Shown: piece after piece, positions 1 through 64,000 of the stretch
Layout: each line of letters begins with the position of its first letter
Numbering within the stretch: the first letter of the stretch is position 1
Source: Eutreptiella sp. 'Long Island Sound 2002'
Lineage: Eukaryota > Protista > Euglenida
Length of the DNA stretch: 64,000 nucleotides
Reading direction: 5' to 3'
Assembly: GCA_964036045.1 (NCBI GenBank)
Contig: OZ038378.1
Coordinates: 4,216,001-4,280,000 of the forward strand
The notes under the pieces: model-generated
What the model was told of the DNA's origin: nothing
Database searches by the model: none
Seen by the model: the letters and a program-made list of their open reading frames with translations, nothing else
Program-made: the position numbers and the translations under genes

Positions 1-665
1 TTTGGCGGTTGTAAATTTGCATTGCCGGGCAGTGGCAACGGCTGCTCAAGAAGTGGTGTTCTAGCTGATCCTGGGAGCTTTGGGTGCCACTCAGCCCGGG
101 TACTATGGTGTGGTGACCACATACCGTCAGCCACATGGAAGAAAGGTTCCCAGGCAGCTGCTCTCCAACCGATATTCGTTCAGCGAGGTAAGAGATGCAC
201 AGAACTCCAGGGTTTGTCATTCCTCTTCGGCCCTCGACTGTCACCCACAGATTGATGCCCAGGCAAAGGGGTCATGGATCAGGGGGCGAGGGCTGGTTGA
301 GGAACGCAGGGCAAAGGGAGGCCGGGGGCTGAAATACAGGTGAGGCTGACGTTCTGCATCCACGGTACATTTGTAGCAATGAAGAGGACCTGTGTGCACA
401 CCTCTCTGCAGGTGCTTCACCTTTCGTGCTTCTTGGATCTGTCCGTAAATCATGGCCTTAAAAATCCTCCCGGTGAATATGGCGTTGGGAATGGGCTTTT
501 TCTGCTGGTTTGAGAAGCATGAGGTGAACACCATGTGTGGTGAGGCCTTTGGATGTGGCTGTAGAGGGGGACTGCCAGGGATCCTGTTACCCTTCGTCCA
601 CTGCCGTTGCCGCTGTGGTCTTGTGCCCTTCTTATCATGCTGGTGCATCCCAAATTCCCCTGCAG

Positions 666-2368
<1,703 letters not shown>

Positions 2369-5300
2369 TCGGATGTTGCGATGGCACAGGCCGGCGAGAG
2401 CGGCTCCACGGGATCTAACGGGTGAAGGGCCATTGAAGTGGCGAGGACGTGAACTGATTGTTTGTGTTCCCAAAAACGATCGTGCACCGTTGCATTATTA
2501 CGTGCCCAGGCGTGTGCACAATTGAGTGTATCACTGCCAAAGAGCCAACCTATTATGTCAGTATCGACGCACACAATTAATGCCAAGATGCGGGTGAGCA
2601 GATTGGTTGCATATATGAGCGCAGATGCGCTGCCATTCACATCATTCCTGCGTGGTCCCGGGTCACGATGTCCGCCTGGTTTCTGATGCTACAGGCAGTG
2701 TTGTTGCATGTGTTTGCATGTGCCCCGTCTCTTTCAAGGTCGATTTCTTGCCTTCAAATGGTGGAAGAAGCTAAACCAACTGCGGAGGTTGAGGAGGCGC
2801 TTGGGGTTCTTCATCTGAGGTAGCCACGTGACGATCTGTGCATCTGAGCTTGGGGAAAGGATTTGAACAACGCAATTGAAAGCCCAGACAAAGATGGGCC
2901 AGTTTTATCAAGTTCTCCATGCCGGGCTACCTGCCCAAATCACTGGGAGTATGGCAGATATCCCCAACAGACCCCCAACACCCGTCCCACAACAAAGAAT
3001 AGGCATGTGATGGTGACCGCCCGATGCCTCATGATACTCTACATGACTGTAATTGGACTGGCTGGCTGTAGTCCTGCAAGCTAACACCACCACTGCCACT
3101 ACCAGGAGAAACATCACGACCGCTAGCATCTGGCAGAGAACGCTTATCCTACGGCACTGCAACGCACTTGTCGGGGACTTTGCAGGTGAACAGATGAACA
3201 GGTTGAGGTTGAGGGAGGCGAAAGCTAAGGCAATGCAAAGGTCTAGCGGCCTTAGCAGCCAGCTAAGCCACGAAGGATGTCCATGGACGAAGTAGGGGCC
3301 AAAAGCTTGCAAACGCATGGCTCACTGATGGGGCAAAAGGCATCTTAACCAGAGAGAGACCCACACACGACGCACCGTTGTGGCGTCTGCGTCTGAAATG
3401 CATGCGTCCCAAATGCAAACCACCATCAGCCATGTGCTGATCAGAAGGTCACACCCGTGCGTTCTGCGGTGAGGAAACAGTCTGCACCGGTCAGGAAAAG
3501 GCATGAGTTCCGGCTGCAGATAGAAGACGTGCACACCATCAGTGCACACACATTGGTCGTGAAAGAAATGGATCTTTTGCTGCAAATGCAACTCAGGAGC
3601 ATCTGCCATACTGCCCCCCCCCCCCTCTTGTCCAAAATCTGCGTCGTCATTCCATGGCCAGACACCGTTGTCCCTTCTGAGACCATTTGTGAGGTCATTT
3701 TGTGGTGAAGTAGTCGAGCCGCTTACCAGTGCTTCACTAACGCAGCAGTGGAATGAACCATAGATGGAACCTGGGTGATTCCGGGGACAGCTGTCCAGGC
3801 TGTGCTATTGAGATCTCAGCATCTCGGGCACAAGGAGGGGGACATATTTGAGCTGCTACCGTTCTCCCAGCCGCAGCTGAAAGGTCTCGGTGACAAAAGC
3901 TGACCCATTTCTTTTGGTGCAATGTTTGTTCTCCCACATTTGTCATCATCAAACCATCCCCCATGCCTTGAAAGGAGGGTTGGCCCATTGGGTTTTTGAC
4001 AGTTGCTCTCGCACTGCTTCGTGCGGGGTCGCCCTTGTTAGAGTGGAATCCTCCACCCACATCAGAGCAAACCAATGGCAATGTCAAACATGAGCAGCAA
4101 AGCACCCCCCCCCCCCTTTTTTTTTTCGAGTGATTGGGGTTGTTTTGCATGAATTGCAGCTATTTTATCACATCACCCTTTTGGGGACCCAGTACAGCAA
4201 TAGGGCCACACAAACCTTATCTTATCAGGTCTCCTAAAATACGGAGGGTCTGAACATCGCGACATGTTTCCTCCTATATTAGGGTTCCCAGTTCATGGAC
4301 GACTTCCCCGGACAGAGGCTTGAAAAGCAGCGGGCTTGCTCTTTGCACTTGTGGGTTTTTGCCATGATTTTGTAGATACTGCGTACTGTCTGCCTCTGTT
4401 TGTCGTGCCCTATTAACACTTTTTTTTGGCGCTTCTGGGCCTGTGTGTAGCTGCTATGTTGGTTGCATCAATAATCTTCCACACATGAGGGCAAACCATC
4501 ACCTTTCTGTTTCAGGGACTCCAAAGTTCCGGGACCCAAAGCTGAGAGGATAAAAGTGGCAGCATACCCCTTGCTGTCTCAGGACATTTGATTTCTCTCC
4601 GCTCTGGAGACCCCTTTATGGCTGTATGGCAGTTGTTATGTAGCCATATTTGATTCCTCTCTGCTTTGGAGACTTATGAGGCGGGATATGTGGCCAGATT
4701 TGATTCTCTCATCTTCAGAGACCCCGATATAGCACGGGTTATGTGGCCACATTACATTCCTCTCTGCTGTGTAGTGGCACCTCCTGTGCCCCGCTCGGAT
4801 GCCATATGTGGGTCAGTACAAAGTCGACACTCGAAGGCGCTAGGCCCCTCACACACCTGCGCCCCCAAGAAAATGTCAGAAAACACAGGTGAATGTAAGG
4901 CAATGTATTGTGCAAAAGTATTGACCAACACATCTGGGAACAAAACTGTTTATCAAGCGCAATCAAATGTCGCATTTCTGCTGCGATTTGCATTGACAGA
5001 TTTGGGTTTGTGTTGTGTGCTCTGCATTGATGGTTTTGGAGTTGATTTGGCTGGAAGGGTGACCATTTCCTTATGTGCTTTGGGCCTTCTCTGGGGTTGT
5101 AAAAAGTCTAGGACAATTGCCCAAAAGTAGCGTGCCAGGTGTGTGCTGGGCAAGCACTCCCCCATAACCCCGCCATCTCGCCCCCACCCCCACCCACAGC
5201 AGTCTTTGCACAACAGCACAACAACTACGCCTTGAAAAATGGTATTTTCAGCGATCCATCCAAAGCTGCTGTCTCCAAAGGATGTGCCAACCATGTGCCA

Positions 5301-5660
5301 AGCTTAACCCATTGTAGAAATTGTTCATTCTCTTTGTATCACCACGCCTGTGCGACACCCACTGTTGTTTTTTCTTCCCCAGAGGTTGCATTGTCTGTAT
5401 AAGGGAACGGAACGTGGTGCCTTACGCAAAGCAGTGGTGCTGCAAGGGATCACTGACACTCAATGGCCTTGGAACATCCTAAAGACCTTAAACAACGAAA
5501 ATGATGAAAGTGCACATGAGCAACACTGAGAAAATGAAGGAAAGCATGCCTGTGTTGGGATGTTCTTGTCTGCTTTGTGCATGAAATTGTACATCAGCAA
5601 CTGAATGACTGGAAGCGGCGGAAGGGCAAATGCCACCCCATGACACACTAGCACCTCACA

Positions 5661-5684
5661 CTGTTTCCGGCAGCACACAGCACA
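5661..5684 (+). promoter_or_regulatory. Putative trans-splice (spliced-leader) acceptor just upstream of the TPI ATG
   Basis: cagcacacag|cacaATG occurs before every exon 1, with no upstream coding exon needed. This depends on the euglenozoan assignment. Confidence 0.35.
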
Positions 5685-10032
<4,348 letters not shown>

Positions 10033-11444
10033 TCGGATGTTGCGATGGCACAGGCCGGCGAGAGCGGCTCCACGGGATCTAACGGGTGAAGGGCCATTGA
10101 AGTGGCGAGGACGTGAACTGATTGTTTGTGTTCCCAAAAACGATCGTGCACCGTTGCATTATTACGTGCCCAGGCGTGTGCACAATTGAGTGTATCACTG
10201 CCAAAGAGCCAACCTATTATGTCAGTATCGACGCACACAATTAATGCCAAGATGCGGGTGAGCAGATTGGTTGCATATATGAGCGCAGATGCGCTGCCAT
10301 TCACATCATTCCTGCGTGGTCCCGGGTCACGATGTCCGGATTTCCGTTCTGCAGCTGGTTTTTTCTGTTGCGTACTGCTTTCAATGGCTTGTTGCGTGCG
10401 GTCTTCTGTCGACATTTCCATTTTGGAGGGGCATTTCAATGTGGGTCTGCGGGGGTTTTTTTTGGGTCTGCTTTTGAGGCAGTATGATGCGGCGTGCCCC
10501 TTGAGTTTACCTGGCAGATTTCCATGTGGTTGTGCCCGCAAGGACTGGGACTGCGGCTGGGGCGAAAAGGATTCCATGCTTGGATGTTGCGCAAACGCCG
10601 CCGTTGCCCAAGGCCGTGGCAGCTCCCAGCCCCATGGCTCTGTCGGAACACGAGTAGAAATGCCCTCACCATCCTGGTGGGAGGATGTTGTCAATTTGGT
10701 GTGGCTGGGTGGGTGGGTGGGGGTGGGGGCAAGCAGGGGCGCAGTATCAGTGGCAGGCCTTCTCTCAGGCACTTACCTCACGCACGGCTGTTGTGCAAGT
10801 GTACACGAGGCAACATTCCTTGGAAATCCAGTACAGCACGAATATAGGTAACACCTGATGATCCCCTGGCTTCTCATCAGTGGTAGAGGGCCACCTCCAA
10901 ACTTCAGAAAGACAGCAGCCTGTCAGTGCCTGCAGGGGAGTGCCACCATGAGCGGCGGTACAATGCACTTTTTCTGTTGTGGGCCCCCGCTCCGCCCTCC
11001 TCCTTCGATTGGAGCTTTCAATGTACCTTGGAGGTCATTTTTTTCCAGAATGTACATGCGTTTTTGAAGGCATCGGGGTGTGGAACCAGAGCGCTGCCAA
11101 TCGTTGTCCCCAGGAATGGCCAGGGATGGGACAGGGCGCAGATGGACTGGAGAGAGGGCTCGGTCTCAGACAAGTTTCAGACAAGGCTGCATACAATTGA
11201 CGTGAAAGCACTTCATGTTGCAGGATGGTCTAAAGGCATAGATCAGATTGCGAGTCAATGCCTGAATACGGCACAGTGAATCATGTACAGATGACGTCCA
11301 GTAAGCGAGCCAACAAGTGCCACAAAGGGACAAGGGGGGGGGGGGGGTGGTAATCAACGTGAATTTCTACAACCCAATAAAAACAACACACTGCCTTGTC
11401 TAAGCATTGGGACCCACCTGGTCGTTGCTTTCCTGACTTTTAGT

Positions 11445-12041
11445 GTGCTTGTGCAAGGGGGAGTCATGCGGTACATGTTGGAAGCCGATCAGACGGAGCA
11501 GGGAGCAACAGCTGCAACTTGGGATACTCAAGAAGAGTGGCTTCTGCGTGGCATTCCACTGTGGGTTGTGGACAGCAGCCGAGGGTTCGAAGGGCACCAG
11601 AAGGTGCATGCTGCAGAAGCCGTCCAAGAACAGATCGTGACTGAGGCCCCCGCTGACGACAGCGAGCCTGTTGCGCCTGCACCTACCTTGCCAAGCCAAG
11701 CCAAGGTGAAGAAGACTGCCAAAGTTGTACCAACTCAGGGTACTGCAGCCGGAAAAGGAACCCCCTCGAGTAGCAAGAAGCAGGCGAAAGGAAAGGAGAA
11801 GGAATCGGACAAGCCTGGAGAATCAGACGACGACGATGCTGACGAGGAGACAGAAGAAGAGGATCCGGCGCAAGTGCTGGAGACCCAGCAGAAGCGCAAG
11901 CAGGCACCCGCCGCTCACTTCGATGCAAGTCCCGATGATTCGGGTAAGGACCAGCCAAAGAAGAAAGCAAAGACTGCTGCGACTACTATTGCAGAGTTCA
12001 AGCCGCCCTCGCGTTCTGGTGCTCAGCCATCAGAAAGTTAA
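11445..12041 (+). CDS. Unknown protein, probable terminal exon (acidic plus lysine-rich low-complexity tail)
   Basis: About 198 open codons follow ttttag and end in TAA. The composition is protein-like (DDDDADEETEEED, PKKKAK). No family is recognised; it may be part of a decayed TE gene. Confidence 0.45.
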   Translation: MLVQGGVMRYMLEADQTEQGATAATWDTQEEWLLRGIPLWVVDSSRGFEGHQKVHAAEAVQEQIVTEAPADDSEPVAPAPTLPSQAKVKKTAKVVPTQGTAAGKGTPSSSKKQAKGKEKESDKPGESDDDDADEETEEEDPAQVLETQQKRKQAPAAHFDASPDDSGKDQPKKKAKTAATTIAEFKPPSRSGAQPSES

Positions 12042-13806
12042 AACAGGCTTTCACTGTTGTTTGCTTTGAAGATGTTGTTTTGTTTGTGCCTCTGCTTGCT
12101 CCTGCTGCTTCTTGGTGTAGCTCAGGTTTTCCAAATAAATATGTTTTGATGAAATCAGCCAGAAATACAAGTACCCACAGTGCAAGCAAGGGACCACAGG
12201 ATCAAATCCACAACATGAAGGGCTGCAATCAAAGGAGATAGTGTATCAACAAAGGAACTCACAATAACTACATATTTAGGAAAAGATAGTTAGAAAATAT
12301 CCTACAATCAAGTGAAAACTGCCCACATGGGCACTCTCTCTTTTATAGTGCCATCTAGAGATGTGCACTCTTTGTTTTGGGTCCCATAGGTGCTGAGGTG
12401 GCATGGCTTGTGGCGCTGAGGTCACTGCCATGTCACATGGGATCTTCCTACTTAGCTAGGCTGACTGGGAATTGAACCCAGGACCTCTCAAAAAGAGGTG
12501 CCCCAGCCCCCTAGGGTGCAGACCACTAGGATAGCTAAGCATTCATGAGAAAACGTAGAAAAATGTATAGGCTCTGGATTAATGTCAGCGCCTCAGTCAC
12601 TCCAGAAAATGGTGCATAAGTCCAATCAGTTGGGGGGTCAAGGGTCCACACAACATCTAAAGTTCAATGCTTGGTTTTATAGGTCAAAATGTTTTGTCGC
12701 CCCTTTTTGGATAGGTCAATACTAAGATAAAAATGTAGTATGCCTTTAGGCTTCTCTAAAACAACTAAAGCTTACCTTTTGGCAGGGAAATACACTTTTT
12801 CTTACTCCCCCCTTGTGCTGTGGTGGCCACCACTGTCGCATTTTAAAGGAAAAAGGGCATTTTTCTTGACCTCCCCATGGTTTCAACATCTTGTTAAAAT
12901 TACCTATAACATCCCTAACATTGGAAAGAAGGCGCACTGCAAGATGGATGTGCTCAGCTAACGGAAACAGTGCGAAATAGTGCTGGCTATTTGCTGTTTC
13001 CTTGATCTCAGCACTCAACAGCATGAATCAAAGCAGCACGGTCCGGGAACGTGTCCATTTTCAGTCATGCTAAGCCTGTGTTGAGGGGTGGCACCTACTG
13101 CGTAATATCTTGGGATGGTTTTCGAAAGTCCGAGTCCAAGTGCCTTGCTGGCCCTGTCTATCATGAAATTTGGAGGGTGTTTGTTGGTTTTATGACATTC
13201 TGTTCATCAACGCATGTGCCAAGCTATCTCTATCTCTTTTTTCGCCTGGACGGCAGGTTCATTTTCTAACAGCTGTGCACTGCATTTTCTGAGCTGCAGC
13301 CGGTGTGGAGATCATTTTCATCTATGTAGAGATGGACTGGGAACCACGTGCATAGCCAGTGCTGCCGCCAAAGAATGTTTCTTGCGAACAGGGTCCTCTT
13401 TGTGCATCCCCAACACTCTTTTGCTCATTTCCACCACATCCACTCTTTTTTGGGTTGATTTCTCCCTACCATGGGACCTAGTGAAGGCAGAGGTGATGTA
13501 TCCATGTTGTTTTCTCCCCATCATGGGGACCCAAGTAGGCACAGCTCAAGTCGGACCTCAGGATCATGATCAAGGCCGAGGGACAATGCACCATCCTCTC
13601 CAAGTGTTGTATCATGTCCAAGTACTATAATCGAAGGTGACCTCACAGGCTTGATCAACGCCAAGGATCCTTTGTGCTAGCCAAGACATACCATGCCGTC
13701 ATCCTGAGACGGTCGGCAGCAGGGCTATGCTGGACGGCCATACCCAGCACCCCCGGGTCCATCCTCCCACCCCCATTTGTGGAAGATGGACCACGGGGGT
13801 GTTGCC

Positions 13807-13850
13807 TGAACCGTGCGCGCACCGTGCACGCACCGTGCGCGCACCGTGCG
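13807..13850. repeat. 11-mer array (GCACCGTGCGC)~4, left copy of a 44-bp direct repeat
   Basis: 43/44 identical to 14546-14589. Confidence 0.9.
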
Positions 13851-13884
13851 TCCTTTTGCGTATTCTATGTCCACCAGATCCACA

Positions 13885-14220
13885 ATGCCTGAATCTGAGC
13901 TGCCCTGGCTTGTCGCCGGACTGCCTGTGTACTACCACTGCTCCAACGGGGATAGGGTGTCGGCCACTGTCGTTGACCCTTCTCCAAGAGGTGGGCGTCG
14001 CGTCTCTATTCGGTACGAATTGGGTGGTGAAGAGGTCTTGTACGAGCATGCACCCGAGGAGCGGTTGGAGTTTGCAATTGTGACTGCTGAGAGCCCCGAT
14101 TCCCCCAAACCTGTGCACCATGAGGCGCCGATGGACGCTTTGCTGGAGCCCCAATTACCTGAAGTGGAAACTAAAGCCCCTAGAATTGATGATCATGAGC
14201 CAGAATGCTGTGGCGGATGA
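13885..14220 (+). CDS. Small unknown ORF (111 aa) with a possible SH3/Tudor-like N-terminal beta domain
   Basis: The start context ccag-atccacaATG shares cacaATG with TPI. The sequence VYYHCSNGDRVSATVVD...VSIRYELGGEEVLYEHAPEERL suggests a beta barrel (inference only). Confidence 0.35.
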   Translation: MPESELPWLVAGLPVYYHCSNGDRVSATVVDPSPRGGRRVSIRYELGGEEVLYEHAPEERLEFAIVTAESPDSPKPVHHEAPMDALLEPQLPEVETKAPRIDDHEPECCGG

Positions 14221-14294
14221 AATTGAAATTCCCGTAACCCAACCAGTGTTGTCGCTTGTGTTGTCGCCTGTGCATGGTTTGTAACGGAGGTGCG

Positions 14295-14486
14295 TGCAAG
14301 GTGCAGAAATTGGGAGCCTGGAACCTGTGACAAGCATCAGATTCAAAAAAAAAATTCCCGGTACGCCAATAGGGGCTGCAGGGTGCAGAAAATAGGACCC
14401 TGGAACCTGTGACAAGCATCAGACTAAAAATTGAAGAATCCTGGTATGCCAGTATGGACTGCAAGGTGCAGAAATCAGGACCCTGG
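14295..14486. repeat. ~82-bp tandem repeat, about 2.3 copies
   Basis: tgca(a/g)ggtgcagaaa recurs at 14295, 14377 and 14460; ggaacctgtgacaagcatcaga occurs twice. Confidence 0.8.
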
Positions 14487-14545
14487 GTGTGTTTCTATGG
14501 GGGCCATTCAACGGGGTACAAGTTGGGCAACCATCCCAAAAACAT

Positions 14546-14589
14546 TGAACCGTGCGCGCACCGTGCGCGCACCGTGCGCGCACCGTGCG
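14546..14589. repeat. 11-mer array, right copy of the 44-bp direct repeat
   Basis: tgaaccgtgcgcgcaccgtgcgcgcaccgtgcgcgcaccgtgcg. Confidence 0.9.
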
Positions 14590-15437
14590 ACAACGCCCCC
14601 CACCTCCCGCCCCAAGTGAAGGAGGTCTCCCAGGGTCTACAGGGTCTACACTGGGACCTGCTCCTTAGGCAGGGGTGATGTAAGGGCGTTTGGAACGGGT
14701 GTGCTTGGGGGCTCTTCAGGGGGAACGTGGTCTAAAAAGTAGCGCGCAGTGCAAGGACGCCCCCCTAGACAAACAACACACCACTACAGCACACCAATAC
14801 GGCACCAGCATGGCAACCCTGTGCATTCTGGACCCTGAAAGTGGCTACTTCTGCCCGGATTGTGTAAGCTGGATCCGTCATATTTTGCTTCCCCTCCCCC
14901 AGTCCCCCGCCTGCCCCCCTAAGGGCGCCGGGCACGACCCTCTCGTGCCAGGCGTCTCGTGTGAAAACAATTTGTGCACGAAGGGAGAGCAACGGGAGTT
15001 CAGAGGCTGCCTCCTTCTCTTCCTTCTTCTCAGGATTGTGGGAAGTGTAGCATAGATGCGTCTACATCATGTGCGCAATCCACTTCGATTGCATTCAAGC
15101 TGGCCAGAAGCTGTCTGTGAGCGGGGGCATCAGCAGGCAACTATCATCTCAACGTCGCCTCTGCCCCTTGACACCAGCCTACCCCCAGCACACCCAGACC
15201 CTCTCTCGTGTTGGGGCTGCTGCAAAGTACACTCAGTCCTGGTTGGGTGTTGCCCCATCTTCCAGGCCCATGCACAGGGAGGAAGAGACTATGGCAGTGT
15301 AAGTGGCAGCTGCAATTTGCTCCAGTTGCGGTCAACCTGGTAAATGCAGACGTCCACGCCGGAAAGCTCCTGTGCTGCTTGCGCCATTTATGCAGTTGCA
15401 ATGTTTGCATTGTTGTTTGCCCTCCACGGCGTTTAGC

Positions 15438-18400
15438 ATGCAGGCTGTGCAATGTGCTGCCTTGTCTTTGACGCGGCTGGCCAACCTTGGGCGCTGCTAC
15501 TCTTCTGAGGCTCCCTATGGACTTCCAGGCACGGCACTTTACCTGGTACCCACCCCGATTGGACACCATCAGGACATCACATACCGCGCTGTGCGGGTGC
15601 TTGGGGCTGTGGATGCAGTGCTGGCGGAGGACACACGCACCGCACAGCGCCTCCTGGCGCGATACGGCATTCACACACCTCTAGTGCAGTACCACAATGC
15701 CAATGAGCACCGCACTGTCAGCCAGCTGGTGAAGCGCATGATGACGGGACAAACTTTGGCATTGGTGTCTGACGCGGGTACACCATGCGTCTCAGACCCA
15801 GGTGTGAAGCTTGTGTATGGATTTGCATGCATCTTGCATGCTGCTACAAGATCACAACAACACAGACAACCCCAGGTGCAGCTCAGGCAATTGGCGTGTT
15901 GTATGCAAGGGTTTTACCAGGGACAAGGGGGGCGCACCGTGCGCTGTGCCTGCGTTGTGTGAAAAGTAGGCTGTTTAGGACCCATTTTCCGCAGTGGCCA
16001 AGGTGACGCAGTAACTATTGTGTTCCCGCACACAGGTTTACTCAGGTTTTTATTCAGTCCAAAAACTCAGATAATGAGTTGTAACAAACGATGTCTCCCG
16101 CTAAAAATGCCAGATTGCTATCGAAATCTGCTGTTTTGCTTTGTGGACGTAGCTCCCCTCGTGGTGGGTGGTTTTCAGGGTGGTCACAGGAAAGCTTACT
16201 TACAATTGGGCGCTGCGCCTGCGCTGCTCCCGTGCTGTGCAGAAACGCCCCCCAAGGCTTTCCTTTTTTATTTTCAGTCAAAGAAAGTCCAGACATGTGG
16301 TGTCGTGATTGGCGGTCAACCGCTGGTGCTTGATGGTCAACGGCTGTGGTCAACTGCCGCTTGATTTTTGGCGCTTGACGGCACCTGTATCTGGCTGGTG
16401 AGGCCGGGGATAGGCCCTTGTGTGCCGGATCTTCTGTAAGGGGGTTTGGGGGGGGGATTCCATCCACACAGTTTTTTGCCTCGCATTCAGTACCGAGGCC
16501 AAACTGAATTTCTTGACACCCAACCCTTAAAAACTTGGGTGCCCTCATATTAAGGTACGTAACTCTGGCATGAGCAACCAGAACAAAAACTTTGCTGCGG
16601 TGGTTACACCGTTAATGCCCTGCTAGTCATAATGCCATGGGTCCATGTGATTTTCTGGAGCAAAAAGGGTGGGGATGGCCAGGCCAGGTCCTGGTATGTG
16701 CCCCCCCCCCCCCCCTCCCCAAGGATTCCTAGTGAAAAGGGAAATAAAACCTTACTTTCACAAGCTTGGTGACCCAAGTTCTAGAACACTGACCATAGGG
16801 TTCGGGGTTAGTGGCACGCTCATGGGAAAACAAGGCAGAACACACAGACAGTTTCCTGCTATGCAAGCGACAAAAGCATAAATTTGCCTTTAGCATACAG
16901 TAAACTTCAGCCAGCCCTTGATGTGGGGAAATGAGTTGAAATGTGAAATACAATTCAAATGTGTTTTTCTCGTGTAGTTGAATTCCACATTTAATCCTGT
17001 ATCCTGGGCATTTTGAGTAAACACGAGTGAGATGAAACTGGAAACTTAGCTTGTGCAATGGGCACAAAATTTTTTTTGCAAAAAAAACTATGGCGCCATT
17101 AGCACTTTCACCTTGATGGTGGAACCAAAAGGTTTTGCAACCCTTTTGCCTGAGCTGGTGGAAGCAGCAAGGCATTTTAACCCTCTTCACTAAGCTAGTG
17201 GAACCAGTGAGGTTGTTTTACCCTCTTGACGGGACAAGGTGGGGCTACCCTTTGCAGCAGCAGCAACAAACAACAGCAGCAGCAGCAACAAGCAGCAAGC
17301 CCCCCCCCCACCCCGGAGACCGTCACGTGGCCCAAATAAGCACAGAAAATATTAGGCGCCGAAGAAAAATTTTCCTTAGCTTTTTCTAGAATTCGGGGGG
17401 GGGAGACCGTCACTTGGTGACCCCCCCTCCCCCCCCCCCCGGAGAACGTCGTGTGCTAGGGGGGGGGGGATTGCAAGGGGGGACGGGGTAGCAGCAAGCA
17501 CACACGAAATGGGCAAAAAAACAGAATTCACTGTGCTGGTTGGTTTTTGCCGAAATTTTGCTGATTGTTAACGATGAGTATAAAGTTGAGGTTGGACGGA
17601 ATGAACCGGCGGTACCCTCGGCGGCGGTTCGGCTCGGCCGGTTAGGTTCCGGCGGTTCGGCTCGGCGGCGGTGTCGGCCGGCCGATTCGGCCGGCCGGAC
17701 CGCCGGGCGGCACTTCGGCCGGCCGAGTCGGCCGGCCGGACCGCCGGAACCTACCCGGCCGGCGGTCCGGCCGGCCGAACCACCGCCCGGCAGTCCGGCC
17801 GGCCGAACCGCCGGGCCGTTCCGACGCACCCCCCCACCACCCCCCAAGGATCCCGGGTTAGGCACCCTTTTTGTTCACCCACCTACACCCATTGGGGACC
17901 GCGAATGCAACGGTCCTAGGAGCATCATGGTGTCCTGTTCAATGTTCATGTTCAATGCAATCGTCAGCCCGCGGACAAGGGGCCCCTGGCGCGGGATGCT
18001 GCCACCCACATTGAGCATTGTGTCCGATCCATCTACTCCTCAAGCGGAGCCGCTAGCCTTGCTAGCGGTGCCCCACTCAGCAATGAGTGTGGGCGCAGCG
18101 TGGAACCGCGTGGCCACCAGCGTTTGGTGGCCCGTTGTGGAAACCCGGGAGTGGAATTGCGGTACACAATGTGAAATGTGGGGTGTTTCACTTGTTTGTT
18201 TGCTTCACAACCCCATATAGGCCAGTATTGTTGCACCCCTTGAGTTGGGGTTAGGGACTCACAATCCACGCTTTCTGGCGTGGCCCCTCGAGTTGCGGTT
18301 AGGGACTCCGAGAACCTTCCGGTGCTATTGAGCAAACCGGGCTAGTCTTTACGTTATTACGTACAATGGATCACGTTCCTTCTACGTTTCGTTTTGGTGT

Positions 18401-21400
18401 TGGTACATGTCATGTGTGCCGTGAAGTACTTCCTCTCTTTTTCCTTTTTTTTTTACATAAGTCGTTCAAGGGGCGGTTCCCCTTCGCAAAAGCATTCCCA
18501 ACACAGTGCCCAAACCCAAACTTGTGAGTGCCCAAACCGAAACCACCAAAAGCAGACGCCGCAGAGCGATGGGAGTAGGCACCCAGGGCAGGATTCGCCG
18601 CAGAGCAACGGGAGTAGGCACTGTGTTGGTTGGTACCCTAAAAGTGACAAATTGTGTGCACAGCCGTCGATGTCTCTCAATTTGCAATGGTGAGGCCTCT
18701 GTGAAAATACATTGCGTTTCCTTTAACAGTTTCCTTTAACAGTTCAAATGCCTCATCGGGTCACTGTCCCTATTGATACCACCACCTCCACGGGTGTGCA
18801 GCAATACGCTTGCCGCGATTGCGATGATTGCCCGGGCAAACACTACGTTTGTGACGGTTGTGGGAAAGTTACAAAGAAGCCAGATCACATGGTTTCACAC
18901 CTGGTTATGTGCCGGCGGAAAAAGGCCCTTGGGGGTGTTGCGCCTGATGCTGAACAAGTAGAGGCCCGCGCTGCCGCCGGTGAGCAGCCCGCAGTACGCA
19001 ATCGCAACTCTCCTCACTTGGGGTCTCAACAGTACTTTGGGTGGGTTGTGAAGGATGAAAATGGGACCATGTCGTCATGGCGTCCGGTGACCAGTCGGTG
19101 CCCAGGGTCACTGTATGAACCCGCGGGTATTCCTTGTTGCACATGGAATCTCCAGGGTACAACAACTTGTACAGTGTTGACAAAGACGGGTCCGCAAGTA
19201 TACAACATCCAACGGTATTTCTGTTCAACTCCCGGACATATGCAGGAGGCTGTTCCTGAAGACGGTGCTAAGCGCCCACAGGCCGATGACGCACGCTTCC
19301 GGGACGAGGTTGTTAGCCGGGATGACGTCTTTCCAACTACCCTAGTGTTCAAGATTGGGAGAACAACAATGACGGGCGACCTGTTGTCCTGGTTTTGGGG
19401 TTCTGCCTGGGGCACATATGCTTCCGTTACTGATTTACGCCGCTTCATGTTCTTCATGTGGCATTCACATTTGGAAAATCATATGTTCAATGTTCATGAT
19501 GCGGCCCTACCAGAGTTGATCACCCGGTCCGAGCTTTTGGAGGACAAAATCCCTGACATTAAAACAATGCGGCGTATGCTCTATGCCATTTGATCCGTAC
19601 GATACAGGGATACCCACATTGTGCACGATTCCGTACTTGATGATGAGGCCGGAATTCTCCATTGGGATTTCACGTATCAGGCTGTGGCTAACATCTTCGT
19701 GCAACATAATGGGAAACTTGTTGAGTTGGCTTACGTTCTGGGCACCCTTTTGGGTTCTCGTGGCCTTGTGTTGGGTAGCATTATAGCCCCCACAGAGAAG
19801 TGGTCCTATATGGAACAGTGTTTGTGCCCTATTTTCCAACGTTTCACCCGCGCGCCTGAACAGCTTTGGGTTGATGATTATCAAAAATGGTCTCAAAAGT
19901 TGTACGCCTTGTTACGACAAGTTTTTGGGCCAGATTGTCCAACGAAGGTTGGCCAAGATTGGCGGCATTTTAAGGAGATCATGATAGCTCCAGCAGACCA
20001 TCGCAGTCAAGATTATCCTAGGTTTAAGAGGAAGGTAGAGGGTTTGCTGCGTCGCATCCGCCTCCCTGATGAGGCTCAAAATGCAATTGCAACTCCAGCC
20101 CAGCTGCGCGCTGCTTTGAAGGATATTTATGATCGTTTTCAACACCCCCTAGGTGGGGCTATTGGCGGTGCCGACCGCCGGGCGGCACTTCGGCCGGCCG
20201 AGTCGGCCGGCTGGACCGCCGGAACCTACCCGGTCTGCAGTTCGGCCGGCCGGACCTCCGCCGGTACCTACCAGGCCGGCGGTCCGGCCGGCCGGCCGGC
20301 CGGCCGAACCGCCGCCCGGCGGTGTCGGCCAAATTTTCGGCCAAAATCCTCCGCGGCGGTCTCGGCCGGCCGGACCGCCGCCCGGCGGTTCGGCCGGCCG
20401 AGTCGGCCGGCCGAACCGCCGCCGAGTTTTTCGGCCGAGGACCGCCGCCGAGCCCCACCGCCGTTTCATTCCGATGAGCTTAAAGTTGAATTGCACCATG
20501 TTTGAGCAAACCTCGACTGTGGCAGCTGGCTACTGCCCTGCAAGTGCAAGTGGTGGTTCACAAAACTGTTGAAAATCGTCAAAAAAAACGGCCATTACCG
20601 CTGAAACCAAGCCATATGGTAGAAAAACAATTTGGGGCACTGTTTGCTATCTTTTTTTTTGCCCAACTAGCGGATGCCAGGAGTTGGGGGCAGGTGGCTT
20701 TGGGGTCTGAACCTGGGACTTCCTTGGCTTTGCTTTGGTTTTTCAAATTTTCCGAACTTGAAGTGTGGTTTGTGCACTGTCACTATTATTGTTGGTAATG
20801 GCAAATCCATGGCTGGGCTTGTGTCCAAGCGTGGGGTCAAGGAAGGGGGCCTCTTTCGCAGTGCCTTTTCGTAGGCAATCCCATCATGTCCAAGCACCAA
20901 CACTTGAAGCATCCTGCAACCTGGCGCAGCATGCTGTGGCGCTCAATTGTTGGGCCTGTTGGTGCGAGTTTTGAAGCATGCCATACATAGCATGCTGCAG
21001 CATGCCACAGCACCCTGTAGTTGCCACACTGTACTTGCTAAGTACAAGCTGGTACGTTGACTGCACAACTGCAGCACCACTTGCACATCAAGGGTGGACT
21101 TGGTGCGCAAGAAATTCAACAATGTATACCAGGGAAAAATGCAAAAGGCCGTGGAATGTTTCAACCCCAAGCTGCTAGTGGGTGGGTCCCTGAACCCACC
21201 CAGAGCTGGCCTACTGCTTGCCTACCTGCTTGCTGTGTTGGTGTATGTCTTACACTTTGTTTGCATATGTATGTGTCATAGCTCTCATCCCTTGCCCCTT
21301 GCCATCTGATTGCCTTGTGTATGCGAAACACAGGGTGTGTGTTGGGGAAGGGCGTGACATGCCGGTGAGTGCAGGGAGAGGCCCACCCTGACCAACACTA

Positions 21401-24048
21401 CATGATGCCCCTGCCAGACCCACCACGACCAAATGATGGCCATTCCCCTATTCCGTTCCGTAGGCTTCGCATTGGTGCAGGCATGCCACAGGGAGAACCT
21501 CCAAGTGGAGTGCCTGCCAGGCCCGACGGCCTTTGTACCGGCGCTGGTCAACTCTGGCCTTCCAATGCACAAATTCGTGTTCGAGGGGTTCCTGCCCACA
21601 AAGAGTCGGAAGAAGGCACTGAAGGCTGTGGCCGAGGAAACCCGGTGTGTGCCCCTGGCCAATGCCCGAGTCCTGGTGCTCAACTGGACATTGCATTTGA
21701 GTGTCCCATTCATAACATTCTTGGCACGGTTGCCTGGAACGGTTGTCTGATGAGCGCTGTTCCCGATGTCAGTCTGCGCTGGTTGTTGGATTGCTGTTCC
21801 TGAAATGTCCATAGGCAGAATGCGCATTCGCCAGTTGTGCTTCAGTGTCTCCACTGTGACCCAGAGTAGATCTCTTCATTTGTGTGTTTGGGCGTACTCA
21901 GGCTACACAACGTTTACGCTCACAACAAACCCCCCTTGCTCTCACACATGCTCGCACAGGGGCATTCCCAAGTGCATCTCTGGGATCCCCCACACGGATT
22001 GGGAGTGGTACATTGTGCTGCCAGTGCCCAATCCACTGCCAACAACACTTTCTGGGCATGTCGGGTTTTCACTTGCGGGGGGGGGGGGGGTCAATAGAGC
22101 CGGGGGGGGGGGGGGGTTCAGGAACAGGGCTCAGTTGACAGGCACCATTTATCAGTTATTAAGAACTCTGGTGCCGAAGGCGCCGAATTTTTTTTGAGCA
22201 AATTGGTCAATTTTTTCCCCACCAAATATATGGCAAATGATGACTTTTCTGAACCCCTCCAAGTGTTGATTCCAAAAATCCCATTTTCATTTTTTGCTGA
22301 TTTTTAGGTTTGTGTCACCTCCGAGGCCCGGGGTCAGTCTCAGTAGGATTCTGGGGGTCTCGTCAATTGAGCCCTTTTTGTGGGGGGGGGGGCGTCCCGC
22401 CGGAGGGCTTCATCGACCCCCCCCCGCAAACGAAAACCCTGCCTCCCCTGTAAGAGTTGCATGGTGGGAGGTCAAATCTGCAGATTTTCTGGCATCATTC
22501 TCCCCTGCGCGTTTTTCATTTGGGCCCCCTGTCTGCATGTCATGCGAAAAGGGCATTTAGTTTAGTGGGGCGCATTTGTACGCATGATCGCCTGCATATG
22601 AAAAATGCTACGCTGCGCCATTTGGCAATGATTTATATCAACAAAAATGGACAAAAAGCAAAACTGTGATGAGAAGGAGGACCAACACGCAGAGCTGTGC
22701 ATGTTTTCTACTGTGTTGAGTACTTGCAGATGGTTGGGATGCGCGTTTCTGGTGCCCCTGTCATTTTGCACAAGTGATCTACCCCTGCGCGCCTCTGCGT
22801 GAGACTTTGTGCACCCTTTTGAATACGAACCCAGGCTGTACAAAAGGACGACGGATGGTATGGGCGCGTTCGTCCAACAATGGCATTCGTGGGCGTGTCC
22901 CCCCCCCCCACATGACACCAGCGTTGGTCGCGATGTGCGCAGTGCTTGTGTGTGCACGAGGCGTTGCAATGTATTTGTGGTGCAGCATGTGGCCTGGGGC
23001 AGTACAACCGGCGAGAGGGCAGAGGGCCAGGTGTAGCAGGACGGAGTCTGACGGTCCCATCGCAAGCCCCCGCAGTGATAGTGCACCACTGCTCTGTGAC
23101 ACAGGCAGTACAGCGTTGTGTGGGGGGAATACCGTGGTGCGTGGGGCATTTGTGGGGGACCCTGAAGGTAACGTGCGGCCTCTGCCTCGGAGGCACCGGC
23201 TGCTCTGGACAGTGTTTGCAGTGCTATCCACCGCCGATGTGGGGTCTGTGACACAGTGCCAAGGGGTTGCTGGTCACCAAGTGCTGCCCATCGGTGGTGC
23301 TCAGCAACACAATTGAAAGCCCAGACAAAGATGGGCCAATTTTATCAAGTTCTCCATGCCGGGCTACCTGCCCAAATCACTGGGAGTATGGCAGATTCCC
23401 CCAACAGACCCCCAACACCCGTCCCACAACAAAGACTAGGCATGTGATGGTGACCGCCCGATGCCTCATGATACTCTACATGACTGTAATTGGACTGGCT
23501 GGCATCGCAGACCAAGCGTTTCACCCCCCCTCCCTCTCCTCCCCGTTGCCAGGACCGTGGTCCTGTATGAGTCCTGCCACCGTCTTGTGCGCACCCTCGC
23601 GGACCTGGTGGCGTGTTGCGGGCCTCAGCGGTCGGCATCCGTTTCCGGGGAACTCACGAAAGTGCACGAGAGAACGGTGCGTGGCCCCCTGTCCGAGCTG
23701 CACCGGCACTTTGCCGCAAACGCGGTCCGTGGCGAGTTTGTGATCGTTGTGCACGGGCACGGTCCTCGTGCGGACCCCAACCGGCGCGCGGCCCGTCCCT
23801 CGTTGTTGAAGGATCTGTTGCGGAAGGCGGCGGTGGAAAGGCTCCCCACTCCTTCCAAAGGCCCCACCCGGACGCCGGAAGCGGGAAAGGTCCGGCCCCG
23901 TCGCCGGGGCCCGGGGGGGCGGCGGGGCGCGCTGCGCCGTGCCATGTCGACCACCCGATGGAAACGGTTGGTGGTGCTGTGTGCCAAACAGATGCGGGGC
24001 ATTCCATCGGGTTCCGGAACGGACTGTGCGGGCGTTTCCAGGGATTAA
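15438..24048 (+). CDS. rsmI: RsmI-family rRNA small-subunit 2'-O-methyltransferase, ~346 aa: exons 15438-15801, 21464-21644, 23553-24048; predicted mitochondrial presequence
   Basis: The spliced product reads LYLVPTPIG..DIT.RA..VL..VDAVLAEDTR...ALVSDAGTPCVSDP-G-FALVQAC...LPGPTAFVPALVNSGLP...FEGFLP...EET-R-TVVLYES.HRL...ELTKVHE...RGEFVIVV. Splices are G|gtgtga..ag|GC (phase 1) and CG|gtgtgt..ag|G (phase 2), and both restore the frame. The start ATG is inferred from tttag-c-ATG; an upstream in-frame ATG also exists at 15390. Confidence 0.9.
17590..20480 (+). mobile_element. Mutator-like (MULE) DNA transposon, internally deleted and non-autonomous, inside rsmI intron 1
   Basis: A perfect 9-bp TSD TAAAGTTGA lies at 17581-17589 and 20481-20489. 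The inverted termini cggaatgaaccggcggt (17597-17613) and accgccgtttcattccg (20457-20473) each sit 7 nt inside the TSD. Subterminal arrays are GC-rich GGCCGGCC repeats, and there is an internal DDE-type ORF. Confidence 0.8.
18748..20170 (+). pseudogene. Transposase pseudogene: N-terminal zinc finger plus D..D..DxxH core, one in-frame TGA (19591-19593), C-terminus (catalytic E) missing
   Basis: ORFs 18748-19593 and 19621-20505 are in the same frame and separated only by one TGA. Motifs are YVCDGCGKVTKKPDHMVSHLVMC (C-x2-C-x12-H-x3-C), HWDFTY (D at 19666), WVDD (D at 19873, 69 aa later) and QDWRH (DxxH at 19957). The frame runs into the GC repeat at ~20170. Confidence 0.7.
23175..23502. repeat. 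Dispersed repeat family; other copies at ~2866-3066 and ~26100-26297
   Basis: The shared block caacacaattgaaagcccagacaaagatgggcca.ttttatcaag...gtaattggactggctggc is in the same orientation in each copy. Confidence 0.85.
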
Positions 24049-24360
24049 CGTGAAGGCTGCACTTGCGGCGGGTTGGGCATCGCCTGCACACCCCCTTCGC
24101 ACTGGGGCTGCCCAGTGGGCAGAGGGGCTACCCTTCAATAAGCAACACCAGGCAGCAAGAGCCTCCCCTAGCGAGTGGTGGGTGCCTTGGGTTGGCGCGG
24201 TGTCAGCTGGAGCTACTGATGGCTGGCACACATTCTGAATCCATCGTTCGGCACAGCAGGTGTGTTCTGGGACATCACCGAGGACTGACCGCGGCGGATT
24301 GTCTGTCACCTCTCGTGTACTCATGGACCGCATTGGGGCGACCACGCATGCGTTTGGCCT

Positions 24361-24854
24361 GACCAGGGATGCGTCCTGCGCTCCTGGTCTGCTGAACCGC
24401 AGCAGCTGCGTTTTGTACTTGATGACCAACACTGTGCAGTTGTACATCCCTTTCGGCCTTGTCTAAGCACGGGGTGGGGTCGCGCATGGAAGGTGAGTGA
24501 CGAGCATACCAGAAAGTGCACGGGGGCCGGGCCCCGCAGTGCGCTCCGTCATCGCGGCTCGTGGAGGCCACGGCGCCGACGATCATGAACAGCTGCTGCT
24601 CTTGTACGACCAGGGATGCGTCCTGCGCTCTTGGTCTGCTGAACCGCAGCAGCTGCGTTTTGTACTTGATGACCAACACTGTGCAGTTGTACATCCCTTT
24701 CGGCCTTGTCTAAGCACGGGGTGGGGTCGCGCATGGAAGGTGAGTGACGAGCATACCAGAAAGTGCACGGGGGCCGGGCCCCGCAGTGCGCTCCGTCATC
24801 GCGGCTCGTGGAGGCCACGGCGCCGACGATCATGAACAGCTGCTGCTCTTGTAC
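24361..24854. repeat. Near-perfect 247-bp tandem duplication
   Basis: 24361-24607 and 24608-24854 differ at about one position (gctcctgg versus gctcttgg). Confidence 0.92.
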
Positions 24855-27584
24855 GGCCGCTGCAGATAAGGTGACAGCAGCGATGTAGACAGTGGGGTGT
24901 AGGGGGGTGGGGTGGATGACAATTATTTAACCACATCGGTAGCGTAGTGTACTGGAAGTGCACGGGGGCCTCGTCCCGGAGAGCGTAGGATCAATGCCCG
25001 GCGTGTAGATCATGGTGCCGACGGGCATGACACAGCTCTTTTGAGGGGGTACTCTTTTTCGTGAGCCTGAGTGGCAACAAGACCCTATCCAACAGGGAGG
25101 TAGGGGCAATGCACGTGATGTGCGCGCACACGAGAGGGCCTTTCTGGACTCATGAGCGCGGCTTCGCCGCTTATGGACAATTTGTGGCCGCGGCTCTGCC
25201 GCGTGTGCTGGACACGAGAACAGTGATTTCCTACTGGTGGGATACCGGGGGTGACGGCCATCGTCGGATTATGGCTAAGCACGGGGTGGGCGTTGAACTG
25301 CCGTTTTGACCCGAATTTTGGGACTACGGCCGTGCTTGCGCACGGGGGAGGGGGGTACCAAAAATTGTGTTCTTTGTTCAGTTGGTGTTGTTTGACGAAG
25401 CTCCAAGGGCCAAGCGAAGAAGTGGGTGGGTGGAAGGTCTTCCAACGCTTCCTGACTGGTTTATTTCTCTCACCTGCCTCCCATGTTTCCGGATTTCAAC
25501 ACATGATGGACTGTTGGAGGCACTGTCCAGCGGGGGAAAGGAGCACCTACAAGCCCTAAGAAACAGTCAGGTTTTTTGAAGCCCAATGGGGTGTTGCCTC
25601 CCACGCCCAATGCATTTCCCCTGCCCAAAAAGATTTGGTCTTTCAGTCGTCCCCGCAACAAGTGTCGTGCCATTTCGAGCCGTCTAGCCCATTCTGTGGC
25701 CGATTTAGTCTCCAAAAATGGCCGTTTTTAGCCTGTTTTCAGGACGATCGCCGTGAAAGTTCAGGACGATCGCCGATGCGTCAAGTGGGTGTCTCCAATG
25801 AGGACCGTTCTTCTTCCATAGCGATTGGGCGATCAAATGATCAACCCGCGTATCAAACAATGTTGCGCAACCCCTTGTCGCTGATGATTGAGGAAATGCC
25901 GGAGGGGCTCCAACATTAGAGGCAACACGGACTTAAAGGCCCTCGTGGTCGCCGGTCCACACATGATACAGTGGGGCTGATTGACATTGATCATATCTTG
26001 GATGCTCAGAGGGGCGAAGCCCCCCTCTGCAAGCACACTCACACCCCTCTTGAAAAGCAAAAGAAGTCTCTGGACTCCAAACACTGCGATTAGAGGCAGT
26101 GTGCAGCCTCTGCCTTGGAGGCACCAGCTGCTCTGGACAGCGTTTGCAGTGCTATCCACCGCCGATGTGCAGTCTGTGACACAGGGCCAAGGGGTTGCTG
26201 GTCACCAAGTGCTGCCCATCGGTGGTGCACAGCAACACAATTGAAAGCCCAGACAAAGATGGGCCAATTTTATCAAGGTCTCCATACTGGGCTACATGGG
26301 TTGGAAACCACACACCCTGCACATGTCACGTCTAACAGCTGGTTGGCTCGATCCAGATCCAAAGGGCTTGTCTGCATCAGATGCAGAACGGCTTCATCTT
26401 GAGAAACCTTCATGTTGAAAAAAAAAAGACCAATACAAAAGTGGATGGTGTGTGAACCATGCTCGTGTTTGCCTCAGGACACACAGTGCGCTTTTCAGGA
26501 CAATTGCAATCCAGTTTGAGCAGTGCAAAAAAGATGTTAAAAGTTGCAAACGTGCAGAAGAAGTTCACAATGCATTTTTTACCAGACAGGTGCAAAAAAA
26601 CAGAATGCGTGTATGCGCATCCAAGGCTTTGACCCCTGGAATTCGGTTTCATGTCAGTGTGCAACGGCACATCGGTTGTCTGTGCTACATCGGTAGGCTA
26701 CATTGCCTTCACTGCCACTAACCACACCTCTCTGCCTCTCGCTGGTTTTGGTGGTGCCATTTTTTGCAATTTGGGTGGTGGCTGCAGGTGCTGGTTGTGC
26801 CAGGGGAGTCAAGTAGCAGGCCATGTAAATCAGAGAAAGGTTTATTTTCAATACCAAATGACTGCCCAGGGTTTATTTTTGGTGTGGCTGCTTTCCATGC
26901 CTCATGGTACTTCGAACTCTGACTGCAACCATCCCACTCAGTCTTCACCCTTGATCAGTCTCGGGGGCAGGGGAGGGTGGGGGCATGGCAACTGTCATTT
27001 CGGTTTTTTTAGTTTTTGGAGCTTCGGTTGGGTTTGAGGGCCTGCTTGTTTTTTTTTTGTTTTTTTTTTCCAAAGATAGTATCTGCTGATTTGATGTCAC
27101 ATCACTCTTTCTAATGGGCTGAATTTTGGACAACTCTTGGCAACATTCCCTTCATATTGTACAAAACGCTTCATGCAAATTTGCACATGCATGTTGATCA
27201 AAGTTTACGAGGTATTTATGTTAATTTCACCCTTCTTTACAACAACATGTGCCCATTGAAAACGATTTCGTTCTCAACCCGGGTCTGTTTAAATAGGGCA
27301 AGAGTAACCCCAACGGAAGCTTCAAATTGTGTTTCAACAAATAAACCCAACCCACAAATGTGCCAAGTTTGCGATATCTTCTTTGAGAGTAGGGGCCTGA
27401 TTAGAAATGGGCCAGCTTGACCATGGGTACCGCCATATTGGGCACCGCGGGAGGGCCTTGCCTGCAGCCTAAAAGGGAGTGTTAGTGCGCACGGCGCGCG
27501 GAGGGCAACTTTTTGGGCTATTTTCGATTCCCAACCCTGTTTTTGGCGTCGGCTAGGTGAGTGGGTGGGCTTTTTGCATGGGCT

Positions 27585-27830
27585 ATGTAGCCATATTAAT
27601 TTCTCCCCACTATGGGGACCCCAAGAAGGTAGGGGTGATGTAGCCATATTGATTTCTCCCCACTATAGGGACCCCGAGAAGGCAAGGGTGATGTAGCCAT
27701 ATTGATTGATGCGGCCATTCCGCCCAGTTTAGGGCCCTCGAGAAGGCAAGGGTTAGGTAGCCACTTCTGATTTTGTCCCCGTGTGGGGACCCTGAGTAGG
27801 CAGGGGTCATGTAGCCATTCCGCCCACATG
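27585..27830. repeat. ~53-bp minisatellite (atgtagccatattgatttctccccact...ggggtg); relatives at ~4600-4770, ~29215-29335, ~35110-35230 and 58947-59222
   Basis: Units start at 27585, 27638 and 27691; copies elsewhere are degenerate. Confidence 0.8.
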
Positions 27831-30513
27831 TGGGCCCCCGAGACGTATTGACCTGCGCACCTGTGGGGCCAAGACTGTGTATTGAACAGTCTTGCTTGTT
27901 CAATTTGAGTGAACAAATTTGGTGGAACAAAGTTGTGAAGGTGATTCAGATATGCTTTTCTAGTTCAATGTTGTGCTTGTTGCTTCATTCGGTAGGCAAA
28001 AGGCATGTGTTGGTCGGCTCGGGGGTTTCATAGGTGATGGTGAACTTGGGGACTCAATCCGAGAAAGTCATCACAAAAGTAGAGCGCAGGGCACACGTAG
28101 GGCAGACACTCCCCCTAAGGTAGGGTTTAAAAGCGGAGGCAACCCCCCCCCCCCCCGATCGCAATGCCACCTATTTTGAACCAATGATGACTTTCACTTT
28201 TTGGAGATAGCACCCATTCTTTGTTGGAGGTTAGACGAGGTTTTGGGCACAATGATGCTTTCATCGCGACCTCACCCCCCTTCCTTGTCCCCACCCTTGG
28301 CACCCCCCTCGTCAGGCCCTTCGTTTCCCTTGTCATCCCCCTTGTTGTCCCCGTTGTCCCCCTCGTCCTCCTCCCCATCGCCTCCCGGGGGTGCTTGTCG
28401 GCCTCTTCCTTCGTCTTGAACAGGAGCCCCCCCGCCATTCAGTACATCCCCTCCTCCTTCTCCCTCTTTCTTCTTCCCCCGTTTCCCCTTCTTCTTGCCC
28501 GTCTGCCCCCCCTCCGCTACTTATGGGGCATGTGTTCGCATGTTTGCAACCACATCGTCGTTATCGTGTGCTTGGTTTTTTAATGCCACAATCTGTCTAT
28601 TGCTGTGCCATCACCTTCACTCCGTCCCATATCCTGTGTTAGGGGATTTCGGGCACCTTGAATTTGACTGCATGTTTAGAAATGCGTTTGGGCTTCTTAT
28701 TCTTTGGTACAAAGCTGTTAGCAACAATTTCTCTCTTGAACTCAACCTTACCCTCAAAAACCTGGTTGCCGTAATGCCAAAATGCCACGGTCTGCTTTGG
28801 CCCATACAATCTACATTTCAGCACCCTCCCCAGAATTTGAGGCAGATGATGAGTTATAAGACGTGTTGAGTTCCAACTCAGAATTAGTGCCATTGTTAGG
28901 ATTAGAATGGGAATCAGGTTCTGCATTTGGTGTTCCTCTGGGAAACCAGCATCATCTTGTTGGCTCAGCTTCAAGATTTTTGGGGGGAACTGCTTGTCTT
29001 GTGGCTGAGTGCAACTGTGGTCATTGTCCACAAAATATTCTTTTTGCAATCAATAGATCTTCAGTTTGCACTGATTTTCAAGCTGCTATCCAAGCCTGCC
29101 TGGAAATATCCACATGGAAAGCAAATTATTGTGCTTAACACACACTAGCCACCTTTTCAGGTTGAAATACCCCCCCATTTTTTTTTTTGGATATCCAAGA
29201 ATGCCCCCCCGTCTTGGAACCTCATATGGCACGGATATGTAGCCATTTTGTTATGTCCTCATTTTGGGGACTCCCGTGTGGTCACGTGGCCATGGTGGGG
29301 GTCATGTCGTCATTGTAGGGGTAGGCCACATTCCTTGTCTCAATTTCTAAGCTCCCAATGCAACGGGGGTTGTGCAACCACTTCAGACCAGTCACTGTAG
29401 AGCCTGGATACAGCAAGGGTTATGGTCCCACCTCATGTTTGTAAGACTACCGATGCAACCAACAGAGCTACCACACAAGATCATGGTGGGGATGAGGTTG
29501 ATGTGTGTGCTTTGCACACCACCAGAACATTTGGTGAATGCAAGGGAAATTATTGTCCAGAACGTGTTCACCGACACACTTGTAGGGACAGGACTGTTTA
29601 TTATGCACAACGAATGCCAGATCTCTGCTGCAATATGAATTTGTATCTCTCTGCACGGATTGTTTTGGATTGGATTTGGCTGGTAGGGTGATACCATTTC
29701 TTGTTGTGCTTTGATGCTTTTCTCTGATAGCAAAAATATGAAGTCTAGGACAGTTACCCAAAAGTAGCGTGGTGGTTGTGTGCTGGGCAAACCCCCCCAC
29801 CCCCGGCCCCTCCCCCGCAGTATTTGCGCAAGAACGCAACAACTGGGTTGTTGCCAAGAAACATGGCACTTCAGCAGTCCAACCAAAGCTGCTGTAGAAT
29901 GCAGACCAGCTGTCTTGGTTGACAACATAAGGCTGAACGAGGGCAACTAACAAAAGAAAACTGCAGATGGACACATGAGATTTGCCAAACATTGCTGCCA
30001 AACATATGTGTGCCAGGACGTACATGTGTGGAGCGCATTTTGACCTGCGCGCTAAATCATCGCCGAGAAAAACGGCATTCTCAGCAGTCCACCCAAAGCT
30101 TTGTGCCAAGCTTAATCCAATGAAGAAATCCTTCATTCTCTTGGTATCACCATTTGTGTGAGACATTGCTGATTTTGCTTTTGTCTTCCCCCAGGATGTT
30201 GCATGTGTGTGTACAAGGGAACGAAATGGCGAAGCAATGGCACTGTGAGGTGTCACTGACACTCAATGGCCTTGACCAAATTTGAAGACTTCAAACAACA
30301 AAAATGATGAAATTTCACGTCAGCAACCGTGAGGAAATAGAAACAAGAAAGGCAACATGCCTGTCTTTGAACATTCTTGTCTGCTTTTGTGTGAAACATT
30401 ACGGAATTGCACTTCAGCAACCATGAATGACTGGAAGCGGCGGAAGGGCAAATGCCACCCCATGACACACTAGCACCTCACACTGTGTCATGTTTCCAGC
30501 AGCACACAGCACA

Positions 30514-33716
<3,203 letters not shown>

Positions 33717-36410
33717 TCGGATGTTGCGATGGCACAGGCCGGCGAGAGCGGCTCCACGGGATCTAACGGGTGAAGGGCCATTGAAGTGGCGAGGACGCGA
33801 ACTGATTGTTTGTGCTCCCAAAAACGATCGTGCACCGTTGCATTATCGCGTCAAGTACTATATTATGGCATTCTTTTACATGTTGTTATCGTGTTGTGAT
33901 GTATTTGTTATGTGTATTACGGCGTGCACATGTGAGTGCTCATATGTGTGGACATGCCCATGCACATGTTACATATCTGATGCGCACATTTACTGCCAAA
34001 ATGCCATTGGCAGATTGGTTGCAAATATGAGCATTGGCACACAGCTGTTTACATCATTGCAGCAGCCTTTGGAGAGCAACAATCGCTAGGAAGCTGATGG
34101 TACGATGATTTCTACAACGGCTTGTGCTGATCGCATGCTGGTGTGGTTCCGTTTCGGGTTTCAGTTGCTTCCCCCCTAACACAAGCTGGGGTTTAGGCAC
34201 TTGGGTATTGATAGGCTATTTGGGCTGTTGGGTAGATCCATGCAGAAGCTGTTCAGTTCTTTGGCTGCTGGTGGGTATGCAAAAGTGTGCAGGTTTTGCA
34301 TCTCTGTGCGTAGCGTGACTGACCCTGCGGACCACCACCACCAGGGTAACCATGATTGGAAGCACCCATTGAACTTGTGGTTTTGAAGTTGTGGAGGGGG
34401 GGTTGTGAGGGGAATTTTCTGCTGTGGGATATTTTGTCATACTGGGAGTACTATACAGACGATTACAAATAGTCAGAACGATGACCCGTTGTTCATGTGG
34501 CACTAAGCCATACCACCCCAGACTTTGACCAAAGAGGCCACCCATCAGCCTCACCGTTACTTTGGGCTGAACCTGGCCACCCTCTGGAGGGGGGTGGGGG
34601 TGGGATGGTGGTTTGCGTATGGAAATCGAGGGGAAGGGGACGGGAGGGTATGCGGCTTCCATCCTGTCCGGCTGCTTGTATGGAAGTCGCATAAGAATTT
34701 ATCCGAGGGCTGTTTTTCGGGCAAAAAGCTGGAGAGTTAGGAAGCGGAGCCCACAGCTGAGCGAGAAAAGAGGATGTGGCTGAGAGGGCATGTACGATGA
34801 GAGATGCTTCGAGGCTGAGGTCTGCATTTGGTGTTCCTCTGGGAAACCAGCATCATCTTGTTGGCTCAGCTTCAAGATTTTTGGGGGGAACTGCTTGTCC
34901 TGTGGCTGAGTGCAACTGTGGTCATTGTCCACAAAATATTCTTTTTTCAATCAATAGACCTTCAGTTTGCACCGTTCTTCAAGCTGCTATCCAAGCCTGC
35001 TTGGAAATATCCACATGGAAAGCAAATTATTGTGCTTAACACACACTAGCCACCTTTTCAGGTTGAAATACCCCCCATTTTTTTTGGACATCCAAGAATG
35101 CCCCCCCGTCTTGGAACCTCATATGGCACGGATATGTAGCCATTTTGTTATGTCCTCATTTTGGGGACTCCCGTGTAGTCATGTGGCCATGGTGGGGGTC
35201 ATGTCGTCATTGTAGGGGTAGGCCACATTCCTTATCTCAATTTCTAAGCTCCCAATGCAACGGGGGTTGTGCAACCACTTCAGACCAGTCACTGTAGAGC
35301 CTGGATACAGCAAGGGTTATGGTTCCACCTCATGTTTGTAAGACTACCGATGCAACCAACAGAGCTACCACACAAGATCATGGTGGGGATGAGGTTGATG
35401 TGTGTGCTTTGCACACCACCAGAACATTTGGTGAATGCAAGGGAAATTATTGTCCAGAAAGTGTTCACCGACACACTTGTAGGGACAGGACTGTTTATTA
35501 TGCACAACGAATGCCAGATCTCTGCTGCAATATGAATTTGTATCTCTCTGCACGGATTGTTTTGGATTGGATTTGGCTGGTAGGGTGATACCATTTCTTG
35601 TTGTGCTTTGATGCTTTTCTCTGATAGCAAAAATATGAAGTCTAGGACAGTTACCCAAAAGTAGCGTGGTGGTTGTGTGCTGGGCAAACCCCCCCACCCC
35701 CGGCCCCTCCCCCGCAGTATTTGCGCAAGAACGCAACAACTGGGTTGTTGCCAAGAAACATGGCACTTCAGCAGTCCAACCAAAGCTGCTGTAGAATGCA
35801 GACCAGCTGTCTTGGTTGACAAAATAAGGCTGAACGAGGGCAATCAACAAAAAAAAACTGTAGATGGACACATGAGATTTGCCAAACATTGCTGCCAAAC
35901 ATATGTGTGCCAGGACGTACATGTTTGGAGCGCATTTTGACCTGCGCGCTAAATCATCGCCGAGAAAAACGGCATTCTCAGCAGTCCACCCAAAGCTTTG
36001 TGCCAAGCTTAATCCAATGAAGAAATCCTTCATTCTCTTGGTATCACCATTTGTGTGAGACATTGCTGATTTTGCTTTTGTCTTCCCCCAGGATGTTGCA
36101 TGTGTGTGTACAAGGGAACGAAATGGCGAAGCAATGGCACTGTGAGGTGTCACTGACACTCAATGGCCTTGGCCAAATTTGAAGACTTCAAACAACAAAA
36201 ATGATGAAATTTCACGTCAGCAACCGTGAGGAAATAAAAACAAGAAAGGCAACATGCCTGTCTTTGAACATTCTTGTCTGCTTTTGTGTGAAACATTACG
36301 GAATTGCACTTCAGCAACCATGAATGACTGGAAGCGGCGGAAGGGCAAATGCCACCCCATGACACACTAGCACCTCACACTGTGTCATGTTTCCAGCAGC
36401 ACACAGCACA

Positions 36411-40705
<4,295 letters not shown>

Positions 40706-43048
40706 TCGGATGTTGCGATGGCACAGGCCGGCGAGAGCGGCTCCACGGGATCTAACGGGTGAAGGGCCATTGAAGTGGCGAGAACTGATTGTTTGTGCTG
40801 CCAAAAACGATCGTGCACGGTTGCATTATCGCGTCAAGTACTATATTATGGCATTCTTTTACATGTTGTTATCGTGTTGTGATGTATTTGTTATGTGTAT
40901 TACGGCGTGCACATGTGAGTGCTCATATGTGTGGACATGCCCATGCACATGTTACATATCTGATGCGCACATTTACTGCCAAAATGCCATTGGCAGATTG
41001 GTTGCAAATATGAGCATTGGCACACAGCTGTTTACATCATTGCAGCAGCCTTTGGAGAGCAACAATCGCTAGGAAGCTGATGGTACGATGATTTCTACAA
41101 CGGCTTGTGCTGATCGCATGCTGGTGTGGTTCCGTTTCGGGTTTCAGTTGCTTCCCCCCTAACACAAGCTGGGGTTTAGGCACTTGGGTATTGATAGGCT
41201 ATTTGGGCTGTTGGGTAGATCCATGCAGAAGCTGTTCAGTTCTTTGGCTGCTGGTGGGTATGCAAAAGTGTGCAGGTTTTGCATCTCTGTGCGTAGCGTG
41301 ACTGACCCTGCGGACCACCACCACCAGGGTAACCATGATTGGAAGCACCCATTGAACTTGTGGTTTTGAAGTTGTGGAGGGGGGGTTGTGAGGGGAATTT
41401 TCTGCTGTGGGATATTTTGTCATACTGGGAGTACTATACAGACGATTACAAATAGTCAGAACGATGACCCGTTGTTCATGTGGCACTAAGCCATACCACC
41501 CCAGACTTTGACCAAAGAGGCCACCCATCAGCCTCACCGTTACTTTGGGCTGAACCTGGCCACCCTCTTGAGGGGGGTGGGGGTGGGATGGTGGTTTGCG
41601 TATGGAAATCCAGGGGAAGGGGACGGGAGGGTATGCGGCTTCCATCCTGTCCGGCTGCTTGTATGGAAGTTGCATAAGAATTTATCCGAGGGCTGTTTTT
41701 CGGGCAAAAAGCTGGAGAGTTAGGAAGCGGAGCCCACAGCTGAGCGAGAAAAGAGGATGTGGCTGAGAGGGCATGTACGATGAGAGATGCTTCGAGGCTG
41801 AGCATGTCTGAAGGACGGCTGTGAAGAGCTCATGAGAGGAGTGTGAGGTCTTTAGGCATTGCTGCAAGCAGCAATAGGGAGAGGAGGGGAAGGGGGGTGG
41901 CTACTGCGGCTCTCACCTTTTGCATCTGCTTCCTCTTTATCACACACCTGATCACAAAATGGGCACATTTGCAACTCATCTAACGCAGCTGAGACAGAAG
42001 GGGTATGTGCTCTGATCAAAACGAACGCTTCCAGCATGCTGCAAGTGTTGTGTGCCCTTTCTAGAAGGGAGTGCAACCCACTCTGTGGACATCCCTTAAT
42101 GCGTGGGAAACAGACCTGGGTTTCCTTATTTCAGGCCAGCATTGTTGTGCAAGTGTGATTTGCATACAAGCCTTGTTTTGCAGAGGTGTGCTGCCGCCAC
42201 CACAAGGGAAGCTCAGCAGGATGGAGAAAATGGCTGCAGTCACATTTCAAGTGCACAATCTTTTGTGAGTCCTGCTCACGCACCAACATAGACTCCTGAG
42301 TCGTGCTAGGCATAGCCATCCCATGTTGCATTGAGCCTTAAGCATGGGTGACATAGGGGACGCCGCACAGGGGATGGTGCGCAACGAATGGTGCTCAGTG
42401 TACTGTCATAAGCAAAATCTAGAGGGGTTGGGTCACACTAATTTCTGAGCACCGTACCATATGTGAAGCATCCATGTGAAGTAGACCTCACAAAACGGTG
42501 CAAATGTTGTGGACCACACACCTGGGAAGCTACAGGGGACCCTAGGGAGAATGACCTCAACAATTATGCATAGCATTATTCAGCCCATAATGATTTGGAA
42601 TGTCCACCATTGCCCATGCATGTTTGACAAATCGTAGGACTGGACTGGACATGGACAGTGGACATGCGGTTTGCCTTTGTAGGTGAGCACAGATACCCCA
42701 TTGCTGATTTTGCTTTTGTCTTCCCCCAGGATGTTGCATGTGTGTGTACAAGGGAACGAAATGGCGAAGCAATGGCACTATGAGGTGTCACTGACACTCA
42801 ATGGCCTTGGCCAAATTTGAAGACTTCAAACAACAAAAATGATGAAATTTCACGTCAACAACCGTGAGGAAATAAAAACAAGAAAGGCAACATGCCTGTC
42901 TTTGAACATTCTTGTCTGCTTTTGTGTGAAACATTACGGAATTGCACTTCAGCAACCACGAATGACTGGAAGCGGCGGAAGGGCAAATGCCACCCCATGA
43001 CACACTAGCACCTCACACTGTGTCATGTTTCCAGCAGCACACAGCACA

Positions 43049-46160
<3,112 letters not shown>

Positions 46161-48503
46161 TCGGATGTTGCGATGGCACAGGCCGGCGAGAGCGGCTCCA
46201 CGGGATCTAACGGGTGAAGGGCCATTGAAGTGGCGAGAACTGATTGTTTGTGCTGCCAAAAACGATCGTGCACGGTTGCATTATCGCGTCAAGTACTATA
46301 TTATGGCATTCTTTTACATGTTGTTATCGTGTTGTGATGTATTTGTTATGTGTATTACGGCGTGCACATGTGAGTGCTCATATGTGTGGACATGCCCATG
46401 CACATGTTACATATCTGATGCGCACATTTACTGCCAAAATGCCATTGGCAGATTGGTTGCAAATATGAGCATTGGCACACAGCTGTTTACATCATTGCAG
46501 CAGCCTTTGGAGAGCAACAATCGCTAGGAAGCTGATGGTACGATGATTTCTACAACGGCTTGTGCTGATCGCATGCTGGTGTGGTTCCGTTTCGGGTTTC
46601 AGTTGCTTCCCCCCTAACACAAGCTGGGGTTTAGGCACTTGGGTATTGATAGGCTATTTGGGCTGTTGGGTAGATCCATGCAGAAGCTGTTCAGTTCTTT
46701 GGCTGCTGGTGGGTATGCAAAAGTGTGCAGGTTTTGCATCTCTGTGCGTAGCGTGACTGACCCTGCGGACCACCACCACCAGGGTAACCATGATTGGAAG
46801 CACCCATTGAACTTGTGGTTTTGAAGTTGTGGAGGGGGGGTTGTGAGGGGAATTTTCTGCTGTGGGATATTTTGTCACACTGGGAGTACTATACAGACGA
46901 TTACAAATAGTCAGAACGATGACCCGTTGTTCATGTGGCACTAAGCCATACCACCCCAGACTTTGACCAAAGAGGCCACCCATCAGCCTCACCGTTACTT
47001 TGGGCTGAACCTGGCCACCCTCTTGAGGGGGGTGGGGGTGGGATGGTGGTTTGCGTATGGAAATCCAGGGGAAGGGGACGGGAGGGTATGCGGCTTCCAT
47101 CCTGTCCGGCTGCTTGTATGGAAGTTGCATAAGAATTTATCCGAGGGCTGTTTTTCGGGCAAAAAGCTGGGGAGTTAGGAAGCGGAGCCCACAGCTGAGC
47201 GAGAAAAGAGGATGTGGCTGAGAGGGCATGTACGATGAGAGATGCTTCGAGGCTGAGCATGTCTGAAGGACGGCTGTGAAGAGCTCATGAGAGGAGTGTG
47301 AGGTCTTTAGGCATTGCTGCAAGCAGCAATAGGGAGAGGAGGGGAAGGGGGGTGGCTACTGCGGCTCTCACCTTTTGCATCTGCTTCCTCTTTATCACAC
47401 ACCTGATCACAAAATGGGCACATTTGCAACTCATCTAACGCAGCTGAGACAGAAGGGGTATGTGCTCTGATCAAAACGAACGCTTCCAGCATGCTGCAAG
47501 TGTTGTGTGCCCTTTCTAGAAGGGAGTGCAACCCACTCTGTGGACATCCCTTAATGCGTGGGAAACAGACCTGGGTTTCCTTATTTCAGGCCAGCATTGT
47601 TGTGCAAGTGTGATTTGCATACAAGCCTTGTTTTGCAGAGGTGTGCTGCCGCCACCACAAGGGAAGCTCAGCAGGATGGAGAAAATGGCTGCAGTCACAT
47701 TTCAAGTGCACAATCTTTTGTGAGTCCTGCTCACGCACCAACATAGACTCCTGAGTCGTGCTAGGCATAGCCATCCCATGTTGCATTGAGCCTTAAGCAT
47801 GGGTGACATAGGGGACGCCGCACAGGGGATGGTGCGCAACGAATGGTGCTCAGTGTACTGTCATAAGCAAAATCTAGAGGGGTTGGGTCACACTAATTTC
47901 TGAGCACCGTACCATATGTGAAGCATCCATGTGAAGTAGACCTCACAAAACGGTGCAAATGTTGTGGACCACACACCTGGGAAGCTACAGGGGACCCTAG
48001 GGAGAATGACCTCAACAATTATGCATAGCATTATTCAGCCCATAATGATTTGGAATGTCCACCATTGCCCATGCATGTTTGACAAATCGTAGGACTGGAC
48101 TGGACATGGACAGTGGACATGCGGTTTGCCTTTGTAGGTGAGCACAGATACCCCATTGCTGATTTTGCTTTTGTCTTCCCCCAGGATGTTGCATGTGTGT
48201 GTACAAGGGAACGAAATGGCGAAGCAATGGCACTATGAGGTGTCACTGACACTCAATGGCCTTGGCCAAATTTGAAGACTTCAAACAACAAAAATGATGA
48301 AATTTCACGTCAACAACCGTGAGGAAATAGAAACAAGAAAGGCAACATGCCTGTCTTTGAACATTCTTGTCTGCTTTTGTGTGAAACATTACGGAATTGC
48401 ACTTCAGCAACCACGAATGACTGGAAGCGGCGGAAGGGCAAATGCCACCCCATGACACACTAGCACCTCACACTGTGTCATGTTTCCAGCAGCACACAGC
48501 ACA

Positions 48504-51626
<3,123 letters not shown>

Positions 51627-53374
51627 TCGGATGTTGCGATGGCACAGGCCGGCGAGAGCGGCTCCACGGGATCTAACGGGTGAAGGGCCATTGAAGTGGC
51701 GAGGACGTGAACTGATTGTTTGTGTTCCCAAAAACGATCGTGCACCGTTGCATTATCGCGTCAAGTACTATATTATGGCATTCTTTTACATGTTGTTATC
51801 GTGTTGTGATGTATTTGTCATGTGTATTACGGCGTGCACATGTGAGTGCTCATATGTGTGGACATGCCCATGCACATGTTACATATCTGATGCGCACATT
51901 TACTGCCAAAATGCCATTGGCAGATTGGTTGCAAATATGAGCATTGGCACACAGCTGTTTACATCATTGCAGCAGCCTTTGGAGAGCAACAATCGCTAGG
52001 AAGCTGATGGTACGATGATTTCTACAACGGCTTGTGCTGATCGCATGCTGGTGTGGTTCCGTTTCGGGTTTCAGTTGCTTCCCCCCTAACACAAGCTGGG
52101 GTTTAGGCACTTGGGTATTGATAGGCTATTTGGGCTGTTGGGTAGATCCATGCAGAAGCTGTTCAGTTCTTTGGCTGCTGGTGGGTATGCAAAAGTGTGC
52201 AGGTTTTGCATCTCTGTGCGTAGCGTGACTGACCCTGCGGACCACCACCACCAGGGTAACCATGATTGGAAGCACCCATTGAACTTGTGGTTTTGAAGTT
52301 GTGGAGGGGGGGTTGTGAGGGGAATTTTCTGCTGTGGGATATTTTGTCACACTGGGAGTACTATACAGACGATTACAAATAGTCAGAACGATGACCCGTT
52401 GTTCATGTGGCACTAAGCCATACCACCCCAGACTTTGACCATAGAGGCCACCCATCAGCCTCACCGTTACTTTGGGCTGAACCTGGCCACCCTCTGGAGG
52501 GGGGTGGGGGTGGGATGGTGGTTTGCGTATGGAAATCGAGGGGAAGGGGACGGGAGGGTATGCGGCTTCCATCCTGTCCGGCTGCTTGTATGGAAAGTAT
52601 GAAGTCTAGGACAGTTACCCAAAAGTAGCCTGGTGGTTGTGTGCTGGGCAAATTCCCCCACCCCCGGCCCCTCCCCCGCAGTATTTGCGCAAGAACGCAA
52701 CAACTGGGTTGTTGCCAAGAAACATGGCACTTCAGCAGTCCAACCAAAGCTGCTGTAGAATGCAGACCAGCTGTCTTGGTTGACAAAATAAGGCTGAACA
52801 AGGGCAATCAACAAAAGAAAACTGTAGATGGACACATGAGATTTGCCAAACATTGCTGCCAAACATATGTGTGCCAGGACGTACATGTGTGGAGCGCATT
52901 TTGACCTGCGCGCTAAATCATCGCCGAGAAAAACGGCATTCTCAGCAGTCCACCCAAAGCTTTGTGCCAAGCTTACTCCAATGAAGAAATCCTTCATTCT
53001 CTTGGTATCACCATTTGTGTGAGACATTGCTGATTTTGCTTTTGTCTTCCCCCAGGATGTTGCATGTGTGTGTACAAGGGAACGAAATGGCGAAGCAATG
53101 GCACTGTGAGGTGTCACTGACACTCAATGGCCTTGACCAAATTTGAAGACTTCAAACAACAAAAATGATGAAATTTCACGTCAGCAACCGTGAGGAAATA
53201 GAAACAAGAAAGGCAACATGCCTGTCTTTGAACATTCTTGTCTGCTTTTGTGTGAAACATTACGGAATTGCACTTCAGCAACCATGAATGACTGGAAGCG
53301 GCGGAAGGGCAAATGCCACCCCATGACACACTAGCACCTCACACTGTGTCATGTTTCCAGCAGCACACAGCACA

Positions 53375-56502
<3,128 letters not shown>

Positions 56503-57759
56503 TCGGATGTTGCGATGGCACAGGCCGGCGAGAGCGGCTCCACGGGATCTAACGGGTGAAGGGCCATTGAAGTGGCGAGGACGTGAACTGATTGTTTGTG
56601 CTCCCAAAAACGATCGTGCACGGTTGCATTATCGCGTCAAGTACTATATTATGGCATTCTTTTACATGTTGTTATCGTGTTGTGATGTATTTGTCATGTG
56701 TATTACGGCGTGCACATGTGAGTGCTCATATGTGTGGACATGCCCATGCACATGTTACATATCTGATGCGCACATTTACTGCCAAAATGCCATTGGCAGA
56801 TTGGTTGCAAATATGAGCATTGGCACACAGCTGTTTACATCATTGCAGCAGCCTTTGGAGAGCAACAATCGCTAGGAAGCTGATGGTACGATGATTTCTA
56901 CAACGGCTTGTGCTGATTGCATGCTGGTGTGGTTCCGTTTCGGGTTTCAGTTGCTTCCCCCCTAACACAAGCTGGGGTTTAGGCACTTGGGTATTGATAG
57001 GCTATTTGGGCTGTTGGGTAGATCCATGCAGAAGCTGTTCAGTTCTTTGGCTGCTGGTGGGTATGCAAAAGTGTGCAGGTTTTGCATCTCTGTGCGTAGC
57101 GTGACTGACCCTGCGGACCACCACCACCAGGATAACCATGATTGGAAGCACCCATTGAACTTGTGGTTTTGAAGTTGTGGAGGGGGGGTTGTGAGGGGAA
57201 TTTTCTGCTGTGGGATATTTTGTCACACTGGGAGTACTATACAGACGATTACAAATAGTCAGAACGATGACCCGTTGTTCATGTGGCACCAAACCGTGAA
57301 ATTAAACGTAGCGGGCTCTGTATTTACTTGTCAGGACGAGCAAGCCACCAGGAATTAACAGCAACCTTTTTTGGGATTCAAAACACACCACCAGCAATTA
57401 ATGGTAACCCTCCAGGAATCAGCAGCAACTCACCAGCGATTGTCATCCACCACCAAGAAGTAACAGCAACCACTAGCTGTTACCAGCAAGGCACCAGGAA
57501 TGGACAGCAAGCCTCCAGGAAGTAACAGCAGGCCTCCAGCGATTGATGGCAATCCTCTACCCAGCCCTGCTCCAGTGGGCCACCCTGCCACGCATGAATG
57601 ACGAAAAGGCAAGCATAGCGTTTAGACCACGGGGGCCACCCAGCTGCAGCCCTTGACCTCCCCCCCACCCCCCAGCCTCAAAAGGGCCAAAATTTTCGGA
57701 AGGTCGGGGCCACATTTGGTCCAATTTTTTTGACATTTTTTTTTCACATACGATGGGGG

Positions 57760-58010
57760 GTAAAATTTCGTTTTTACCCCGTGTGTGTACACTCAAAATG
57801 CTCAGAATTTTATGGGGAATCCAAATTAGTGTCCAAAACATGAAAAAAAAATTCCTCACCCCTGACCTCCCCCAACCAGCCCTCCACACCTGCAGCGAGG
57901 ACAGGACCCCTTAGAATTTTCAAAAACCCCACATGTGTGTGTTCAAAAGTATTAGTGTGACGAGGGGATCATTTTGAGGTATGTATGTTGGGGTACCCAG
58001 GACTCCAGCC
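57760..58010. repeat. Dispersed repeat, direct copy at ~62910-63160
   Basis: Shared ctcagaatttt.tgg.gaat and ggggatcattttgaggtatgtatgttggggtaccc. Confidence 0.7.
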
Positions 58011-58946
58011 CGTGGTTCAGACAAAACCAACATTTCCAGCAAAATTCCCATAAAAATGATCTGAAACAAGCCAAAAAAAACTCCAATGCCGCAGGTCTAC
58101 CATTGCGACAGGCAGATTCATAGCATGAAGGTGCGAAATTTCCCAAAGCACAGACAGGACTGCATGCGAAATAAACCTGCACCGAAATTTTCTCACATGA
58201 AGATTTCCTGGTGCAACCCCCCCCCCCCCATTAAGTTGTGTGCACCCAAAACATCTCCCATCTTGCATGCCTTCTCAGCCGCTCATACCCACTCTTTCTC
58301 CCTGTGCGCTATCCTTCTCTTCCCTCCTTTTTCTCTTTTCATTCTGTCTATGTCTCCTGATTTTTTCTTTGAACACAGTCCTCCAAGACTTTTTGTGTGA
58401 CTTCCATACAAGCAGCCCAAAGGGACAGGAGCCGCCATCCTTGCCCACCCATGCATGTTAATGTGGGTGCGTGCCTGCCCGCTCGTTCCAACTGTTTTTG
58501 TTGGTGGGTGTGGGTGTTTATGGGAATGTTGATTTAGAAGATGGGTTTGCATAATGGGGCGCTGTGAAGACCTTCCGAGAGGAGTGTATGGGTTTGACAC
58601 ATTTCTTGAGGCAGCATGAGGGGAGTGGGAAGGTGCTACTGTGGCTCTCACCTTTTGCCTCTGCTTCCTCAATATCACAGTATCTTGTGAGTTCAAGAAT
58701 TCTTTTTTTTTTTTACTGTAAAGGTGAGTCAACAAAATCGTTTTCACGGGTTCTGAAAATTTTGATACTTCCCTTGGCAAAAAAAAAATCCTTGCATGAT
58801 AAATAAAAAGAAATGGTACTCGCAATTACCGCAAAAACGAAAAATTCCTCGCTTTACAACCAAAAACAAGAAATTGGTACTCACCTTTACAACCAAAAAA
58901 AATTACCTGCGATGACAGTCAAAACAAGATTTACAATTTGGGGGCC

Positions 58947-59222
58947 TATGTAATCATTGTTTGAATACTCCCCACCTCAGGAACCCGAAGATGGTAGGAG
59001 TTAGGTAGCCATTTTGATTCCTCCCTGCTCTGCAGGCCACAAGACAGCAGAGGTTATGGAGCCACATTGATTTCTCCCCACTTTGCGCCCCCTGAGACAG
59101 CAGGGGTTATGTAGCGATTGTCATTTCTCACTGCTTTGCGGGCCTCCCGAGTGTAGGGGTTCTGTAGCCAATTTGATTCCTCACCGCTTGGTGGGCCCTG
59201 AGACGGCACAGGTTATGTAGCC
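58947..59222. repeat. Degenerate ~53-bp minisatellite, about 5 units
   Basis: Periodic (g/t)agcca..ttgatt.ctc.c..ct...ggggttatg. Confidence 0.75.
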
Positions 59223-61130
59223 TAACACAGAGAAATTGCCGTCCGTTTTGCCGTCATCAAGCGATCTAAGGTAACTCATTTTGGCGTGGCAGTCATTTGT
59301 CAACAGCATTGCCAGATTGTCTGGCGTTGCCAGGTTGTCTGGCGGGGTCAAAACCCCCGTCCGAGCTCTTTTGGCTCGTGGCCTTGCAGACAACACACTG
59401 CACATGGGTACCCCCCAAAACCTGCCCCTCCTAGACCCCCCCACAGGGGGGGGGGGGGTGCCCTCAGCCACGGTTAGTTTGGGGGGGTTATTTCACATCA
59501 TAACCGAGGAGGCAGCCCCCCCGTGTTCAGGAATGGCCATTGCCTCCGCCACTCTATTGACCTGTGCAGAATCTTGGTGCAGAGGTTTCTCCACATGCAC
59601 AGCGGACGATGAAGCCTGAGTGCGGATTCTGATGCTGAGGCCCAATCTCTCTATCCGAGTGACTGAGCCTGGGAACGGCTCAGAATCGTATCTCAAACGC
59701 CCCCAACGACAGCTTGTGGAGTACCTCGCCAGCACCGATCCCCGTCAGCGCACCCACCGTCAAGTCGCAGCCAGTGCCAAGTTTTACCCTGATTTGGAGC
59801 CGAGGAGCCTGTCACCCAGCGACCAGGTGTGCAGCGCTACAGGACAGGGCAGGATATGGCATGCGCCCCCAAAGGTAGATGGTGGCCGTTTGTTTGTGGT
59901 TTGCAGACCAAGAAGCAAAGGCAGCACGTCTCAGACAGCGCGGGCCTTCCAGTGGTGCCTGCAAGTCAAGGGGAGGCTGCAGGTGCTGGGGCTCTGCCAC
60001 AGATTCATGGGTTCAAAGAACCACATCCCTCGTGTCAGTTTTGGCAAATTTTGCACTATTCCTCATGTTGTTGCTCGTTGCAGCCATGTCCTCTTTGCCC
60101 TGGTAATCCCCCCCACCCGCAGATCCGCAGCAACGGGGAGGGAGCAAGAGAGGGGTATGCAGGTGGACGAGCAGAATCATGGGAATGACTGAATGTGAAG
60201 CATGTCTGTGCCGGCGTGGGAGGGACGCCATGGGGCAGAAGCAGCATCTGTGAGCAGAGGGACCACTGCCCCACTCTCACTTACCAAAAGTGCTTTCCCC
60301 CAGTGGCCCAGGACCAGCAACGTATGCGATTTCCTCCAGAAAACCCGAACCAGTGCATCCAGAAGTACGAACCGGCGAAACTCAGCCTTTGAGGCAAACC
60401 CCCCAAGTTCATGGACCTGCAAAGTGGGGCAGCCCCAAACGCCGCATTGCGAAGTGCAGGACTTCGTCCACAAACAGACCACACACGTGAACCAACCCAG
60501 AGGTTCTTGCTGGCGATTGTGGTTCACGTGTTGTGGATTCCCCCCCACAGACTTCATCAATGAAAGCAGGTCACACAAAAGACATGGCATTGGACACGGT
60601 TATACTGCGCGGTACCGTACGCAACCAGCGGTTATGGAACCCGTCCCTTTGGAATGTGCCACAATCAACGAAGCCAATCTGCAAGGTCAGGAGAGCCATG
60701 GCACATGGATGTGCCATTTCTAGGTCTCCATGGACGTCCTGTTTTCCCTTCACCGCGTTCCGTGTGTGAGCCACGGTATTAAACCGGGACGGATCCACAG
60801 CATTTTGCGACAACATCAGCGCCTGGTGCAGGCCCGCTTATCATTTGCAATGTTTCTCAAAGCCACGCATGTCCACGCTGCACTCAGGCATAGGGGATGT
60901 GTCACATTTGCATAATCTTAGCCCTGCAGATGTGGATATGGTCAGGTGTCGGGTGGTGCTGCAGGCCGCAGGCCGAGCGCCGAGTCCAGATGCGCATGTC
61001 GATGTAATTCAAGATTTAGGTCTACGTCTGGATCACGATCCAGAGCCCGTGGAGATGTCAATGCCCTGTGACCTGATTTGACTGTCTGTGCAGACCGTAC
61101 TTATTGGATGGGGCATTTCGTATTCGTCGT

Positions 61131-61134
<4 letters not shown>

Positions 61135-61166
<32 letters not shown>
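61135..61166. repeat. (TG)16 microsatellite
   Basis: Read directly. Confidence 0.95.
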
Positions 61167-61167
<1 letters not shown>

Positions 61168-61643
61168 TCTTTTGTTTGGCGCACTCCTTGCGCAGTATAA
61201 CTGGTGTGCTGCAAAACGCAGTGCCTTGCGTGACCCTGTGGCTTGCTTAAGGTTGTGAGTGGGGGTTGGAACAACACAGGCCTGCAAGAGTTTAGATATA
61301 ATTGCCGAATCAGCAGTGAAATTGACGGCCCATTGGAATGCTCTGTTGCATCCGGAAGGGCACCTTGAAATGCTTCACCCCATTGATTCGAAACAAATAC
61401 AGGCAGAACAGTAAACATGTCATCCTGCATTCTTGACCACAAAAACTGCGGGTAAAAACCAAACAATTAGGGGGCCGCCATGCTTGAACGAAGACGTGCC
61501 ATCAAGCCATTGCAGCACGCCACGTCAGACGGCAGGTACGGCGTAGCACTCGCCGTCTCCTTCACATCCTTCTCCTCCCCCGCAAGTCGCCCCTGTCAAT
61601 TCCACAGCGCATGGTCAACGAGCGGCTGCACAGCGGCTCCAGT

Positions 61644-62135
61644 TCACCCACGCAAATTGCCTTTCCCCCGCCGCCAGCAGCGCTCCGGGCGCCATGGCTG
61701 AAGCGCGACATCTACATCTCCCACAACCCGCGGTCCAAGAGGCCATTGTCCCCTTCGACGCGTTGCACGGGCGTTAAGCAGTTGCAGGGCCTTCAGGTGT
61801 GGGTCTGTGGAAGGGGGGGGGGGGGTTCGTGTGGTTGGGGTTTCGAGTGATTGGCGTTGAGGGCCCCCTTGGGTCTGTGCAAGAGGGCGACCCCGGGGCC
61901 CGTGGTAGCGGTTCTCGCCCTTTTTGATGCAGTCGAAGCCTCCGCACCCGCCAAAGGTGTCCCCGGTGCCCAAGGAGGAGCCCATCCCGCTGATCCGGAA
62001 GCCAAGGCCCAAGAAGCAGATGAGCAGATCGGAGGAGACATCGGTGTGCCTGCATTGGTCACAGGCCCGCCGCTCGGGAAGGATGTTGATGTCCTGCAAC
62101 AGCCCAGGGCTGATGGTCGGTGAAGCGTAATCCAC
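61644..62135 (-). CDS. Possible coding exon(s) of an unknown minus-strand gene
   Basis: The frame PTISPGLLQDINILPERRACDQCRHTDVSSDLLICF...ENRYHGP uses mostly G/C-ending codons, like TPI. No family is recognised and the boundaries are uncertain. Confidence 0.3.
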   Translation of the reverse strand: MDYASPTISPGLLQDINILPERRACDQCRHTDVSSDLLICFLGLGFRISGMGSSLGTGDTFGGCGGFDCIKKGENRYHGPRGRPLAQTQGGPQRQSLETPTTRTPPPPSTDPHLKALQLLNARATRRRGQWPLGPRVVGDVDVALQPWRPERCWRRGKGNLRG

Positions 62136-62176
62136 AGTGCAGCAGTTTGATTGGTTGCGGCCTCATGAGAGCTCCT

Positions 62177-62315
62177 GACAGCCCTTGACAGCCCTTGACA
62201 GCCCTTGACAGCCCTTGACAGCCCTTGACAGCCCTTGACAGCCCTTGACAGCCCTTGACAGCCTTTGACAGCCCTTGACAGCCCTTGACAGCCCTTGACA
62301 GTCCTTGACAGCCCT
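62177..62315. repeat. 10-bp tandem repeat (GACAGCCCTT)~14
   Basis: About 14 units with two substitutions. Confidence 0.95.
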
Positions 62316-64000
62316 GGTAGAAATGTCCCTTCACAGCCTCGGGACACAAAAAGTGATCGTGCAATCATACGGGATTTGCATGTGCAACGGCTGAATCATC
62401 TGTGCACAACCGAACAAAGGGTTGGCCAGTTAAGTTCTTCTGCTGCGTGCCTCTGGGGACAAAACAACATCAAACAATGAGTGTTCCCATTCGCAGTGTA
62501 CGGACTGACGCATGGCACCATTTTGCTGAGCGCAGAGGCATCGGGTCCGTCAGAGTAGAGTGCATTGTGTAGTCAGCGATTTGCGGAGTCGCAAGATGCT
62601 GAGCTCTGACAAGTGTGCACATGGGGTAGCACATCCCCAACAACCACCACCCGGAAAGGGTGCCACCACCTGCGCTGCTCTACAGGCAAAACGCACGTTT
62701 GAATCCGTCCAGGGGGGGGGGGAATATGCGATTCGCATTTTTCCGCATTTTCCGCATTTTTTTCCCCATTTTTTGGGCAGGTCCCTTAGTGTAATGTTCA
62801 AGAGGAAACATTCTGGTGGCATTGTCTTGTAGTCAGTTAGTTGTGAGGAACAATGGGTTTTGTGGGCGCCAGAGGCGCCGGAGATTTTTTTTTAGGCAGA
62901 TGGCAGGGGGAAATTTTTTTGTTTGACCCTATGTGTCTATGCTCAACATACTCAGAATTTTGTGGAGAATTCAAAAATGGATGAAAAACACAAAAAAGGA
63001 CATTGACCCCGACCCGACCTCCAGGTCGGACCTTCGCTGATGGGAGCCTGAGTTGATGGGCAAATTTTTTTTGAAAATTTTTTTCCCCAGTTGTGTATGT
63101 TCAAAATGAACAGCGTGTCATGGGGATCATTTTGAGGTATGTATGTTGGGGTACCCCCCCCCCCCCCGGGGAGCCCGGCGGTTTGGGTCAATGGGGGAGC
63201 ACCTGATGCGGCGCGGAGATTCAGCGGTCTGGCCTGACCAAGCAGCTGCAGCTTCTGCCCCTAGCGGTTTTGAGCCTAGTCCATGATATTCTTGAGTTGA
63301 ACTACTGCACTAAGTTGTTCCATCAAACCGTCCATGCTTTGAGCGCCCAATTGTGCAAGACGAGACGAAACATAGGGGTTTCGAGGGGCAAACGCCATTC
63401 TAACAAAACCGCATTTTCTATCGCATTTTTTGCCGCATTTTCCGCATTTTTTCCGCATTTTTCCGCATTTTTTGCCAATCCCGGCGACCGCATTCCCCCC
63501 CCCCCCCCCTGATCCGTCTCAAGCCGCGTTCAAAAGGCTTCAACAAATGCGTCACATGTCACCGGGATATTCTGGTCGGCCCAACGAGAGAAGGGGCAGG
63601 GGCTCGAACGGGTACTTGCGATTCTGATGACAAATAGATGCAGACCAGTGGCCCACAACGACTTCATTTCTTTGGCCCTTGAGGCCCACAGACCCTCAGG
63701 CCCACAGACCCTCACCCTCGCCCTGGCTTCGCCCCCAATTTTTCCAATTTTTGATGGTCTTGCTTTTGTGTCCAGTAGGGGCGGAGTTGAGCAAAAACGG
63801 TGTGTCTTGCACAGAAGTCCCCCTTGCCCTTCCCCACACACACACACACACAGCCTCCGCACTCTGGCTCCAGCATTCACAGACCCCCAGTCCGAGCCCG
63901 GAGCCATCGGGAACCACATTGCCTATGGCACAGGGAGCACACTCCACTGCTACAGCGACACCACTTACAACAAATGCCTCGAGTTGCTGCGCGCCCCCGG

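Follow-up and report, generated by a model that had tools for sequence, protein, structure and literature searches.

The window that we have analysed, i.e. a stretch of 64,000 nucleotides from the nuclear contig OZ038378.1 of Eutreptiella sp. 'Long Island Sound 2002', contains a gene of 346 codons that encodes a protein of the RsmI family, located at positions 15438-24048 of the forward strand and divided into three exons by two GT-AG introns (Table 1). RsmI is a SAM- and Mg2+-dependent enzyme that 2'-O-methylates residue C1402 of the small-subunit rRNA. Here, we present the structure and the expression of the gene, its family membership, its affinity to the RsmI of bacteria, and the features of its product that bear on the site of its action.

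Structure of the gene

When the exons are joined, they form a frame of 1041 nt that contains no internal stop and is translated to a protein of 346 residues. A second in-frame ATG is located at position 15390, 16 codons upstream of the predicted start, and the true start of translation may occur at this ATG or in an upstream exon. Within intron 1 are located a transposon-like insert (approximately 17590-20480) and, at 18236-18310, a short repeat of extremely high abundance. Exon 2 completes the N-terminal domain and opens the core domain (LPGPTAFVPALVNSGLP, FEGFLP). The region between positions 14000 and 25500 has given no RNA family when scanned with Rfam, the two large ORFs of the introns and the ORF that lies antisense over exon 3 have given no match when scanned with Pfam, and no copy of the spliced-leader sequence occurs within the 64-kb window.

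Table 1. Features of the RsmI gene in the window (a slash marks a splice junction or a predicted cleavage site)
Feature	Position	Strand	Description
Candidate acceptor, spliced-leader or cis	15416..15437	+	pyrimidine-rich run leading to tttag/c, one base 5' of the ATG; inferred from sequence
Exon 1	15438..15801	+	ATG at 15438; donor G/gtgtga; ends on base 1 of codon G122
Exon 1, content	15438..15801	+	leader (residues 1 to ~30) and RsmI N-terminal domain with E64, D112 and D120
Predicted presequence, residues 1-21	15438..15500	+	R19-C20-Y21/S22; the cleavage site is a pattern match only
Intron 1, 5662 nt, GT..AG	15802..21463	+	donor crossed by the DNA contigs and not by the RNA contig
Exon 2	21464..21644	+	acceptor ccgtag/G, donor CG/gtgtgt; TIGR00096 94-152
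Intron 2, 1908 nt, GT..AG	21645..23552	+	predicted from the sequence and the frame
Exon 3, core part (YESCHRL ... GEFVIVV)	23553..23760	+	acceptor ttgccag/G; TIGR00096 155-232
Exon 3, basic tail, 96 aa (25 K+R), lineage-specific	23761..24048	+	occupies the place of RsmI_C; stop TAA at 24046-24048

Expression and splicing

Contigs of RNA and DNA reads have been mapped over positions 15000-20999, i.e. over exon 1 and most of intron 1. The sole source of RNA is an estuary metatranscriptome that has provided one contig of 330 nt (X1, record 1): this contig aligns with positions 15572-15802 with no differences, and continues with 99 letters that are absent from the intron, departing from the genome at the predicted donor of intron 1. 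The DNA contigs from three runs (X2-X4) are continuous through the same donor, from the flank into exon 1. The gene is expressed, with use of the first donor.

A related protein of Euglena gracilis, derived from a transcript (EG_transcript_16038, hereafter P0002), aligns with the protein of the window with no gap at either junction, the residues at the junctions being SDPG-FALVQAC and E-x-R-TVVLYES. A scan of metagenomes for spliced euglenid mRNAs, using a degenerate DPGFALVQAC junction pattern, has returned seven matches, all of them bacterial: they belong to high-GC bacterial rsmI genes, with 44-50% identity. The sequence-only reading of this locus had placed here two splice junctions and a site of leader addition; the first donor is now supported by the RNA contig and both junctions are continuous in the protein of E. 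gracilis, while the RNA contig begins downstream of the predicted ATG, at position 15572.

These data also bear on the alternative that the locus is not a functional host gene, but stems from bacterial contamination or faulty assembly, or is a pseudogene in decay. Such an explanation could draw on the near lack of RNA data for the species, the expression being known from a single short metatranscriptome contig; however, it has to face the two introns (5.7 and 1.9 kb) with their host repeats, the DNA contigs of three runs that run unbroken from the flank into exon 1, the intact frame with its conserved catalytic residues, the expression of the orthologue in E. gracilis, and the departure of the RNA contig from the genome at the predicted donor. 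We consider this alternative extremely improbable and close to refuted already; bacterial contamination, in particular, is rejected on account of the introns with their host repeats and of the DNA contigs, which are continuous. That the locus is a real, spliced RsmI gene is, in our judgement, almost certain.

Family membership and conserved residues

The three exons match the RsmI model TIGR00096 of NCBIfam collinearly: exon 1 matches positions 2-91 (E 1e-27, 97.1 bits), exon 2 matches positions 94-152 (E 8e-15, 55 bits), and exon 3 matches positions 155-232 of 275 (E 2e-11, 43.7 bits). The match is far above chance, and the bits add up to 195.8 against a cut-off of 167.9, which is a rough sum, as the exons were scanned separately; the exons also match Pfam family PF00590. 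The sequence-only reading had described a complete RsmI core that spans three exons, which is borne out by the exact coordinates, the intact frame and the collinear matches, and the motifs that it had quoted (EDTRT, NEHRTV, LPGPTAFVPALVNSGLP and SVSGELTKVHERTVRG) are all located in the protein.

The Mg2+ ligands of Escherichia coli RsmI are E44, D92 and D100 (PMC13037946), and the alignment places E64, D112 and D120 of the window protein at the equivalent positions, i.e. all three ligands are kept. Of the 48 columns with a conservation of 93% or more among 91 bacterial rows, the window protein also keeps 45; it departs from them in the motif PIGNL, where H replaces both N and L, and in the motif SRELTK, where G replaces R. 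Two of these near-universal residues are replaced in both euglenid proteins, i.e. in that of the window and in that of E. gracilis: N by H in PIGN, and R by G or A in S-R-ELTK.

The C-terminal domain RsmI_C (PF23016) is missing, with exon 3 and its tail giving no Pfam match. In E. coli RsmI, the C-terminal domain, a three-helix structure of 42 residues, binds h23b, and its deletion abolishes the activity of the enzyme (PMC13037946). RsmI_C does not define the family, because it is missing from the nearest Bacteroidota RsmI as well; judging from the sequence, its absence marks the gene as a short-form RsmI subtype. The two replaced residues, together with the missing domain, mean that the activity or the substrate of the euglenid enzyme could differ.

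In other respects, the comparison with E. coli RsmI (YraL; 5HW4, 9PZG) reveals the same two-domain, tetrapyrrole-methylase-like catalytic body, with approximately 43-47% identity to the euglenid protein and with shared ligands; P0002 of E. gracilis matches structure 5HW4 at E 5e-58. By homology, a dimeric, SAM-dependent enzyme that acts on the assembled small subunit would be expected for the euglenid protein too. It differs from E. coli RsmI not only in the absent C-terminal domain, but also in the addition of an N-terminal leader, a basic tail of 96 residues and nuclear introns.

Affinity to the RsmI of Bacteroidota

In word-index searches of 5.8 billion proteins, the named best matches of both euglenid proteins are all from Bacteroidota, with 57-67% identity, and 79 of the best 80 GTDB loci belong to the same phylum, the exception being one metagenome-assembled genome (MAG) that is labelled Janthinobacterium. 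Among 1.84 billion cluster representatives, there is no closer eukaryotic cluster; the short form is found in the best representatives, with 55-57% identity, and the identity of all the others does not exceed approximately 50%. On average, identity amounts to 53-55% with Bacteroidota and to 41-44% with Alpha- and Gammaproteobacteria. A plasmid collection that was also searched contained no cyanobacterial or plant RsmI.

The nearest relatives in every search are the short-form RsmI of Bacteroidota, for example those of a Flavobacteriales MAG (P0152) and of a Cyclobacteriaceae locus (L001). They have the same make-up as the euglenid protein, i.e. PF00590 alone, with no RsmI_C, and they share with the euglenids the motif VECLPGxTAFVPALV and a one-residue gap in FEGFLPxK-KGR. 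Unlike the euglenid proteins, they are 220-250 residues long and lack a leader, a tail and introns, and they retain the N of PIGN and the R of S-R-ELTK that the euglenids have replaced.

In our tree, the window protein and the protein of E. gracilis are sisters (support 100/99), and, in the unconstrained search, the pair is nested beside the RsmI of the Flavobacteriales MAG (97/87), a gene that lies in an ordinary Bacteroidota gene context. All 47 Bacteroidota loci and the euglenid pair are located in one clade of 66 rows that contains no outgroup rows (98/91). Forcing the euglenid pair together with Alphaproteobacteria costs 67.5 lnL, with a borderline p-AU of 0.043, while the constraint that holds the 64 bacterial rows of Bacteroidota type together, with the euglenids outside, is 5.4 lnL better, with a p-AU of 0.56. 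It was claimed from the sequence that the protein is closer to Bacteroidota than to alphaproteobacterial RsmI: the database matches, the clade and the AU test agree with this claim, and the euglenid pair groups with Bacteroidota and away from Alphaproteobacteria; the pair may sit either inside Bacteroidota or beside it.

The protein of E. gracilis, an unnamed protein in EukProt for which we have found no functional annotation and no paper, has 65% identity to the window protein in the core, and shares with it the residues at the junctions and both derived substitutions. Its leader is likewise short and non-hydrophobic and its tail basic, with the sequences of both extensions mostly diverged; the protein is either the orthologue of the window gene in another species or a paralogue.

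A different origin of the gene, from a plastid donor (i.e. a green alga or a cyanobacterium) or from the mitochondrial ancestor, would make the likeness to Bacteroidota superficial. Room for it is given by the sampling of the tree, which left out cyanobacterial, plant and green-algal RsmI, by the borderline AU test against Alphaproteobacteria, and by the undecided position of the pair in relation to Bacteroidota; nevertheless, this origin is at odds with the named top matches and the GTDB loci, with the fall in identity from the short-form representatives to all the others, with the one-residue gap of FEGFLPxK-KGR and the missing RsmI_C that are common to euglenids and Bacteroidota, and with the support for the clade of Bacteroidota type, and we regard it as very unlikely. 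The simplest reading is that the gene was acquired horizontally from a bacterium, and a bacterial origin of Bacteroidota type is, in our assessment, highly probable.

Terminal extensions and a second euglenid RsmI

The protein of the window starts with MQAVQCAALSLTRLANLGRCYSSE, and its leader reaches approximately 27 residues beyond the bacterial start in the alignment. The sequence-only reading had described this leader as free of acidic residues before an R-C-Y/S-S site, and this description is accurate: the first acidic residue is E24, and the site is formed by R19-C20-Y21/S22-S23. An R-x-Y/S pattern would occur by chance in a leader of 30 residues in a few percent of cases, by a rough estimate. 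As the basic residues of the leader are only two (R13 and R19), its targeting signal is weak; its hydrophobic moment reaches a maximum of 0.54 at LTRLANLGRCY. The leader contains no hydrophobic segment that resembles a signal peptide, with no window of 15 residues having a mean hydropathy of 2.0 or more, and the same is true of the E. gracilis protein, which starts with MRAALAAVGRR. At the other end, the basic tail is weakly alignable to the basic tail of 68 residues in the E. gracilis protein.

A second euglenid RsmI (P0265/P0399, loci L092/L093) is of the long form, with RsmI_C; it has been assigned to a euglenid because the mRNA of L093 carries the 3' part of the spliced leader at its 5' end. 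Its nearest relatives are from Gammaproteobacteria (53-60% identity), and it has 47% identity to the window protein; no match to this type has been found in EukProt, E. gracilis included. Its presequence of 134 residues consists of a signal peptide, a stretch rich in S and T, and a second hydrophobic stretch. This layout is that of a class I plastid presequence (PMC2920757), and therefore a dedicated plastid RsmI exists in the group.

Site of action

The two plastid presequence classes of Euglena, class I and class II, both open with a signal peptide (PMC2920757). Under this definition, the leaders of the window protein and of the E. gracilis protein do not qualify as plastid presequences: their highest hydropathy over 15 residues is 1.07 and 0.95, respectively, against 2.31 in the plastid-type euglenid RsmI. 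Neither EG_transcript_16038 nor RsmI-like names are among the entries listed in the E. gracilis mitochondrial proteome tables that were available to us in part (PMC7403612), or among those listed in the accessible part of the plastid proteome preprint (10.1101/573709); we count these absences neither way.

It is conceivable that the enzyme, while of bacterial origin, acts in the plastid on C1402 of the chloroplast 16S rRNA, which it would reach through a signal encoded in an upstream exon or through a non-canonical route. No other substrate in the cell is as similar to that of bacteria as the plastid 16S rRNA, the RNA contig begins at 15572 and the AG at 15436 is equally possible as a cis-splice acceptor, and EukProt has given no plastid-type RsmI for E. 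gracilis. Against this stand the lack of a signal-peptide-like segment in both proteins, where both presequence classes of Euglena begin with one, the class I presequence that is borne by a separate euglenid RsmI, and the absence of the protein from the entries listed in the plastid tables, as far as these were seen; a site in the plastid seems to us quite unlikely.

A cytosolic or nuclear enzyme, or one that has been retargeted to another RNA, has a little more in its favour, while we still consider it unlikely. The terminal additions would then be adaptations to a new role, instead of serving for import and for anchoring to rRNA, which would fit the replacement of two near-invariant family residues in both euglenids, the loss of a domain that is essential in E. 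coli along with the gain of a long tail rich in Arg and Lys, the weakly basic leader, and the absence of the protein from the listed entries of the organelle proteome tables that we have seen in part. However, the Mg2+ ligands and 45-46 of the 48 conserved columns have been kept while the euglenid proteins have diverged to 65% identity, which indicates that the ancestral activity has been under selection, and Bacteroidota themselves use a form with no C-terminal domain. Furthermore, ribose methylation of the cytosolic rRNA of eukaryotes is guided by snoRNAs.

Action in the mitochondrion is the reading that we prefer, and we hold it to be evenly poised: it is suggested by the short, non-hydrophobic leader with its loose R-3 pattern, and by the existence of a separate, plastid-targeted euglenid RsmI, although the argument by elimination from a plastid RsmI in some euglenid is indirect. 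The earlier proposal of a domesticated mitochondrial RsmI has, accordingly, been sustained for its first component, i.e. a spliced and expressed nuclear gene with a complete catalytic core and a bacterial affinity, while the mitochondrial localisation is a plausible reading.

Proposed model

In the model that we propose, the gene would have passed from a bacterium with an RsmI of the Bacteroidota-type short form into an ancestor shared by two or more euglenids, and the transferred gene would then have been interrupted by two spliceosomal introns and extended by a short leader at the N-terminus and a basic tail at the C-terminus of its product. The mRNA would be spliced, with a spliced leader probably added just 5' of the ATG; the N-terminal leader of the protein would direct the precursor into the mitochondrion and would be cut near residue 21. 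The mature dimer would methylate the cytidine that is equivalent to C1402, within the decoding centre of the mitochondrial SSU rRNA, which is split, at a late stage of the assembly of the subunit, with the basic tail possibly replacing the rRNA-anchoring role of the C-terminal domain of E. coli RsmI. The gene structure, the expression with use of the first donor, the family membership, the retained ligands and the Bacteroidota-type affinity are observations; to the model as a whole, i.e. a nuclear, bacterial-type RsmI that is imported into the mitochondrion and acts on the equivalent of C1402, we give about an even chance.

A broader and more tentative proposal, which we consider less likely than not, is that euglenids run two foreign RsmI enzymes that were acquired independently, where the long form of Gammaproteobacteria type would serve the plastid and the short form of Bacteroidota type the mitochondrion. 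The basic tail of the short form would anchor it to the rRNA in place of the missing domain, an RsmI descended from the bacterial ancestor of the organelle would be in use in neither of the two, and a mark of the Cm1402 type, introduced by an RsmI-type enzyme, would be present in the mitochondrial SSU rRNA.

Other eukaryotic nuclear genes are also concerned with the C1402 equivalent of an organellar SSU rRNA, namely those of Arabidopsis AT1G45110 (a putative RsmI), CMAL and METTL15 (PMC7102989, PMC7379855). CMAL and METTL15 are N4-methylases of the RsmH type and not RsmI, as the euglenid protein is, while the localisation and the activity of AT1G45110 are unsettled (PMC7102989). In human mitochondria, the 2'-O-methylation of the equivalent cytidine is reported not to be conserved (PMC7379855).

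Significance

In the literature that we have searched, there is no paper on this gene, in agreement with the suggestion that it may be undescribed, and no description of a mitochondrial RsmI. To our knowledge, no ribose methylation of the bacterial small subunit is conserved other than the mark that RsmI introduces at the P-site decoding centre. If the enzyme is plastidial or cytosolic, its gene merely adds another to the many bacterial genes already known in this lineage. If it is mitochondrial, the fine-tuning of organellar ribosomes can be re-equipped by horizontal transfer and not by inheritance from the endosymbiont, and the euglenid protein would provide a natural experiment on how an SSU rRNA that is split and highly reduced is recognised by an RsmI lacking the C-terminal domain, which E. 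coli RsmI cannot do without. The two euglenid RsmI, with their differing bacterial affinities and targeting signals, offer a clean test case of how transferred genes gain organelle addresses.

Structure and splicing of the RsmI gene

The joined exons of the gene (see table) form an open frame of 1041 nt and 346 codons with no interruption, and its translation bears out the coordinates, the leader peptide and the motifs that the sequence-only reading had quoted for it. In profile matching, which was run exon by exon, the NCBIfam RsmI equivalog TIGR00096 is matched collinearly by exon 1 (profile positions 2-91, E-value 1e-27), exon 2 (94-152, 8e-15) and exon 3 (155-232, 2e-11), while Pfam TP_methylase is also matched by the RsmI exons. 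The sequence places the gene in the RsmI family (16S rRNA C1402 2'-O-methyltransferase), in the short-form subtype, i.e. without the C-terminal domain RsmI_C. The N-terminus of the protein at 15438 is a predicted one, because an in-frame ATG occurs at 15390, several AG dinucleotides lie upstream of the RsmI ATG, and an out-of-frame upstream ORF of 11 codons (15401-15436) has a stop that overlaps the candidate leader-addition AG before that ATG.

Position and organization of the RsmI gene in the window
Feature	Position	Strand	Description
RsmI gene	15438-24048	+	three exons
Exon 1	15438-15801	+	ATG at start, one base 3' of pyrimidine-rich candidate tttag acceptor (sequence)
Intron 1	between exons 1 and 2	+	5662 nt, conventional GT..AG
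Exon 2	21464-21644	+	first base G (sequence, frame)
Intron 2	between exons 2 and 3	+	1908 nt, conventional GT..AG
Exon 3	23553-24048	+	TAA at end (sequence, frame)

RNA from the locus comes from one data set only, an estuary metatranscriptome, where a contig of 330 nt is identical to 15572-15802 (0 differences) and its other 99 letters depart from the sequence of intron 1. Contigs from three DNA runs of the organism continue unbroken across 15000-15952; the RNA match stops at 15802 while the DNA continues, and therefore the transcript and the genome part precisely where the donor of intron 1 is predicted, the overhang of one base beyond exon 1 being due to exon 2 likewise opening with G. An RsmI transcript that is spliced at the donor of intron 1 is thus firmly established. 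With contigs placed over 15000-20999, the RNA evidence in this species is confined to part of exon 1 and to this donor; intron 2 is placed by the sequence and by the alignment with P0002 (EG_transcript_16038, the transcript-derived RsmI of E. gracilis in EukProt), which is collinear with the window protein and gap-free over both junctions (SDPG-FALVQAC; E-x-R-TVVLYES). The earlier proposal of a spliced nuclear gene therefore holds by observation at the first donor and by alignment at both junctions.

Repeated sequences occur in and near the gene. Intron 1 contains, at 18236-18310, a repeat of two units, each about 38 nt long, with no Rfam match. Its word depth in the DNA runs of the organism is 1.4-4.5 million, versus about 6-22 in single-copy flanks, and the RNA run likewise gives a very high depth; joints that step back 33-42 are numerous and show that tandem arrays exist at other places in the genome. 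The same intron holds a transposon-like insert (17590-20480), multi-copy in the DNA runs and bounded by GGCCGGCC-rich arrays at 17617-17814 and 20216-20295, whose two ORFs (281 and 294 aa) have no Pfam match at E 0.01. About 300 nt 3' of the RsmI stop codon, a 247-nt unit is repeated 2.0 times with 99% identity (24361-24855).

Conservation of the catalytic core

Conservation among 91 bacterial RsmI reaches 93% or more in 48 alignment columns, of which the window protein keeps 45 and P0002 46. E44, D92 and D100, the acidic ligands of the catalytic Mg2+ of E. coli RsmI (PMC13037946), align with E64, D112 and D120 of the window protein, all three being kept. Identity between the two euglenid proteins is 65% in the core, and BLASTP gives 62% for 260 aligned residues; the retention of the catalytic residues at this divergence indicates purifying selection. 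Both proteins carry the same derived changes at near-invariant sites, PIGN to PIGH and S-R-ELTK to S-G/A-ELTK, which support a shared ancestry of the pair and leave some room for altered enzyme properties.

Bacterial affinity of the short-form enzyme

When exon 1 was compared with 5.8 billion proteins, the top match was the window's own ORF, followed by P0002 (70% identity), and the remaining named matches were all Bacteroidota (54-67% identity), among them Hymenobacter, Cyclobacteriaceae, Flavobacteriaceae, Chryseotalea and Maribacter. Full-length P0002 also retrieves Bacteroidota, at 57-65% identity over the whole core. When 1.84 billion cluster representatives were scanned exhaustively, it was the sole member of its 50% cluster; identity was 55-57% for the next representatives, which are of the short form, and at or below about 50% for the remainder. 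In tblastn comparisons with Alphaproteobacteria, Gammaproteobacteria, Bacillota and Actinomycetota, the identity of the P0002 core is 39-49%. Among 185,579 GTDB species, the 80 highest-ranking loci come from Bacteroidota with the exception of one MAG labelled Janthinobacterium lividum. In a quick tree its rsmI pairs with the one from a Mucilaginibacter MAG inside Bacteroidota (SH-aLRT 98); this is probably a mis-binned contig and not a gene transfer.

In a maximum-likelihood tree (94 rows x 234 columns, LG+C20 PMSF), built without cyanobacterial or plant rows, the window protein and P0002 are sisters (support 100/99), the pair adjoins a protein from a Flavobacteriales MAG (97/87), and the pair belongs to a clade (98/91) that takes in all 47 Bacteroidota loci but not one outgroup row. 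The rsmI of this MAG is surrounded by ordinary Bacteroidota genes, including one for a type IX secretion tail protein; the opposite strand carries a thymidine kinase gene at a distance of about 2 kb upstream of rsmI. Separately, an ENA metagenome contig of 2241 nt encodes a protein of 345 aa (P0243) in which a thymidine-kinase-like N-terminal part is followed by a Bacteroidota-type RsmI without its own N-terminus; either a gene fusion or a chimeric gene call may account for it.

When the euglenid pair is forced to group with five Alphaproteobacteria, the log-likelihood drops by 67.5 units (p-AU 0.043), a borderline rejection of this placement, and a plastid-lineage origin is disfavoured only by the ranking of database matches. 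A tree in which the clade's 64 bacterial rows are kept as a group apart from the euglenids scores slightly better (p-AU 0.56), and therefore we describe the pair as Bacteroidota-type, not as nested in Flavobacteriales. To this extent the Bacteroidetes-like affinity proposed earlier is upheld, the sequence evidence for it being solid; transfers from Bacteroidetes-like donors into Euglena have precedents in other genes (e.g. PMC5827456).

C-terminal tail, leader and proposed site of action

E. coli RsmI has a C-terminal three-helix domain, made up of its last 42 residues, which binds h23b and without which activity is abolished (PMC13037946). In contrast, the euglenid short-form proteins and the Bacteroidota-type RsmI are without this domain, and both euglenid proteins have at the C-terminus a long tail that is basic and rich in Pro and Gly (96 aa with 25 K+R in the window protein, 68 aa with 14 K+R in P0002); the tails are weakly alignable with each other and may serve as an added RNA-binding anchor.

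The window protein has about 27 N-terminal residues beyond its bacterial relatives, with R13 and R19 as basic residues, E24 as the first acidic one, and the pattern R19-C-Y|S-S. Its leader reaches a maximum mean hydropathy of 1.07 over any 15-residue stretch, and P0002, which begins with MRAALAAVGRR, is likewise without a hydrophobic segment. Both class I and class II Euglena plastid precursors open with a signal peptide (PMC2920757); neither protein has a segment of this kind, which makes the canonical plastid route an unlikely one for both.

Another euglenid RsmI (P0265/P0399; metatranscriptome and Logan contigs L093:1-440 and L092), which surfaced in the cluster-representative search, has a different N-terminus. 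The mRNA contig L093 opens with gtgtctattttttttcg, which we take to be the 3' portion of the spliced leader of euglenids, and the first ATG begins a presequence of 134 residues. A signal peptide is succeeded there by an S/T-rich stretch and, about 60 residues on, by another hydrophobic segment with RRRSR after it; judged by sequence, this is the class I plastid layout. The protein is of the long form, with the RsmI_C domain, and its nearest relatives are Gammaproteobacteria (Thiohalobacter, Competibacter, Microbulbifer; 53-60% identity), not cyanobacteria; a search of EukProt found no E. gracilis match. A dedicated plastid RsmI, as read from its presequence, exists in euglenids, the two RsmI genes being known from separate euglenid sources. 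On a different subject, Enterobacteriaceae resistance plasmids (H94-H100) carry a 62-residue RsmI-like N-terminal fragment, 53% identical to a long-form RsmI, that directly adjoins the aminoglycoside-resistance methyltransferase gene rmtG and looks like a leftover of the former chromosomal neighbourhood of rmtG.

Given this dedicated plastid enzyme, the mitochondrion is the most likely home of the short-leader, short-form one, and mitochondrial action is the best single reading, with about an even chance of being correct. EG_transcript_16038 is absent from the part of the E. gracilis mitochondrial and plastid proteome tables that was searched. The mitochondrial SSU rRNA of Euglena is in two pieces, the 3' piece being SSU-R (PMC4700960), and SSU-R would be the substrate of the short-form enzyme.

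The eukaryotic enzymes for the C1402 equivalent that the cited papers describe are of the RsmH type, CMAL being the plastid enzyme and METTL15 that of mammalian mitochondria (PMC7102989, PMC7379855); the localisation of the Arabidopsis RsmI candidate AT1G45110 is unsettled (PMC7102989), and 2'-O-methylation of the C1402 equivalent is not conserved in human mitochondria (PMC7379855). Our literature search found no published description of a euglenid or mitochondrial RsmI. The kind of enzyme is already known, as is its probable route, bacterial gene transfer into Euglena; what goes beyond the ordinary is the possible mitochondrial deployment of a short-form RsmI, together with the presence in euglenids of two RsmI genes that have different bacterial affinities and different targeting addresses.
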